Below, one piece after another: positions 1 to 64,000 of a stretch of 64,000 nt of DNA. The DNA is from Candidatus Kapaibacterium sp. Its GTDB lineage: Bacteria > Bacteroidota > Ignavibacteria > Kapaibacteriales > UBA2268. Each line of letters opens with the position of its first letter. Position 1 is the first letter of the stretch. The notes under the pieces are model-generated. The model ran no database searches, had not been told where the DNA came from, and saw only the letters and a program-made list of their open reading frames with translations. The translations under genes and the position numbers were made by a program. The stretch covers positions 32,001 through 96,000 of the forward strand of contig OY761611.1 of assembly GCA_963664875.1 (NCBI GenBank). Direction: 5' to 3'.

Positions 1-80
1 GACAAAAAGTGACACAAGTGTATATTTTATAAAATTATAGTATAAATATCATAACCTATGTATATTCAATGTTATAATAC

Positions 81-3029
81 CTACGCCTCAAATACCGGTC
101 TATCATAAACCGTCAATCCAAGTCGCCAATTCAAGGCTTCTTCTACTGTCCTGATTCTTGGTTCAACTCCTTCTATATGTCGCTCGCCTGTGGTAGGATT
201 TACCATAATCAGGTAGGGGAGTGTCCTTGTGTCGCTGCCATCTACTAAGTAAAGGAGACCTAATTGGTAGTCGTCTTGGGTATCAACTATATCTAAGTCA
301 AGGTTTTGCAAGAAGCGTTCGTAACCGAAATAGCGTATCAAAAGATCACGAGTAGTAACATTGCTTACTTTTAATATTTGCTTTGCCACCATTTTATGGT
401 TGTCAGATAAAATCCACCCGGGTATGCTGTTTGTATTCCATGCACCCAATACAGATTCAAACTCCAAAGGAGGCATACCTTCCTGAAAATTGATGCTGAA
501 CTTGCAATTATTATAATTATTCTTAGGGAAGTTCTTCGGATCTCTAAGCATAAACTGGAATGTATCATTTTTATCGTACCATACATAGTCGCAATACAAA
601 TATATCTCTGTAAGTAATGATATTATTTCGCTTGTTTTGCTATCTACGTTTACCACATACCTGAGCAATGCATCATACATCCACAGACGAACAAGAAACA
701 TATTAACAGAATAGCTCATATTGCTATACAGAAATTCCAAAAAAGCATGAGAACGAATATGTTCATCACTTTCAATCGCACTTATCGCATCCTCTATATC
801 ATTCCTTTTTGAGCCACCGGTGTACATGAGATGTGTAAGCAAGTCTGTGTAAACATCTGTGAAAATATGATCTAAATCAACGCTGTCATGTAATTCGTCA
901 GTGCTTCCTCTGCTACTCAGGATATATTCATGAGTCAAAACCAGATATCTGCCTGCAGTTTGTTCTACTGTTTTGCCATCTATCTTGATTTTGTAGTCAA
1001 TATCTAAATCTGAATGATTCAGCGGATATTCCTCATCAGTATCTACTTTTTCAATGGAATGGCTGCAGAAGTCATGTTGCATTAAAAAAGAATTGTGGCT
1101 TTTTAAGTTACTTCTGAATCTGTCACCTGACTTCTGCAATAGCATTGAATTTCCCTGTTTGACAAGAGAAAGCAACTCATTCCTTTCAGCTTGATTTACT
1201 ATCTTTATATTATTTATACCCAAGAGCGATGCTAATCGTTCTAAACTTTTTTGAACTTCTGTTGTGGTATCTTCCATGCTAAGATTTGGCTTGCAAAACC
1301 GATCTCTTAGATTTGTTAAATGATTAAGTATATTAGATGCCTGCTCAAATAACAGCTCAATCTTAAATGAATCTATAAATACAAAAGGCCCTTGCTTTTT
1401 CATGCTGAATCCTATGGATTTTTGAATATTTTCAATTGTATGAATATTTTCAATAGTATAATTAGTTTTAGATGGGTTTAGATATTCTTTTTGTGAGAAA
1501 ATCTGAATATAATCCGGCAGTATTTTGCATCGTTTGGTATTAGGATTTGCGATTAGAGAGAGTCTTAATTCCTCACCAAAATCTACAAACACATCCCCAC
1601 AATCATCCTGAACTGCAAACAATTTATACTTAACAGTTTTTTGTTCTAAAAAATGATTTACATAGTACTCTTTAGCTTCTTTTACGGAGAATAATGATTT
1701 ACGGACTTTTTCAGGGAAAATTATCATTTGCTTTTCTTGATGGTCAGCAAAGCACAATTTGAGCTCCTCATCAGATTCTATTCTAAATAGAATAAACTGA
1801 TTATCAACATCTATTACATCAAATAATCTCATGATATTTTGCAGAGAAAAATCTTGTAATACATTGAAATTAGTTCTGTTTAGATGAAAGTTGTGCTTGA
1901 AAAACTTACGCAAAGAATTAGATGCGATTAAAACATTTTGCTCTGTGTCGTAATCGTTAATATCTATAAGTGCTGAAAAATCTTTAGAATTTATATCACT
2001 AAGATCGAAAGGAATTGGAGGTATTCGTACTGCGTCTCCATAGTTAACCGTTGCGAAATTGTTATTTGCAGAATGTTGATTTCTTAAAGATATATACTTA
2101 CTTTCTCTAGCTTTAATGAGTAATCCATCTGAGTTAGGAGCGAAGTCAGTCCAAAACTCAAAATTATTTCCGTCAATCTTGAATTTATGCTTGAAGAAGT
2201 TGTAACTTTTCAAGTCTTCTTCAATGTATATAGAATTTAAAGAAAATGTTTTAGCATTGTTTAAAGTTATATCTATATTCAGAGTAGAAAGTAGCAAAAG
2301 TGCATTTAGTATATCGTTTTCCGGTTCGTCCAAAATAAAACCTAAACCCCTAATTGCATCATACAGCCAAAATATATGCCTTTGTGATAAACTGAAATCT
2401 TTCAAATAATTGCAATACAGGTAATTTATAAACTGTAAATATTTATTATCAAAAGCATATTGTGATTTAAAATCCAAATTACCAAATATCATTATATTAG
2501 AGTTATACCTAAAGTCAGATTCTTCGATTATTCGCCTGAATAGTAAATTGTCGTTGGGATAAGCATAATGTTCAAATGGAAAAGAGGGACAATTTCTAAA
2601 TATTTTATAATATCTGCCACAAGCGAAATAGAATCTGGACGCAAGTACTTTTGATGATAATTCAAAATCAATATTATCAATCAAATCCAAATCTTCAGTT
2701 TCTCTATTTACCTCTATTTCAATTGTCAAAACAGAATTTGAAGTGTCAGGATTTTTTAATTGGACATCTTCAATTTTCCTGACATTGTTTTCAGTAGCGT
2801 GATACATGCGGCTATCTGTTCTTATTTCTGCTTGAGTCAATAGTATCGCAGGCTCTGAAATACAAATATAATCAGCTACCACTCTGAGAGCATCTACTAT
2901 ATCCTGCTCTCCGCAATCATTGTCATTGTTATAATACTTCTGCTTCCAATAATCCATTCTATCAAGGACTTGTTGTATTTGAGCAGGTGAGAGCTGGAAG
3001 CCTTCTTTGTTTTGTTTGCAGTCTTGCAT
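81..3029 (-). CDS. Large hypothetical protein with C-terminal DUF6745-like domain and an internal duplication
   Basis: 982-aa ORF. C-terminus (NVTTRDLLIRYFGYERFLQNLD...YLIMVNPTTGERHIEGVEPRIRTVEEALNW) resembles the DUF6745 pattern as I recall it. The N-terminal LSPAQ...W...EP.I module recurs from about aa 558. Confidence 0.6.
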   Translation of the reverse strand: MQDCKQNKEGFQLSPAQIQQVLDRMDYWKQKYYNNDNDCGEQDIVDALRVVADYICISEPAILLTQAEIRTDSRMYHATENNVRKIEDVQLKNPDTSNSVLTIEIEVNRETEDLDLIDNIDFELSSKVLASRFYFACGRYYKIFRNCPSFPFEHYAYPNDNLLFRRIIEESDFRYNSNIMIFGNLDFKSQYAFDNKYLQFINYLYCNYLKDFSLSQRHIFWLYDAIRGLGFILDEPENDILNALLLLSTLNIDITLNNAKTFSLNSIYIEEDLKSYNFFKHKFKIDGNNFEFWTDFAPNSDGLLIKARESKYISLRNQHSANNNFATVNYGDAVRIPPIPFDLSDINSKDFSALIDINDYDTEQNVLIASNSLRKFFKHNFHLNRTNFNVLQDFSLQNIMRLFDVIDVDNQFILFRIESDEELKLCFADHQEKQMIIFPEKVRKSLFSVKEAKEYYVNHFLEQKTVKYKLFAVQDDCGDVFVDFGEELRLSLIANPNTKRCKILPDYIQIFSQKEYLNPSKTNYTIENIHTIENIQKSIGFSMKKQGPFVFIDSFKIELLFEQASNILNHLTNLRDRFCKPNLSMEDTTTEVQKSLERLASLLGINNIKIVNQAERNELLSLVKQGNSMLLQKSGDRFRSNLKSHNSFLMQHDFCSHSIEKVDTDEEYPLNHSDLDIDYKIKIDGKTVEQTAGRYLVLTHEYILSSRGSTDELHDSVDLDHIFTDVYTDLLTHLMYTGGSKRNDIEDAISAIESDEHIRSHAFLEFLYSNMSYSVNMFLVRLWMYDALLRYVVNVDSKTSEIISLLTEIYLYCDYVWYDKNDTFQFMLRDPKNFPKNNYNNCKFSINFQEGMPPLEFESVLGAWNTNSIPGWILSDNHKMVAKQILKVSNVTTRDLLIRYFGYERFLQNLDLDIVDTQDDYQLGLLYLVDGSDTRTLPYLIMVNPTTGERHIEGVEPRIRTVEEALNWRLGLTVYDRPVFEA

Positions 3030-3089
3030 GATTATATTGACCTTTGATAGAATTTTAAAATACCATATTTAGAGTTTAGATAATATAGC

Positions 3090-4487
3090 CTATTTAGAAA
3101 GTATTGGTTCATCATCCCTTGCCATTTGTGGAGACTCTTCTTCGTCTAAATTTATGTTATATGCACCTGTAGAATTGTCTTTGAAGAACTTTCGATTGCA
3201 ACTTAAAGTTCTAAGAAGAGAGCAGTTTATTGGCTTGTCTTTGTCCCTAATGCTTGAAAATTCATAAGGAGGCAAGTACTTCAGGTGTGAAAACTTATGA
3301 TATATCACGAAAATGGCATAAAACTCTGTCCTTTTTAAATCTTGTATTGTGAAATTGAGAGATCCAAGGCTCAAACCATAATTAGGCGCATCTGAAAAAT
3401 CACCAAATTCATTGGTCATGTGTATCTCATCTTCAATATACCATGTCTTTGCCCTATGCATAGGTTCATCCCACTCATCAACACAATCCTGTTTCTCGTA
3501 AAAAAGTTCTAAATACGATTCATCAGTAATTTCTTCAGAGTATTTGTGTGCAGTGATATGAAACCCATCTCGATATATGCCTCTATGATTAGTAAAAAAC
3601 TCAATTTCCTGTCCTTTAATCAAAACTGTATTTTTATAATTTTTCAAATAGTCTTCTTTTCTTTCTTCATTGGCTGGATAAATGGTAATCTGACCTTCTG
3701 TGTTCACTATAAAATAGAAATCGGCTTGATTAAGAGATACAGCTGCATCAAGTATCTTATTGATTTCATAATTATATTCATGAAGATATTTATCTCCAAT
3801 AAATCGCAGAGCGTCATAAAGCCAAATTGCATTCCGATAGTCACTACCAACATAATCTTCATAGTTGCAGTAGAGGAAGTTAAGCAATTGTATCACTTCA
3901 TTATCCTTAACTTCCTTTTGCTCAGGATCTACTGATCCAAATATTCCATCGTGCAATTCACTTCTGAAATCACTCCTCTCAAATAAATATTTTAAAAGAG
4001 AAGCATTTTCGCAAAACTTATCTTCTACAGCTGCTTGATGTCTTAAATCTCTAAATATTTGTAAAAAGTCACCTCCTACTACATAAGATATTGCCGGAGT
4101 GTTATAGTTATGGAACCGAAAATATGCTTTGTCTTCTTTGTAATGTGTTATATCTTCAATATGTACAATCAGTGATTTTTCAGATTTATCATATATTTTG
4201 TTATTCTGATAGTGTTTTCTTATTTCAACATCAGCCAAGTCTAAAAGGTTTGGTGTAAATAAATCTATCTCTAAAAATATATCCATTTCATTAGAGACCA
4301 GCTCAATTTTTGGATTTGCGATACCTACATACTCAGCTATAAGTCTGACAGCAGATACCAATTCCTGATAACTCACATTACTTCCGTCATTGGAGTAGTA
4401 TCTGTCTCTCAAATAATCCATTCTTCCAAGCAATTTATCTATCTGCTCTTTTGTTAAATCAAAATCTTCAGCTCTTTTGGTATCCAT
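3090..4487 (-). CDS. Hypothetical protein, paralog of the N-terminal module of 81..3029
   Basis: Start moved from 4706 to ATG at 4487 (MDTKRAEDF), where alignment to the neighbour begins. Shares RMDY..YY, SDFR, FLYCNY and WLYDA motifs. Confidence 0.7.
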   Translation of the reverse strand: MDTKRAEDFDLTKEQIDKLLGRMDYLRDRYYSNDGSNVSYQELVSAVRLIAEYVGIANPKIELVSNEMDIFLEIDLFTPNLLDLADVEIRKHYQNNKIYDKSEKSLIVHIEDITHYKEDKAYFRFHNYNTPAISYVVGGDFLQIFRDLRHQAAVEDKFCENASLLKYLFERSDFRSELHDGIFGSVDPEQKEVKDNEVIQLLNFLYCNYEDYVGSDYRNAIWLYDALRFIGDKYLHEYNYEINKILDAAVSLNQADFYFIVNTEGQITIYPANEERKEDYLKNYKNTVLIKGQEIEFFTNHRGIYRDGFHITAHKYSEEITDESYLELFYEKQDCVDEWDEPMHRAKTWYIEDEIHMTNEFGDFSDAPNYGLSLGSLNFTIQDLKRTEFYAIFVIYHKFSHLKYLPPYEFSSIRDKDKPINCSLLRTLSCNRKFFKDNSTGAYNINLDEEESPQMARDDEPILSK

Positions 4488-4533
4488 TTTTATCTCTGAT
4501 AGTTTTACTTCTATGCAAATAAACGTGTTGAAG

Positions 4534-4548
4534 TGACAATATATGTCG
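4534..4548. promoter_or_regulatory. Palindromic operator-like site tGACA-atata-TGTCg (candidate WYL-regulator site)
   Basis: GACA-N5-TGTC inverted repeat in the divergent intergenic region between the WYL gene and the paralog pair. Confidence 0.5.
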
Positions 4549-4679
4549 TAGATATTTTGATTTATCACTAAACTTTGTAACTCAAAAAATACATTTTTAA
4601 ATACAAAACTATCCGTCAAGTTCAGTCGCTTTGGTACAGATATTGCAGTAAAAGTAATTTTCAATTTCGGAAAATAGAA

Positions 4680-5678
4680 ATGTCTAAAATTCAACATATA
4701 ATACACTTACGCGATTGCCTGATGGCAGGGCAGAGGCTCGATTCTAATAATATAATTGAGCTTTTGAAAGATGAGTTTGATGCCAAAATAGACAAACGAA
4801 CAGCTCAGCGCTATATAAGTGAACTAAAGAATATGGAAGATCTTTATGTCGAAGAGAATATTGAAGGCAAAAAGATTATAATATACATTAGCGGCGAAAA
4901 CCGAAGAAGCTTCAGAGAGACCAATCCGTTGCCTAATCCGGGGAATTATCTGCTGTCGCTCAATGTTTTGAAGGCTCATCTTAAATCATTTGCCGGAACA
5001 AAAATTGAGAAAAATACGAATGAGTTAATATCTGAGATTGAAAAGGTTACTAAAAATAAAACCGAAATCTTTACTTCAAAAAGTCTGTTTTGGAATCAAA
5101 ATCACGGTAGCTACGATTATTCACCTCACGCAAAAACAATTGACCATATAACCGATTTAATAACTCAGCAAAAACTTCAATATGTGAGCTACGGAGATGC
5201 TCACAAACCTAATGGGTTTGTAGCTCAGCTTTGTGAGTTTTTTACATATAATGGCACTTTGTATGTAGCCGCTTACGTTTTTAAGCATAAGCATCATATA
5301 GCTCTTGCAGTGCAAAACATACTTAAACTTACTGATCTAAGCAAGGAAGACCAAGATCACTACTCCAATATCAATGTACCTCTCTTCTCATTCGAGGAGT
5401 TCAAAAGATATAGATTTGGCGTACATGAAGGCGAAATAAAAAAAGTTCGCCTTGAAGTCAGCAAAGAGCACAAACACTACTTCCTAAACCGCAATTTCCA
5501 CGACTCTCAAATAAATCTCTACGAAAACGACCCGGGCAGGCAAATGCAAATCACCTTAGAAGTTCCACTAAGCCCTGAATTAGTATCATGGATTCTCTCA
5601 TGGGGTGGGGAATTACAGGTAGTTTCTCCTAAAGAGTTGAAGGAGATGGTGGCAGAAAAGGCGAGGAGGTTGGTGTAG
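4680..5678 (+). CDS. WYL-domain transcriptional regulator (wHTH-WYL-WCX)
   Basis: N-terminal HTH (IDKRTAQRYISELK), WYL-like core (TYNGTLYVAAY...IALAVQNI), WCX tail (ELVSWILSWGGELQVVSPKELKEMV). Confidence 0.85.
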   Translation: MSKIQHIIHLRDCLMAGQRLDSNNIIELLKDEFDAKIDKRTAQRYISELKNMEDLYVEENIEGKKIIIYISGENRRSFRETNPLPNPGNYLLSLNVLKAHLKSFAGTKIEKNTNELISEIEKVTKNKTEIFTSKSLFWNQNHGSYDYSPHAKTIDHITDLITQQKLQYVSYGDAHKPNGFVAQLCEFFTYNGTLYVAAYVFKHKHHIALAVQNILKLTDLSKEDQDHYSNINVPLFSFEEFKRYRFGVHEGEIKKVRLEVSKEHKHYFLNRNFHDSQINLYENDPGRQMQITLEVPLSPELVSWILSWGGELQVVSPKELKEMVAEKARRLV

Positions 5679-5742
5679 AAATGCTCTAAAATCAAGGTTG
5701 TTTGAAGTAAACTTTGCGAGCTTTAGTGTCTGATTGCATAAT

Positions 5743-5871
5743 GCACAACGGTAAGTGTAAGAGTAGTGGCAGATTGCGTGGTGCTTTCCTGTTAAGTTAC
5801 AAGATAGTAGAATCTGGCTACAACCCTTGAATTCACTACTATCCGTCAAAAGTACTACGTTTTTTTTGACG
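5743..5871. repeat. Imperfect inverted-repeat element, possibly a truncated attC-like cassette site
   Basis: Begins GCACAAC (GTTGTGC on - strand). Internal IR pairs: agtagtg/cactact, gatagtag/ctactatc, cgtcaaaa/ttttgacg. Confidence 0.3.
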
Positions 5872-5878
5872 ACCGGAA

Positions 5879-6658
5879 TTATTTCATACTCAACACAAAT
5901 GGCAAGTACTCTTTTTTGTTTTCATATTCAAAGAGTAATAATTCTTTTAATGTTTCATTGTTTCTCATATACATATACATTGCTCCTTGTGCTCTTAAAA
6001 GTCTCTCGTTATCTTCAATTCCTAAATGTATTTTATACAACTCCTTAATTCCTTTAACAAATTCATTATACATATTGAATTGTTCACCCTGATAATTATT
6101 TACTATCGTACTAAAACAAAATGCTTCAACTTGCGGATTTCTTTCGTTTTCTGTTTCTGCTAATCCATTGATTCCTGTGCATACTTGACCAACATAGAAT
6201 CCTTCCTCATTGATTTCTAGAATCAAAAAGTATTTTACAGCGATATTTAATAATTCGTTTATTGAAACTGTGTCTGGAATATAGTTCGATATATCTGTAA
6301 TCTTTTTTGTCAGTTTTTCCATTTCTCTATTAAATATACTATCGTTTTCTAGTGATCTAATAAATTCAGCTTGAAGTTCAATAGTATCACTTATAGCCAG
6401 AAGTTTTTCATGGTTTGAATCGTCTGAAAAATGAGTTCGTAAATAATCGATATATTCTCTATTATTGTTTACTAAACCTGAAAAACAAGAGTTGGAATCA
6501 ATTTCATTCACGGTCTGGATTAAATATTCAGTTTCTCCGTATTTCCTTTTTTCTATTTTGAATATTTTATGATATTCATCTTCAATTTTACAGTTAGTCT
6601 GAGAAGATAAATCTACTGTAACTAGTCCAATTATTAAAATCAACAATAATCGTATCAT
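5879..6658 (-). CDS. Exported hypothetical protein
   Basis: Signal peptide MIRLLLILIIGLVTVDLSSQ from ATG at 6658; no recognisable domain; AT-rich. Confidence 0.65.
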   Translation of the reverse strand: MIRLLLILIIGLVTVDLSSQTNCKIEDEYHKIFKIEKRKYGETEYLIQTVNEIDSNSCFSGLVNNNREYIDYLRTHFSDDSNHEKLLAISDTIELQAEFIRSLENDSIFNREMEKLTKKITDISNYIPDTVSINELLNIAVKYFLILEINEEGFYVGQVCTGINGLAETENERNPQVEAFCFSTIVNNYQGEQFNMYNEFVKGIKELYKIHLGIEDNERLLRAQGAMYMYMRNNETLKELLLFEYENKKEYLPFVLSMK

Positions 6659-6894
6659 ATTCACTTTTTTATGGTTACAAATATTTATATAGACCAAATA
6701 TAAAAATAATTATCAAATAAACTTATATGTTTTAGTTTATCTTCCAAGTTAGAATGCAAAAACGATATTTTTTTCTATCGGGTTTATCCGACTGGTATGA
6801 CGTTATTGTATAATAAATCCCTCAATTACAAAACGCCACTCCGGCATAAGCAAACTTGAACTCGATTTGCAGTTCGTTTTCTGAGCTATTCTTT

Positions 6895-6927
6895 CTACCT
6901 CTACCTCTTCCTCTTCCTCTTCCTCTT
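6895..6927. repeat. Hexamer microsatellite (CTACCT)2(CTTCCT)3CTT
   Basis: Read directly from the sequence. Confidence 0.85.
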
Positions 6928-7137
6928 AAACTTCACACCAACATAAGTCCTAACAGGATTACCCCTTTCCAAATCCCAATGATTTAGCCATCCGAAAATC
7001 AAATAGAATCTCTCAGTAAAATCAATCGTAGGGTAGAAGTATTATTCTCTAAATCTGATTACGATGAAATATTCTATGATTCTGAGATATGCCAATTATA
7101 GGCAAAAGAAGTACGATAGTAAAATAGATATTTTCAT
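6900..7137 (-). pseudogene. Possible remnant of an exported or outer-membrane protein gene
   Basis: Adding one A to ATGAAAATATC restores a signal peptide MKNIYFTIVLLLPIIGISQ. A downstream fragment reads ...WDLERGNPVRTYVGVKF; stops intervene. Confidence 0.3.
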
Positions 7138-7201
7138 ACTCGTCTTTAAAGTTGCAAAAACCTAATATCAGAATTTCAAAATTTACAAATGAGTAAATAA
7201 T

Positions 7202-7858
7202 ATGCTTAAATATTATCTGTTTTTTATCCTTGCTATTCTCGTTTCCTGCAATCAAACGCAAGCTCCTATTCCTGAAAACAAAATACCGACTTCGCCTTTC
7301 GAAGTAAATCCGATTAAAAATGGAGAAGAGTTCCCGGTTATGAGTTTAAAGTCTGCAAATGGAGACTTGATTGATATTGATTCGCTGATTAGCACCCAGC
7401 CAACCATTTTTGTATATTTTCGAGGAGGCTGGTGTTATTATTGCAATTTACATTTTGACCAAATCCATACAGTAGAAGATTCATTGATGGGGCTCGGTTA
7501 TCGCCTTGTGATGGTTTCGTCTGATTTGCCTGAAAAGATGACACCAGGAATGAAGCAATATGCCAATAAAATGCTTATCCTTTCAGATTCTGAGTCCAAA
7601 TTAGCCAAAGAGTTGGGGATTGCTTATGCCTTAGAAAAATCAGTTTATCAGGATTTGATTGATTTAGGTATAAATCTCGAAGAAACACAAGGTAATACAG
7701 AACACCTCCTACCTGTGCCTGCAGTTTTCTATGTAGATAAACTTGGTATTATAAATTTTCAATATGTCAATCCGAATCACAAAATAAGGCTGCATCCTAA
7801 AGTGATGTTATGTGCTGCTGAGGCATATTTGAATTATAATATAGATGCAGACAGTTAA
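7202..7858 (+). CDS. AhpC/TSA-family peroxiredoxin-like lipoprotein
   Basis: Lipobox ILVSC; FRGGWCYYC CxxC motif; LPVPAVF motif. Confidence 0.85.
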   Translation: MLKYYLFFILAILVSCNQTQAPIPENKIPTSPFEVNPIKNGEEFPVMSLKSANGDLIDIDSLISTQPTIFVYFRGGWCYYCNLHFDQIHTVEDSLMGLGYRLVMVSSDLPEKMTPGMKQYANKMLILSDSESKLAKELGIAYALEKSVYQDLIDLGINLEETQGNTEHLLPVPAVFYVDKLGIINFQYVNPNHKIRLHPKVMLCAAEAYLNYNIDADS

Positions 7859-7940
7859 GGAATGTCCAATATGAACTGATATTTAGCAAGCAAATCCGTA
7901 TATTTGTTTTTACATAATTTTCAATTTCGGAGAATCTTTC

Positions 7941-9236
7941 ATGGTACCTCGTTATACTCGCCCGGAAATGGGGCAAATCTGGACAGAAGAAAACAAATAT
8001 AAAATTTGGTTAGAAATCGAAGTTTTAGCTGTTGAAGCGCAAGCCGAAATGGGAATTATTCCAATGGATGCAGCTAAAGAAATCAGAGCTAAAGCTAACT
8101 GCGACGCTGACAAAATCAACGAAATAGAAAAAGTTACTAAGCATGATGTGATTGCTTTTTTGACAAATGTCGAAGAATATGTCGGCGAGGTATCTCGATT
8201 TATACATCTTGGTATGACTTCAAGTGACGTATTAGATACTTGTCTTGCTGTCCAATCTAAGCAAGCCGGCGAGCTACTAATGAAAGATTTAGAAAAATTG
8301 AAAGAAGTACTTGCAAGAAGAGCTAAAGAGCATAAACACACTGTTTGCGTTGGCAGAAGCCACGGCATCCACGCAGAAGCTATGACTTTTGGTATGAAGT
8401 TCGCTTTGTGGTATGACGAATGTACAAGAAATATTACACGCCTCAAAGCAGCTATGGATGAGGTTTGTGTTGGTCAGATTTCAGGTGCTGTTGGTACTTA
8501 CGAACACTTATCTCCACAAGTTGAAGAATTTGTATGCGAAAAACTTGGTTTGGGAGTGTCCGCAATTTCAACTCAGGTTATCCAAAGAGATCGCCATGCT
8601 TCGTTTATGCTAGCAATTGCACAAATTGGTTCAATGCTTGAAAAAATTGCAATTGAAATCAGACACCTGCAAAGAACTGAAGTTTTGGAAGCAGAGGAAT
8701 TCTTCTCTAAAGGTCAAAAAGGCAGCTCTGCTATGCCTCATAAACGTAACCCGATCGCTTCAGAAAATATAGCCGGTCAAGCAAGACTTTTACGTACAAA
8801 TGCACTTGCTGCAATAGAAAATAATGCCTTATGGCATGAAAGAGATATATCTCACAGTAGCGTAGAAAGAGTCATTTTCCCTGATTCTACTATCTCTTGC
8901 GACTACATCTTAAACAGAGCAATCAATCTTTTAGATAATTTGCTTGTTTATCCTGAAAATATGGAAAGAAACCTTAATATAACTCACGGTTTGGTCAACT
9001 CACAAAAAGTGCTTTTAGAACTTGCTAAACGCGGCTTAAAACGCCAGGCTGCTTATGTAATGGTTCAGCAATCAGCAATGAGAACTTGGGCTGAGAAAGT
9101 TCCGTTTATGCAAACATTGCTCGAAAATGATGAGCTTATGCAGCATATAACTAAGGAAGAAATCGAAAAATTATTCAATCACGATCAAATATTTGAAAGT
9201 GCAGATTATATTTTCAAGAGATTAGGATTGGACTAA
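7941..9236 (+). CDS. purB: Adenylosuccinate lyase
   Basis: TKHDVIAF, GRSHGIHAE, signature GSSAMPHKRNPI, WHERDISHSSVER. Confidence 0.97.
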   Translation: MVPRYTRPEMGQIWTEENKYKIWLEIEVLAVEAQAEMGIIPMDAAKEIRAKANCDADKINEIEKVTKHDVIAFLTNVEEYVGEVSRFIHLGMTSSDVLDTCLAVQSKQAGELLMKDLEKLKEVLARRAKEHKHTVCVGRSHGIHAEAMTFGMKFALWYDECTRNITRLKAAMDEVCVGQISGAVGTYEHLSPQVEEFVCEKLGLGVSAISTQVIQRDRHASFMLAIAQIGSMLEKIAIEIRHLQRTEVLEAEEFFSKGQKGSSAMPHKRNPIASENIAGQARLLRTNALAAIENNALWHERDISHSSVERVIFPDSTISCDYILNRAINLLDNLLVYPENMERNLNITHGLVNSQKVLLELAKRGLKRQAAYVMVQQSAMRTWAEKVPFMQTLLENDELMQHITKEEIEKLFNHDQIFESADYIFKRLGLD

Positions 9237-9257
9237 AATAATCCTAAATACTAATAA

Positions 9258-9295
9258 AAAAGAGGGTTTGACTTTAATTAGTCAAACCCTCTTTT
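9258..9295. terminator. Bidirectional intrinsic terminator
   Basis: Perfect 16-bp IR aaaagagggtttgact-ttaatt-agtcaaaccctctttt between convergent genes. Confidence 0.85.
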
Positions 9296-9414
9296 ATACT
9301 TTGTGTTATGCTATCTGTTGTTTGTGTTATAGTGCAATCGTCAGTTGAAATTCAAAAAACACTTTTAACTTACTTTAATATACCGAGAATACAATTTATA
9401 AATAAAACAATAAA

Positions 9415-10164
9415 CTAAACAATGCCCAACATTCTGACTGCCATTATCAAAATTGCAACTATCATGACTATTTTAATAGCTTTTTCGCCTTTTTTGACTG
9501 CTAACTTGGCAGAAATCCATGCACCTGTGGAGGTTCCTGCTGCCATAGCAAGTCCAAGAGGCCAATTTACATTACCTGAAAAAGCAAAAATCAATAAGGA
9601 TGGGATAGTAAAGAAAAAGACAATAAATACCTTATGCATATTTACAAAGTCTAAGCGAAGTTTAAGTATATTGTAGAGTGCAGCCATTAGTAAAAAGCCA
9701 ACTCCTACCTGCATAAAACCACCGTAGAATCCGATGATAAACATCGCTGTAAATATTTTAAAATTAGATTGATTTTCGGCATCTTCTATTATTTCTATTT
9801 TCTTGCGTGGCAGAAGCATCGAAATAACTACGCCAATCATCGCAATGCTGAGTATGATTTTGAACGTTTCATTACTCATATTGATAGCAAAAAATGCTCC
9901 TGTGATAGCTCCGGGTAAAGTAAAAAGTGCCATTTTCAAACTGATTTTGAACTTAGAGTATTTTTCTTTTCTAAAGGAAACGATGGCAGATAAGTTTTGT
10001 AGTAATATCCCTACTCTGTTTGTTCCATTGGCTAAGGGTGCATCCATTCCCATAAAAATCAATGCAGGCAAAAGTAAGGTAGAGCCTCCGCCTGCCATAA
10101 CATTGATAAAGCCTGATACCAGACCAAGACCGAAAAGTAAAAGTATATTTTCCGGAGTTATCAT
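9415..10164 (-). CDS. TauE/SafE (TSUP) family permease
   Basis: GFINVMAGGGS, ANGTNR, GFYGGF motifs; about 8 TM segments. Confidence 0.9.
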   Translation of the reverse strand: MITPENILLLFGLGLVSGFINVMAGGGSTLLLPALIFMGMDAPLANGTNRVGILLQNLSAIVSFRKEKYSKFKISLKMALFTLPGAITGAFFAINMSNETFKIILSIAMIGVVISMLLPRKKIEIIEDAENQSNFKIFTAMFIIGFYGGFMQVGVGFLLMAALYNILKLRLDFVNMHKVFIVFFFTIPSLLIFAFSGNVNWPLGLAMAAGTSTGAWISAKLAVKKGEKAIKIVMIVAILIMAVRMLGIV

Positions 10165-11516
10165 TTTGTTCCTTCTTCAATTGATTTGCTGGCATTTACC
10201 ACCTGACCGGATCTCAACTTAATAGAAAGGCTAATAATTTTTCCATCATCATTTTTTTCAAACTCTAAAGGAGATTCCATATCTTCAATAATAAATTTTG
10301 TATCTGAAAGTGGGAGTAATCTGTAAATGCCCCAATTTGCACTTTCTAAGGTTAGGTAATCTAATTCACGGTTGATGGCAATTTGTTCCCATGGCAAACT
10401 ATAAGTGCCCATGTAATCAGCAAACTTTCTTTCTTCTATTTTGATAGGTTCTGTTTTTTTTGGATTATCAGGTAAGTATGCGAGAGGTGCGTCGGGATTT
10501 GCCTTTGTGTCTATTGCATCAATTGCTTTCAGGCACAATTTTTCGAAATCTACATAAGTCATAGACTTCCCGGCGTAAGTATCCATCCTGTTTACTATCA
10601 CCATATCAGACTTAGGAATGACAGCAAGAAAATGTCCGGCACCGGCAGCTATTATTGCATTCTGCTTGCCAAGTTCTCCTTTGGGTATCCACCACATCAA
10701 ACCATGTCCTTCGAAAACCTGTGCGAAAGAACCAATATCAGTACTTCTCGGATAGCTTGAAATGTTGTACCACGCTTCAGAAAACAATGTTTGGTTGCCC
10801 CATTTTCCTTTATTGAGATAGAGCATTCCAAGTCTGGCAAAGTCTCTGGTTGACATTTTCATAGGATATGCAGGGAAAAAAGAATGTTTAGCTTCCCAAT
10901 GATGATAACCATCAATAAATCGGAAATCCTGCATTCCAAGGTTTCGGGCAATTCTAATCATAAAAAGTTCAAAAAAGTCCTGCTTAAAACCACTTTCGAG
11001 TATTTGACCAAGTACATTCGAATCCCAATTGTTCATATAGAACATAGATCCCGGTGCGAGTGTATCTCGCTTAGGTTTAAGCTCTCTTGAGCGTGGAGAT
11101 TCATAAGCTGCATCGTGAAAGACGCAAGATCGCAAAGCGAGTAAGTCTATAATTTTTGCATTTTTTTCGTTATCGGAGAGTTTGCCCATGTCATCTATAC
11201 CCATTTGGGCTAATGTCAGATTTGTATCAATCTGACCTTGAGACACAAATGTACCGTAAAGGGCATGAATCAAATTATTACGTAGGGAGTGAAGCATAAA
11301 TCTTCGGTAAATATCACCCCACGAAGCAGCTACTCTGCCGTTTCTTATCATCATAAAAGCATCACTCTTCAAACTGTCGAAGTCTGATTTGAGCTCCTCC
11401 ATCTTTTTTGTATTTAAACCGGCATCTTCATAATTTGTATAAATTTGCCAAGGACCGGCTGCCGTTTCAGATGCTAATAAGGCAAAAACAAGCAATATCG
11501 CATAAAAGAATTTCAA
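10161..11516 (-). CDS. Exported beta-lactamase-fold serine hydrolase (class C-like) with degenerate catalytic motifs
   Basis: Signal peptide; PGSMFYMNN, MSTRDFARLGMLYLNKGKW, GHGLMWW. SxxK reads SLRN. Confidence 0.8.
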   Translation of the reverse strand: MKFFYAILLVFALLASETAAGPWQIYTNYEDAGLNTKKMEELKSDFDSLKSDAFMMIRNGRVAASWGDIYRRFMLHSLRNNLIHALYGTFVSQGQIDTNLTLAQMGIDDMGKLSDNEKNAKIIDLLALRSCVFHDAAYESPRSRELKPKRDTLAPGSMFYMNNWDSNVLGQILESGFKQDFFELFMIRIARNLGMQDFRFIDGYHHWEAKHSFFPAYPMKMSTRDFARLGMLYLNKGKWGNQTLFSEAWYNISSYPRSTDIGSFAQVFEGHGLMWWIPKGELGKQNAIIAAGAGHFLAVIPKSDMVIVNRMDTYAGKSMTYVDFEKLCLKAIDAIDTKANPDAPLAYLPDNPKKTEPIKIEERKFADYMGTYSLPWEQIAINRELDYLTLESANWGIYRLLPLSDTKFIIEDMESPLEFEKNDDGKIISLSIKLRSGQVVNASKSIEEGTK

Positions 11517-11651
11517 ATCTAAACTCCGGTATCTAAAAAGACAAATATATATATTTCAATTCAAAATATTGCTATCTAATATATTTAGCTCAAAAATCCG
11601 AACAAAAACGATTACTATTTTTACAATTTTTTGCCAACAATAATTATTAAA

Positions 11652-11667
11652 TCGACAAAATTGTCGA
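11652..11667. promoter_or_regulatory. Palindrome TCGACAA-aa-TTGTCGA, candidate activator site
   Basis: Perfect 7-bp IR about 55 bp upstream of a sigma54-like promoter. Confidence 0.4.
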
Positions 11668-11721
11668 GAGTTCCAAATTACAAAATGCAGGATATTTGCA
11701 AATAAACGGCATTATTGCTAA

Positions 11722-11737
11722 TGGCACGAATCTTGTA
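11722..11737 (+). promoter_or_regulatory. Sigma54-like -24/-12 promoter
   Basis: TGGCACG-aatc-TTGTA vs consensus TGGCACG-N4-TTGCW; correct spacing, one mismatch at -12. Confidence 0.55.
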
Positions 11738-11783
11738 TAATAAAAACTATAATTGTAAAACACATTTATTTTCGGAGAATAAA

Positions 11784-12071
11784 ATGAAGAGATTTTTTGC
11801 AACACTTATGTTGGGTGCCTTCTTATTCGGTGCTGGCTCAATGGTTTTAACAGCTCAAGATAATATGAAACCGGTTTCTAAAAAAGAAATTATTTCTTCT
11901 GATAAAAAAGTTGAAAAGAAAGAAGCTTGCTGCGACAAAACACAGAAAAAAGACGGCACTTGCACTGACAAAAAAACTGACAAAAAAGAAGCTTGCTGCT
12001 CTGATAAAAAATCAGGTTGCAATGACGCTAAACAAGGTCATAAACACACTGGTTGCAACGGCCACAAATAA
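11784..12071 (+). CDS. Small exported Cys/Lys-rich protein (possible metal-binding)
   Basis: ATG at 11784 after GGAGA; signal peptide; two KKEACC repeats, 7 Cys, His-rich tail GHKHTGCNGHK. Confidence 0.7.
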   Translation: MKRFFATLMLGAFLFGAGSMVLTAQDNMKPVSKKEIISSDKKVEKKEACCDKTQKKDGTCTDKKTDKKEACCSDKKSGCNDAKQGHKHTGCNGHK

Positions 12072-12098
12072 GCTTACTAAAGCTAAATTTCTATAAAG

Positions 12099-12134
12099 CA
12101 AAGCCCTTCACTACATATTAGTTAAGGGCTTTTT
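12099..12134. terminator. Intrinsic terminator
   Basis: aaagccctt...aagggcttttt hairpin with T-tract between convergent genes. Confidence 0.7.
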
Positions 12135-12168
12135 AGTTTTTTAAAATTCTTCTTGCCGGAAGTATTCA

Positions 12169-14226
12169 CTATTCGACAATATAAATAGCTTTTGTGTCGG
12201 AAAAGTTAGCTGAGAGAATTTTTACAAAGTATGCTCCGGTGCTGAGCTGTTCGCTGAGGAAACGCAATTCATTGTCTGAAGAACTTATTGTGCCTTCAAA
12301 TATAGTTCTGATATAGTTCCCATTCAAATCATATAGCTTTACCGAGTGAAACGAGCCCGCCGGCAAATGATAAAGCAGTGTTGCATATTCTCCGTTTTTG
12401 AGAACATTGGGAAAAATTTTGCTGTCTATAATATCATCTTTACTTTCGACAAGGCTGTATGTGCCGCCTATGCTTTTGTGCAATACGCTCATAGGATCTA
12501 TTTCGACAAAGTTAAATCCTTTAGGTGTAATGAAGTCGAATAGCTGATGTTGTTTGTCGTTAATAAATTGATTGCTGATAAAAATAATATTGTCGCTTCC
12601 GTCAGTCAATTTGAATCTAATCGGCATCTTATAAAATTCGGGAGCGAATTTGTTGATTTGTTGCTGATCAATGCTGACAAATACTTTTAGACTATCTGTG
12701 GAGTATTCTTCTGTTTTATATCCGATTTTATAAATAGGATGTCCCGGCATATCCAACCACTGATAGAAAAAAGTATCCCAGTCGATTGGTGGATTAGGGA
12801 TTAAGTCTTTCAATGCCTCTTTGAACATATCAGTGCTTACGGATTGATACTTATATCTGTCTAATATTCCTCTTAGTGCAGCAAGAAAATTATCTTTCCC
12901 AACCATTTCGCTCATCATGTGGTAAAACCAGCCGGATTTGTAGTACGCTAAAGTATATTGGCTACCAAATATTTCGTATGTGTTCATCTGTCTGATAGCT
13001 GTTGTAACTTCGTTGTCCATGAAATATCGATTTGCATAATTACGTAATACTCCTTCATAATACGAAGGATCCCAAGAGCTAAGAAAGAGGGCTTCACTCC
13101 AGGTAGCTCCACCTTCATTTATCCAAATATCCTGCCACGAATTGCATGTTATCAAATCACCTAACCAATGGTGAGCAAGTTCGTGAGCTATGCCATGAGA
13201 AACATTACCGGTTAGCCAGTTACGGTGTACAGAAGTAGCAGTTTGATGTTCCATACCTCCAAAAGAAAAAGGTGCAACACAGATATGAGCATACTTTTCA
13301 AATGGGTAGTCGCCAAAGTTTAGTTCAAAGAAAGACATCATTTCAGGGAAATTAGCAAAAGTTCTGTTTGCATCTAATACTCCGTTGCTGACAGTATCTT
13401 GTGCCCATACATAATGCTGAATTTCTATGTTTCCGCTTTGGTTCTTCAATGGATATGATTGAGTAAGTTTAATATATTTAGAAGCATTTGCTACCATGAG
13501 GTAGGTCGCCATAGGATGTGCAGATTTCCAGTTAAAAATTGTATATTTATCACCATTTTCAGTGCTCTGGAGCAGTCCGTTAGAAATGAATTCAAATCCT
13601 GTCGGCACTTTACCGCTAATTTCGACAATAGCTTTGTCTGAAGGCAAATCACTACAAGGTACCCAATATCTTGCATCATCAGGTTCGCTCATGGTGTAGG
13701 CTATAACTTCGGGATTATAATTGTAACTTACTGAAGCCGGTTTATTAAATAGATAGAATCCTTTTGCTTGCTCGCTGCTGAATGTAAAGTATATTTTTAC
13801 ATTGATGTCTGCCTCAGGCGAAAGAGGAGATGAAAAATTTACAGAAAGCAATTCAGGCATTTTTTGAAAATCCGTCCATTTTATGTTATCCACAAAGACA
13901 GAATCAATAATCAAAGTGCTTTGAGCATCGAAAAGCAATCTGTCAGTCTCTTCTTGGATTGTAAGGCTTATGGAATTGATTCCACTGTAAGTCTTAGTAG
14001 GTTTCTCAGGTGAATTGAGAGCATTGTACCAATCCAAAAAAATCTGATACTTTTTTACATCGTAATTTTTAGAAACAGGTTCTGCTAATAATTCATCTGA
14101 ATGCAGATGTTTATGTATGTTGCAGATTTTTTGCTCAAAATGTGAACCCTGAATCATATAGTCAGGTGTTTGTGCAAAACTATTTGTAATAAAGAGAATG
14201 GCTACAAGACAGTGTATTAGTTTCAT
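12169..14226 (-). CDS. M1-family aminopeptidase with C-terminal T9SS-like sorting domain
   Basis: Signal peptide; GGMEH; HELAH...WINEG zinc motif; tail IFPN...VKLYDLNG...LSTGAYFVKI. Confidence 0.9.
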   Translation of the reverse strand: MKLIHCLVAILFITNSFAQTPDYMIQGSHFEQKICNIHKHLHSDELLAEPVSKNYDVKKYQIFLDWYNALNSPEKPTKTYSGINSISLTIQEETDRLLFDAQSTLIIDSVFVDNIKWTDFQKMPELLSVNFSSPLSPEADINVKIYFTFSSEQAKGFYLFNKPASVSYNYNPEVIAYTMSEPDDARYWVPCSDLPSDKAIVEISGKVPTGFEFISNGLLQSTENGDKYTIFNWKSAHPMATYLMVANASKYIKLTQSYPLKNQSGNIEIQHYVWAQDTVSNGVLDANRTFANFPEMMSFFELNFGDYPFEKYAHICVAPFSFGGMEHQTATSVHRNWLTGNVSHGIAHELAHHWLGDLITCNSWQDIWINEGGATWSEALFLSSWDPSYYEGVLRNYANRYFMDNEVTTAIRQMNTYEIFGSQYTLAYYKSGWFYHMMSEMVGKDNFLAALRGILDRYKYQSVSTDMFKEALKDLIPNPPIDWDTFFYQWLDMPGHPIYKIGYKTEEYSTDSLKVFVSIDQQQINKFAPEFYKMPIRFKLTDGSDNIIFISNQFINDKQHQLFDFITPKGFNFVEIDPMSVLHKSIGGTYSLVESKDDIIDSKIFPNVLKNGEYATLLYHLPAGSFHSVKLYDLNGNYIRTIFEGTISSSDNELRFLSEQLSTGAYFVKILSANFSDTKAIYIVE

Positions 14227-14362
14227 TCCTTAACCCAATTTTATGTAAATGTTAGAAAAATTCTTGAAATTGCAAAATAATCAAAAATCATTAAAAGGCT
14301 TAGCCGTTTACTAAATAAACCACAAAATACGAAAAAGTTACATTAATACTAGGTAATAGCTT

Positions 14363-15184
14363 ATGGATACTAATTATAATATCCGCATGAATAATGGATT
14401 GGATATACCTGCCCTCGGTTTGGGTACTTACTTATGCGATCCCGGCGACGAAACCTATAATGCAGTTCGCACTGCTTTGGATTATGATTATCGGCATATT
14501 GACACAGCTTCAATTTACGACAACGAAGCAGATGTAGGGCGTGCAATTAGAGATAGCGGTGTGCCGCGCGAAAAGATTTTTGTAACCACAAAGCTATGGA
14601 ATACCGATCAGGGCTATGACAAAGCTCTTCTCGCTTTCGATAAGAGTCTAAAGGAATTGGATATAGAATATATCGATTTATTTTTGATTCACTGGCCTTT
14701 GGCTAAGCTAAGAAACGAATCATGGAAAGCTCTTGAGAAAATTTACAGAGATGGAAAAGTAAAAGCTATTGGTGTCAGTAACTTTATGGTTAAGCATCTT
14801 GAGCAGCTATTGGAAGAAGCCAGTATAGTTCCTGCTGTCAATCAGATAGAATTTACTCCTTACTTATATCAAAAAGAATTATTGGATTATTGCAGAGAGA
14901 AAGATATAGTAGTCGAAGCATATTCACCGCTTACTCGTGGTTATAAATTAGAGGATCCGAGACTTGTCGGGCTTGCAATGAAATACGGAAAAACTCCGGC
15001 TCAACTTCTTCTTCGTTGGATAATTCAACACGATATGGTTTGTCTGCCTAAATCACTAAGAACTGACAGAATTAAAGAAAATGCTGATATATTCGAGTTT
15101 TATATTTCTGCAAACGATATGAAAATCCTAAGCTCGTTTAATGAAGGCTTTAGAGTAGATTGGAATCCGTCAACAATCCCTTAA
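14363..15184 (+). CDS. Aldo/keto reductase
   Basis: LGLGTY, YRHIDTASIY, TTKLWN, DLFLIHWP, AIGVSNF, AYSPL. Confidence 0.95.
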   Translation: MDTNYNIRMNNGLDIPALGLGTYLCDPGDETYNAVRTALDYDYRHIDTASIYDNEADVGRAIRDSGVPREKIFVTTKLWNTDQGYDKALLAFDKSLKELDIEYIDLFLIHWPLAKLRNESWKALEKIYRDGKVKAIGVSNFMVKHLEQLLEEASIVPAVNQIEFTPYLYQKELLDYCREKDIVVEAYSPLTRGYKLEDPRLVGLAMKYGKTPAQLLLRWIIQHDMVCLPKSLRTDRIKENADIFEFYISANDMKILSSFNEGFRVDWNPSTIP

Positions 15185-15186
15185 TT

Positions 15187-15202
15187 TGGCGTGATATTTG
15201 CT
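15187..15202 (+). promoter_or_regulatory. Sigma54 -24/-12 promoter
   Basis: TGGCGTG-atat-TTGCT with correct GG/GC spacing, about 30 nt before GGAG and the ATG at 15234. Confidence 0.65.
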
Positions 15203-15233
15203 TAAGTCTTTACAATAATTGGAGTTATTGTAA

Positions 15234-16463
15234 ATGGCAAAAACATCGGGCATAGGAGCAGGGGCAAAAGCAGGTTTGGTGTCGAATATTGGTCATAATT
15301 CTACACAAAACCAATATTACTCTATGCCCAAAAAAAATAAAAGTACCCAAATTTCTCAGTTACGTTCCGGAGAGATTTTACAAGGAAAAATATTAGAAAT
15401 TGTAAACGACAATATAGCCAAAGTTAGTTTGCCTATAGGTATTTTCAACGCTTTGCTTCATGGAAAGCTAAAAACAGGTGATAGCTTGTTTTTCCTTGTA
15501 AAATCTTTGGAACCCTCTCTGACTCTTTCTGTTCATTCCGTTTCTTCTGTGCAAAACGGCAGAAAAATTCCTGTTGAAGAAGCTATACGTATGCTTGATC
15601 TGCCTGATACAGAAATATACCACAAAATTACTGAATGGATAATAAAACACGAAAGCAAGGTAAATCGTGAAGATGTATTGCTTACTGCATCTTCTCTTGC
15701 TGAGTTGCCGGCAGATGTTGTCAAAGGTAAAAACTTAGAATCAGTAATCAAATTGATATTCAATCAGATTCACTCTGAAACTGATTTGACTATAGAACTG
15801 TTTGAAAAACTATACCCTCTTTTCAAAAAAGTAGATGAACACGAAAAGACCTTTGATCTGCTGTTCAATCAGATACTCAAAGAAAAAGATAAGCCTTTGT
15901 TTAACCAATTTACACAAATGACAAATATCAAAAGCTTTTCCGGCATAACTGATTTAAATAAAGAAGTCGGGGGCAATCCTGTTCTAAAAAATTTGCTTCT
16001 TCCTGAGATTTTTTCTACTCTTTCGGAAGCAGAAAAGCAAGCTGCAATGGAATACAGTGACATAGTTTCTGCTGTTGCGGTTTGGAATAGCCTTGCAGTG
16101 CAAAGCAACCTTGCAATGTACTATTTTGTTCCGTTTTTATGGGCGGGTACATTTTATGCAGCATTGCTGACAATCAAAAAGCAAAGACACAAAAAACCTA
16201 CTAAAAGCTCAAAAGAGACATCAGAATCTGAATTAAGCGAATTTGACGACTCTTTGAAACTTACCGGACTCCTTGGTCATTTGTTTGACGGTTCCGGTGA
16301 TTTGAGAGCTTTTCTGACAAATTTTGCCGTATCTTTGAGGCAGCGTTTGCTTTCTCTCAATTATGATATGAGCTCTTTCAAATTCTCTATGGACGGCAGC
16401 GAAGAAGAAATGCTAAATAATAGTTCGCCTAATACGCCTATAAACTTTTCCGTGGTTGTATAA
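15234..16463 (+). CDS. Hypothetical protein, possibly FliK-like (hook-length control)
   Basis: N-terminal LRSGEILQGKILE...LKTGDSLFFLVKSLEPSLTL beta-domain resembles FliK-like proteins; sigma54 promoter upstream. Confidence 0.4.
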   Translation: MAKTSGIGAGAKAGLVSNIGHNSTQNQYYSMPKKNKSTQISQLRSGEILQGKILEIVNDNIAKVSLPIGIFNALLHGKLKTGDSLFFLVKSLEPSLTLSVHSVSSVQNGRKIPVEEAIRMLDLPDTEIYHKITEWIIKHESKVNREDVLLTASSLAELPADVVKGKNLESVIKLIFNQIHSETDLTIELFEKLYPLFKKVDEHEKTFDLLFNQILKEKDKPLFNQFTQMTNIKSFSGITDLNKEVGGNPVLKNLLLPEIFSTLSEAEKQAAMEYSDIVSAVAVWNSLAVQSNLAMYYFVPFLWAGTFYAALLTIKKQRHKKPTKSSKETSESELSEFDDSLKLTGLLGHLFDGSGDLRAFLTNFAVSLRQRLLSLNYDMSSFKFSMDGSEEEMLNNSSPNTPINFSVVV

Positions 16464-16478
16464 TACTTTTTGTTTAAA

Positions 16479-16892
16479 ATGAAACTACTAATCTTGTTTT
16501 TACTGATGGCAATCAGCACCTATGCTGCCGACATCAATTTAAAAGTTAAAGGTCTGGAATCAGGTGACGGACAGCTAATTATATATCTTTATAACGACTC
16601 TGATGCCTTTCCGACCAAACCGGAGAAAGCTTACAAAAAGTACTTTAGTGAGATTAAAGATAAAAGCTCATCCATTGTATTAAAAGATATACCGGCAGGC
16701 ATATATGCGATTGCAGTGGTACATGACGAAGATAAGGATTCGGAACTCGATACTAATTTTTTAGGCATGCCATCGGAAGATGTAGCTGCATCTAATAATG
16801 CAAAAGGCTCTTTTGGGCCTCCAAAATTCAAAGATGCAGCATTTAAAGTAACTGAAAAAAATATAGAACTGCTTATAGATTTTAGCTTATAG
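16479..16892 (+). CDS. DUF2141 family exported protein
   Basis: GIYAIAVVHDED...LDTNFLGMPSE..AASNNAKGSFGPPKFKDAAF. Confidence 0.85.
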   Translation: MKLLILFLLMAISTYAADINLKVKGLESGDGQLIIYLYNDSDAFPTKPEKAYKKYFSEIKDKSSSIVLKDIPAGIYAIAVVHDEDKDSELDTNFLGMPSEDVAASNNAKGSFGPPKFKDAAFKVTEKNIELLIDFSL

Positions 16893-16956
16893 TCTATAAG
16901 TTTTTATGTATTTTTGTCTCTATTTTTATACAATTATATTGTAAAGGTGTCAAAAT

Positions 16957-18852
16957 ATGGCAAAATGGCAAATCGAAGACTCTGCTGAGCTTTACAACAT
17001 AAGAGGCTGGGGAGCAAACTACTTTTCTATCAATGAAAAAGGTAATGTTTGTGTTTCGACAGGAAAATACAATGCAAAAATCGAATTGAAAGAAATTATC
17101 GACGAATTGCAGATAAAAGATGTATCTACTCCTGTGCTTCTTCGTTTTTCTGATATCTTAGCTGATAGGATAGAAGTGTTCCATAAATGTTTTAAACGTG
17201 CTGCGGAAGAGTACGAATATAAAGCAAGTAACTATATTATCTATCCAATCAAAGTTAATCAGAACCGCCCGGTTCTCGAAGAAATAGTAAAACATGGTAA
17301 ACAGTATAATATTGGACTGGAAGCAGGGTCAAAACCGGAATTGCACGCAATTTTGCCAAAAACCGACAAACCTGATTCATTGATTATTTGCAATGGCTAC
17401 AAAGATGAAGACTATATCGAATTGGCATTGCTTGCTCTCAAAATGGGTAAACCTATCTACATTGTTGTAGAAAAACTTAGAGAGCTTAGGCTAATCATTA
17501 CTCTATCGAAGCAATTAAAAGTTGATCCTAATATTGGCATTCGTATCAAACTTGCCAGCTCAGGGAGTGGGAAGTGGGAGGCTTCAGGTGGTGATCGTTC
17601 CAAATTCGGTCTTTCATCAGGCGAATTGCTCGAAGCTGTCTCTATACTCGAAGAAGAAGGCATGTTGGATAGATTGAAACTCATCCATTTCCATATTGGT
17701 AGCCAGGTTACAAAAATACGTACTATCAAAAATGCAATTCGCGAAGCTTCGCATTTTTATGTTCAGCTACGCAAAATGGGTGCAGGGGTAGATTTTGTAG
17801 ATATTGGTGGTGGACTTGGTGTCGATTATGACGGCACAAACACCTCTAACCAAAGCAGCGTTAATTATACAATACAAGAGTATGTAAATGATGCTGTATT
17901 TACCATGGTAGATGCTTCAGATAAAAACGGAATACCTCACCCTAATCTTATTACAGAATCAGGACGCTCACTGACTGCTCACCATTCTGTTCTAATTTTT
18001 GATGTATTGGAGCAGACTTCTGTTCCGGGCTGGGATGGAGACTACACTGTCAGCGAAGAAGATCACGAACTGGTGCAACAATTATATGATTTGTATGTAA
18101 AGCTTAATCCTTCTAATATGCTCGAATCATGGCACGATGCTATTCAAATCAGAGAAGAAGCTCTCAATCTGTTTTCGCTTGGCTTGTTCGATTTGAAAGG
18201 AAGAGCACTGATTGATAGATTGTATTGGTCAACAGCTAAAGAAGTTTATCGGATGAGTAGAGAATTGAAACATCCGCCTGACGAATTGTCTGCTTTGGGC
18301 AAACAGCTAGCGGATAAATATTTCTGCAATTTTTCATTGTTCCAGTCACTTCCTGATGCATGGGCGATAGATCAGGTGTTCCCGATTATCCCTATTCACC
18401 GCTTAGATGAAAAGCCTGAAAAATCTTCCTCGTTGCAGGATATTACTTGCGACAGTGATGGCAAAATAGAGAATTTTATCGGATATGGAGATAATGCTTA
18501 TAGTTTGCCGGTGCATAATTTCAATGAAGATGAGCCATATTATATTGGTGTTTTCCTTGTTGGAGCTTATCAGGAAATATTAGGCGACCTGCACAATCTT
18601 TTCGGAGATACTAATGCAGTCCATATTTCGTTTACTAAAGACGGAACCTACGAAATAAAACAGATTATAGATGCAGAAACTGTTTCTGAGGTACTTTCTT
18701 ATGTGCAATATGACTCTAAAAAACTGGTTAGAGCAATGGAAGCATGGGTAACTAAGTCAGTAAAAGAAGGTAAAATAAGTGCTCTCGAAGGAAAAGAATT
18801 CCTCTCAATTTATAGATCCGGACTATACGGCACAACTTACTTAGAAAGATAA
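16957..18852 (+). CDS. speA: Biosynthetic arginine decarboxylase
   Basis: YPIKVNQ, GLEAGSKPEL, HFHIGSQ, DIGGGLGVDYDG, DITCDSDG. Confidence 0.97.
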   Translation: MAKWQIEDSAELYNIRGWGANYFSINEKGNVCVSTGKYNAKIELKEIIDELQIKDVSTPVLLRFSDILADRIEVFHKCFKRAAEEYEYKASNYIIYPIKVNQNRPVLEEIVKHGKQYNIGLEAGSKPELHAILPKTDKPDSLIICNGYKDEDYIELALLALKMGKPIYIVVEKLRELRLIITLSKQLKVDPNIGIRIKLASSGSGKWEASGGDRSKFGLSSGELLEAVSILEEEGMLDRLKLIHFHIGSQVTKIRTIKNAIREASHFYVQLRKMGAGVDFVDIGGGLGVDYDGTNTSNQSSVNYTIQEYVNDAVFTMVDASDKNGIPHPNLITESGRSLTAHHSVLIFDVLEQTSVPGWDGDYTVSEEDHELVQQLYDLYVKLNPSNMLESWHDAIQIREEALNLFSLGLFDLKGRALIDRLYWSTAKEVYRMSRELKHPPDELSALGKQLADKYFCNFSLFQSLPDAWAIDQVFPIIPIHRLDEKPEKSSSLQDITCDSDGKIENFIGYGDNAYSLPVHNFNEDEPYYIGVFLVGAYQEILGDLHNLFGDTNAVHISFTKDGTYEIKQIIDAETVSEVLSYVQYDSKKLVRAMEAWVTKSVKEGKISALEGKEFLSIYRSGLYGTTYLER

Positions 18853-19190
18853 TGTCTAAAAAGAAATATAAAATATATGACCCGAATACTATTAGAGTTG
18901 TCAAAAAAGGCGACCAGACTGTTGGTATTCAAAAAATTGAAAAGACAAACGAAGCTCCCAAGAGCAACTCGGTTGTAAAACATACTTTTGGAGATAGTGA
19001 TACCCAAAGAGCTAAAAAAGAGCAAATAATTCGCTCTCAATCTTTGGCACTTATCAGAAAAAAATATCAGATGGTATCGGATCAAGATTTAAAGCTCGAA
19101 AGCAGATTACTAATTTTCAATAAGAGGCTTAAAGAGTTTCCTGTAAAAAATATAGTTACAGTGATTAAAGCTCTTCTGAAAGATAAGTAA
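18852..19190 (+). CDS. Small basic hypothetical protein
   Basis: 112-aa ORF overlapping the speA stop (TAATG), followed by a terminator. Confidence 0.6.
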   Translation: MSKKKYKIYDPNTIRVVKKGDQTVGIQKIEKTNEAPKSNSVVKHTFGDSDTQRAKKEQIIRSQSLALIRKKYQMVSDQDLKLESRLLIFNKRLKEFPVKNIVTVIKALLKDK

Positions 19191-19206
19191 GCATATATTT
19201 GAATGC

Positions 19207-19249
19207 AATAAAAAAAGGTATCAGATTTATATTTGATACCTTTTTTATT
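19207..19249. terminator. Bidirectional intrinsic terminator
   Basis: aataaaaaaaggtatca...tgataccttttttatt between convergent genes. Confidence 0.75.
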
Positions 19250-19300
19250 AGGGAAAATTTTAGCCGACAAAAACAGCTATAAAGTTATACTATTTAAAAG

Positions 19301-20005
19301 CTACTTCAAAAAATCCATAGAGTCGCCGGGATTGATTTCTTTTGTTTCTATACTGTGTTTGAAGATGCGAGCTTGTTTTTCGCCGAGTAGAGAGTAATTA
19401 TCATCTTCTACTAAAATGGTAGAGCCTTCTCGGAGACCTACAACATACATATTAGGATTGACAATCAAAAACTCTGCTAATCTCTGCTCTCTTGTTTCAC
19501 CGTGGTGACCTTCCGGATGAGCATCAAGATAATGCGGATTGATTTGAAAAGGAATCAAATCCAATGCCTGGAAACTTTCGGGTTCCGCAATTGGCATATC
19601 ATTAGTAGTTTTGATAGTCGGGCAGGCAAGATTAGAACCTGCACTCCAGCCGATATAAGGTATGCCTTCTTTGACTTTCTGCGGAATAATATCAATTATT
19701 CCTGTTTTGTAGCACATATCCAAGAGGCGAAATGTATTGCCGCCACCAACAACTATGGCTTCGGACTCCAATATCATATCTATCGGGTCTTCTGTTTCAT
19801 GCACAGATTCTACCTGATAGCCAAGCGGTTCGAATACATTTTTTACTTTTTGAGTATATTCATCATAAGATACTGTAACACCTGCGTATGGAACAAAAGT
19901 AATCTTGCGAATACCCGTTCTTAAAAAATCTTTCAGCAGCTCAGTGGCATGTTCCAAATAGCCAAATCCATGAGTTGTAGAATTGCTTAAGAGTAATAGT
20001 TTCAT
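19301..20005 (-). CDS. pepE: Dipeptidase E (peptidase S51)
   Basis: MKLLLLSNS, GGGNTF, GWSAG, TTNDMPI, FQINPHY, GETREQRLAEF. Confidence 0.95.
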   Translation of the reverse strand: MKLLLLSNSTTHGFGYLEHATELLKDFLRTGIRKITFVPYAGVTVSYDEYTQKVKNVFEPLGYQVESVHETEDPIDMILESEAIVVGGGNTFRLLDMCYKTGIIDIIPQKVKEGIPYIGWSAGSNLACPTIKTTNDMPIAEPESFQALDLIPFQINPHYLDAHPEGHHGETREQRLAEFLIVNPNMYVVGLREGSTILVEDDNYSLLGEKQARIFKHSIETKEINPGDSMDFLK

Positions 20006-20012
20006 GACAACC

Positions 20013-21485
20013 TTAGAATATTTTATTAGCCAAATCAATTATTAATGAAGGATAAATCCCAAACAATATAACCCCAAAAGTTGAAATAGCCAAAGCAATT
20101 CCTGCCATGCCGGGACAAACTCTTTCCTGCTCTGCTTCTGAATCTTTAAAGTACATATTAAGAACTAATCCAATGTAGAAATACATAGAGATTATTGAAG
20201 AAATCACAGCTACGATAGTAAGCCACAAGTAGCCCGAATCCATTGCTGCCATGAATAAATAGTATTTACCAAAGAATCCTGCCATAGGAGGTATGCCTGC
20301 AAGCGAGAACATAAATAAAGCCATCATCGCTGCAATCATAGGATTGGACTTTCTTAGACCTACGTAATCTTCGAGTTCAAGATATTTATTATCTTTTTCC
20401 ATCACAGATACGATAAGGAAAGCACCAATTTGCATAAACATATAAGCTGTCGCATAAAAGACGATACCGCTTCTTCCTTCAGGAGTATTGGCAACTATAC
20501 CCATTAATAAATAGCCTGCATGAGCCACAGAAGAGTATGCTAACATTCTTTTTACGTTTTTCTGTGTCAAAGCACTTATGTTACCAATTAACATCGTAGC
20601 AGCTGCGATAACAGCGATTAAAGTTCTGAATTTGTCAAGATTGTTTGTAAGTATTTCATTTGCAGCTGTTACCGGAATAATTGCCTGTGCGATTACAATA
20701 AATGCAATAAGTCCCGCTGCTTTACCTGCTGTGCTCATAAAGGCAGTAACTACCGTAGGAGCACCTTCGTAAACATCAGGAGCCCACTGATGGAAAGGAA
20801 ACGCTGCAACTTTGAAACCAAGACCAACAACAAGAAGACCAATACCCAAAGTTAAATATAGATCGTGAAAATCGCCTATCATCATTTTTTGTGTGATTTG
20901 GTCTAAATATAGGGTGCCGGTTGCTCCGTATATCATTGCAATTCCATATAGAAGGAAGCCGGAGGCAAATGAGCCTAATAAGAAGTATTTAAGTGCAGAT
21001 TCCATAGCTTTTTCGCGATTGCGGAAGAAACCTGAAAGTACATAAAAAGTAATAGTCATTACTTCTATACCGATAAATACCATAATCAAATTAGCTGCAT
21101 GAGCAATAAATACCATTCCGCTGATAGCAAATAGAATCAGTAAGTAAAACTCTTTATAGTCTTTATACTCTCTTGCGTTATACTGCTTGGCTGCGAGCAT
21201 AGTCAAAATACCTGCGATTGCAAAAAGCATATCAAAATATGCAGCGTATCCGCCAAATTTAATCATACCTTTGGAGATAGAATTTGCTACATCAAAGGCT
21301 GCAATGGTTTCTTCAGGTATCGATAGAGTATAAGCTGCCGCACCAAAAGTCATAACCAAGCCAAACAATACAAAATTATATACTGCTGATTTGTTCTTGC
21401 CTGTCATAAAGTCTATAGTCAGTGCAATCAATGTTACAACTGCTATCATATAAAACGGGGCTGATAATTGTATTTCTTGAATCAT
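20013..21485 (-). CDS. nuoN: NADH-quinone oxidoreductase subunit N
   Basis: ESALKYFLLGS, FKVAAFPFHQWAPDVYEGAP, KRMLAYSS, SLAGIPP. Confidence 0.95.
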   Translation of the reverse strand: MIQEIQLSAPFYMIAVVTLIALTIDFMTGKNKSAVYNFVLFGLVMTFGAAAYTLSIPEETIAAFDVANSISKGMIKFGGYAAYFDMLFAIAGILTMLAAKQYNAREYKDYKEFYLLILFAISGMVFIAHAANLIMVFIGIEVMTITFYVLSGFFRNREKAMESALKYFLLGSFASGFLLYGIAMIYGATGTLYLDQITQKMMIGDFHDLYLTLGIGLLVVGLGFKVAAFPFHQWAPDVYEGAPTVVTAFMSTAGKAAGLIAFIVIAQAIIPVTAANEILTNNLDKFRTLIAVIAAATMLIGNISALTQKNVKRMLAYSSVAHAGYLLMGIVANTPEGRSGIVFYATAYMFMQIGAFLIVSVMEKDNKYLELEDYVGLRKSNPMIAAMMALFMFSLAGIPPMAGFFGKYYLFMAAMDSGYLWLTIVAVISSIISMYFYIGLVLNMYFKDSEAEQERVCPGMAGIALAISTFGVILFGIYPSLIIDLANKIF

Positions 21486-21513
21486 TGTGTAAACTCTGTA
21501 CTATTCCAAATAA

Positions 21514-23088
21514 CTATTGATTATTAGTCGGAGCTGCCTCTGCTTCTATCTGAGGTAACTCGTAGCGAACTTTATTAAATTTTATAAGCTCTAATTTGTT
21601 CACAAGGGCTTTTGTAGAATTATCCGAAATTTTAAGGAATGAATTAGGGTAAACACCTATCCAAACGATAAAAATTAGCGGAGCAACAAGCATTGCCCAT
21701 TCTTGTTTTGTCAAATCCTGCAAATCTTTGTTCTTAGGATTTGTAACTTCGCCGAACATAACTCTTTGGAACATCCAAAGCAAATAAACAGCTGCAAATA
21801 TCACACCTGTTGCACTTATAATTGTGTACCATTGAGATTTCAAAAATGGTGAGTTAAAAGCACCAAGCAAAGTTAAGTATTCACCAACGAATCCGTTTAA
21901 GCCCGGAAGACCTACGGAAGCTAGCATTGCCAATGCAAAGAACACCGTAAATGCAGGCATTACTCTTGCGATGCCACCAAATTCTGAAATTTCTCTTGTG
22001 TGTCTTCTTTCGTAAATCATACCAACTGCAAGGAAAAGCATACCTGTCGAAAGACCATGGTTTACCATTTGGATAATAGCTCCCTGAATACCTTCAGCAG
22101 TCATCGAGAAGATACCAAGCACTACAAAACCCAAGTGAGACACAGAAGAGTACGCTACGAGCTTTTTAACATCTGTTTGAACCATTGCCACCAAAGCACC
22201 GTAAATAATGCCGATAACAGCAAGAACTGCTATTGTAGGAGCATATTCGAATGATGCTTGAGGGAATAGGTCGAGATTGAATCTTATAAGACCATAAGTA
22301 CCCATTTTCAAAAGTACACCTGCAAGAATTACAGAACCCGGAGTAGGTGCTTCTGTATGTGCATCAGGCAACCAAGTGTGAACAGGGAAGAGAGGCACTT
22401 TGATACCAAAAGAAAGAGCAAAAGCAAGGAATAACCAAGATTGCGTTTCCAATGGAATTTGAGAAGATACTTCTCTGATTATCTGAAAGTTACTTGTAAA
22501 TCCGGCTGCATTGTTCAATATCTCAGTACCAACGTACTGCCCTAACCACACAATGGCTACAAGCATGAATAATGAACCAACTACAGTGAATAGAAAGAAC
22601 TTCACAGTGGCATATAGTCTATTCTGACCGCCCCAAATACCGATGATAAAATACATTGGTATAAGGATTATTTCCCAAAATACGTAGAACAAGAACAAAT
22701 CAAGAGCCACAAAAACACCGGTCATTGCAAACTGCAAAAGGCTAAGCATGATGTAGTATTCTTTGTGTCTTTTCTTGATAGAATCAAAAGAAGCAAGTAT
22801 TGCTATCGGAGTGATAAAAGTAGTCAATAGTATAAGTAGCATTGACATACCGTCCACACCAATTCTGAAACCTGCATCTACAGACTGAATCCAAGTGTAA
22901 TCTATCACAAATTGGAAATTAGGGTTTAGATGGTCAAAACCGAAATATAAAAATAGTGAAACTACAAAAGTTACAATCGAAACCCCGAGCGTATAGTACT
23001 TGATTGCTTTTACGTTTTCTTTGTTGAAAAACAACAGAGAAATCGCTGCAAATAGGGGTAGTAGTAATGTCGCTAAAAATGCTGTCAT
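21514..23088 (-). CDS. nuoM: NADH-quinone oxidoreductase subunit M
   Basis: FYVFWE, KVPLFPVHTWLPDAHTEAP, LLKMGTYG, AYSSVSH. Confidence 0.95.
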   Translation of the reverse strand: MTAFLATLLLPLFAAISLLFFNKENVKAIKYYTLGVSIVTFVVSLFLYFGFDHLNPNFQFVIDYTWIQSVDAGFRIGVDGMSMLLILLTTFITPIAILASFDSIKKRHKEYYIMLSLLQFAMTGVFVALDLFLFYVFWEIILIPMYFIIGIWGGQNRLYATVKFFLFTVVGSLFMLVAIVWLGQYVGTEILNNAAGFTSNFQIIREVSSQIPLETQSWLFLAFALSFGIKVPLFPVHTWLPDAHTEAPTPGSVILAGVLLKMGTYGLIRFNLDLFPQASFEYAPTIAVLAVIGIIYGALVAMVQTDVKKLVAYSSVSHLGFVVLGIFSMTAEGIQGAIIQMVNHGLSTGMLFLAVGMIYERRHTREISEFGGIARVMPAFTVFFALAMLASVGLPGLNGFVGEYLTLLGAFNSPFLKSQWYTIISATGVIFAAVYLLWMFQRVMFGEVTNPKNKDLQDLTKQEWAMLVAPLIFIVWIGVYPNSFLKISDNSTKALVNKLELIKFNKVRYELPQIEAEAAPTNNQ

Positions 23089-23122
23089 GTCTTTATCTGA
23101 AATTTATTACTAAACTTACTAA

Positions 23123-25084
23123 TTACATCAGTAGCCATGCTAATATAGCTACAATTCCTGCCATCATAAGGACTGCGTAGTTTTGAGCAACCCCGGTCTG
23201 AATCTTTCTTAAAGAACCTGAAATTAGGCTCATCGACTTACCGGAGCCATTTACTATCCCGTCTATAATTTTTGCATCAAATACTTTCCACAAGAATGAA
23301 CGCGAAATGTTTACGATAGGATCTACTATACCTTTGAAGTAAATCTCGTCGAGGAAGTATTTGTTCCAAAGCAAATTATAGAAACCTTTGAATGATTTTG
23401 CAATTTGATTCGGAGTATTGCTCTCGGTAGAGTACATTTTTTTAGCTAAGTTCCATGCAACTAATGCTATAGCCACAGAGAGAGCCATTAAAATGTATTC
23501 TATCGCATGTACTTCATGCCCATGTGAAATATCTAAAATGTGATTTGCCTGAGCAAAAATTGGATGTAGGAAACTTTCCATAATATTCGGATTGTCGCTA
23601 AAGAAAAATCCTAAAGCATAAGGAATACCTAAAAATCCTGAGAAAGCAGAAAGTATTGCCAACACAATCAAAGGAATAGTCATTGTTTTTGGAGATTCAT
23701 GCGGATGTACATGGTGATGGTCAAATCTTTCTTTGCCGTGGAAAGTAAGATAAACCAGACGGAACATGTAAAATGCTGTAAAGAAAGCTGCTACAGCAAG
23801 AGTCAGCCACAAATACATATTGCCTTGATTGAAAGTAAGCCATAATATCTCGTCTTTAGAGAAGAAACCTGCAAACAGAGGAATACCTGAAATGGCAAGT
23901 GTTCCGATCATAAATGTTTTATAAGTCGTAGGCATATATTTTGCCAAGCCACCCATTTTCTGAATATCCTGCTCTTCGTGCATGCCATGGATTACCGAAC
24001 CCGAGCCAAGGAATAACAATGCTTTGAAGAAAGCGTGAGTCATTACGTGGAAAATTGCTGCACCAAAAGCACCTACGCCAAGAGCAGTGAACATAAAGCC
24101 TAACTGGCTGACTGTAGAGTATGCCAATACTTTTTTAATGTCATTTTGTACTAAACCAATTGAAGCAGCGAGGATAGCCGTCGCAGCACCAACTATAGCA
24201 ACTGTTTCCATTGAAACAGGAGCTAAAGAAAACAGCACTGAGTTACGAGCTACCAAAAACACACCGCCGGTTACCATAGTTGCTGCGTGGATAAGTGCAG
24301 AAACAGGAGTTGGGCCTGCCATCGCGTCAGGAAGCCAAACTGCAAGTGGCAACTGTGCAGATTTACCGGTACAACCGAGAAATATTAGTAAAGTAATCGC
24401 AGTGATGACTCCGGCATTCATATACATAGAACTACCGGAAGCAGCCGCAGCCGAAACCTCGTTGTACTCTAAAGTGCCGAAAGTCATAAAAATTAGGAAC
24501 ATGGCGATAAGGAAGCCAAAGTCACCGATTCTGTTTACGATGAATGCTTTGTTTGCAGCCTGACCGGTCCATGTTATTCTTACACCATCAAATTTTTTGT
24601 CATACCAGAAACCTATTAGTAGATATGATGAAAGACCTACGCCTTCCCAACCAAGGAATGTCAGCAGGAAGTTGCTGGCAAGCACAAGGTTAAGCATCAT
24701 AAAAATAAATAAGTTCAGATATGCAAAAAAGCGGTAAAAACTTCTGTCTCCTTGCATATAGCCTATGGAATATACATGGATAAGGAAACCAACTCCGGTA
24801 ATTACCATTGTAAATAGTATCGAGAGCTGATCTACCTGATAGGAGACGTTGACTGAGAAGTCACCGGCACTAATCCAGTTATATACATTGACGATAACTG
24901 CTTCTTCCAAATGTGCGGAAGACATCTGCATAAAAATAATTAGAGCAGTGATAAAAGACAGTCCGACTGCTGCACTTGCAATGCTGCCAATCAGAGCTTC
25001 TTTCTTGAGATACTTTCCGAATAATCCGACAATCAAAAAGCCGATTAGAGGAAAGAGAGGTACTAATGTGATTAAATCATACAT
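23123..25084 (-). CDS. nuoL: NADH-quinone oxidoreductase subunit L
   Basis: GWEGVG, NRIGDFG, GKSAQLPL.VWLPDAMAGPTPVSALIHAATMV, THAFFKALLFL. Confidence 0.96.
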   Translation of the reverse strand: MYDLITLVPLFPLIGFLIVGLFGKYLKKEALIGSIASAAVGLSFITALIIFMQMSSAHLEEAVIVNVYNWISAGDFSVNVSYQVDQLSILFTMVITGVGFLIHVYSIGYMQGDRSFYRFFAYLNLFIFMMLNLVLASNFLLTFLGWEGVGLSSYLLIGFWYDKKFDGVRITWTGQAANKAFIVNRIGDFGFLIAMFLIFMTFGTLEYNEVSAAAASGSSMYMNAGVITAITLLIFLGCTGKSAQLPLAVWLPDAMAGPTPVSALIHAATMVTGGVFLVARNSVLFSLAPVSMETVAIVGAATAILAASIGLVQNDIKKVLAYSTVSQLGFMFTALGVGAFGAAIFHVMTHAFFKALLFLGSGSVIHGMHEEQDIQKMGGLAKYMPTTYKTFMIGTLAISGIPLFAGFFSKDEILWLTFNQGNMYLWLTLAVAAFFTAFYMFRLVYLTFHGKERFDHHHVHPHESPKTMTIPLIVLAILSAFSGFLGIPYALGFFFSDNPNIMESFLHPIFAQANHILDISHGHEVHAIEYILMALSVAIALVAWNLAKKMYSTESNTPNQIAKSFKGFYNLLWNKYFLDEIYFKGIVDPIVNISRSFLWKVFDAKIIDGIVNGSGKSMSLISGSLRKIQTGVAQNYAVLMMAGIVAILAWLLM

Positions 25085-25326
25085 AATACTTTGACCAATT
25101 CTATTATTTCAATTATTTTTCGGATACTTACAAGAGCAAGGTGCTTTGGCTACATTTCTTGCTAAATTCACATTAAACTCAAACTATGCCTTTTTATTTT
25201 AAAATAAAGCATAAGACAAGGCAATGGACGCAAATATGCTTAGTTTATTAGGCAAATAAATAATTTTATTCAAGCCTCCATTTTATTATATTTGGAGTTA
25301 GTACTAAGTATTATTTAACGAATGAT

Positions 25327-25656
25327 ATGCGCTATTTATTAGATAAAAAGTTTCCACTAAGTGCGATTAATGCAAACGAGAACCCGTTTTACGAAGAAGA
25401 AGAAGAGGTAAGTGTCAGCGACGAAACGAAGTTAAGTGCCCGTGTAATTTTATTCAATGACGAATGGCACACTTTCGATGAAGTAATTGATCAGATACTA
25501 AAAGCAATCAGATGCAGCTATGATAGGGCAGAGGCTCTGACTTGGGAAGTTCATTCCAAAGGGAAAGCCTGCGTTTACGAAGGTGAAATGCACGAATGCC
25601 TCAGAGTCAGCAATATTTTGGAGGAAATATCGCTGCATACGCAGATAGAATACTAA
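25327..25656 (+). CDS. clpS: ClpS-like Clp protease adaptor
   Basis: VILFNDEWHTFDEVI, EVHSKGKACV. Confidence 0.85.
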   Translation: MRYLLDKKFPLSAINANENPFYEEEEEVSVSDETKLSARVILFNDEWHTFDEVIDQILKAIRCSYDRAEALTWEVHSKGKACVYEGEMHECLRVSNILEEISLHTQIEY

Positions 25657-25657
25657 T

Positions 25658-26620
25658 CTATTCATCGTCATAATAGTCTTCATCGTCCTCGCCTTCTGCA
25701 AGGTAATCATCTTCCACGCTTTCGCCTTCAAACTCTTCGAAGATACTCTGTTTATCTTCATTATTTTTTTGCTCTTCGATGAATTCATCTCTGACTTTTT
25801 CTCGCTCTGCATCAGAGAGAAAAGGAACAAAACCGGGATTGTCTTTGATTACTTCGGAAGATGATTCCAGTCCGCTGTCTTCATCGAAATAGTCGAATTT
25901 GATAAGAGTCCTTTCTCCGCATTTGCAATGCACCTCTATCGACTCTAATTCACCTGACTCATCTCTGTTTACAACGACAGAAGTGGTCGAATGTCGGTTA
26001 TCTTTGAAGTTAGGGTCATCAGTTATCTCAATTTTTTTGGATTTCTTATTTATAGATTCAGATTTGATAATATTAGATTGAAATTCTGAATGTTTTTGAC
26101 CAGTTATTTTGGGAAGCTGTAAAAAATCTTTAAAATGCCCACGCATATATAATTCACGGGCTATTGCGTCTTCTTTGTCCAATTGATAAGATTCTTTGAA
26201 GATGCTTTTTAATCTTTCGTCTTCGGCAAGGCTCAAAGCTTCAAAAAGCTCATTTTCGGAAAGGTTGAACCGTTCTAAGATTGTTTCGGGAGAAATTAAA
26301 CCTGAAGATTGCAAATCAACTGAAGTTTTAAAATTTCTCTGCAATCTCTTTTGTTCGTCATAAGCTATTAGCTTTTCTATATCCTCAGGAGTCAGCGGAG
26401 GGATGCTTTTTTTTTCTAAAGAGTCTTTATTGACTACATCTGCTTTGCTAAACTCTTCTCCAAAAGGATTGTTTTCATCAACCTCTTCTTCGCGATTGAC
26501 TACATCCTTGCTGTCAAATTCCTCAGGGAAGGGGTTTTCATTGCTTATTTCAGAATCAAAATTCTTACTTTCTTTTTCGAAGTCGTCAAACTTATATGCT
26601 TTATTTGTAGTATCATCCAT
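25658..26620 (-). CDS. Acidic hypothetical protein with CxC motif at the end of the che cluster
   Basis: Two NPF.EEF...DVVN repeats; IEVHCKCGE; very D/E-rich. Confidence 0.65.
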   Translation of the reverse strand: MDDTTNKAYKFDDFEKESKNFDSEISNENPFPEEFDSKDVVNREEEVDENNPFGEEFSKADVVNKDSLEKKSIPPLTPEDIEKLIAYDEQKRLQRNFKTSVDLQSSGLISPETILERFNLSENELFEALSLAEDERLKSIFKESYQLDKEDAIARELYMRGHFKDFLQLPKITGQKHSEFQSNIIKSESINKKSKKIEITDDPNFKDNRHSTTSVVVNRDESGELESIEVHCKCGERTLIKFDYFDEDSGLESSSEVIKDNPGFVPFLSDAEREKVRDEFIEEQKNNEDKQSIFEEFEGESVEDDYLAEGEDDEDYYDDE

Positions 26621-26639
26621 GATTTACAACAATTCCTAT

Positions 26640-27737
26640 TTATTTTGTCAAATTAAACAGAGAAGCCAAATACTCTGCTATGTTTGCTAATGGAATAATT
26701 TCATCTACAGCATTCCGCTTAATAACACTATTAGGCATACCCGGCACCACGCAGGACTCAGGACTCTGAGAAATTACGTATCCGCCGTTTCCATGTAACT
26801 TAGCCATTGCCTCTGCTCCGTCGCTACCCATTCCTGTCATAATTACCGCTACTGCATTGCCGTCATAAACATTATTGACTGAATCAACAAGCACATTCAC
26901 ACTAGGCTTGAAAAGCTCAGTAGATGGCTCATCCGAAATCATTATTTTTTTCCAACGACTAATAGTCATTATTTTGCCGCCGGGGGCGATGTAACAACAA
27001 CCTGCCTGCAGTCTTTCATTATCTTCGGCTTCTTTTACGCAAAGTTGAGATTTTGAGTTTAATCTGTCTGCCAAAGTCTTTGTAAAATAGGGGGGCATGT
27101 GCTGAGCTATAACTATAGGCACAGGAAATTCCTTTGGCAAATTTGGTATTACTTCATGTAATGCTACCGGCCCACCCGTGGAAATACCGATGGCAACTAT
27201 GCCTATATTTGAAGCTTTCGGCTTTGCTCTGCCTGTCAGACTATTTGACTGGTAGCTACCTGTAGTAGGTTTTATGTGATCAGTGCCATATTTGCCTGAG
27301 TATCTGCTTTTGAGTTTTCGCTTCATCAGCTGAGTTTTAATACTTGGGCTCGAGCCAAGTTCAACAATTTTATCAATTAACTCATCTTTTAGACTATGCA
27401 TCTCCGTAAAAGCCGAACGCTTTGTGATAAAGTCCATCGCACCATTTGACAGAGCTTCTACAGTTGCTTCAGCACCCTCGCTGGTCAAAGTACTTACCAT
27501 TAGGATAGGAGTGGGCATTTTGTCCATGATAATCTTTAATGCTTCTAAACCCGTCATAACCGGCATTTCTATGTCCATAGTAATCACATCAGGTTTAAGC
27601 GCTAAAGCCTTCTCAACACCCTCTTTCCCGTTAACAGCAGTATCTATAACTTCTATTTGCTCATTACTTATAATGCGAGTAAGTGTTCGCCTCATAAATA
27701 GCGAGTCATCAACTATCAAAACTCTGATTTTTTTCAT
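26640..27737 (-). CDS. cheB: Chemotaxis methylesterase response regulator
   Basis: REC domain plus GISTGG, QHMP, MTGMGSDG. Confidence 0.96.
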   Translation of the reverse strand: MKKIRVLIVDDSLFMRRTLTRIISNEQIEVIDTAVNGKEGVEKALALKPDVITMDIEMPVMTGLEALKIIMDKMPTPILMVSTLTSEGAEATVEALSNGAMDFITKRSAFTEMHSLKDELIDKIVELGSSPSIKTQLMKRKLKSRYSGKYGTDHIKPTTGSYQSNSLTGRAKPKASNIGIVAIGISTGGPVALHEVIPNLPKEFPVPIVIAQHMPPYFTKTLADRLNSKSQLCVKEAEDNERLQAGCCYIAPGGKIMTISRWKKIMISDEPSTELFKPSVNVLVDSVNNVYDGNAVAVIMTGMGSDGAEAMAKLHGNGGYVISQSPESCVVPGMPNSVIKRNAVDEIIPLANIAEYLASLFNLTK

Positions 27738-27815
27738 AAGCCTAAGTATCGATTATTTATAATAAACCCCCGCATAAACAGAATTATTTGGGGGTAAAGT
27801 CAAAAAAGAACTGTA

Positions 27816-29807
27816 TTATTTTGCGTATTGAACAAATTCGTTGTTAGTGTATAAGCTTTCAACGAGTTCTGTTACATCAATAATCATAATTACAGATCCA
27901 TCACCCAATATAGTAGAGCCGGCAATACCTTTAATATTGCCAAGGTATTCGCCAAGTGATTTAATTACGATTTCCTGCTGACCTAAAAGCTCATCAACAA
28001 CAAGTCCAATTCGTTTCATACCCAGACCTACATTAACTACATATCTGCCGTCAAGCTCTTTTGTAATTTCTTTAGTCTTTAAAGTTTTATCCATTCGGAC
28101 TATCGGAAGTACTTCCTGTCTGATGCGGATAACTTCCTGTTTGTTGACACTTTTCACAGCACTTTTTTCGATAGCTACAACTTCGACAACGCTGCTCAAA
28201 GGAAGAGCGTAGGTCTCATTTTGTACTTTTACAAGCAATCCTTGGATGATAGCCAGAGTTAGAGGTAATTTGATAATGAAAGTAGAGCCTTTGTCAAGTA
28301 CTGATTCGATATCAATCATACCCTTCAGATTTTGGATATTTGTTCTTACTACATCCATACCAACGCCACGACCGGAAACGCTGGAAACTTTTTGGGCAGT
28401 AGAAAATCCCGGCATAAAAATCAGCTGGAAAGTTTCCCTGTCAGTCATAGTAGCAGCCTGTTCCTGAGTGATGACTCCTTTTTCCAAAGCTTTTGCTTTT
28501 AGTTTATTAGGATCCATACCTCTGCCGTCGTCTGAGATTTTAAGAACAATATTGTTACCTTCCTGTTCTGCATCTAAAGTAACAGTGCCGTAAGGAGGCT
28601 TTCCAAGTTTAGATCTTGTTTCAGGATCTTCGATACCATGGTCACAAGAGTTTCTAATCATGTGAACTAATGGATCATTAAGTTCTTCGATGATGCCTCT
28701 GTCTATTTCAGTCTCTTCACCCTTTACTATAAGTTTGATTTGTTTTCCGAATTCTTTGGAAAGATCTCGTACAATTCTCGGAGCTTTTTGGTAAAGTTTG
28801 CCAACAGGTACCATACGCATACGCATCACAGCAGCCTGAATCTCTGAAGTAACAAAATCTACAGCTGCAGTGGTTTCAATCAAATCACGGATATGCTCAG
28901 TGTGCTCGAACTCTTGTTCCATGATTTCAGTAATCTGTGCAAGTCTGTTCCTTCCTAATACAAGCTCCCCTGAAAGATCCATAAGCTCTTCAACTCTCGA
29001 AATATCAATACGTATAGTTTCTGTATTGACTTTCGCACCGACAGTTGCAGGTTTTTTAGCAGCTTCTTTGGCTGGTGCTTCGGGAGTCTTTGGAACAGCT
29101 GTTTTGTCTTTTGTTTCAGTAGCTTTGACTTCTTCTTTAGCTTCTGCACTAACTGCTTCTTCAGTATGATTAGCTTCTTCTACAGGTGAACCTTCATTAG
29201 CAATCTCTCCATCTTCAAAGAAATTGGAATTTACCTCAGCGAAAGCAGCCTGAATAAGTTCGAGCTCGTCGTCACTAAAATCACCGGGACCCTGAACAAT
29301 CTCAGGATTAGTCAACACAGAATTTAAAGCATTATCTTTAGGAATATCGGATTTATTAGCGTCTTTGCCGGTTTCTCCTTTGTCCGCTTTTGGGGCACTG
29401 CCACCGCCTGCACTTAAGCGTTCCAACTCATCAATAGTATTTTGATAGTCCACCTTATCATTGATACCTTGTTGGAGTTGATTCATAAGGAACTGAATCC
29501 AATCCTGCACTTCCAGTAAAACATCGGTAATAGCCTGATTAGCTTTTAGTTCCTCACGACGAAGTTTGTTAAGCAAATCTTCGGCATGGTGAGTGATGTG
29601 AGCTATAGAATCAAATCCCATAAAAGAAGAAGTCCCTTTGATTGTATGGAAACTTCTAAAAATGCGATTGAGAAGCTCCATATCATCAGGATTATCTTCC
29701 ATTAACATCAAATCTTGAGAAAGACTATCAATAAGTTCTTGAGTTTCAACTAAAAATCCCTCGAAAATCTCTTGCATTTCCGGGTCATTAAACATAGCTT
29801 CAGACAT
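27816..29807 (-). CDS. cheA: Chemotaxis histidine kinase
   Basis: Hpt FRSFHTIKG, HMIRNSCDHG, SGRGVGMDVV, C-terminal CheW domain. Confidence 0.97.
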   Translation of the reverse strand: MSEAMFNDPEMQEIFEGFLVETQELIDSLSQDLMLMEDNPDDMELLNRIFRSFHTIKGTSSFMGFDSIAHITHHAEDLLNKLRREELKANQAITDVLLEVQDWIQFLMNQLQQGINDKVDYQNTIDELERLSAGGGSAPKADKGETGKDANKSDIPKDNALNSVLTNPEIVQGPGDFSDDELELIQAAFAEVNSNFFEDGEIANEGSPVEEANHTEEAVSAEAKEEVKATETKDKTAVPKTPEAPAKEAAKKPATVGAKVNTETIRIDISRVEELMDLSGELVLGRNRLAQITEIMEQEFEHTEHIRDLIETTAAVDFVTSEIQAAVMRMRMVPVGKLYQKAPRIVRDLSKEFGKQIKLIVKGEETEIDRGIIEELNDPLVHMIRNSCDHGIEDPETRSKLGKPPYGTVTLDAEQEGNNIVLKISDDGRGMDPNKLKAKALEKGVITQEQAATMTDRETFQLIFMPGFSTAQKVSSVSGRGVGMDVVRTNIQNLKGMIDIESVLDKGSTFIIKLPLTLAIIQGLLVKVQNETYALPLSSVVEVVAIEKSAVKSVNKQEVIRIRQEVLPIVRMDKTLKTKEITKELDGRYVVNVGLGMKRIGLVVDELLGQQEIVIKSLGEYLGNIKGIAGSTILGDGSVIMIIDVTELVESLYTNNEFVQYAK

Positions 29808-29842
29808 AATAATCTCCGATTACTATTTTAGTATAATTATTT

Positions 29843-30937
29843 TCAACCAAAAAGAGCGTCAATGTCATCCTGAGAAGCAGGACCATCAGAATCACCGAAC
29901 AGTGCATCAATATCATCTTGCGAAGCAGACGAATCAGTGTCATCCGAGTCATCAGCTGCAGGCGAATTGAATAGAGCATCAATATCGTCATTAGATGCCG
30001 GAGATGAATCATCTTCCATGTTAGAAAACAAAGCGTCAATATCATCCTGCGAAGCAGGAGAATTATCTACAGGTGGTTCAGGTTCGGCTTGTTTGTTTTC
30101 CTCTCCGGAAGCCATACTTTTTTCGTTTTCTCTTAGCAATTCTTCGATATCTGCATCTGCCGAGAAAATAGCATCTACCTGACCCTGTCTGACTTCTTTG
30201 TGTTCAATAGCTGAAACGGCTTCAGGATCAAATGCTATAGCTCTGTGCATTTTGGAAACGTTAGTGTTATCTACCGGACCTTCTTCTGCGTCAATCAAAT
30301 CCTGAATATTAGAATCCTGGAAATTTTTAAGTATTCTGCCGAGTTTTCCTTGGATTGTTTCCAAAAGGTTATTAACCGCAGCGATTTGCTGCGAAGTAAT
30401 ATCCTGCACCTGCAAAGACATCATAATCGAACTGGAGTCCATAGCGATGCTTTGAGTAAGCTCATTGGTTTCATCAACAATCTTCATCACACTTTGGTTT
30501 TTAGATTGCTTAAGGCTATTTATAGTTTTAGCGAGATGAGGCATTACCTCTTTCATGTTACTTCCTGAGTCAATACCTTTGTATATGATTTCAAGAAGTT
30601 TGAGGTGATTAGCCATTTTTTTGCTAACAATTTCGTTCAGTTTATTTGTGTTAGAAGTAATTATGTCTGATTTATATACCAAACCATCGACAATATCCAT
30701 AATTTCCGTAGTCGCAAGCTCAGTCGCTTCCGTTACTTTGGAAAGCTGCTTAGAAGCATTTGGCATTTTGGATAAATTTTCTTGGATAGAATGGTTAATA
30801 TCATCAAGTAAGGGTTGGATTTCACTTACAAACAGGAAAATTTCTTCTAAAAAAGGTATGACTCTTTGCCCAAGAACAAATAGTGCTCTCAGTTCATCAG
30901 CTTTTTTCAATAAAACTGAGACATCTTTATTATTCAT
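29843..30937 (-). CDS. cheZ: CheZ-like phosphatase with four C-terminal DDIDALF repeats
   Basis: TEATELATTEIMD, catalytic-type QVQDITSQQI (DxxxQ); lies between cheY and cheA. Confidence 0.75.
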   Translation of the reverse strand: MNNKDVSVLLKKADELRALFVLGQRVIPFLEEIFLFVSEIQPLLDDINHSIQENLSKMPNASKQLSKVTEATELATTEIMDIVDGLVYKSDIITSNTNKLNEIVSKKMANHLKLLEIIYKGIDSGSNMKEVMPHLAKTINSLKQSKNQSVMKIVDETNELTQSIAMDSSSIMMSLQVQDITSQQIAAVNNLLETIQGKLGRILKNFQDSNIQDLIDAEEGPVDNTNVSKMHRAIAFDPEAVSAIEHKEVRQGQVDAIFSADADIEELLRENEKSMASGEENKQAEPEPPVDNSPASQDDIDALFSNMEDDSSPASNDDIDALFNSPAADDSDDTDSSASQDDIDALFGDSDGPASQDDIDALFG

Positions 30938-30962
30938 AATCTGTCTCCGAATAAGAGGTTTG

Positions 30963-31337
30963 TTACTTGTTTAGTTGAGTTAAAATAGTTTCCATTTTTT
31001 CCTTTAATACCTGAGGAGTGAAAGGCTTAACAACATAGTTATTAACCTTAGCTTTTAGAGCTTCGATAATATCCTGTTTCAACCCACGAGTAGTAACCAT
31101 AAGTATAGGCAAATGCTTGAACTTGTCGCTGGAGCGAATAGCAACAGTGAGCTCTAAGCCGGTCATATTAGGCATATTCCAATCCGTAATAACAAAGTCA
31201 ATTGGACCTTCTTCCAATTTTGCCATAGCCTCATGACCATCACCTGCTTCTACCACGTCATTGTGACCAAAAGTTTTCAACGCATTGATTACAATTCTGC
31301 GCATAGTAGGGGAATCGTCAACAACTAAAAAACGCAT
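30963..31337 (-). CDS. cheY: Chemotaxis response regulator CheY
   Basis: VVDDSPTMRRI, TDWNMPNMTGLEL, YVVKPFT. Confidence 0.92.
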   Translation of the reverse strand: MRFLVVDDSPTMRRIVINALKTFGHNDVVEAGDGHEAMAKLEEGPIDFVITDWNMPNMTGLELTVAIRSSDKFKHLPILMVTTRGLKQDIIEALKAKVNNYVVKPFTPQVLKEKMETILTQLNK

Positions 31338-31384
31338 CCCTATTTTCCTCTAAAAATTTAATTAAAACTATTAATTTCATTGTG

Positions 31385-31750
31385 TTAAGAGAGAAACTTA
31401 GCCACTTCGTACTGAATTCTTTTAGTATTGAAAGGTTTAATCAGATACGAATTAGCTCCTGCATCGAGCCCGGCATTTATATCTTCATCTTTAGAAAGCG
31501 AAGACAAGATAATAATGGGCAAATCTTTGTATTCGGCAGATTCTCTAATCGTTTTTATTAGTTTTAAACCATCTATATTAGGCATATTCAAATCAGTTAC
31601 CAGCAGATCTATATTCTCAGTTGGAAGCTTTTCAAGTGCATCCATACCATCAACAGCAGGTATTACCTTGTATCCTTTGATTTTCAGAGCCAAAGTGATA
31701 AACTTTCTTACTGCAGCTGAATCTTCGGCAATTAAAATTGTTTTTGGCAT
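31385..31750 (-). CDS. Single-domain response regulator (second CheY-like)
   Basis: AEDS, TDLNMPNIDG, YLIKPF. Confidence 0.88.
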   Translation of the reverse strand: MPKTILIAEDSAAVRKFITLALKIKGYKVIPAVDGMDALEKLPTENIDLLVTDLNMPNIDGLKLIKTIRESAEYKDLPIIILSSLSKDEDINAGLDAGANSYLIKPFNTKRIQYEVAKFLS

Positions 31751-31809
31751 TGTCTTTTCTCGAAATTACTTAATCTTTCTTTTTTGATGAAATTAAATGA
31801 TAGTAATGC

Positions 31810-32733
31810 TTAGTCTTTTTTGTAAGCCATCGCTTTTGGCAAGTGCACCAGCTTGAATGCTTTAGTGATACCGTGCAATGATTCGGAATAGCCTATAAAT
31901 AAATAGCTTCCTTTGTTCATTGCATTGTATAGGTTGTTCACCACTTTTTGCTTCGATGGTATATCAAAGTAAATCAATACATTACAGCAAAAAACAACGT
32001 CGCAGCTTGTTACCAATTTTGTTTGATTCGCATCGTACAGATTGATATTCATAAATTTTACCATCTGCTTGATTTCGTCGCTGAGTATAAAGTTATGTCC
32101 CTGCTTTTTGATATATTTACTCATGTAAAGCGGCGGGATATTCCTTACTGCATATTCTTTAAAAACGCCTGATCTGGCTTTGTCTAATACTGCATTATTT
32201 ATGTCGCTTGCCAATATTTGGAATTTTACGTTCGGGAACATTGGCTGAATTCGTTCTTTGATGATAATAGCCAATGTATAGGCTTCTTCACCTGTGGAAG
32301 ATGCAGCACTCCATATCCTAAAGACAGGATTGAACAAATCCTTTTTGGCTTTCAGTATTTCCGGCACAATCAGTTGCTCGAATGCATCAAATTGCTGTGG
32401 TGCCCTGAAAAAATATGTTTCATTTATTGTGATGGCCTCAAAAAGGTCATTCATTTCTACTCTACCATTTGGAGAGTCTATGAACGTTAAATACTCTTCG
32501 AAAGAATTCATATTGCGTGCCGCAATACGTTTTGCAATTCTTCCCTCTAACAGGTATTTTTTACTTTCTGTGAAATAAATGCCACTGAGTCTGTAAATTA
32601 AGTCTCTCATATTGGCAAATGTATCATCACTCATCATAAGTTTTTTCTCCGTAGGTAATGACGAGAGACCCGGTTTGACTGAGCCTATAGCAGGTTTTGC
32701 CTTGTTTCCAAATTTGAATAGTTGAGAAGCCAT
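31810..32733 (-). CDS. cheR: Chemotaxis methyltransferase
   Basis: TINETYFFR, IWSAASSTGEEAY, CCNVLIYF, GYSESL. Confidence 0.95.
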   Translation of the reverse strand: MASQLFKFGNKAKPAIGSVKPGLSSLPTEKKLMMSDDTFANMRDLIYRLSGIYFTESKKYLLEGRIAKRIAARNMNSFEEYLTFIDSPNGRVEMNDLFEAITINETYFFRAPQQFDAFEQLIVPEILKAKKDLFNPVFRIWSAASSTGEEAYTLAIIIKERIQPMFPNVKFQILASDINNAVLDKARSGVFKEYAVRNIPPLYMSKYIKKQGHNFILSDEIKQMVKFMNINLYDANQTKLVTSCDVVFCCNVLIYFDIPSKQKVVNNLYNAMNKGSYLFIGYSESLHGITKAFKLVHLPKAMAYKKD

Positions 32734-32768
32734 AAATTTAATACTCTCAGGAAATAAAAATAATGATT

Positions 32769-34136
32769 TTAAATTAGTTCGTCTAAGATCTCTTTTGCGT
32801 AGTTGCCCGAGTCACTTTCTTCCTGAGCTAAAATTTGCAAATCTTCTCTTAGAGAAATAATACTTAGCTGACTGATTAGGTCCAGCACTTCTTTTTTGTA
32901 TTTATTATCTTCGCCTTGGAGTATGGAGCTTAACTTACTGTCCAGTCTCTCTGAATCTAATTTGCGTACTAATTCGATTACTGCAGAAGTACTTCCTTTC
33001 GGGTAATCTAATGCAGCGTATAAAATTGATGTCAATAGGTTATTGACGTTTTCCTCAGGCAATTCATGCCAGAATTGTGCTAATAATCCTACAAATTCTA
33101 CTTCGCTTCCGTCAGGCGCATGCTGGCTGAAGTAAGCATTGAAAAATGAAGTTATTACTTCATCAGGGCTATTCATTGCCAATACCGAAAGTATATGCAG
33201 CTGAGTGTCCTGATTGTTTTGTGCTACTTCATTGAGCAAAGAAGAAATGTCTTCCTGCCTATAGCTATCACCCAAAGCCACAAGACCGGCACCTCTGATT
33301 TCCAAATCTTCGTCCAATAAAGCATTCTGAGCTATATATCTAAGCTCTAAAGGGAGCTCTATTTCCTGCTCTAATCTAAAAGCAATAGCGTAAATTGTTT
33401 TTAGTATTATTGGCTGCAGTTCTTGGCTGATTGAAGGCAATTCTCCCAAAAGCTCGTAGCATAGTGACATATCTTCGCCGCTATAAGCTATAGCGTCTAT
33501 AGCTGCAAACTTTGTAAATGATTCCTCATTAGATCGTATTATCGAAATCAAAAAGTTTTGTGCTTCTTCTCCGCCGATTTTGCCGAGAGCATCTATAATA
33601 TTTGGGCGAAAATCTTCATTTCGCTCGTAGAGTTCTGTAAAGGCATCTATTGCTGCAGCACTTCCAATATTGCCGAGAGCTTCGATAGCCGAAGCTACGC
33701 AGTTGGAATCTTCGTCGTTTAGCAAAGGTAATATATATTCTATTTCGCTTTCACCGGCAGAAAGTCCGATAATGTCGCAAGCATATTTGCGAACATCCAT
33801 ATCGCTGTCGCCCAGATAAGGTAGGAGAGAGTTTACTGAATGTTGACCCAATTTTAGCAGAATATCGCCTGCCAAATTTCTGATTTCTATATTGCCGATA
33901 GTAATCAAATCAGAAATTGCTTCGGCAGCTACATGAGCCATAGTAGGGCAGACATTCATCAGAGCACGTGAGCATATATCTCTTATGCCTCGATCTTCAT
34001 CTTTAAGCCCTTGTGCAAATGCATTGATAGAATCTTGGTTACATTCACCAACATCCAATATATTTTGTGCTGCTAATAGCCTTTCATTTGGATCTTCCGA
34101 GTTTCGGAAAATGTGCAATTGAGTAGATAAATCCAT
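32769..34136 (-). CDS. HEAT-repeat protein
   Basis: Repeated L.D.D..VR..A...LG units. Confidence 0.85.
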   Translation of the reverse strand: MDLSTQLHIFRNSEDPNERLLAAQNILDVGECNQDSINAFAQGLKDEDRGIRDICSRALMNVCPTMAHVAAEAISDLITIGNIEIRNLAGDILLKLGQHSVNSLLPYLGDSDMDVRKYACDIIGLSAGESEIEYILPLLNDEDSNCVASAIEALGNIGSAAAIDAFTELYERNEDFRPNIIDALGKIGGEEAQNFLISIIRSNEESFTKFAAIDAIAYSGEDMSLCYELLGELPSISQELQPIILKTIYAIAFRLEQEIELPLELRYIAQNALLDEDLEIRGAGLVALGDSYRQEDISSLLNEVAQNNQDTQLHILSVLAMNSPDEVITSFFNAYFSQHAPDGSEVEFVGLLAQFWHELPEENVNNLLTSILYAALDYPKGSTSAVIELVRKLDSERLDSKLSSILQGEDNKYKKEVLDLISQLSIISLREDLQILAQEESDSGNYAKEILDELI

Positions 34137-34278
34137 AATTAACTCTTTATGTCTTACACTAATATTTAGACGACTTCAACAGATAAAATTGTTCAAACTG
34201 TTGTTTTTTATGTCTTAATGCTCATTAATATTTATCGACAAGCATATTGGAAAAAACGTACCTGTTTCAAAATAATTT

Positions 34279-35703
34279 TTAACTTATATTTTTTCCGGTA
34301 ATATTTATTCCTAATTGCTCAATTCTGTACCTAAGTTTAGCTCTTGAAACTCCCATTAGCTTTGCAGCTTTGATTTGATTACCGTTAGTAATCTTAAGGG
34401 TTTGTATTATCAAATCTTTGATAATATTACCCATGGCAGCTCCGTTGCGAGAAATTTTCAGATAGTGCTGACCTTCGGCAAGTTCTACTGTTTCGTGGGA
34501 AGATACTTCCAAAGTGCTACCGATTGATTTCAAAAAGCTAAGTGAGTCTTTTGTGATTATCTCATTGGTTTCGAGCAAGATTACTCTCTCGATGGCATTC
34601 CTCAGTTCCCTGACGTTTCCCTTCCACGCATAAGTATTGATAATCGTAGCAGCTTCGGGAGAAAAGCCTGTTACATTTTTGCCAAACTTCTTGTTAAATT
34701 CTTTTACAAAAGCAGTAGCCAATTTGATTTTATCATCGCCTCTCTCTCTCAGAGCCGGCAAATTGATTACAGCAACATTCAATCTGTAAAACAAATCTTC
34801 TCGGAATTTGCCTTCTTTCACCAATTCTTCTAAATCTCGGTTTGTAGAAGCAACCACTCTAACGTCAACAGAAATTTCTTTCTGTCCGCCAAGTCTATAA
34901 AATCTTCTTTCCTGCAAGACTCTTAGTAGTTTGACCTGAAGCTCTAAACTTAATTCGCCAATCTCATCTAACAAAATAGTTCCGTGTTGTGCCTGTTCGA
35001 ACTTTCCTTGTTTGATTTTCTCCGTCGCACCTGTGAAAGCACCACGTTCGTAACCGAATAGCTCATTTTCAGCGAGTTCGTGAGGTATTGCACCACAGTT
35101 CACGGTGATGAAAGGACCTTTTGATCTTGGTGAATTGTCATGTATATAGCGGGCTATCAATTCCTTACCGGTACCTGACTCTCCAAGAATGAGAGCAGTT
35201 GTGTCGTCAGCACCTGCGATGATTTTACTCATCTCCAGAGCTTTCATCATGCCAATACTTTCGCCAAGTATTTCGCTTGGTGTTTCCTGTTTTACCTGTT
35301 CGGATAGAACCTCAACTCTTCTTTTTAAATCATAATTTTGGAGGGCACGCTCAACAGAAACCTCCAATTGTTCCAAATCGATAGGTTTAGTGATGAAATC
35401 TTCTGCACCTAATTTCATAGCTCTGACAGCCATTTTGATGTCAGAAAACGCAGTCATAATTATGACAGGCATCTGGTAGCCTTGTTTGCGGAGTTGTTCT
35501 AGTATATCCAGTCCGTTCGCATGACCTAAAAATATATCTAACAGAACCAAATCCGGGCCTATTGTATGCATTTCGTCTTGCGCCTTCTGAGGATCGGTGT
35601 AAGTTTCTACACGTGAAAATTTTGAAGACAAAATATCTCCAAGAGTCGAATTAACTAATGGGTCGTCTTCTATTACTACAATTGTGTAATTTTGTTTTGC
35701 CAC
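34279..35703 (-). CDS. Sigma54-dependent NtrC-family response regulator
   Basis: REC; GESGTGKE; GAFTGA; LDEIGE; WKGNVREL; Fis-type HTH. Confidence 0.95.
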   Translation of the reverse strand: MAKQNYTIVVIEDDPLVNSTLGDILSSKFSRVETYTDPQKAQDEMHTIGPDLVLLDIFLGHANGLDILEQLRKQGYQMPVIIMTAFSDIKMAVRAMKLGAEDFITKPIDLEQLEVSVERALQNYDLKRRVEVLSEQVKQETPSEILGESIGMMKALEMSKIIAGADDTTALILGESGTGKELIARYIHDNSPRSKGPFITVNCGAIPHELAENELFGYERGAFTGATEKIKQGKFEQAQHGTILLDEIGELSLELQVKLLRVLQERRFYRLGGQKEISVDVRVVASTNRDLEELVKEGKFREDLFYRLNVAVINLPALRERGDDKIKLATAFVKEFNKKFGKNVTGFSPEAATIINTYAWKGNVRELRNAIERVILLETNEIITKDSLSFLKSIGSTLEVSSHETVELAEGQHYLKISRNGAAMGNIIKDLIIQTLKITNGNQIKAAKLMGVSRAKLRYRIEQLGINITGKNIS

Positions 35704-35730
35704 GTTTTCTTGCCGGGATTAGTTATAAAA

Positions 35731-36810
35731 TTAGTTTCTTGGTACAGGTAATTTGACATAAAAAGTAGTGCCTTCGCCGATTTTACTTTCCACATCAATT
35801 ATTCCGTTATGCTGGTGCATAATACGCTGGGTTATAGGCAAGCCCAAACCGGTTCCATCCGCTTTTCTGGTAAAGAAAGGATTAAAAATCTTTTGAAGAT
35901 CTTCCGGTGGAATGCCTACTCCGTTGTCTGTAATGGCTACAATGGCGAATTCCCCCTCGCCGTGCTTTGTAGCCGGTTCTGTATAAGTTTTTATTTTTAT
36001 ATTACCTTTAGTTTTGATTGCATCTGCAGCGTTTGTAATTAGATTTATAAACACTTGTTGCAGCTGTTTATTGTCTGCAGGAACCATAGGCAATTTTTCA
36101 TCAAAATCGAGTTCTACTATTATTTCCTTGCGTTTCAGCACAGATGACACTAACTCAAGGGTAGTAGGTATCAAATTATTCAGGTTTATTCCCTGAATAT
36201 CCGGCATAGCAGGGCGAGAAAAGTTTAAAGTTACTTCCACTATCCTTGCTATTCTATCGACCCCCTGCATAGCAGTTTCAACATATTTATATTCAGCAGC
36301 GGTCTTTTCGATATTTCTCTGTAGTATTTGCAAATTAAGATTTACAGCTGCTAATGGATTGCGAATTTCGTGTGCCACACCTGCTGATAATTGACCAAGA
36401 AGAACTAACTTATCTGCCTGGACAAGTTTATCAGTCAGAGCGTGCTGTTCGCTGACATCGCGAGCAATAGCCTGAATAAGTTTTTGACCGTTGTAATCTA
36501 CAAACCTCGCACTGACTTCCACCATCAAAGTGTCGCCGTTTCCTTTATCCAAGCTCAGCTCGGAAAGGACAATCGGAGAACTTGTTTTCTTTAATAATTT
36601 AAAGATACGTCTGAATTGAGGAAGAGTGGTTCCTATCAAATCATCTTTGGTTTTTCCCAATAAAGTAGCCGAGTAATCATTAGCGTCGAGCACGCTCCAT
36701 GATTCGGGTTGTACGATAAAAACTGCATCGGTAGCGTTGTCAAAAAATGATTTGTACCAAGCAAGTTTTTTCTCTAATTTTTCTATTTGTAAGTCTTTGT
36801 CAGAAAGCAT
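35731..36810 (-). CDS. Cytoplasmic PAS sensor histidine kinase
   Basis: PAS; AHEIRNPL; NLITNA; DNGVGI; FFTRKADGTGLGL; no TM segment. Confidence 0.93.
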   Translation of the reverse strand: MLSDKDLQIEKLEKKLAWYKSFFDNATDAVFIVQPESWSVLDANDYSATLLGKTKDDLIGTTLPQFRRIFKLLKKTSSPIVLSELSLDKGNGDTLMVEVSARFVDYNGQKLIQAIARDVSEQHALTDKLVQADKLVLLGQLSAGVAHEIRNPLAAVNLNLQILQRNIEKTAAEYKYVETAMQGVDRIARIVEVTLNFSRPAMPDIQGINLNNLIPTTLELVSSVLKRKEIIVELDFDEKLPMVPADNKQLQQVFINLITNAADAIKTKGNIKIKTYTEPATKHGEGEFAIVAITDNGVGIPPEDLQKIFNPFFTRKADGTGLGLPITQRIMHQHNGIIDVESKIGEGTTFYVKLPVPRN

Positions 36811-36814
36811 AAAT

Positions 36815-39001
36815 CTACTTTTTCTCAGGTATAGTCGGTTTATTAACTTCGTCAGTATTAGTACTGTCCTTCTTCAGATCCTTAAAAGGATTTTGGAAAT
36901 CTATCAAACCTTGTGGTTTTTTCAAATCCATATCTTTTATCAAAGTTTGAGGATTGTTGAATAAATCCTTTCCTTGTTGGAGCATTTGTTCTTTTTGTTG
37001 TTGCATCATTTCCTTTGGATTAGACTTTAACGGGTCAAATCCTTTAGGATTTTGTTGTGGCTGATTTGGATCTCCGATTGCATTTGGTCGTTTTAGTATT
37101 TGCTGTCCTTCGCCCGCTTTTTTACCTTTCTCCAACTTAAATGTATCAGGTGTTTTAGGTATAAACTTAAACTCCAGATTATCCTCTGTTCCGCTCTCCA
37201 CCGCTACTTTATATTTTGTGCTAAGCAAGACATCTGCGGCATATTCTGACTCAGGATACTCGCTGATTAGCTTTGCGTAGTATATTTTGGCACTATCGAG
37301 ATTGTCTATATCATTTTCGTAAGTCCAGCCAATAGAATATAATGATTTTGGAGCTAAAGTATGCTTAGGATATTTGGTATATAGCTTGAGGAACTGATCT
37401 ATTGCAAAATAAAATTCGCCGTATTTGCGGAGATCTGCTCCGGAATTATATAACTCAGCTACAGAGTCAATAACCATAGCCTCAGTAAAGCCTAAGAGCT
37501 TGCCTGCTTCTTCGGAATATTCGGTCAGAGGAAACTTATTAACAATTTCTTCTAAGATGGAATCAGCAACGTAAGGGTCTTTTTCTCTTACAATATGGGC
37601 ATAGTTAAAATAATATTTTGCTGATGTGGTATCGTTCGTAGGTGCCACTTCAACTGCCATTTTATAATAATAGAAAGCAGAATCGGGTTCCGCGAGCTTT
37701 TCCTGCACTCTTGCCAAATCGTAAAATGTAGAAGCTAATTTTGGACGCAAAGTATCGGGTACATATTCGTCTTTCTGCATTCTGATAAGTCCGGGCTCTG
37801 CTTCAGTTTTGAGCATATCCCAAATATTTACGTTGTAATATATATCATTAGATACATCAAAAACAGGGCTGCGGCTTGTGCGCGCTTTAGCGAAATATCC
37901 TCGTGAAGCAATCCATTCGTGATTGTTGAATTTGTCCATACCGCGTTCGTAGTAGTAGCAATTGAGAGCTGGGTTGCTGACAAAAGCTGAGTCTGCGTAC
38001 CTTTCATATTCCGGCATAGAGTTATTATCTTCCTGCAAACGTTTCGTCTGCATTCTTTCAATGTAAATGTAAGGCTTCCATTCTTCCCATTTTCTGTCAG
38101 AATCGAGGTCTGCGAGTATTTCTTCAGCAGCTTCGTATTCGCCTAACCTATTGAGGCAGGCAGCTTCATAAAGGTAAGATTCGAAAGTAGCAAGATAGTC
38201 GGGGGAGTATTCCCTTGCTTTAATAAATTCGGCTTTTGCTCTTTCAAATTTTCCCATTCTGTAGAGAAGTGCAGCCATGGCAACCTGCCATTCTGCTTTA
38301 TACTTACCGTTGTCTGTCTGAATGATTGCTTGTTTGTATGGTCGAAGTGCAGCCTCGAGATCTGCCTGATAAAGTGCAAGTTCTGCTTCGAGACGGAAGG
38401 CTTCGGACAAAATGTCGTAACGCTCTAACTGCCACGCAATATCCACAGTACGTGAAAGCATTATCTTACCGGGGTAAAATTTACGCTGAATTAGCAAAGT
38501 TTTTGACAGAAGCAAATGAGCATCCGGTGACCATTCACCATCGGGATATTTATCTATTAGCTCTCCGCATTTTATTTCGGCAGGCAACCATTCGTTTTTG
38601 TAAAAGAATGTTTTTGCCATTAGGTATAGCGTACCTTCGACATACTTGCTTTTAGGGTGTTTCGCCAAAATTTTGGAGCCCTTTATCAGCACAGAATCAA
38701 GCTTTACTTTTACTGGCTGTAGTTTTTCTTTTGCAATGATAAATCCTTTCAGGAAAGGAGGTGTGCCTTTGTCCGATTCCATTTTGGAATAAATCTCCGG
38801 GTCAGGAATATAAACATGGGGAGTAACACGCTCTTTCTCATCGAAATAAGAAAATTCGTCTTCACTTTTAGCCATTAGGGCTTCTGCGTTGTAATATGTG
38901 TTGAAGTAGGTAGTAAAATTATCGTACTGCCTACATCCTGCCAGTATAATTACTGATAAAGAAAATATAAGAAAATGTATTTTATATTTAGATAAAAGCA
39001 T
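36815..39001 (-). CDS. TPR lipoprotein (SprE/PorW-like N-terminus)
   Basis: ATG at 39001, lipobox ILAGC, NFTTYFNTYYNA, many TPR-like repeats with YP.S motifs. Confidence 0.7.
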   Translation of the reverse strand: MLLSKYKIHFLIFSLSVIILAGCRQYDNFTTYFNTYYNAEALMAKSEDEFSYFDEKERVTPHVYIPDPEIYSKMESDKGTPPFLKGFIIAKEKLQPVKVKLDSVLIKGSKILAKHPKSKYVEGTLYLMAKTFFYKNEWLPAEIKCGELIDKYPDGEWSPDAHLLLSKTLLIQRKFYPGKIMLSRTVDIAWQLERYDILSEAFRLEAELALYQADLEAALRPYKQAIIQTDNGKYKAEWQVAMAALLYRMGKFERAKAEFIKAREYSPDYLATFESYLYEAACLNRLGEYEAAEEILADLDSDRKWEEWKPYIYIERMQTKRLQEDNNSMPEYERYADSAFVSNPALNCYYYERGMDKFNNHEWIASRGYFAKARTSRSPVFDVSNDIYYNVNIWDMLKTEAEPGLIRMQKDEYVPDTLRPKLASTFYDLARVQEKLAEPDSAFYYYKMAVEVAPTNDTTSAKYYFNYAHIVREKDPYVADSILEEIVNKFPLTEYSEEAGKLLGFTEAMVIDSVAELYNSGADLRKYGEFYFAIDQFLKLYTKYPKHTLAPKSLYSIGWTYENDIDNLDSAKIYYAKLISEYPESEYAADVLLSTKYKVAVESGTEDNLEFKFIPKTPDTFKLEKGKKAGEGQQILKRPNAIGDPNQPQQNPKGFDPLKSNPKEMMQQQKEQMLQQGKDLFNNPQTLIKDMDLKKPQGLIDFQNPFKDLKKDSTNTDEVNKPTIPEKK

Positions 39002-39171
39002 ATCAATCCCGCATAATTCTTGAATAATAGCTCTCTTGGACAAACTATCACTCCATATTACCGCAATATAATAAAAATTGGCTAATATTAGCAACAATTC
39101 AATCAAACGGAAAGAAATAAGTGATATTTTATTTCAAGTTTATTTTGGTAATATACACGGGTAATACCGGC

Positions 39172-39981
39172 TTAGTTCATGGCAGTAAAGGCTCGTGACT
39201 GCACTTCGGATACCAAATTACCCGTAAGTTCGGTTAGCCTTTGAGAATTGAGCCTGATGTTTTGTTCGAGTTCTCGTATTTTATTTTTGAGCTTGAGTTT
39301 TCTGGATGTCACCCAAAAGGCATCTTTAAGCTTTTCGTTTATCTTGAAAGCATCGGAGTTTTTCAAATCTTCTATTTTTTGCTTTTCTCTTTGGATTTGT
39401 ATTTCAAGCTGTTTGATTTCAGTTCGCAAAGAAATTTCTTTAAGCTTTGGAGCTGCTATTTGCTCTTGGGTGTTTTCGCATAGTGCTGTATAAAACATCC
39501 TAAGCCTATCCAGATTCTTAGTTCTGTAAGCTTCCTGCACATTATTCCAATACTTATCAAAAAGCTCTGAGTTGCCGTTTGCGTCCGGGTGTAGTTTTTT
39601 TACTAACTGACGGTAAAGCTGAGGAATTTCGTAATTAACATTAACGTCGCAATTGTCATGATTTGGCTGAGAGTTTGAGGAAAATTCCTTTTCAACTACA
39701 ACATCTACCATATTGAGAGTACGCTGCGAAATCCTTTCACCTCTTTTGATTTTGCCGGTGAGAATTTCGAGCCTCCTTTCCAACTCGGAATGTTGCCTTG
39801 ATTTTTTTTTCAATTCTGATTCCAATTTACCAAATACAGTGTCATAGGTAAACAGCAAAGCGGGTTTTACCTCATGATTAAGTTTAAACCAATCGTCTAA
39901 TATATTTAGCAACTCTTGTTTGTATTGCTCTTTTTGTTGCAAAAGATCGCTTACAACAGAGGAACCTGAATCTTTAAACAT
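39172..39981 (-). CDS. Coiled-coil protein with central J-domain-like segment
   Basis: LYRQLVKKLHPD...VQEAY. Confidence 0.7.
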   Translation of the reverse strand: MFKDSGSSVVSDLLQQKEQYKQELLNILDDWFKLNHEVKPALLFTYDTVFGKLESELKKKSRQHSELERRLEILTGKIKRGERISQRTLNMVDVVVEKEFSSNSQPNHDNCDVNVNYEIPQLYRQLVKKLHPDANGNSELFDKYWNNVQEAYRTKNLDRLRMFYTALCENTQEQIAAPKLKEISLRTEIKQLEIQIQREKQKIEDLKNSDAFKINEKLKDAFWVTSRKLKLKNKIRELEQNIRLNSQRLTELTGNLVSEVQSRAFTAMN

Positions 39982-40026
39982 ATTTTACTTCTCCTTTCGT
40001 TTTGCGTTTGTGTCCGTCCGTGGTTA

Positions 40027-40362
40027 TTATTGTAATTCATCAAGTGCTTCGAGCGCAAATCTCAAATGCGGAATGACAATAGATCCGCCAATTACTAATG
40101 CAATATTGCAGGCTTCATTGATTTCGTCCTTGGTAGCACCTGCCTGCACACTTTTTTCGATATGATACAGTATGCAATCATTGCAACGAAGCACCATAGA
40201 GCCTACTAACCCCATAAGTTCTTTGTTTTTTGAAGAGATTGCTCCTTCTTCGTATGTTTTGGTATCCAGAGCCATAAATCTTTTATATGGCAGGAAGTCC
40301 TGCTGCATGATTTTATCATTGCCGCTTTGTCTTCTGGCGTGGAAATCGTCAAATTTCTTCAT
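40027..40362 (-). CDS. Carboxymuconolactone decarboxylase/AhpD-family protein
   Basis: KELMGLVGSMVLRCNDCILYH, GATKDEI. Confidence 0.9.
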   Translation of the reverse strand: MKKFDDFHARRQSGNDKIMQQDFLPYKRFMALDTKTYEEGAISSKNKELMGLVGSMVLRCNDCILYHIEKSVQAGATKDEINEACNIALVIGGSIVIPHLRFALEALDELQ

Positions 40363-40391
40363 AAAAATTCTAAATTGTTTTTCTAATGTGC

Positions 40392-40418
40392 TAAAGTTTT
40401 CAATAAGTATGCCGATAA
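40392..40418 (+). promoter_or_regulatory. Sigma28 (FliA) promoter
   Basis: Exact TAAAGTTT-N11-GCCGATAA consensus. Confidence 0.7.
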
Positions 40419-40424
40419 CAAAAT

Positions 40425-40615
40425 GTTTCGCTGTTCTCTTTGTAAAGATAAGTATTAATAGCTAATATTGTGAGCTTATTTTTCCACATTATGAAAAGGT
40501 GTGAAGGGAGAAACTAACTGATAATTAGATATTTACATCTTTATCTGGCGACGGGTGAGGCAGTCTTAGATTGAAAAAAAAAGCAAAAATCTTCTGGGAA
40601 GAAATTTGCTTTTAT
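40425..40615 (+). ncRNA. Putative sigma28-dependent small RNA
   Basis: Lies between the perfect sigma28 promoter and a hairpin plus T-run; the two ATG-initiated ORFs I read here are only 11 and 8 codons. Confidence 0.35.
40574..40613. terminator. Intrinsic terminator, possibly bidirectional
   Basis: aaagcaaa-aa-tcttc-tgg-gaaga-aa-tttgcttt flanked by A9 and T-rich runs. Confidence 0.6.
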
Positions 40616-40671
40616 ATTCTAAATTATCGTATTAAATTGTCTAAAAACAGCCTGAATGGCTAAAATTATCA

Positions 40672-42732
40672 TTACTCTTCAGATTCTGACCGGGAGACTC
40701 TCGCGACTATCATTTCAAGTAAAAGACAAAGTAGAGTAGCCGCTACGAAAAATTTCCACAACTCTGTACCCAATCTCACTCTTGTAATAGAATCTTCAGG
40801 CGAAACCGACAACTCCGCGAAATTTACTGAGGCATCCGGTGCTATACTGTTTACAAATCTTTCAATTTGCTCTTCATCAGCTACTGCCAAATCTGACTCA
40901 GTAGTAATAGGATTGACTGAGAAGATGGAAATTGCTTTCCCGTCTGAGTTTGTAATTTTATAAGACCCCGGTATTTCCGTATTACCAATTACCAGTTTTT
41001 CTCCACTTGGAAGTGATACTCTGTAGGTAAATGATTCGACTTTATTCGGATCTAATATTTTAAATTGGTCTTCTGCTGCAAATCTTTTGTCAAGTTCGAT
41101 TGTTATACTGCTACCGGGAGAAGTAAAAAGAAGATTTTCCTCTTTAGCTTTGAGGTAAAGTATTGCACGATTAACCACTGCAGGGAATAAACTTGTAATC
41201 GGGAAACTGCCTGCATCAAGTGTTGGCGGTAGAGACAGATAAAGCACTTTGCCTTCTCCAATCTTCAATTCTGACAGCAACGGCTTGCCCAAGACTTTAA
41301 CGAGGCTACTTCCTTGGTTGATATTTATCAAATTAGTGATTTCAGGAGCTTCGAGTATGGTGTTGTTGTTGCCGGAATTAAAAACACCTTTAAAGAAAGG
41401 GTGACTCTGCTCAAATTCATTGATAGGAACTGCTCTGCCAATAGAACTTGTTTCATAAGAACCAAGAAAATATGCATTGCCTGTGTCATTTCTATCCGAA
41501 GGAGCAAATATTAGTGCTGCTTTTCCGGCAGAAATAAATGAATTTAAAGTCTGAGCTAAACCGGGCGATAAAAATTTGCCGTTGTAGATTACAACATCAT
41601 ATTTATTTAAATCAAGTCGGTTGAGCTCTTCAGGTTTATAGTATTCCAATGAATATCTATCAGGAATGACTTCCAAGGCTGCCCTTAAAAAATCAGACGA
41701 AGAGAAATCGGAAAAAACTGCAACTTTCGGTGCATCAGAGATAATAAAACCAAAATTGAATGTATTATCTGCGTCGAGCTCGTCAGCTTCTAACTCCAAG
41801 ACTGCCTCGACAAAGCCGGATTGATTATATGGTGCTGAAATCGCAATTGACTTTGTTTCTCCTGCTTCGATGTCGAAAGTACGCTGAGCAGATTTTTTAC
41901 CGTTAAAATAAAGATTTGCAACTGAATTTTCGACTTTTTGGGTGCCAAAGTTAGTAACTTCAAAAGAAAGATTGACCGGTGCATTCATCTCGAAAATGTT
42001 AGTTTCTACTCTGACCGAATCAATCGCCAGATTTTCGATTTTGCCGGCTTCTGATACAGGAATGAAATAAACAGTAGGAGAGAATTCTGTTTTTAAAGAA
42101 TCAGCAAACTCTCTTATGAAGTTGATTTTCTGACTGTCTGTAAGTATATAGATTTCTTTGTTTATGTTTTTAGAGTCCTGCAAAAGTGAAATTGCATCAA
42201 AAAGTGCTTTTTCTAATTGAACTTTAGAGTATGCGATATCAATTTCTCTTAATTCCTTTTTGAGGTTAGCTTTGTTGGTACTAAAATTCAACATTTTTCT
42301 GTTCGATTTATGCGAAGCAAGAGGCATAATCAAAGCTTCGTCACCCTCTTTGAAGAAATCTACAAGATTACCGGCATAGGCTATAGCATTTCTGAAACTG
42401 TTCCCGCTACCTGTATTTGCATCCATACTGTACGAGTTATCTACAATGATGACCGCACCTGTCTTTGCAAATGATTCGAAACCTGAAATTGTGCCTTTTA
42501 TAGTCGGCCGGGAAAACGCAAGAACCGCAAAAATAATCGCAAGGGTTCTGAGTATAAGAAGCAGAATCTGTTTGAGTTTTACACGCTTGATTTTAGTTTT
42601 TCTAAGTTCTTTGATGAATTTCAAAGAAGAAAACTCAATCTTCTTTAATTTACGAAGATTGAGTAAATGTAGAATAACAGGTATAGAGGCACCTATAAGG
42701 CCTATTAAAACTAAAGGATTCAAAAAATTCAT
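40672..42732 (-). CDS. BatA N-terminal/vWA domain membrane protein
   Basis: MNFLNP...IPVILHL...FSS; DNSYSM MIDAS; ILTD; C-terminal ELWKFF TM. Confidence 0.88.
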   Translation of the reverse strand: MNFLNPLVLIGLIGASIPVILHLLNLRKLKKIEFSSLKFIKELRKTKIKRVKLKQILLLILRTLAIIFAVLAFSRPTIKGTISGFESFAKTGAVIIVDNSYSMDANTGSGNSFRNAIAYAGNLVDFFKEGDEALIMPLASHKSNRKMLNFSTNKANLKKELREIDIAYSKVQLEKALFDAISLLQDSKNINKEIYILTDSQKINFIREFADSLKTEFSPTVYFIPVSEAGKIENLAIDSVRVETNIFEMNAPVNLSFEVTNFGTQKVENSVANLYFNGKKSAQRTFDIEAGETKSIAISAPYNQSGFVEAVLELEADELDADNTFNFGFIISDAPKVAVFSDFSSSDFLRAALEVIPDRYSLEYYKPEELNRLDLNKYDVVIYNGKFLSPGLAQTLNSFISAGKAALIFAPSDRNDTGNAYFLGSYETSSIGRAVPINEFEQSHPFFKGVFNSGNNNTILEAPEITNLININQGSSLVKVLGKPLLSELKIGEGKVLYLSLPPTLDAGSFPITSLFPAVVNRAILYLKAKEENLLFTSPGSSITIELDKRFAAEDQFKILDPNKVESFTYRVSLPSGEKLVIGNTEIPGSYKITNSDGKAISIFSVNPITTESDLAVADEEQIERFVNSIAPDASVNFAELSVSPEDSITRVRLGTELWKFFVAATLLCLLLEMIVARVSRSESEE

Positions 42733-42773
42733 ATTATAAAAAACCTATCTTGTCAAATGTAATCAACATACAA

Positions 42774-43241
42774 CTATTCGTCAGTAAAATAGAATTCAGA
42801 GAGGTCATCAAATTTGATATTTGTAACAATCCATCCTAATTCCGGAGAATTATAGAAAGTGAAAATCCATCTCATAGGATAGTTTTCATGTAAACCAAGA
42901 AATCTCAATCTGATGTAGGAAGCAGAAATCATTTCTGAGCTTACTGCTTCGTATCCTTTCAGATTACCGTATATTTCCATAGCTTTTTTTGTTTGCGAGA
43001 TTAGCTGTTTACGAGCTTCTTTTTTTTCAGATAAAGGACTATCAGCTAAAATCCCATCAAATGCTTTTACGATTTCTAGCTTAATAATGTTATCAAAAAA
43101 AACAGAAGTTTTTGAGATTAATTCATCAGGTACACCGATAAACTGTTGTCTCATCGAAGCCGAACTTTCTCCGTTATTCTGCGAGTAAGAGTTGGCTGTT
43201 AGCAAAATACCCAAAATAAGCAGAGTATTAAATATTCTCAT
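42774..43241 (-). CDS. Exported hypothetical protein
   Basis: Signal peptide; YPMRWIFTFY. Confidence 0.7.
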   Translation of the reverse strand: MRIFNTLLILGILLTANSYSQNNGESSASMRQQFIGVPDELISKTSVFFDNIIKLEIVKAFDGILADSPLSEKKEARKQLISQTKKAMEIYGNLKGYEAVSSEMISASYIRLRFLGLHENYPMRWIFTFYNSPELGWIVTNIKFDDLSEFYFTDE

Positions 43242-43257
43242 AATAATCTCCTATTTA

Positions 43258-44034
43258 TCAGCTTCTGATGCCGACTAATTTTTTCAGAGCTCTTATTTCG
43301 TTAGTTCTTAGGTGGCGATATTCGCCTTTGTCCATACCACTGACGTTTAAAGTTGCAAAATGTTTACGGTGCAACTGTTTTACTACATAATCGAAATGTT
43401 CAAAGATGCGACGAACTTCTCGGTTTCTTCCCTCGCGAATTGAGACATACACTACAGTTCTGTCTTTAGAGTCGTAGAGCAACTCAATCGGTCCGGTAGT
43501 GCCGTCTTCTAATTCGACACCTTTGACAATAGCTTCAGCATGCTCAGGTAGCAAAGGCCTGTCGAGCACAGTTCTGTAAACCTTTTCAATTTCATACTTA
43601 GGGTGCATCAGTCTATTTGCAAGTTCCCCGTCATTAGTAAGGAGCAAAGTGCCGGTAGTGTTTCTGTCGAGTCTGCCGACCGGATATACACGAGAACTTG
43701 TCTTGACAATGTCCATGACAGTTTTTCTGCCCAAATCGTCACTGGTAGTTGTGATTACATCCTTAGGTTTATTGAGCAGTATATAAACATATCTGATAAT
43801 TTCTTTTACCGGATCTCCATTTACTGTAATAAAATCACTTCTAAGCACTTTTGTGCCAAGTTCAGTAACAACCTTACCGTTAACTTTCACCTTACCTGCC
43901 TCTATTAACTCATCTGCTTTTCTTCTGGAGCAGGTACCCGTTTCAGCCAAATACTTATTGAGCCTCAAAGGAGCATTCTCTTTGTCGATGGCTTCTCGTG
44001 GGTCTCTTGGCTTGTAATTCTTATTCGTTTTCAT
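43258..44034 (-). CDS. rluB: rRNA pseudouridine synthase (RluB/RsuA family)
   Basis: S4 domain LRLNKYLA..G.CSRR; PVGRLDRNTTG; EGRNREVRR. Confidence 0.88.
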   Translation of the reverse strand: MKTNKNYKPRDPREAIDKENAPLRLNKYLAETGTCSRRKADELIEAGKVKVNGKVVTELGTKVLRSDFITVNGDPVKEIIRYVYILLNKPKDVITTTSDDLGRKTVMDIVKTSSRVYPVGRLDRNTTGTLLLTNDGELANRLMHPKYEIEKVYRTVLDRPLLPEHAEAIVKGVELEDGTTGPIELLYDSKDRTVVYVSIREGRNREVRRIFEHFDYVVKQLHRKHFATLNVSGMDKGEYRHLRTNEIRALKKLVGIRS

Positions 44035-44131
44035 TTCTCACCGGTAATAATATTCTATACTACAAATTTACGCATTTGTAGGCTAAGAAAAAAATCATAT
44101 AATCCGCCCTAATCTTTAGCAAAAAATAATG

Positions 44132-44323
44132 AAACATACGTTCGTTTATTCCGTCAAAGCAAAAGTACAAGTTGGTACAGGAAAAAGGAAAAAAATATTA
44201 AACCTTTTGCCTAACAACTGACTCTATAATTTTGACATTTCGCATATTAAATCAAACGGTTGATCAAAAAAGAGTTTGAAATATGCAAACTAGAAATTAT
44301 ATTTGTACGAACGAACGTTTGAT
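44132..44323. promoter_or_regulatory. Three related operator-like boxes (44132-44147, 44251-44264, 44308-44323)
   Basis: aaacatacgttcgttt; atcaaacggttgat; cgaacgaacgtttgat (reverse complement atcaaacgttcgttcg). Confidence 0.5.
44275..44305 (+). promoter_or_regulatory. Bacteroidota-type housekeeping promoter TTTG-N19-TATATTTG
   Basis: Matches the -33 TTTG / -7 TAnnTTTG consensus, ending 37 nt before the ATG at 44343. Confidence 0.6.
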
Positions 44324-44342
44324 AAAATAATTAGAGACTAAT

Positions 44343-45041
44343 ATGAACTTTGGTTTGATAGCAGCAGGAGAGGGTACAAGGTTGAAAGCCGGCGGCTGGG
44401 ATAAACCAAAAGGTTTAGCTCAAATTAACGGGGAACCCCTTATCAAAAGGTTTTTAGACCTTGCAAATTATTACAATGCAGAAAAAATATGTATCATAGT
44501 GAACGAAGAGTCGCCCGAGCTTGTTGAATATATCAACTCTTATGAAAGCTCTTCAGCAATTCACCTCAAAGTAAAATCTACTCCGAGTTCTTTGCACAGC
44601 TTCTACGAAATATCCAAGTTTTCAGAATCAGAATCTATATTCCTGTTTACAGTAGATACTGTTTTTGATTCAAAAGAATTCGATAAGTTTTATGAGTTTT
44701 CTCTCTACACTCAATACGACGGAGTATGGGGGATAAGCAATTTTATAGATGACGAAAAGCCTCTTTACGTCAGTCTCAAAGAAAATAATCTGATTGACGG
44801 TTTTCATGACGAAGGCGAGTTTGAGTATGTTACCGGTGGATTCTATTATATGAAACCTACTCTTCACAAACATCTCAAATCAGCTGTCGAATCCGGCATG
44901 GAAAGAATGAGAAATTTCCAAAGATTTTTGATTGAATTAAATCATGATATTTACGGATATAATTTTTCTAAAATTGTTGATGTAGATCATGTCTCAGATA
45001 TAGCAAAAGCTGAAGCGTTTTTAAAAGAAAGAAACAAGTAA
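44343..45041 (+). CDS. NTP-transferase (probable inositol-phosphate cytidylyltransferase)
   Basis: IAAGEGTRL...PKGL; VDVDHVSDI; clustered with ino1. Confidence 0.8.
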   Translation: MNFGLIAAGEGTRLKAGGWDKPKGLAQINGEPLIKRFLDLANYYNAEKICIIVNEESPELVEYINSYESSSAIHLKVKSTPSSLHSFYEISKFSESESIFLFTVDTVFDSKEFDKFYEFSLYTQYDGVWGISNFIDDEKPLYVSLKENNLIDGFHDEGEFEYVTGGFYYMKPTLHKHLKSAVESGMERMRNFQRFLIELNHDIYGYNFSKIVDVDHVSDIAKAEAFLKERNK

Positions 45042-45069
45042 TTTTATTTAGTAAAGCAGAAAGCAAGAC

Positions 45070-45531
45070 ATGAGAAATATCATAATATTTGCCTTGATAA
45101 TTTTTTTCCTGCCGGGCTTCTTTTGGGCTGAAGGTAAATCAGCCGACAAAAAAAAAGGTACTTTGCTTGTCAAAGTTACAGGTCTGAGGACTAATAAAGG
45201 CTATGTGGTTTGCCATCTGTTTAATGATGCAGACGGTTATCCGCTAAAATCAAAAAAAGCCTTAGTTTTTCAAGATGATTTGGACATCAAAGACAGCACA
45301 GCTTCTTTTGTTTTTACTGATTTGCCTTATGGCAAATATGCTTTTACTACTCATCATGATGAGAACGCTAATCATAAAATGGATAAGACTTGGCTTGGAT
45401 TGCCTGCTGAGGGCTGGGCTTGCTCTAATAATGTTATGGGTATATTAGGAGTGGGACCACCAAGTTTCAAAGAAGCACATTTTGTAGTCAATAAAGATAC
45501 GGTTGTACAACAAATCAAAATGAATTATTAA
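45070..45531 (+). CDS. DUF2141 family exported protein
   Basis: GKYAFTTHHDEN.NHKMDKTWLGLPAEGWACSNN...GPPSFKEA. Confidence 0.85.
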   Translation: MRNIIIFALIIFFLPGFFWAEGKSADKKKGTLLVKVTGLRTNKGYVVCHLFNDADGYPLKSKKALVFQDDLDIKDSTASFVFTDLPYGKYAFTTHHDENANHKMDKTWLGLPAEGWACSNNVMGILGVGPPSFKEAHFVVNKDTVVQQIKMNY

Positions 45532-45550
45532 ACTTGGGGAATTATATATA

Positions 45551-46438
45551 ATGCAATTGGAATTTGCTGCTATCAAAAGGGCAAAAAAGTTTTCTCCTAA
45601 TCATATAGAAAATGATGCTCTTATACTGACTCAGACTGCTGAAGAACTAATCAGACTTGGCGCGAAGGTTAAGTTTTACGACGAAGAAATGCTTTTTGGC
45701 GACAGCATAAAAGAAGATTTTATATTTTCTATGTCAAGAGAAGTAGATGTAATCAAAAAACTTAAACAACTACAAAAGCAGGGAAAAGTAATCATCAATT
45801 CGCCGAAAGCTGTAAAAAACTGTTTCCGCGAAAATGTAACTACCAAACTATTAGTGTATGGAATTCCATATCCGGATAGTGTAATTATCAAAACTAACGA
45901 TTTTGATCCGATTACTCTTTCCAAATTTAACGGTTCCAAAGTATGGATAAAACGAGATAAACATATTCAGCATAGTGAAGATAGGACTCTTGCCACATGC
46001 GATGCCGAAAGAGATAATATTGTAAGAGAGTTTGGAAGAAGAGGTATCAAAAAAGCAATTGTGCAGGAACATTTGATTGGTAATGAAGTTAAGTTTTACG
46101 GTGTTCGTGGCTCTGAGTTTTTCCATTGGTATTACTCACACAAAAACATTCCGAATATCCAACTTGACGAAGAGAGATTTATCACCTTAGCTCGCAGAGC
46201 TGCAGAGACTTTGAAAGTAGATGTTTATGGTGGCGATGCTCTTATCTTACCTGACGGTACTATTTATATCATTGATTTCAATGATTGGCCAAGCTTTGCT
46301 CCTTGCAGAAATGAAGCTGCCCAAGCAATCGCTAAAATGATTTACCGTAAGGCACAGTTCAAAATTCTTACTAATGAGACTTCTTTCGTTTCGGAAGAGA
46401 CTCAGGAAGTAGTGGAAATAGAAACAAACTTCAACTAA
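45551..46438 (+). CDS. ATP-grasp protein with ITPK1-like motifs
   Basis: IINSPKAV, GIPYP, VQEHLIGNEVKFYGV, YGGD, IIDFNDWPSF. Confidence 0.65.
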   Translation: MQLEFAAIKRAKKFSPNHIENDALILTQTAEELIRLGAKVKFYDEEMLFGDSIKEDFIFSMSREVDVIKKLKQLQKQGKVIINSPKAVKNCFRENVTTKLLVYGIPYPDSVIIKTNDFDPITLSKFNGSKVWIKRDKHIQHSEDRTLATCDAERDNIVREFGRRGIKKAIVQEHLIGNEVKFYGVRGSEFFHWYYSHKNIPNIQLDEERFITLARRAAETLKVDVYGGDALILPDGTIYIIDFNDWPSFAPCRNEAAQAIAKMIYRKAQFKILTNETSFVSEETQEVVEIETNFN

Positions 46439-46447
46439 TTTGGATGA

Positions 46448-47356
46448 ATGATGGCTGAGATGAATGTAGCGGCTACTTTGAAATCAAAAGATACTGAAGA
46501 GACTCTTGATATCCTTTTTTATAGACCGCTTGGATTTTTGCTTGCTAAGTTTTGTGCCAAAACAGGTATTACTCCTAATACTGTAACTTGGACAAGCATC
46601 GTGCTTGGCGGTTTTGCAGGTCATGCCTTTTACTATTCTGATTTGAATATCAATATAATCGGAATGTTGGTTTTGATTTTTGCAAATCTGCTTGATTCTA
46701 CAGACGGACAGCTCGCCCGCATGACAAATCAATGCACACGTATGGGTAGATTCTTAGATGGTTTTGGTGGTAATATCTGGTTTTTGAGCATATATATCCA
46801 CTTAGGACTCAGAATGATCAATGAAGGCTACGAGCCTTGGATTTTTGGTTTTGTCATAGTTACAGGGCTATTCCATTCGTTCCAGGCTGCTATGGCTGAT
46901 TATTACAGAAACGCTCATTTATTTTTTATTCAGGGCAAAAGTGGTTCTGAAGTTGACAGTTCAAAAAAATTGGAAGAACAGTATCTGGCTGCTTCATGGA
47001 AAAGAGAATTTTGGACTAAGACATTTTTGTTGCTTTACAAGAATTACACGGTTGAGCAGGAAATACTATCCAAAAACCTTCAGAAGTTATATGCAAAAAT
47101 AGCTGAAAAATATCCGGAGGGCACGCCTGAGTGGCTTGTTGCTAACTTCAGAAAAGGAAGCAAGCCTCTGATGAAATATACAAACATATTGACAACTAAC
47201 ACACGAATGTGGGCTTTGTTTTTCTCTATGTTTTTTGGTGAGGTGATTTGGTACTTGGTGTTCGAAGTTACTGTATTGAATATACTTCTTATTCAAATGG
47301 TAATCAGACAGGAAAGATTGAGCAAAAAGATGATATTGGAAATTGAGCAGGCATAA
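46448..47356 (+). CDS. CDP-alcohol phosphatidyltransferase
   Basis: ITPNTVT; DSTDGQLAR...GRFLD. Confidence 0.92.
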   Translation: MMAEMNVAATLKSKDTEETLDILFYRPLGFLLAKFCAKTGITPNTVTWTSIVLGGFAGHAFYYSDLNINIIGMLVLIFANLLDSTDGQLARMTNQCTRMGRFLDGFGGNIWFLSIYIHLGLRMINEGYEPWIFGFVIVTGLFHSFQAAMADYYRNAHLFFIQGKSGSEVDSSKKLEEQYLAASWKREFWTKTFLLLYKNYTVEQEILSKNLQKLYAKIAEKYPEGTPEWLVANFRKGSKPLMKYTNILTTNTRMWALFFSMFFGEVIWYLVFEVTVLNILLIQMVIRQERLSKKMILEIEQA

Positions 47357-48388
47357 GTGAAGAAGCAAAATACATATAAAACCATATTTATGATTGTTGG
47401 TTTGGCGATTTTCTCTTATCTCGTTTATAATTTTGGGATAGAGAGAATAATGCAGAATCTGCAGGAAACCGGCTGGTGGTTTGCAGCGATTGTTGCTACA
47501 TGGGGATTTGTTTATCTGTTCAACGCTTTCTCATGGTCAAGAATTGTAAAGGCTAAAGAAAACAAGATTCCTTTCAGTCAGGTTTTTGGTTTGACAGTTA
47601 GCGGCTTTTCTTTGAATTATATTACTCCTTTTGTAGGACTTGGCGGCGAGCCATATCGCATAATGGCCTATAAAGAATATATAGGAACAGAAAAGTCAGT
47701 CTCATCTGTAATTATTTTTACCTTGATGCACATGATTAGTCATGTTGTGTTTTGGGTATTCAGTATGGCTTGGGTTATTTTATTCTTGGAAATGCCTATG
47801 CACTACTGGCTAATTATGGCAGTAATTTTTATAGTGCTGCTTCTATTGCTTTCGGTTTATATCAAAGCAATGAAATCCGGATTTTTCAATACATTAAAAT
47901 GGGTGGCATCCAAGCTACCTATTAAGAAATTGAATGAAGTAATAGAAACTCATCACGACAAACTTGACGAAGCAGATAGATTTATCCGTGACTTTTACAA
48001 TACTCGTAAAAAAGATTTTTACTTAGTTGTCTTCTACGAATTTGTTTCGAGAGTGATTAGCTCATTGGAATACTACTTTATTCTAATGGCTGTAGGAGTC
48101 AATATCGGGATATTTGAAGCGATATTTATCAATGCAGGTATGTCTTTGGTAATCAATCTTACATTTTTCATTCCGTTCCAGCTTGGGGCGCGTGAAGGTT
48201 CGCTTGTGTTTGTACATGGTATGTTAGGAATCGATTCTTCGCTTGGCATATATGCGGGGCTTGTGAATCGAGTTAGAGAATTTTTCTGGATTTTAATGGG
48301 TTTAACTTTTATACAGCTTTCCGGAAGAAAGACCAAATATAAAGAAGAAAGAATGAATGAATTAGTAGAGGCGGACAATGCAAACTAA
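47357..48388 (+). CDS. Lysylphosphatidylglycerol-synthase TM-like (UPF0104) flippase
   Basis: NYITPFVGLGGEPYR; IPFQLGAREG; multiple TM segments. Confidence 0.88.
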   Translation: MKKQNTYKTIFMIVGLAIFSYLVYNFGIERIMQNLQETGWWFAAIVATWGFVYLFNAFSWSRIVKAKENKIPFSQVFGLTVSGFSLNYITPFVGLGGEPYRIMAYKEYIGTEKSVSSVIIFTLMHMISHVVFWVFSMAWVILFLEMPMHYWLIMAVIFIVLLLLLSVYIKAMKSGFFNTLKWVASKLPIKKLNEVIETHHDKLDEADRFIRDFYNTRKKDFYLVVFYEFVSRVISSLEYYFILMAVGVNIGIFEAIFINAGMSLVINLTFFIPFQLGAREGSLVFVHGMLGIDSSLGIYAGLVNRVREFFWILMGLTFIQLSGRKTKYKEERMNELVEADNAN

Positions 48389-49085
48389 AGCGATTTTATT
48401 TGATTTTGGCGGTACTATAGATACAAATGGTGTCCACTGGAGCGAAAAGTTTTGGGATACTTACGAAAGATGTAATATCTCAATCGAAAAAAAGGATTTT
48501 GAATCTGCGTATGTAAGCACGGAAAAATTGCTTGGTAGAGACAAAAGAATCAAACCGGAGATGAGCTTTTACACTATTATAAGAGAGAAACTGCTAATCC
48601 ATTTATATTTTTTGATTCAGAACAGCAAACTACCTCATACAACCAAAGTGGATGAGCTTGCTGATAAGTTAGCAGATGATTGCTATGCTAATATCAAAAA
48701 TGTAATAGAAAATGCAAATCTCACTATGGCAAAGCTGAAGCATAAATACACTCTCGGAGTTGTTTCTAATTTTTACGGTAATATTGATAAAGTACTGAAA
48801 GAATTTGGCTTGCATGAACTTTACGAGCTCATCGTTGATTCGACGATTGTCGGGATACGCAAGCCCGATCCGGAAATTTACAGACTTGCCATAGATAAAC
48901 TTGGGTTTACAGCAAGTGATGTCGCAATAGTTGGTGATTCATATACAAATGATATGGAGCCGGGAAGAACGCTTGGCTGCAAAACAGTTTGGCTCAAAGG
49001 CAGATCATGGAAAGAGGAGACTCAAACAGAGGCTGCCGACCACATAATTACAAAATTTGAAGAGCTTGAAAATCTTTTTCTCTAA
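48378..49085 (+). CDS. HAD-family hydrolase
   Basis: FDFGGTID, VVSN, RKPDP, VGDSYTND. Confidence 0.9.
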   Translation: MQTKAILFDFGGTIDTNGVHWSEKFWDTYERCNISIEKKDFESAYVSTEKLLGRDKRIKPEMSFYTIIREKLLIHLYFLIQNSKLPHTTKVDELADKLADDCYANIKNVIENANLTMAKLKHKYTLGVVSNFYGNIDKVLKEFGLHELYELIVDSTIVGIRKPDPEIYRLAIDKLGFTASDVAIVGDSYTNDMEPGRTLGCKTVWLKGRSWKEETQTEAADHIITKFEELENLFL

Positions 49086-49157
49086 AGAGATTTTGGGGAT
49101 TAATATAAATAATTGCATAAATAGCAAACTAACTAAATATTCTATTTGAGGTTACAA

Positions 49158-50474
49158 ATGGGAAAATATCAAATCAAAGATGCCAATGGAAAACTTGGGG
49201 TATTGGTCGTAGGTATGAACGGTGCGGTAGCATCTACTTTTATTGCCGGTGTTTTATCAATTCGTAAAGGTTTGACTAAACCTATCGGTTCTGTTTCGCA
49301 GATGCAAACTATCAGAATCGGTAAAAGAATTGATAATAACTTCCCACTTATTAAAGATTTTGCTCCTTTAGCAAAATTGGAAGACATCGTATTTGGTGGT
49401 TGGGATATCGAAAATAAAGATATGTACGAAGCGACTTCCTCAAACGGTGTTTTGACAGAAAAAGATGTTGATGCTGTTAAAGATGAATTGCAACAGTTGC
49501 ACTGTATGCCTGCTGTTTTCGAGCAACGCTATGTGCTAAAACTTAATGGTGAGTTCGTAAAAAAAGGCGAAACTAAAGAAGATCTTGCTAATCAGCTTAG
49601 AGAAGATATTCGCAAATTTAAGCAAGAAAATGGTATTGACCGTATGGTAATGGTATGGTGCGGTTCTACTGAAGTTTATATGCAGATAAGCGATGTACAC
49701 CAAACTCTTGCAGCTTTTGAGCAAGGTTTGAAAGATAACCATGCCGGGATCTCTCCTTCTATGATTTATGCTTATGCTGCATTGAAAGAAGGCGTGCCTT
49801 ATGTAAACGGTGCTCCAAACTTGACTGTAGATATGCCTGCTATGATGGAACTTGCAGATTTGACTAAAATGCCGATTTCCGGTAAAGACTTCAAAACAGG
49901 TCAAACTCTAATCAAAACTGTGATTTCTCCTATGCTTAAAGCAAGAATGATTGGTCTTCGTGGCTGGTTTTCTACTAATATTCTTGGCAACAGAGACGGT
50001 GAAGTATTGGACGATCCTGAATCATTCAAAACAAAAGAGCAATCTAAACTATCTGTTATCGATTCTATTATTCAACCGGAATTGTATCCTGACTTATATA
50101 AAGATTACTACCATAAAGTCAGAATAAATTACTATCCGCCAAAAGGCGACAACAAAGAAGGTTGGGATCAAATTGATATATTCGGCTGGATGGGCTACCC
50201 AATGGAGTTGAAAATCAACTTCCTTTGCCGTGACTCTATCTTAGCTGCACCGATTGCACTTGATTTGGTTCTTTTCACTGATCTTGCAATGAGAGCAGGA
50301 ATGTACGGCATACAGGAATGGTTGTCATTCTACTTGAAGAGCCCAATGCACAGACCAAATGTTGTGCCTGAAAATGACCTCTTTATCCAGTTAATCAAAC
50401 TTAAAAACACTTTGAGATTGATGATGGGAGAAGAAGTAGTTACTCACGTTGAAGAGCAGGCTGACGAAATCTAA
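49158..50474 (+). CDS. ino1: myo-inositol-1-phosphate synthase
   Basis: FGGWD, WCGSTE, NGAP, GKDFKTGQT, NILGNRDG, RDSILAAP, LSFYLKSP; GAGGT before ATG at 49158. Confidence 0.95.
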   Translation: MGKYQIKDANGKLGVLVVGMNGAVASTFIAGVLSIRKGLTKPIGSVSQMQTIRIGKRIDNNFPLIKDFAPLAKLEDIVFGGWDIENKDMYEATSSNGVLTEKDVDAVKDELQQLHCMPAVFEQRYVLKLNGEFVKKGETKEDLANQLREDIRKFKQENGIDRMVMVWCGSTEVYMQISDVHQTLAAFEQGLKDNHAGISPSMIYAYAALKEGVPYVNGAPNLTVDMPAMMELADLTKMPISGKDFKTGQTLIKTVISPMLKARMIGLRGWFSTNILGNRDGEVLDDPESFKTKEQSKLSVIDSIIQPELYPDLYKDYYHKVRINYYPPKGDNKEGWDQIDIFGWMGYPMELKINFLCRDSILAAPIALDLVLFTDLAMRAGMYGIQEWLSFYLKSPMHRPNVVPENDLFIQLIKLKNTLRLMMGEEVVTHVEEQADEI

Positions 50475-50487
50475 TTTATTTTTCTAT

Positions 50488-50519
50488 TGCATCCGGCGTT
50501 GAATATAGCGCCGGGTGCA
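50488..50519. other. GC-rich hairpin after ino1 without a T-tract
   Basis: tgcatccggcgtt...agcgccgggtgca, followed by gtaggtt. Confidence 0.6.
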
Positions 50520-50694
50520 GTAGGTTATGAAGTAGCAAGATTATAGAGCGACAGAATTGTGAGCCGAAACGTACATGTAAATTGTAGCTTTGCGGTGTTT
50601 TTCCACTTCACCACGCTTTCAACGTGCTACACTCAAGAGGTGAATTGAGAATGATTAGTGTTACGTAGTGGTGATAATATTGAGTGCAAAAGCT

Positions 50695-50819
50695 CACTGA
50701 GCGAGCGTAGCGAGTCGAAGTGTGATTCTCATCCGTAGGCTTACTTTCTCTCAAGCTTAGGGTACTTTGTTCTCAACCGTAGTGTTTTTTTCTTCTCAAC
50801 CGTAGGGTTAACCCTACGG
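50695..50819. repeat. REP-like cluster: cactgagcg...gtcgaagtg unit, four 22-23-nt tandem repeats, perfect 20-bp palindrome
   Basis: tctcaWccgtagg-like units start at 50727, 50749, 50771, 50794; ccgtagggtt/aaccctacgg at 50800-50819. Confidence 0.7.
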
Positions 50820-50907
50820 CTGATTTCTTTCAAAATTGGCTTTTTACTTTTTAACAAACATTAAACTGACTAAATTTTTTTACTCTTTCTAAGATGAAAG
50901 TTTACAA

Positions 50908-52290
50908 ATGAAACAAAAAGCAATGACAAGAGGTATTATCTATATAGTTCTATTAGCACTTTTTCAAGTGTCGGTAAGTTTTTCTGAGGAGCTTGATTTA
51001 CAAACTTTCTTAGAAAAGGCTATTGAACATAAAGGAATTGAAAAAAGGTTTGAGCTGCAAAAGCAAAAATCTGAAATGACTAAAGATGAAGTGCAAAGCC
51101 TTAAAATTTTGCCTGATGTGTCCTTGGAGCTTAGAGGTGGCATTGTACCTGAAGCGAGAGGAAATGTAAACTACTCACCCGACGAAGCAACAGATTTGGA
51201 AGGGTGGGGGCCGTTCTTTCAAAGCGAGATTAAATTTGTGCAACCGCTTTATACATTTGGTAGAATAAGCAATGCTGAAAGTGGAGCTGATTTTTTGATT
51301 CAGTCAGAAACTGCAAAGTATGAGTCTGAGAAAGCAGAATTGAAAAAGATTCTGATTGATTTATATTTTTCGACAGCTGCTGCATACAAAGCAAGCCTTA
51401 TAGCCGGCGAAGTAGAATCAGGAATGTCAAAGTTGATGGAAGAAATCGAAAAAGAACTTGAGAAAGATGATTCAGAGATTGACGACGGCGACGTCCTCGA
51501 AGCTAAAAGCTTTAGATATGTTGTTGATGAAATAGTTGAAAATAGCAAAAAGAACAAAAAATCAGGAATTTATGCAGTTAACCTTGCTTCGGGAATTGAA
51601 CTTACTGACACTGCTAAAGTAGAAAATGCAATTCCTGAGTTTGATTTTGGATTAATATCCTTTCAAAATATATGGGATTATGCTGAAAATAACAACAAGC
51701 AGATACAGCAGATAGCTTACGGTTTGAAAGCAATGGATAGTAAAATTGAGATGAGTAATTCTGAAAAGTATCCTATGCTATACCTTGCAGGTGGAATAAT
51801 GTACGGAATTGCTCCTAATAGAGATGATCAGAAAAATCCATTTGTTTATGATCCTTTCAATTATCTCACTGCCGGAGCTTTTGTAGGGATGAAATGGAAT
51901 ATGAATCTTTTCAGAACAGGCATAGCAGAAAAGAAAGATGAACTATCTAAAGCAATTTTAAGCGAAGAAGAGCAACTTCTAATAAGTCAGAAAAAAGCAG
52001 AGCTTTATGATTTGTATTTAGATGTGCAAAAAGACTATAAGCTTTTAGAATCTGTTGATAAATCAGAAAAAGACGCAAGAGCCTGGCTGACTATGAGCTT
52101 TGATAATTGGGAAATGGGAATAGGTGACCCAGAAAAACTAATCAAAGCATATAAGACATACTTTCAGCTAAAAGGCCAAAACGTGCAAAAACAGTTAGAT
52201 GTGCAAAAGAAACTTACAAAACTTGCAAATGAAATAGGAAATATTGAGCTAATAATCAAATGGGTGAAAAATGGAAAAGTTATTCTCTAA
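50908..52290 (+). CDS. TolC-family outer membrane efflux protein
   Basis: Signal peptide; LPDVSL, QPLYTFG, YPMLYL, W.MNLF repeat pattern. Confidence 0.88.
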   Translation: MKQKAMTRGIIYIVLLALFQVSVSFSEELDLQTFLEKAIEHKGIEKRFELQKQKSEMTKDEVQSLKILPDVSLELRGGIVPEARGNVNYSPDEATDLEGWGPFFQSEIKFVQPLYTFGRISNAESGADFLIQSETAKYESEKAELKKILIDLYFSTAAAYKASLIAGEVESGMSKLMEEIEKELEKDDSEIDDGDVLEAKSFRYVVDEIVENSKKNKKSGIYAVNLASGIELTDTAKVENAIPEFDFGLISFQNIWDYAENNNKQIQQIAYGLKAMDSKIEMSNSEKYPMLYLAGGIMYGIAPNRDDQKNPFVYDPFNYLTAGAFVGMKWNMNLFRTGIAEKKDELSKAILSEEEQLLISQKKAELYDLYLDVQKDYKLLESVDKSEKDARAWLTMSFDNWEMGIGDPEKLIKAYKTYFQLKGQNVQKQLDVQKKLTKLANEIGNIELIIKWVKNGKVIL

Positions 52291-52864
52291 AATCTCGACA
52301 ACATTGTTGCTTTTAGCTGTTCTAGCTATTAGTGCTTATGCTGCAGACAGCCCAATGGATGTTGTAAAAAAATCCAACGATAAAGTATCTGCTATCAATG
52401 CAAAAAGTTCGAAACTCGACGATAAAGCAAAAAAACAGATGCTGGATGTGATTGGCTCAGTTACCAGTTGGTCTGAAATCAGCGGAGAAGTTGCATCAAA
52501 ACTGAGAGGTCTAACACCACAACAGCAAAAAGAATTTAAAGAAAAATTTGAAGAATTGCTCAGGATATCTTCTGTTAATAAATTAGGCAGATATAGAGCT
52601 GACGGATTCGAATATGTAGAAGAAAAAATAGACGGAGACAAAGCAACTGTCAAAACTTTGGCACTCTACAAAAAAGAGAAAGTAGAGCTTGTCTATGAAC
52701 TCAAAAAAATTGCCGGTAAATGGATGATAGTAAATTATATAGTTGATGGAGTGGATACTATCAGAAACTATCAAAAGCAATTTTCTAGGCTTCTTAAAAA
52801 GAAAGACTTCAACGGAATTATCGAAGTGCTTGACAAAAACATCCAAGAATCTAAAAGCGAATAA
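52271..52864 (+). CDS. MlaC/Ttg2D (HpnM-like) periplasmic lipid-binding protein
   Basis: Signal peptide; LTPQQQKEFKEKF; WMIVNYIVDGVDTIRNYQKQF. Confidence 0.85.
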   Translation: MEKLFSKISTTLLLLAVLAISAYAADSPMDVVKKSNDKVSAINAKSSKLDDKAKKQMLDVIGSVTSWSEISGEVASKLRGLTPQQQKEFKEKFEELLRISSVNKLGRYRADGFEYVEEKIDGDKATVKTLALYKKEKVELVYELKKIAGKWMIVNYIVDGVDTIRNYQKQFSRLLKKKDFNGIIEVLDKNIQESKSE

Positions 52865-52866
52865 TC

Positions 52867-55245
52867 ATGAAAAAAATATATCAGAAGATAATTGATTATA
52901 TAATTGGTATATCAGTCAGAAAGCCATGGTTGATGCTCGGATTTGTTATTCTTATAACTGTACCAGCCGCTTATTTGCTGAAGGATATTAAAGTAGATAC
53001 TAATCTTATCAAGCTCCTTCCAAAGCATGCAAAAGCTGCAGTAGCCACTCGCGAGTTGGAAGAAATGGTTGGAGACGGGGGACACTTTATTGTTTTATTT
53101 GAAGGAGACAATAGAGAGAGCCTGATTAAAGCAGTAGAATATACTGCTACCGAAATGAAAAAAATTGATGAGCTCCAAGACGTTCATTATAAATGGCCTA
53201 CTGAGTTTTTGCAGAAATACAGATATTCTCTTTTGCCAACCGAATATTTGGACAAAATGTATGAACAGCTAATCCAATGGGAAGCTAAAGTCAATCCTTT
53301 TGTCGATAATATGCTGGTTGAAGAAAAGAAAGAAATGACTCACGGCGACAAAGAAGACGAGCAGGATCTAAAAATACTAATCCAACAATATCAGCACATG
53401 ACAGAGTATCACGAAAGTGCTGACGGAAAGATTTTTGGAATTTTGGCTCCAACTGCCAAAGGCGTTACGAATATTGGTGCTATAAAAAAAATCAAAGAGC
53501 AAATTAAAGCTATATCGGACGAGGCATCAAAAAAATACGGTGTATGGTCAGGAATTACAGGCAATCACCAAAATAAACTGAATGAATATGATATTATCAT
53601 GTTTGATTTGAATCAGTCATCTATTATTGCCGGGATTCTGATTATTCTTGTTCTTCTTATTAGCTATCGAGCCATTTCACCGATTTTTGTGACTATCTTG
53701 CCGCTAATAATAGGCTTGGTGTGGGCATTCGCTTTAGTGCCACATTATGTAGGCCCGCTTAATCTGATAACTGCATTTTTACTTTTAATCTTATTTGGTA
53801 TGGGTATAGATTATGCTATACACATAGTAAAAAGATTTCAGCTCGAATCCAATAAAACATCGCTCGAAGAAGCACTTCGCGAGACATACCATTCCACAGG
53901 TGTGGCGGTTGGACTTTCAGGTCTGACCACGGGTATCTCTCTAAGTATATTGGCTTTATCTGATTTTCGAGGTTTTTCAGAATTTGGAATAATCAGTGCC
54001 TTAGCCATCTTTATGGTACTAATGGCAATGTACTTGGCTTTGCCCGTCTTTATCGTACTTTTTGCCAGATTTAAAGGTATGCACAAAATGCCTATGGTCA
54101 GGAAACGAGTGTTCCTTCCAAATAAAGCTGCAACTGCAATTATAAGTGTTTTTGTGCTTGCTTCTATGCTGTATGCCGCCTTTAACCTGACTTTTGACTA
54201 CAATCTTGCCAATATGAACTTTGATAATCAAAAAATAGTGAATGTCGAAGAACTCAAACAGAAGCAGGGTAAGGTATATTCTAACTCTATGGGAGTAGCT
54301 GCCATTTTGCTTGCTCCTTCCGTTGAGGAAGTAGATCACTTAAAGCAGCAACTTTATGATGCAAAAAGTAAAGACAGCTCAAGCCTGATTGGCAGAATCC
54401 GTTCTATTAGGGACTATGCACCAAGTGAAGCAGATTTTGAAGAGAAACTGTTTTTAATTGAAGATATCAAAGATCAGGTATCAGGCAAGTGGACTCAGCG
54501 AATCGAAGACGCAGATCTTAAATCCATGATTGCTGATTTTATTGCATGGGAGCCACCAACTGCTCCGCCTACTATAGAAGAAATACCAAATATCATAAAA
54601 GCCAATTACGTTAGTCGCAATGGTACAGGTCATTTTCTTGTAACAGTAAATCCGAGTGAGGAAAGAAAAGACGGACGTAATGCTATGGCTTTTACTGATG
54701 ATTTATACTCAGTCAGTATGGATAAGTCTGTAAAAGGGCCAATAGGAGAGACAGTAGTTTTCGCTGAGGTACTGAAACTTGTTACAAGTGAAAGCTGGTG
54801 GATTGCTCTTGCAACATTTGCAGGAGTTGTGATTTTGATATTTCTAAATAATCACTCAGTTAAAAGAACTTTAGTTGTTCTTGTACCTTTGGTCGCTGGG
54901 ATGATGCTTACATTTGGAATTTTTGCACTTGCCGGATTTAAGCTTACTTTCTTTAATATGGTTGTAATTCCTGCACTCCTTGGCATGGGGGTAGATGGAG
55001 GGATACATTATGTACAAAGATGGTTTGAAGTAAATCGCGATACAGATGCTACACAAAAAGAGCTTTTCGAGCCGCTCTCTTTGGCGATTGTTACAACAAT
55101 GCTCGGTTATTCGGGAATGATGTTTGCAAATCATTCCGGTATCAGCTCAATTGGTAATTTTGCTGTTATCGGTTTGGGGTTGATTTGGTTTGCTACATTA
55201 GTATTTTTACCGGGAATTTTAAAAATGTTTGAACGCAAAAACTAA
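52867..55245 (+). CDS. MMPL/RND-family lipid transporter
   Basis: Two repeats with GMGIDYAIH / GMGVDGGIH, SGLTT, FRGFSEFG. Confidence 0.92.
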   Translation: MKKIYQKIIDYIIGISVRKPWLMLGFVILITVPAAYLLKDIKVDTNLIKLLPKHAKAAVATRELEEMVGDGGHFIVLFEGDNRESLIKAVEYTATEMKKIDELQDVHYKWPTEFLQKYRYSLLPTEYLDKMYEQLIQWEAKVNPFVDNMLVEEKKEMTHGDKEDEQDLKILIQQYQHMTEYHESADGKIFGILAPTAKGVTNIGAIKKIKEQIKAISDEASKKYGVWSGITGNHQNKLNEYDIIMFDLNQSSIIAGILIILVLLISYRAISPIFVTILPLIIGLVWAFALVPHYVGPLNLITAFLLLILFGMGIDYAIHIVKRFQLESNKTSLEEALRETYHSTGVAVGLSGLTTGISLSILALSDFRGFSEFGIISALAIFMVLMAMYLALPVFIVLFARFKGMHKMPMVRKRVFLPNKAATAIISVFVLASMLYAAFNLTFDYNLANMNFDNQKIVNVEELKQKQGKVYSNSMGVAAILLAPSVEEVDHLKQQLYDAKSKDSSSLIGRIRSIRDYAPSEADFEEKLFLIEDIKDQVSGKWTQRIEDADLKSMIADFIAWEPPTAPPTIEEIPNIIKANYVSRNGTGHFLVTVNPSEERKDGRNAMAFTDDLYSVSMDKSVKGPIGETVVFAEVLKLVTSESWWIALATFAGVVILIFLNNHSVKRTLVVLVPLVAGMMLTFGIFALAGFKLTFFNMVVIPALLGMGVDGGIHYVQRWFEVNRDTDATQKELFEPLSLAIVTTMLGYSGMMFANHSGISSIGNFAVIGLGLIWFATLVFLPGILKMFERKN

Positions 55246-55263
55246 AAATAAGTGGTTGGTGTT

Positions 55264-55986
55264 ATGGGTCGTAAACCAAATACAGAAGTTAAAGAAAGAA
55301 TACTCAATACTGCAATTACATTGATCGCAGAGAGGGGATACAATGCAGTTGGAGTAAGAGAGATAGCAAAAAACGCAGATGTGTCTATCTCCATGATATC
55401 TTACTATTTTAACGGAAAGATGGGGATTTTGAAAGAAATCCTTAATATGTTTTTTGATAAATATTTGCAAATGCTTGAGGATACGGTTGATAACGAACTG
55501 ACACCAAACGACAATTTGCAAAATCTTTTTGTCAATATTTCTAAACTAATTTCTGAAAATCATGATATTTGTAAGATAGTGTTTTTGGCTATTCCGCACG
55601 ATAATCAAGAGCTTCAGGAGTTTAAGTTAGAGAAAATCCCATGCCTTATCAATCCTTCTCTGAAATTGTATCAGTCTCTAGGGTTCGATATTGAAGATAA
55701 GGTTAGGTTTAGTATCGTCGGACCTACAATTTCTCATATGCTTTTTTCTCACTTTTTCAATAAACCAATAATGAAAGAAGTTTTGGGATATGACGTTGAT
55801 TTAAGCACAAAAAATATCTATACTGAAACTATGGTTGATTTGTTCCTCGACGGTATGAATGGGGTGATTAAAAAACAAAGAGCTGAGAAAAAACAAGACT
55901 TAAAAGAAGAGTTGAAAGTAAACGAAGAATTGTGGCAAGGGAAAACAGCTCTACAAGTAGAAAAGGCTAAAGAAAGCATAGTATAA
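55264..55986 (+). CDS. TetR/AcrR-family regulator
   Basis: KERILNTAITLIAERGYNAVGVREIAKNADVSISMISYYFNGK. Confidence 0.93.
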   Translation: MGRKPNTEVKERILNTAITLIAERGYNAVGVREIAKNADVSISMISYYFNGKMGILKEILNMFFDKYLQMLEDTVDNELTPNDNLQNLFVNISKLISENHDICKIVFLAIPHDNQELQEFKLEKIPCLINPSLKLYQSLGFDIEDKVRFSIVGPTISHMLFSHFFNKPIMKEVLGYDVDLSTKNIYTETMVDLFLDGMNGVIKKQRAEKKQDLKEELKVNEELWQGKTALQVEKAKESIV

Positions 55987-56007
55987 AGTGCCGGAAGCAT
56001 TCTTTAT

Positions 56008-56055
56008 GAACAAGGGTCTTTATCCAATCTAATGAAATCGGATTTGCCCTTGTTC
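56008..56055. terminator. Possible terminator hairpin between convergent genes
   Basis: gaacaaggg...cccttgttc imperfect stem. Confidence 0.45.
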
Positions 56056-56086
56056 TCTTATATAGTTTTCATATACTTTTGTCGGA

Positions 56087-57184
56087 TTATTTTGCTATAG
56101 GGAATGTAACTCTGACGTTAGTATATCTTCCCGGTTCGCTGACGATTTGAAAATTGCCGTTGTGTAGTTCTGTAATCCTTTTGGCTATAGCAACTCCAAG
56201 CCCATTGCCCTGCTGCTCGTAAACTTTTCTTTCAAACTGAACGTAAGCACCAAGATTGTCTATCTGTGCTTTTGTCATACCTCTACCAAAATCGGTAAAT
56301 TCAATTACATATTTGTTTTTGGAAGCAGTAGCGATAACTTTTATATCTGTTCCTTTGTCTGAAAATTTGAGGCAGTTATCAATTATTTCTTCTACTACTT
56401 TCATCAGATACTCTTCGCTGATGGCAAGAACTGTTTCGTCAATGTCGTATTTAATATCTTCAGTTCTGTCATAGACAGAAGCTTTGTAAAGTACTATTTC
56501 TTTAACAAAGAAGTCTGAAATATGTAGCCTGTGAGCTAATAAATCTTCCATTTCGTGCTTGTTAGTAGCTAATATTTCCAAATTTGCATAATAGAGGTAA
56601 TTTTCAAATAGTCTATGAAGCCTTTGAGCACCGTCATAGATATTAGAAAGCATATCTTTTGCATCTTCGGGTGTAGCATTGTCGTAATTGTTTTTCAGAA
56701 ATTCGGACAAGCCCAAAATAATATTAAGTGGGGTTCTGATTTCATGTGGTATTGCGCGTCGAATGTTCGAACGCAAATCTTCCATTTTTCTGTTATATGC
56801 TTTTTCATTTATTTCTTTTTTTCTCAATCTGACTTCAACTGCAGATAGCAATTCATCAATATCATAAGGTTTTGTGATATAATGGTCAGCACCAAGATTC
56901 ATGCCGTCTCTGATGTCAAATTTTTCTGATTTGGCAGAAAGAAATAGAAAAGGAATCACTGCAGTTACTGGCTCTTTTTGTAACTCTTTCAAGACATCAA
57001 AACCGCTTAGCTTCGGCATCATAATATCCGAAATAATCAGGTCAGGCAGCACTTCTTGTGCTCTTAGGAGGCCTTGCTCGCCATTAGCCGCATCGATTAC
57101 ATCATATCCGGTCAGCTGCAAAGTCCTAACAAGATCCTGCCTTATAAGTTCTTCGTCTTCAATGACCAGTATAACTTTATTCAT
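56087..57184 (-). CDS. Hybrid response regulator-histidine kinase
   Basis: REC (SDIMMP), PHEIRTPL, DNCLKF, DFGRGM, GNGLG. Confidence 0.92.
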   Translation of the reverse strand: MNKVILVIEDEELIRQDLVRTLQLTGYDVIDAANGEQGLLRAQEVLPDLIISDIMMPKLSGFDVLKELQKEPVTAVIPFLFLSAKSEKFDIRDGMNLGADHYITKPYDIDELLSAVEVRLRKKEINEKAYNRKMEDLRSNIRRAIPHEIRTPLNIILGLSEFLKNNYDNATPEDAKDMLSNIYDGAQRLHRLFENYLYYANLEILATNKHEMEDLLAHRLHISDFFVKEIVLYKASVYDRTEDIKYDIDETVLAISEEYLMKVVEEIIDNCLKFSDKGTDIKVIATASKNKYVIEFTDFGRGMTKAQIDNLGAYVQFERKVYEQQGNGLGVAIAKRITELHNGNFQIVSEPGRYTNVRVTFPIAK

Positions 57185-57192
57185 ATTACACC

Positions 57193-58938
57193 TTAGAGAT
57201 TATTAGGGATTCTGAAAGTGAAAGTAGAGCCGATATTTTTTCTGCTCTTGACTTCTATTTTTCCGTTTAGCTGTTTAATAGATTGCAATACAACAGCCAT
57301 GCCAAGACCTGTGCCTGAGATAGTTCCGACATTGTCAGCTCTGTAAAACAAATCAAAAATCTTTTCCTGCTCATCCTCAGGAATGCCGATACCAAAATCC
57401 TCAACTGAAATGACTGCAATATCTCTGAAGACAGCAGCATCAATATTGACATGTTTTGATTCATCTGAATATTTGAGAGCATTTGTAATCAGATTAAGCA
57501 AAATCAGTCGAAGCAGTTTGTCGTCAGTATTCAAGTAGTCTTCTTCTGTAGATATTTTGATGTTGACAGTTCTTCCTTTGCCAAGTGTAAGTTTTAAATC
57601 GTTGACCAGCATGGAAATAAAATCTTTTAACTTGATTTTGGACAATCTGATATGTTTGTTTTGCTCGTCTTTTCCGATATAAATCACATTTTCAATCAAA
57701 TCAGTCATAATATCCACTGTTTTCATGATTCTGCTGAGATAGTCCTTTTTCTCTTCTTCAGAAAGACGTACAAAAAACTTATCTAAAAGCTGAGCTGCAG
57801 ATTTAATTATTGTTAGCGGAGTTCTGAACTCGTGCGATACCATACTTACAAATTTAGACTTCATCTCATTGAGTTCTTTTTCGGCTGCAAGCATTTTTCG
57901 AGCTTCTGATTCAGCTCTTTCGCGAATTCTGATTTCTTCTTTTAGCTTATGAATAAGCAGTTGCAAATCTTCAGTTCTCTCTTCCACTTTTAGTTCGAGT
58001 ATTTCGTTAGATTTGCGTAATTGGTTTTCTCTTTGCTTTCTGTCCGAAATATCAACAAAACTTTCTATAAAAAACTTTTGAGTGCCAAGATTGATAGAAG
58101 ATATAGTCCTCAGGATTGGCAGAGTCTTTTTATTGGTTTTTAGTTCAGATTCGAAGTTTGTGAAACTGTTTCTGGAATCCCCGGAAAAATGCACTGTAGA
58201 TAAGAATTTTTCTCGTTTTGAGCCAAGGATTTCATTTTCAGGTAGTCCGATCATAGTCTCGCCAACAGGATTAATTCTGATTATGTAATCAGTATCAGCG
58301 TCAATTACCATGATACCTGAATGAACCGAGTCGAAAATAGTGCGAAGTTCGCGTCGGCTTTTAGCAAGATCCATCGTCCTTTCTGCAACTTTCTGCTCTA
58401 ATATAAGTTTTGAGCGATTGAGGTTGATAAAAAGCTTGGTGTTTTCAAGTGAACCTGCAAATAATCCGGCATGCAGAGAGCATAATTTTAATAAATCTAT
58501 ATCAAAATCGCTTTCTTCACATTTTAGTAAAATCAAGACTAAGCCCAAAACACCCCAGGAAGCTTTTAGCGGTATTACAAGTGCTGTACTAAAGCTCTTT
58601 ATTGGTTCGTTTTGTAGTGAATACAAATGAATTTTACCTGATTCAAGTACTTTGCCTATGTTGCCGTTATCAATGAAATCAGAATAGATTGTTTCCAAAC
58701 TGTCACTAAATTCTTCTGGCAGGCATAGGTTTTGTTCAAATTCAAAACTTGTGTCATTAAGAAGGTAAAAAGAGGAAATATTATCATAAGGGAGTTTTGA
58801 GAAAACTTTAATACCATCTGCAATAACAAGGTTAATGCGTTCGGTATAAGCTCTGTTTTTGACATATTGTTCTATATCGTGCAAAAATGATGCACAAACA
58901 GCAGACATATAAGTTATATTTTCTCGTTCCTGTCTCAA
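57193..58938 (-). CDS. GAF/PAS sensor histidine kinase
   Basis: SHEFRTPL, NLITNALKYS, DFGIGI, GTGLG; PAS-like segment. Confidence 0.9.
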   Translation of the reverse strand: MRQERENITYMSAVCASFLHDIEQYVKNRAYTERINLVIADGIKVFSKLPYDNISSFYLLNDTSFEFEQNLCLPEEFSDSLETIYSDFIDNGNIGKVLESGKIHLYSLQNEPIKSFSTALVIPLKASWGVLGLVLILLKCEESDFDIDLLKLCSLHAGLFAGSLENTKLFINLNRSKLILEQKVAERTMDLAKSRRELRTIFDSVHSGIMVIDADTDYIIRINPVGETMIGLPENEILGSKREKFLSTVHFSGDSRNSFTNFESELKTNKKTLPILRTISSINLGTQKFFIESFVDISDRKQRENQLRKSNEILELKVEERTEDLQLLIHKLKEEIRIRERAESEARKMLAAEKELNEMKSKFVSMVSHEFRTPLTIIKSAAQLLDKFFVRLSEEEKKDYLSRIMKTVDIMTDLIENVIYIGKDEQNKHIRLSKIKLKDFISMLVNDLKLTLGKGRTVNIKISTEEDYLNTDDKLLRLILLNLITNALKYSDESKHVNIDAAVFRDIAVISVEDFGIGIPEDEQEKIFDLFYRADNVGTISGTGLGMAVVLQSIKQLNGKIEVKSRKNIGSTFTFRIPNNL

Positions 58939-59787
58939 TTATACCTTCAGTAATAGTGCGACTGATTCTTGATATTGTTTATATATTTCGTCGATATTCT
59001 TTGTAAAATAGTTGTCCGGTAATTTTAAGAATTCCCAGACCTCTTTATTGGGTTTTGGTATTATTTCTTCGTTATTATCGCCAAATTCCAGTAGGGTAGA
59101 GGCAATATTTGCTACATGCACACATGAAACGAGCAAGCTCAGTTTGCCTGAAACTTTACCTGTATAAAGGTTGCTGATAACATCACGAATGTTAATTGGC
59201 AGTTTCCACTTTTCAGCGAGCAAATCCCCAACAACCGTATGTGTAATACCCAAAAATTTCAACTCAGCTTCTCTGAGAGATACTTTATTAGCAAGCGAGT
59301 AGTTATATGCTTTGGCATATTCATTTGGGACATACTTGTAAAAAAGTAACTTTCCAATATCATGCAGAATGCCTGCAATAAAGTAATTTTCTAAATTTCT
59401 GACACCAATTGTCATGCCGGCGTGTCTTGTTATTGTGCCCACTGCGATTGAATGTTTCCAAAGGTTAACAGGATTGAAAGAGGCAGGAGCATTTAATTTG
59501 GAAAACATCTCGATAATAGAGAGAGCAAGAACTAAGTTTTTTACTTCTTCAAAACCAATAAAAGTGATGGCTTGAGTAATCGTAGTAATTCTGCCTCTGA
59601 AGCCGTAAATCGAAGAATTTGCAGCTTTCAGTATTTTAGAAGCAGATGCCTGATCCTGGCTGATTATATTGGCTACATCAGTAGGAGTCGAGCGGTGATT
59701 AGACATCACATCCGATAGTTTTGTATATACTGTCGGTAAAGTAGGGAATTCGTCAATTCTGTCTATTATGTTTTGTATGTTTTTCAA
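58939..59787 (-). CDS. HDOD-domain protein
   Basis: FPTLP, ILKAANSSIYG, LWKHS, GILHDIGK, WKLP. Confidence 0.92.
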   Translation of the reverse strand: MKNIQNIIDRIDEFPTLPTVYTKLSDVMSNHRSTPTDVANIISQDQASASKILKAANSSIYGFRGRITTITQAITFIGFEEVKNLVLALSIIEMFSKLNAPASFNPVNLWKHSIAVGTITRHAGMTIGVRNLENYFIAGILHDIGKLLFYKYVPNEYAKAYNYSLANKVSLREAELKFLGITHTVVGDLLAEKWKLPINIRDVISNLYTGKVSGKLSLLVSCVHVANIASTLLEFGDNNEEIIPKPNKEVWEFLKLPDNYFTKNIDEIYKQYQESVALLLKV

Positions 59788-60128
59788 TTATCTTGCTTTT
59801 CTGAGTTATTGGAAATAATACTTTTAGCTTTGAGCACGATTGCAATATTGAATAAATCTTTCTCAATTTTTTGCTCCGGTTCCCAAATCATTCTTTCTCT
59901 AAGCAGTGCATTGGCTTTTTCTTTTAACTCATCACTCAATTCAAACGTAGATGATTCTTCATCAGATTGGATATAGATATTGCTTACATTCCAAGTCTTC
60001 AAAATAATCTTGTGTTTTGGATTAAGTTTAATTCCCTGAGGAAGTAAAGTTTGCCCAAAATTGTTTATCACAGGTTCGGCTAATACCATACCTTCGATAA
60101 TATCATCTATGGAGACTAATGAAGCCAT
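59784..60128 (-). CDS. Small HDOD-associated hypothetical protein
   Basis: IEGMVLAEPV...GQTLLPQG..L, similar to the N-terminal domain of HD-GYP proteins. Confidence 0.7.
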   Translation of the reverse strand: MASLVSIDDIIEGMVLAEPVINNFGQTLLPQGIKLNPKHKIILKTWNVSNIYIQSDEESSTFELSDELKEKANALLRERMIWEPEQKIEKDLFNIAIVLKAKSIISNNSEKQDN

Positions 60129-60137
60129 TTATTTATA

Positions 60138-60908
60138 TTATATCCCATTTTTTAATTCAGAAAGAAAGACTTTATCGGTAAAATCCATTTTGATTGGGGT
60201 AACCGATACATAATTATTGAAAAGAGCATAGTCATCTGTGTCTGTATTTTGCAGGTTTTCTTCGTACCTGCCACTAAACCAATAGTACTCTCTTCCAAAA
60301 GGATCTTTTCTTTTTTCGTAGCTATCCTGCCAAATTGCAGGACTTTGTTCAGTATATCTTATACCTTTGATTTTATCTTTTTCGACCGCAGGTACGTTTA
60401 CGTTAAACAGCGTACCTTTAGGTATATTAAGTTTAAGCATTTTTTGTGCCAATTCTAAAGCGTACTCTGCAGCGGTTTCACAGTCATAATCTACGTCATG
60501 AGAGCCTACCGATATTGCCATAGATGGAATTTCTGCAAGCATTCCTTCTACTGCTCCACCTACAGTGCCGGAGTATAAAACATTTATTGCATTATTTTGT
60601 CCGTGGTTGATACCTGAAACTACTAAGTCCGGTTTTCTCTCACAAATTGCATTTATACCGAGCTTAGCGCAATCGGCAGGAGTGCCGGTTACTGCATAGC
60701 CTACTATGGCATCACTAACCCGATATTTTTTCACTCTTAGCGGGTTTTGAATAGTAACAGCGTTGCTTACTGCACTCATCTGTCTATCCGGTGCTACAAC
60801 TATCACTTCACCCATTTTACTTAGGCTTTCTGCCAACTGTCTGATACCTTTTGAATCAATGCCGTCGTCGTTTGTTATTAGAATTAATGGTCTGTTATCC
60901 TGTGGCAT
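60138..60908 (-). CDS. surE: 5'/3'-nucleotidase SurE
   Basis: ILITNDDG, GTPADC, SGINHG, YSGTVG. Confidence 0.96.
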   Translation of the reverse strand: MPQDNRPLILITNDDGIDSKGIRQLAESLSKMGEVIVVAPDRQMSAVSNAVTIQNPLRVKKYRVSDAIVGYAVTGTPADCAKLGINAICERKPDLVVSGINHGQNNAINVLYSGTVGGAVEGMLAEIPSMAISVGSHDVDYDCETAAEYALELAQKMLKLNIPKGTLFNVNVPAVEKDKIKGIRYTEQSPAIWQDSYEKRKDPFGREYYWFSGRYEENLQNTDTDDYALFNNYVSVTPIKMDFTDKVFLSELKNGI

Positions 60909-60909
60909 T

Positions 60910-62316
60910 TTATATTGTCCTCACTACATCATAATAAATAACTACTGCCATAAATATCAACAGAGCAACCATGCCGACCTGCTGAATTGCCATCTTTACT
61001 TTTATAGGTACTTCTCTTCTAATGATTGCTTCAATTATTATAAATACCAGATGTCCACCGTCCAAGGCTGGGAAAGGAAGTATATTTATAACAGCAAGAG
61101 TGGTAGAAAGCATAGCCATAAAAAGCAAGAAACTTGATATGCCTTGCTCTGCTTGCTTGCCTGCCTGTTTTGCTATCATAATTGGGCCGCCTACTGACTG
61201 CTTCAAAGATATATTACCTTCAAAAATTTGCCCAATCGAAGAGAAAAACAAATCAATATAATCTACTGTTTTGGTATATCCGTATGAGATTGATTCGAAT
61301 AAGCCATATTTATGTATTGAAAACTCACCGGTGTATATAACACCAATAGGGATTCCGATTTTGCCATTCTCGTTTGGAGTTACATTCAGAGTTGCTAAGC
61401 CTCCTGCTCTGAGAACAGCTATTTCCACAGGAACACTTTTGTATTTCTGCAATTCATCAACAAATTGATTTGTATTGAAAATCTCTGTGCCACCTACTGT
61501 CATCACAGTATCGTTGTTTTTTAATCCTGCTTTCAAAGCGGAACCGTCAGAGCTTGGTTCTCCAAATACTACACGCATACCGTAAGGGGCGATGCCAAGT
61601 TCTTTTTCGTTCGCCATCTGTTGTAAAATTGCTGCTCCATCAGCAGTTAGCATTGAAGGCTCACCGTTTCTGATAAGCTTGATATTTCTTTCTTTTCCTA
61701 AATCATCAGTAGTGAGTCCAAGTACCAATTCCTGCCATGTCGAAACAGGTTTCGAATTGATTTCGAGTATTTGGTCACCTGTTTGCAAGCCTGCTTTGTC
61801 TGCTATTGAGTTTTCTGTTACATGACCTATTCTATTAGTCTTATACTCTGCCTCTCCTTTGAAAAAAGCAATGCCACCAACGATAAGCACTGACAGAAGG
61901 AAATTCATGATAACTCCGGCAGAAATCACAATAGATTTTTGGAATACATTTTTAGATCTAAATTCGTATTCTTTTGGCTCTTGTCCTGCAAATTCTGTAT
62001 CGAAAGATTCGTCAACCATCCCTGAAATTTTTACATATCCACCAATAGGGAAGAGTGCTAATCTATAATCTGTATGACCATTAAGTTCAATAGCATCGGG
62101 ATCATCTATGTGTTCTGTATCTGTCTTGATTTTGATATTTCCGAAAGTAAAACCGTTGATTTTGTTCCAGCCAAAGACTCTTTGCCCCATACCAACGGAA
62201 AATACATCGGCACGCATACCGCTGAGTCTTGCTGCAATAAAATGACCAAATTCGTGTACTACTACCAGTACACCTATTACTATAACAAAATAAAAGAGTG
62301 TGGATAGAAATTCCAT
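60910..62316 (-). CDS. rseP: RIP metalloprotease RseP
   Basis: HEFGH, two PDZ domains, NILPFPALDGG. Confidence 0.95.
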   Translation of the reverse strand: MEFLSTLFYFVIVIGVLVVVHEFGHFIAARLSGMRADVFSVGMGQRVFGWNKINGFTFGNIKIKTDTEHIDDPDAIELNGHTDYRLALFPIGGYVKISGMVDESFDTEFAGQEPKEYEFRSKNVFQKSIVISAGVIMNFLLSVLIVGGIAFFKGEAEYKTNRIGHVTENSIADKAGLQTGDQILEINSKPVSTWQELVLGLTTDDLGKERNIKLIRNGEPSMLTADGAAILQQMANEKELGIAPYGMRVVFGEPSSDGSALKAGLKNNDTVMTVGGTEIFNTNQFVDELQKYKSVPVEIAVLRAGGLATLNVTPNENGKIGIPIGVIYTGEFSIHKYGLFESISYGYTKTVDYIDLFFSSIGQIFEGNISLKQSVGGPIMIAKQAGKQAEQGISSFLLFMAMLSTTLAVINILPFPALDGGHLVFIIIEAIIRREVPIKVKMAIQQVGMVALLIFMAVVIYYDVVRTI

Positions 62317-62334
62317 GTTTTTAATCCGTTTATT

Positions 62335-63480
62335 TTATACTAATTTTTTTACAAATTCTCTTGTTTTAGCATCAGTTTCTACGACTAATTCGATTTCACC
62401 ATTGAATCTGCTGTCGATAGAGTCCAAAGCTTTATCAATTAAATGAGGGATTTTCTCAAAAGTTATTTTATTGCTTAGAAAAGCAGCAACAGCTATTTCA
62501 TTGGCAGCATTCACAACAGTAGGAGCATGCCCGCCTTCCTTTAAAGATTCGAATGCAATTTCGAGGCATCTGAATTTTTCATAATCAGGCTTTGTGAAAT
62601 TAAGAGTTGCTATTTTGCTTAGGTCTAATCTCGGGAAATCAGAATGTAGCCTTTCAGGGTAATAAAGGGCATGAGATATAGGGATGCGCATATCCGGCAA
62701 GCCAAGTTGAGCTTTGAGTGAACCGTCTTTAAATTGAACAAGCGAATGTACTATTGACTCAGGATGCACAAGCACATCAATCATTTCCAAATCTATATCG
62801 AACAACCAGTAAGCTTCTATTACTTCAAATCCCTTATTCATCATTGTAGCTGAATCAATAGTGATTTTACTGCCCATAGCCCAATTTGGATGATTAAGGG
62901 CATCGGCAACGCTCAGCTGAGAAAAATGCTCTTTTGGTGTGTTCCTGAATGGGCCGCCCGAAGCAGTTAGAATAATCTTTTCGATATGTTCGGGATTTTC
63001 TCCGACAAGGCATTGAAGAATAGCGTTATGTTCGCTATCAATAGCCATGAGCTTAGCACCGCTTTCTTTAGCGGCTTTTGTAAGTATAGAACCTGCACTT
63101 ACAAGGGTTTCTTTGTTGGCAAGTGCTATAGTTTTGCCTCGCTTGGCAGCTTCTAAAGTCGGTAAAACTCCTGCAAAACCTACTAATGAAGAAAGTAAGA
63201 CATCATAATCGTCTTCGCGTGCGACCTTGTCTAAGGCATCTGCACCAACGAGGATATCTCCCTTAAAGTCAGAAATAGTTTTAAATTTGGCAGCTGCATC
63301 TTCATCTGTGATTATAACCCCTTTGGGATTAAATTCCTCACATTGTTTTTTTAAAGTATCTATGCTTTTATTTATGCTGAGATAGTTTATTTCGAATTTA
63401 TTCCAGGACTGACGAATAACGTCTAAAGCCTGAGTCCCTATAGAGCCTGTGGCTCCGAGGATTGATATTTTAGTGCTCAT
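62335..63480 (-). CDS. dxr: 1-deoxy-D-xylulose-5-phosphate reductoisomerase
   Basis: LGATGSIG, LANKE, DSEH, HPNWAMG.KITIDSATMMNKG. Confidence 0.97.
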   Translation of the reverse strand: MSTKISILGATGSIGTQALDVIRQSWNKFEINYLSINKSIDTLKKQCEEFNPKGVIITDEDAAAKFKTISDFKGDILVGADALDKVAREDDYDVLLSSLVGFAGVLPTLEAAKRGKTIALANKETLVSAGSILTKAAKESGAKLMAIDSEHNAILQCLVGENPEHIEKIILTASGGPFRNTPKEHFSQLSVADALNHPNWAMGSKITIDSATMMNKGFEVIEAYWLFDIDLEMIDVLVHPESIVHSLVQFKDGSLKAQLGLPDMRIPISHALYYPERLHSDFPRLDLSKIATLNFTKPDYEKFRCLEIAFESLKEGGHAPTVVNAANEIAVAAFLSNKITFEKIPHLIDKALDSIDSRFNGEIELVVETDAKTREFVKKLV

Positions 63481-63485
63481 AATAC

Positions 63486-64000
63486 TTAAAAGTCATTGGT
63501 AATATCTTTTTGTTGTCTTTCAGAAAAGAATCTGAATTTGTCTATAGCAGTTTGTTCGTTTTGAACTACTTTTATTTTGACGAAATACTTCAACATAAGT
63601 TTATGCAAAGGCGAAATAGTTCCTTCAGTCAGATACTGTGCAATACTTGGATTTACAGTCAGTAGAATCCTAAACTCACGAGAAGATTTTCTGAAATTTC
63701 TAAGCCATCTTTCGATGCTGTTGATAAGTACTGCTTTTGATGTAATTCTACCTGTACCACTGCAAGTAGGGCAGGTTTCAGTAATCTTTTCGGCAATATT
63801 CTGATTGATTCTTTGCCTTGTAATCTGCAGCAAACCGAGCTGAGTCAAAGGATATACAACTGTTTTGGCTCTGTCTTTTGCTAATTCGCGCTTCATTTCC
63901 ACATATAGCTTTCTTCTGTTTTGCTCTTGAGCCATGTCAATGAAGTCTATAATAATCATGCCTGCCATGTCTCTCAATCGGATTTGGCGAGCCATTTCGC
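63486..64000 (-). CDS. Rne/Rng family ribonuclease, C-terminal part (truncated by window edge)
   Basis: RQIRLRDMAGMIIIDFIDM, ITRQR, CPTCSGTG. Confidence 0.92.
   Translation of the reverse strand, partial: EMARQIRLRDMAGMIIIDFIDMAQEQNRRKLYVEMKRELAKDRAKTVVYPLTQLGLLQITRQRINQNIAEKITETCPTCSGTGRITSKAVLINSIERWLRNFRKSSREFRILLTVNPSIAQYLTEGTISPLHKLMLKYFVKIKVVQNEQTAIDKFRFFSERQQKDITNDF

Follow-up and report, generated by a model that had tools for sequence, protein, structure and literature searches.

An ATP-grasp protein of the alternative inositol-lipid cassette of Bacteroidota is a putative head-group kinase

The window (the whole stretch of DNA analysed, 64,000 nucleotides of a Candidatus Kapaibacterium sp. 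contig) contains an operon in which the genes for an IPCT-like nucleotidyltransferase, a DUF2141 protein, an ATP-grasp protein, a CDP-alcohol transferase, a flippase-like protein, a HAD hydrolase and myo-inositol-phosphate synthase (MIPS) follow one another in that order, with gaps of -11 to 60 nt. The features are as follows.

44343..45041, + strand: nucleotidyltransferase, 232 aa, a candidate CTP:inositol-phosphate cytidylyltransferase (IPCT-like; PF12804, E 5.4e-8)
45070..45531, + strand: DUF2141 protein, 153 aa, hydrophobic at its N-terminus (PF09912, E 5.6e-29)
45551..46438, + strand: orphan ATP-grasp enzyme, 295 aa, with residues 1-270 as its core and an acidic tail of low confidence after them
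46448..47356, + strand: CDP-alcohol phosphotransferase, 302 aa, a membrane head-group transferase (PF01066, E 7.1e-12)
47357..48388, + strand: flippase-like membrane protein (LPG_synthase_TM/HpnL-like), 343 aa (PF03706, E 2.3e-34)
48378..49085, + strand: HAD-IA hydrolase, 235 aa, a candidate phosphatase (PF13419 and PF00702, E about 5e-19)
49146..50474, + strand: MIPS (ino1), 442 aa, the last gene of the operon (PF07994, E 3e-103; PF01658, E 5.9e-33)
50800..50819, + strand: terminator-like hairpin that follows MIPS and may mark the end of the operon (8-bp stem including 6 G-C pairs, then a T-rich tail; a consensus match only)

The nucleotidyltransferase matches the IPCT/DIPPS model NF041135 weakly over its full length (residues 5-227, E 1.2e-8, far under the cut-off), and its best solved relative is 4jd0, a 'Nucleotidyl transferase' (E 2.6e-6). 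For the CDP-alcohol phosphotransferase, the best NCBIfam match, itself weak, is archaetidylinositol-phosphate synthase (E 9.6e-15), and the best solved relatives are AF2299 (4o6m, E 5.9e-5) and IPCT/DIPPS (4mnd, E 1.1e-3). The flippase-like protein aligns with TIGR03476 (HpnL) at E 2.3e-34, under the cut-off, and all NCBIfam matches of the HAD protein, which are to nucleotidase, pyrophosphatase and phosphoglycolate phosphatase models, are sub-threshold. The DUF2141 gene occurs at the same position in just three of 80 related loci and is an accessory insert outside the conserved core. The OEP-MlaC-MMPL-TetR genes downstream, which recur in one of the 80 loci, were rejected as part of the system. 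Scans for terminators (five sites found, 3.7 expected) and promoters (19 promoter-like sites, 21.6 expected) both stayed at chance level.

A sequence-only reading of this DNA had placed the ATP-grasp open reading frame exactly, and the open reading frame listing gives the same frame, of 295 aa with an ATG start; the motifs that it named, VQEHLIGNEVKFYGV, YGGD and IIDFNDWPSF, are present in the translation. The frame is a genuine gene. A chance open reading frame is ruled out by the number of homologs at E<=1e-3 (more than 7179 in a 90%-identity collection, 943 representatives in a 50%-identity collection) together with the quality of the AlphaFold2 model (mean pLDDT 94.1, pTM 0.88). The family is large and occurs in at least 596 species genomes. 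Weak sequence matches and the ATP-grasp structural matches of this confident model uphold the assignment to the ATP-grasp fold. No membrane segment is seen in the sequence or the model, and the tail at the C-terminus is acidic and modelled with low confidence. Pfam and NCBIfam give the family no assignment. Database names of its homologs read 'RimK-type ligase-like', and relatives in the ESM Atlas fall into unnamed 'hypothetical protein' clusters, plus one cluster with RimK on 16% of its members. Some genomes contain two tandem paralogs.

The genomic neighbourhood is conserved. Across the 80 related loci, the ATP-grasp gene is accompanied by a CDP-alcohol transferase in 77, by an upstream nucleotidyltransferase in 69, by a HAD in 69 and by a flippase-like protein in 25. 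The NTP-transferase gene ends at most 300 nt upstream in 53 of 68 loci, and the CDP-alcohol transferase gene starts at most 300 nt downstream in 59 of 77. The operon of the window unites an NTP transferase, a CDP-alcohol transferase, a HAD and MIPS, the composition of the alternative (CDP-inositol type) cassette. The link to ino1 drawn earlier from the sequence is borne out by co-occurrence: in 56 of the 80 loci a MIPS gene is no more than 8 kb away, and among 201 sampled genomes of the phylum, all 11 that carry the ATP-grasp also carry MIPS, and none of the 161 MIPS-less genomes carries it. As possible cassettes that had lost the gene, four MIPS loci lacking the ATP-grasp (L082-L085) were examined along with three orthologs of the CDP-alcohol transferase that stand alone (L086-L088); no NTP transferase, ATP-grasp or HAD lies nearby, and they are different arrangements instead.

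Gene fusions join the same partners. Among the best 120 longer homologs (at least 518 aa), 115 have a nucleotidyltransferase domain fused to the ATP-grasp, and three of these additionally carry CDP-OH_P_transf. By BLASTP, the NTP transferase occupies residues 1-248 and the ATP-grasp residues 254-552 in P0323, P0325, P0337, P0353 and P0369 (clusters of 1608, 7587, 525, 3273 and 97 members, respectively), one of which includes Prevotella sp. records. The CDP-alcohol transferase is fused behind the ATP-grasp in P0219, P0221, P0284 and P0322. No fusions were found among the 80 closest loci; they sit in more distant branches. The products proposed earlier for the enzyme were phosphoinositide-like lipids or soluble InsPn; its fusions and its synteny instead tie it to activation of the head group by the cytidylyltransferase.

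In an alignment of 116 family sequences (A1), Y183, G227, N244 and P247 are found in 116/116, K181 and D229 in 115/116, and D242 in 114/116 (never E). At the sequence level, the YGGD, IIDFNDWPSF and VQEHLIGNEVKFYGV motifs are family signatures. K134, K181, D229, D242 and N244 are candidate ATP/metal residues, the last three of which are putative Mg ligands, as in ATP-grasp enzymes generally. Other invariant or near-invariant residues, R10, D22, R93, W132, D144, H174, D245 and W246, are specific to the family. The contrast between Asp and Glu families that had been drawn earlier holds in the alignments: ITPK4, human ITPK1 and Entamoeba ITPK1 align as D-x-N, whereas RimK and PsnB have E-x-N. D229, D242 and N244 align with the residues of the G-x-D then D-x-N-x-x-P pattern of ITPKs. 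The Lys at family position 181 is shared with ITPK4, the sole ITPK aligned there; RimK and PsnB have Arg.

Profile comparison with solved proteins gives different answers for the catalytic half and for the whole protein. When a profile built from the central and C-terminal domains (the catalytic half; A2) was searched against solved proteins, ITPKs were the only matches below E 0.01 (ITPK4, 2.6e-4; human ITPK1, 5.9e-3, four distinct sequences); PsnB reached E 1.4, and RimK was unmatched. By sequence profile, the catalytic half is nearer to ITPKs than to any other solved protein, in line with the ITPK-like motifs noticed earlier, over alignments that span about 47-96 residues with modest E-values. 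With the whole-protein profile, the top solved match is the ligase PsnB (1.7e-8), through the N-terminal domain, followed by RimK (4.5e-6). Queried against the PDB as single sequences, the whole protein and the catalytic half gave chance matches only, such as thioredoxin reductase (E 0.07-0.2), and profiles were required. Pfam matches among the 116 members are all weak and split between ATPgrasp_ST (15), RimK (13) and Ins134_P3_kin (7). The ITPK model PF05770 does not match the protein at E<=1, which leaves it outside the Pfam threshold for ITPK; the best E among the seven relatives is 0.0036, and the fused relative P0265 reaches 17.6 bits where the cut-off is 23. The RimK model PF08443 does not match the protein either, its best E among the 13 relatives being 9.6e-6. 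With TIGR00768 (rimK_fam), the score is 27.1 bits (cut-off 143.4) and the match is confined to the N-terminal domain, short of a RimK-type ligase; MptN and LysX models also match this domain weakly.

Structural comparison points toward ligases. Foldseek searches of the PDB with the full model gave D-Ala-D-Ala ligases, ArgX/LysX, PsnB, RimK and DcsG at the top (E 9e-15 to 6e-13, TM 0.61-0.72), and the catalytic half gave Ddl, PurK, synapsin, ArgX and RimK; no ITPK appeared among the matches listed, to rank 49 and rank 50, respectively. The check that had been suggested, ITPK1 against RimK/LysX structures, thus comes out with ligases first. In human ITPK1, residues 214-256 form a lid and catalytic specificity element over the nucleotide site (PMC11927698). 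Aligning ITPK4 requires an insertion of ~30 residues in ITPK4 at the lid point, where residues 196-206 of the model form a connection just 11 residues long, and the lid appears to be absent from the family. The protein is therefore not a member of the ITPK1 family, as shown by the unmatched PF05770, the Foldseek ranking and the apparently missing lid. It shares with ITPKs (human ITPK1, Entamoeba ITPK1, Arabidopsis ITPK4; PF05770/PF17927) the ATP-grasp fold, the G-x-D ... D-x-N-x-x-P pattern (Asp, not Glu), the Lys of the K-F/V-Y/F strand and a link to Ins3P from MIPS. It differs from them in the lid, which is about 30-40 residues long in ITPKs, in an N-terminal domain nearer to RimK, LysX and PsnB, and in a genomic role in lipid head-group activation rather than InsPn signalling.

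A MIPS-less genome bears on the order of steps. No MIPS was found in the Runella genome, and its cassette has a PfkB kinase in the MIPS position, the best solved relative of which is the myo-inositol kinase TM0415 (E 4.5e-27). Since the ATP-grasp and the HAD are retained beside this TM0415-like gene, the gene content suggests that the ATP-grasp may act downstream of an InsP source. Ribokinase-family myo-inositol kinases (MI3K of Thermococcus kodakarensis, TM0415 of Thermotoga maritima) supply inositol monophosphate and have a PfkB fold unrelated to the ATP-grasp fold; because both kinds of protein are present together in Runella, they are not simple functional equivalents. In a MIPS-less Tannerella sp., a 53%-identical PfkB ortholog lies elsewhere in the genome. 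The two PfkB genes weaken the case for the ATP-grasp as a plain free-inositol kinase replacing MIPS. This argument is soft, since the PfkB ortholog is also found in one MIPS-bearing genome and has housekeeping genes as neighbours, in uninformative contexts, in two Bacteroidales genomes.

The locus is an 'alternative inositol-lipid cluster' as described for Bacteroides vulgatus and Prevotella by Heaver et al. 2022 (PMC9246714), for which the searched part of the article likewise gives an NTP transferase, a CDP-alcohol phosphatidyltransferase, a HAD, an LPG-synthase-like protein and MIPS. In that text, the route is predicted for dominant species of the human gut, among them B. vulgatus, B. dorei and many Prevotella, with three enzymes, and is still unconfirmed. 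The text searched does not mention an ATP-grasp protein; the gene may stand unlabelled in Supplementary Fig. 5, Supplementary Table 5 or Fig. 6 of that work. By contrast, the ATP-grasp is a core member of the cassette described here, and in Prevotella-type clusters the 'NTP transferase' polypeptide physically includes it. Relative to the three-enzyme route as given in the published text searched, it represents a missing fourth component, conserved and putatively catalytic.

The lipids concerned are plain. According to the same text, B. vulgatus and P. veroralis, which bear only the alternative cluster, produce plain PI-dihydroceramide, and the HAD of P. veroralis is fused to the transferase. 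Sphingobacterium spp. produce plain ceramide phosphorylinositol, and other species of that genus carry the cassette (L039, L048, L049, L058). Bearers of the published cluster and of the present one, as far as these sources go, make the inositol-phosphoceramide class, the lipids being known from species other than this Candidatus Kapaibacterium. A phosphorylated lipid as the output, as the sequence-only reading had it, does not agree with the plain inositol-phosphoceramide made by bacteria of cassette-carrying genera, and the inositol-lipid literature passages searched report no stable phosphorylated inositol lipid. Rhodothermus marinus, in the portion of Megson et al. consulted, makes an inositol lipid with MIPS, IPCT and transferase only, so that a kinase is not chemically required. 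Its CDP-inositol route (Jorge et al. 2015, known via citing papers) differs from the present one in having only these three genes in the operon.

Inositol-phosphate kinases are regarded as a eukaryotic hallmark, extended to Asgard archaea, in the passages searched of PMC6900528, which also report that ITPK1 accepts Ins3P and Ins1P. The earlier statement that ITPK1 can phosphorylate the MIPS product agrees with that source, where the Ins3P is derived from glucose-6-phosphate. ITPK1 and VIH/PPIP5K, both ATP-grasp kinases, act on inositol phosphates (PMC7618535, passages searched).

We propose that the ATP-grasp protein is a putative kinase of inositol or inositol phosphate that feeds the cytidylyltransferase, a reading to which we give an even chance; it is probably an overlooked kinase step of the inositol-lipid pathway common in gut and soil Bacteroidota. 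It would be a soluble enzyme dedicated to the CDP-inositol route, passing its product to the adjacent IPCT-like cytidylyltransferase. This reading is favoured by the fusions, the synteny, the co-occurrence with MIPS, the ITPK matches of the A2 profile and the D-x-N with Lys, and also by the cited ATP-grasp inositol-phosphate kinases, the plain lipid products and the Runella PfkB. It is disfavoured by the ligases ranked first by Foldseek, the whole-profile match to PsnB, the split and weak Pfam matches, the short ITPK alignments, the R. marinus route, the HAD matches and the contexts of the PfkB orthologs.

The sub-model that we prefer is tentative. InsP, from MIPS or a PfkB inositol kinase, would be phosphorylated to inositol bisphosphate, which would be cytidylylated to CDP-inositol-phosphate; the CDP-alcohol transferase would then put the inositol-phosphate group onto a lipid alcohol (ceramide or glycerolipid), and the HAD would later strip the extra phosphate to give plain inositol-phospholipid. 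Such a transient phosphate would fit plain inositol-phosphoceramide products better than an added residue. The HAD need not remove a head-group phosphate, since its best sub-threshold matches are nucleotidase and pyrophosphatase models. In a second and rather doubtful sub-model, the ATP-grasp would phosphorylate a free cyclitol at the position that the cytidylyltransferase needs.

It is unlikely that the protein is a classical RimK/LysX/Ddl/PsnB-type ligase, which would activate a carboxylate by way of an acyl-phosphate and couple it to an amine or hydroxyl on the head group, on a precursor or on a protein. The top Foldseek matches, the three-domain architecture and size shared with RimK, LysX, ArgX, PsnB and D-Ala-D-Ala ligases, the whole-profile matches and the sequence similarity across the N-terminal pre-ATP-grasp domain speak for it, as do the homologs' names and the tandem paralogs. 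A class-III aminotransferase that adjoins the gene in 11 of the 80 loci would provide the amine nucleophile, yet cassettes without it, including this window and Bacteroidales, still keep the ATP-grasp. Moreover, no carrier protein, peptide or carboxylate-supplying gene is found among the conserved neighbours, and the systematic fusion partner is a nucleotidyltransferase. The catalytic half matches ITPKs only, by sequence, with D-x-N and Lys against the E-x-N and Arg of the nearest two ligases, and the lipids reported for alternative-cluster species, in the text searched, and for Sphingobacterium bear no added residue.

Phosphorylation at the lipid level is quite improbable. Here the enzyme would act on the finished inositol lipid, with turnover by the HAD, or on a lipid alcohol such as ceramide, giving a CDP-lipid donor with Ins3P as the acceptor. 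The transferase's best sub-threshold NCBIfam matches, archaetidylinositol-phosphate and PIP synthases, use InsP as the acceptor, sphingolipid genes adjoin some cassettes, and the HAD, conserved in 69 of 80 loci and fused to the transferase in P. veroralis as far as that text goes, would suit a phosphorylated lipid intermediate. However, the protein lacks a membrane segment and ends in the acidic tail, the nucleotidyltransferase belongs among the soluble enzymes of sugar-phosphate or IPCT type, and no stable phosphorylated inositol lipid is reported in the passages searched. The family is also seen beside differing lipid contexts, including Mla transporters and aminated variants, which points to the constant head group, not a variable lipid, as the substrate. 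In another reading, the protein would be a non-catalytic or regulatory partner, an ATP sensor that serves the cytidylyltransferase as a scaffold or gates it. The fusion to, or position beside, that enzyme would be consistent with such a role, as would the few homologs fused to PAS-HisKA-HATPase sensor kinases (P0208, P0363, P0383). The role is highly improbable, since all canonical ATP/metal ligand positions show little or no variation among the 116 diverse members, as is typical of an active enzyme.

Under the head-group kinase reading, the protein might possibly be the first representative of a bacterial family of ATP-grasp inositol-phosphate kinases that resemble ITPKs, converting the MIPS product through the bisphosphate to CDP-inositol-phosphate with trimming by the HAD. 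If so, a 'phosphate walk' would fix the stereochemistry of the phosphodiester, inositol-phosphate kinase chemistry would be routine in membrane-lipid synthesis of abundant gut Bacteroidales, and the eukaryotic ITPK family would have a plausible prokaryotic root. Reconstitution or knockout of the alternative inositol-lipid pathway ought to take in the ATP-grasp.

The sphingolipid genes that adjoin the Runella cassette are Spt (739 bits, cut-off 640), a GNAT-like gene and an SDR, and Spt/GNAT homologs lie near the cassette in four loci besides Runella. As a separate observation, the Candidatus Kapaibacterium genome contains an Spt-like gene (485 bits, cut-off 640) and a 45%-identity homolog of the GNAT-like gene from the Runella sphingolipid cluster.

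The sequence-only reading had placed an ATP-grasp-type protein inside an ino1 cluster, and the ORF listing of the window agrees: an ATG-initiated ORF encodes a 295-aa protein carrying VQEHLIGNEVKFYGV, YGGD and IIDFNDWPSF, with the myo-inositol-phosphate synthase (MIPS) gene nearby. The ORF is the third gene of a compact + strand operon with intergenic gaps of -11 to 60 nt:

44343-45041, +, NTP transferase
45070-45531, +, DUF2141 protein
45551-46438, +, orphan ATP-grasp ORF
46448-47356, +, CDP-alcohol phosphotransferase
47357-48388, +, LPG_synthase_TM / HpnL-like flippase-like protein
48378-49085, +, HAD-IA hydrolase (HAD)
49146-50474, +, MIPS

This operon is the alternative inositol-lipid cluster inferred by Heaver et al. 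(2022) for B. vulgatus and Prevotella, where an NTP transferase, a CDP-alcohol phosphatidyltransferase and a HAD lie near MIPS, with an LPG-synthase-like neighbour. The cluster functions are stated there as unconfirmed, and the searched article text mentions ATP-grasp, RimK and glutathione zero times (PMC9246714).

The best solved relatives of the CDP-alcohol transferase are AF2299 and IPCT/DIPPS, and the closest NCBIfam models of the HAD enzyme, all sub-threshold, are nucleotidases and a pyrophosphatase. The NTP transferase has a single full-length NCBIfam match, a weak one to the IPCT/DIPPS model (E 1.2e-8); its best solved relative is 4jd0, listed as 'Nucleotidyl transferase', which we take to be the Thermotoga inositol-1-phosphate cytidylyltransferase. 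The 3.83-Mb single-contig source genome (window at G000:C1:32001-96000) holds one copy of the ATP-grasp gene.

Gene neighbourhoods were counted by tblastn with the window proteins in the best 80 related loci, including flanking DNA of at most 8 kb, many of them cut short at contig ends. A CDP-alcohol transferase was present in 77 loci, an NTP transferase and a HAD in 69 each, MIPS in 56 and the flippase-like protein in 25. The upstream NTP transferase ended within 300 nt of the ATP-grasp in 53 of 68 loci, and the downstream CDP-alcohol transferase began within 300 nt in 59 of 77. The expected co-occurrence with ino1 was also found among 201 evenly drawn genomes of the phylum: MIPS occurred in 40 and the ATP-grasp in 11, all 11 having MIPS, and none of the 161 MIPS-less genomes had the ATP-grasp; as the sampled genomes are mutually related, this overlap is a plain count with no statistical test. 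At E<1e-60, the CDP-alcohol transferase has close orthologs in 14 genomes. The ATP-grasp is present in 11 of these; in the other three the ortholog is solitary, with neither NTP transferase nor HAD.

The cassette varies in composition. Two Runella loci (L027 and L047) contain the NTP transferase, ATP-grasp, CDP-alcohol transferase, flippase-like protein and HAD, and a search of both genomes found no MIPS. In L047 a PfkB kinase takes the usual MIPS position, as does a homolog with 90% identity to it in L027. Among solved proteins this kinase is closest to TM0415 (E 4.5e-27), with a further match to the Thermococcus inositol 3-kinase (8.6e-6). TM0415 is described as a PPi-dependent myo-inositol kinase yielding Ins1P, and the Thermococcus enzyme as yielding Ins3P (PMC5931981). 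In Tannerella sp. (L059) the order is permease, NTP transferase, ATP-grasp, CDP-alcohol transferase and HAD; no MIPS was found in this genome, whose completeness is not known, and its PfkB ortholog (53% identity) is encoded away from the cassette. In the account of Megson et al. (2015), the inositol of T. forsythia inositol-phosphodihydroceramides is entirely exogenous, and no inositol kinase candidate had so far been recognised (PMC4587543). Other Ignavibacteria carry an expanded cassette (L016:3872-15196, L094 and L095) of NTP transferase, MlaE, MlaF, MlaD, ATP-grasp, class-III aminotransferase, CDP-alcohol transferase, GFO/IDH/MocA oxidoreductase, flippase-like protein, HAD and MIPS, and in two Ignavibacteria genomes (G101 and G173) the ATP-grasp is present as a tandem pair of paralogs. 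The aminotransferase (11/80 loci) and the oxidoreductase (10/80) suggest an aminated cyclitol head group.

Fusions join the ATP-grasp to its neighbours. Homologs of at least 518 aa numbered 759 at E<=1e-3; among the best 120, which were domain-scanned, 115 had nucleotidyltransferase domains (three of these also CDP-OH_P_transf), three had PAS-HisKA-HATPase domains and two had no Pfam domain. Ten longer homologs comprised six NTP-transferase + ATP-grasp proteins, a triple fusion, an ATP-grasp + CDP-OH fusion, a HisK fusion and a domain-less protein. Because BLASTP maps both enzymes on representatives of large clusters (7587, 3273, 1608 and 525 members, one with Prevotella sp. records), residues 1-248 matching the NTP transferase and residues 254-552 the ATP-grasp, the 'NTP transferase' of many Bacteroidales is bifunctional, its second half being this ATP-grasp. 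Three clusters (P0208, P0363 and P0383; 691-692 aa) combine a PAS-HisKA-HATPase_c sensor kinase with a C-terminal copy of it. Names of fusion clusters can mislead: the 90%-identity clusters of P0323, P0325 and P0337 also list members of 302-304 aa, and all three compared (P0412, P0395 and P0426) are CDP-alcohol transferase orthologs, not ATP-grasps, presumably joined via triple-fusion or read-through gene calls.

The family is very large, with more than 7179 proteins at E<=1e-3 and 943 representatives at 50% identity, and a motif scan confirmed relatives in at least 596 of at least 599 species genomes matched. Source records call these proteins 'hypothetical protein' or 'RimK-type ligase-like ATP-grasp enzyme'. 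Pfam gave the window protein no significant match (ATP-grasp_3 at E 0.063), and NCBIfam gave weak N-terminal matches only (rimK_fam, MptN and LysX), far under cut-offs. In an alignment of 116 family members R10, D22, W132, K134, G177, Y183, G227, N244 and P247 are invariant, and the near-invariant residues include S15, P16, N83, R93, D144, H174, K181, D229, D242, D245, W246, S248 and F249. The AlphaFold2 model built from it is confident (pLDDT 94.1, pTM 0.88) and has three domains; only the acidic tail beyond about residue 270 is uncertain.

On affinity to ITPKs or to ligases, structure and sequence are split. The structural comparison of ITPK1 with RimK/LysX went against the sequence-only reading: Foldseek of the full model against the PDB ranked D-Ala-D-Ala ligases, ArgX/LysX, PsnB, RimK and DcsG on top (E 9e-15 to 6e-13, TM 0.61-0.72), with no ITPK among the matches listed. 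A model of the central and C-terminal domains alone (pLDDT 89.0) again gave Ddl, PurK, synapsin, ArgX, RimK and PsnB, ITPK being absent among the matches listed. The 116-sequence profile matched PsnB (1.7e-8, mostly via the N-terminal domain), ITPK4 (2e-6, over the C-terminal 96 profile positions), RimK (4.5e-6), Entamoeba ITPK1 (3.6e-4) and human ITPK1 (5.4e-4). By contrast, a profile of the central and C-terminal domains (31 sequences: the window protein and those drawn from 30 of the 80 loci) had ITPKs as the sole solved proteins at E <0.01, namely ITPK4 (2.6e-4) and, through four distinct sequences, human ITPK1 (5.9e-3); Entamoeba ITPK1 (0.63) and PsnB (1.4) scored more weakly, and RimK gave no match. 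The profile alignments place the family G-G-D ... I-D-x-N-D-W-P-S-F on ITPK F-G-x-D ... D-x-N-x-x-P-S/G-F/Y; in line with the contrast drawn in the sequence-only reading, RimK and PsnB have E-x-N where the family and ITPKs have D-x-N. The family K-F-Y strand aligns with F-K-F-Y of ITPK4, whereas RimK and PsnB have D-I-R and D-V-R there. Pfam hits of the 116 members were weak and divided (ATPgrasp_ST 15, RimK 13, Ins134_P3_kin 7). The ITPK1 lid, a catalytic specificity element at residues 214-256 (PMC11927698), appears to have no counterpart in the window protein, the alignment putting an insertion of about 30 residues in ITPK4 there. Membership of the ITPK1 family was therefore rejected, on the weak Ins134_P3_kin hits (7/116), the apparently missing lid and the lack of ITPKs among the Foldseek matches listed. 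The protein belongs to an orphan ATP-grasp clade, and what survives of the proposed ITPK1 likeness is that its catalytic motifs, judged by alignment, are nearest to those of ITPKs.

We favour a kinase acting on the inositol head-group precursor, with about even confidence, because every ATP and metal position is retained, the protein is soluble, its partner is a candidate cytidylyltransferase, the lipid mass would be unchanged, and the cited inositol-phosphate kinases with an ATP-grasp fold, ITPK1 and VIH/PPIP5K, both act on inositol phosphates (PMC7618535). ITPK1 substrates include Ins3P and Ins1P (PMC6900528), which upholds the suggestion that ITPK1 can phosphorylate MIPS-made Ins3P. The cytidylyltransferase joined to the ATP-grasp must itself use a phosphate monoester as substrate. 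Such a kinase would convert InsP to InsP2, which would become CDP-inositol-phosphate and then lipid-P-Ins-P, from which HAD would release lipid-P-Ins. Since an InsP source (MIPS or PfkB) co-exists and HAD is co-conserved, this form is more likely than one in which a free cyclitol is phosphorylated at a specific position; the latter would suit the aminated variants, as the oxidoreductase and aminotransferase would act most naturally on an unphosphorylated ring. The kinase-then-cytidylyltransferase logic has a precedent in the Campylobacter phosphoramidate pathway, where Cj1415-Cj1418 jointly make CDP-phosphoramidate and Cj1418 phosphorylates L-glutamine. Cj1418 acts first, then Cj1416. The Rhodothermus marinus route (Jorge et al. 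2015, as told by Megson et al. 2015, PMC4587543) makes an inositol ether lipid from CDP-inositol with MIPS, IPCT and a CDP-alcohol-family synthase, which shows that inositol-lipid chemistry can proceed without a kinase step.

A RimK/Ddl-type ligase, to which the Foldseek rankings point, is the strongest rival and still improbable. B. vulgatus and P. veroralis, species with the alternative cluster, make plain PI-dihydroceramide, S. spiritivorum and strain HMA12 make plain ceramide phosphorylinositol, and the cassette is carried by other Sphingobacterium species than those with lipid data; by analogy, the ATP-grasp enzyme would add no mass to the final lipid. A kinase at the lipid level is somewhat less probable again, the protein having no membrane segment. 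A non-catalytic partner would fit the fusions and is very improbable, given the intact ATP and metal positions. A full-text literature search found no description of this ATP-grasp or of any bacterial ATP-grasp inositol kinase. It is plausible that the protein works as an ITPK-like kinase in the activation of inositol-lipid head groups, and this would be cheap to test.

Several minor features adjoin the cassettes. The DUF2141 protein (45070-45531), with a hydrophobic N-terminus, is interposed between nucleotidyltransferase and ATP-grasp in only 3/80 loci (L002, L040 and L078). Directly 3' of the operon, 50908-55986 encodes a lipid-export set made up of an outer-membrane channel (OEP), a lipid-binding protein (MlaC) and a transporter (MMPL/RND), with a regulator (TetR); OEP, MlaC and MMPL each follow the cassette in only 1/80 loci (L078, Kapaibacterium). 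In the Tannerella sp. locus (L059:5532-10488), the Asp-Al_Ex/TrkA_C permease gene overlaps the nucleotidyltransferase start of the MIPS-less cassette and may encode the importer of inositol discussed in the case of T. forsythia (PMC4587543). Upstream in Runella lie Spt (NF047600, scoring 739 bits where the cut-off is 640), a GNAT-like gene and an SDR. A single cluster in L047:1177-13259 (Runella salmonicolor) and in L027 holds Spt, GNAT-like, SDR, CarboxypepD_reg/DUF5686, the inositol cassette, PfkB and DUF4833. Outside the window, the source genome encodes an alpha-oxoamine synthase (G000:C1:2648628-2649785), whose best model is the CFB-type serine palmitoyltransferase at 485 bits, below the 640 cut-off, and a 45%-identical homolog of the Runella GNAT-like gene (G000:C1:1521217-1522335); this organism may be capable of making sphingolipids.
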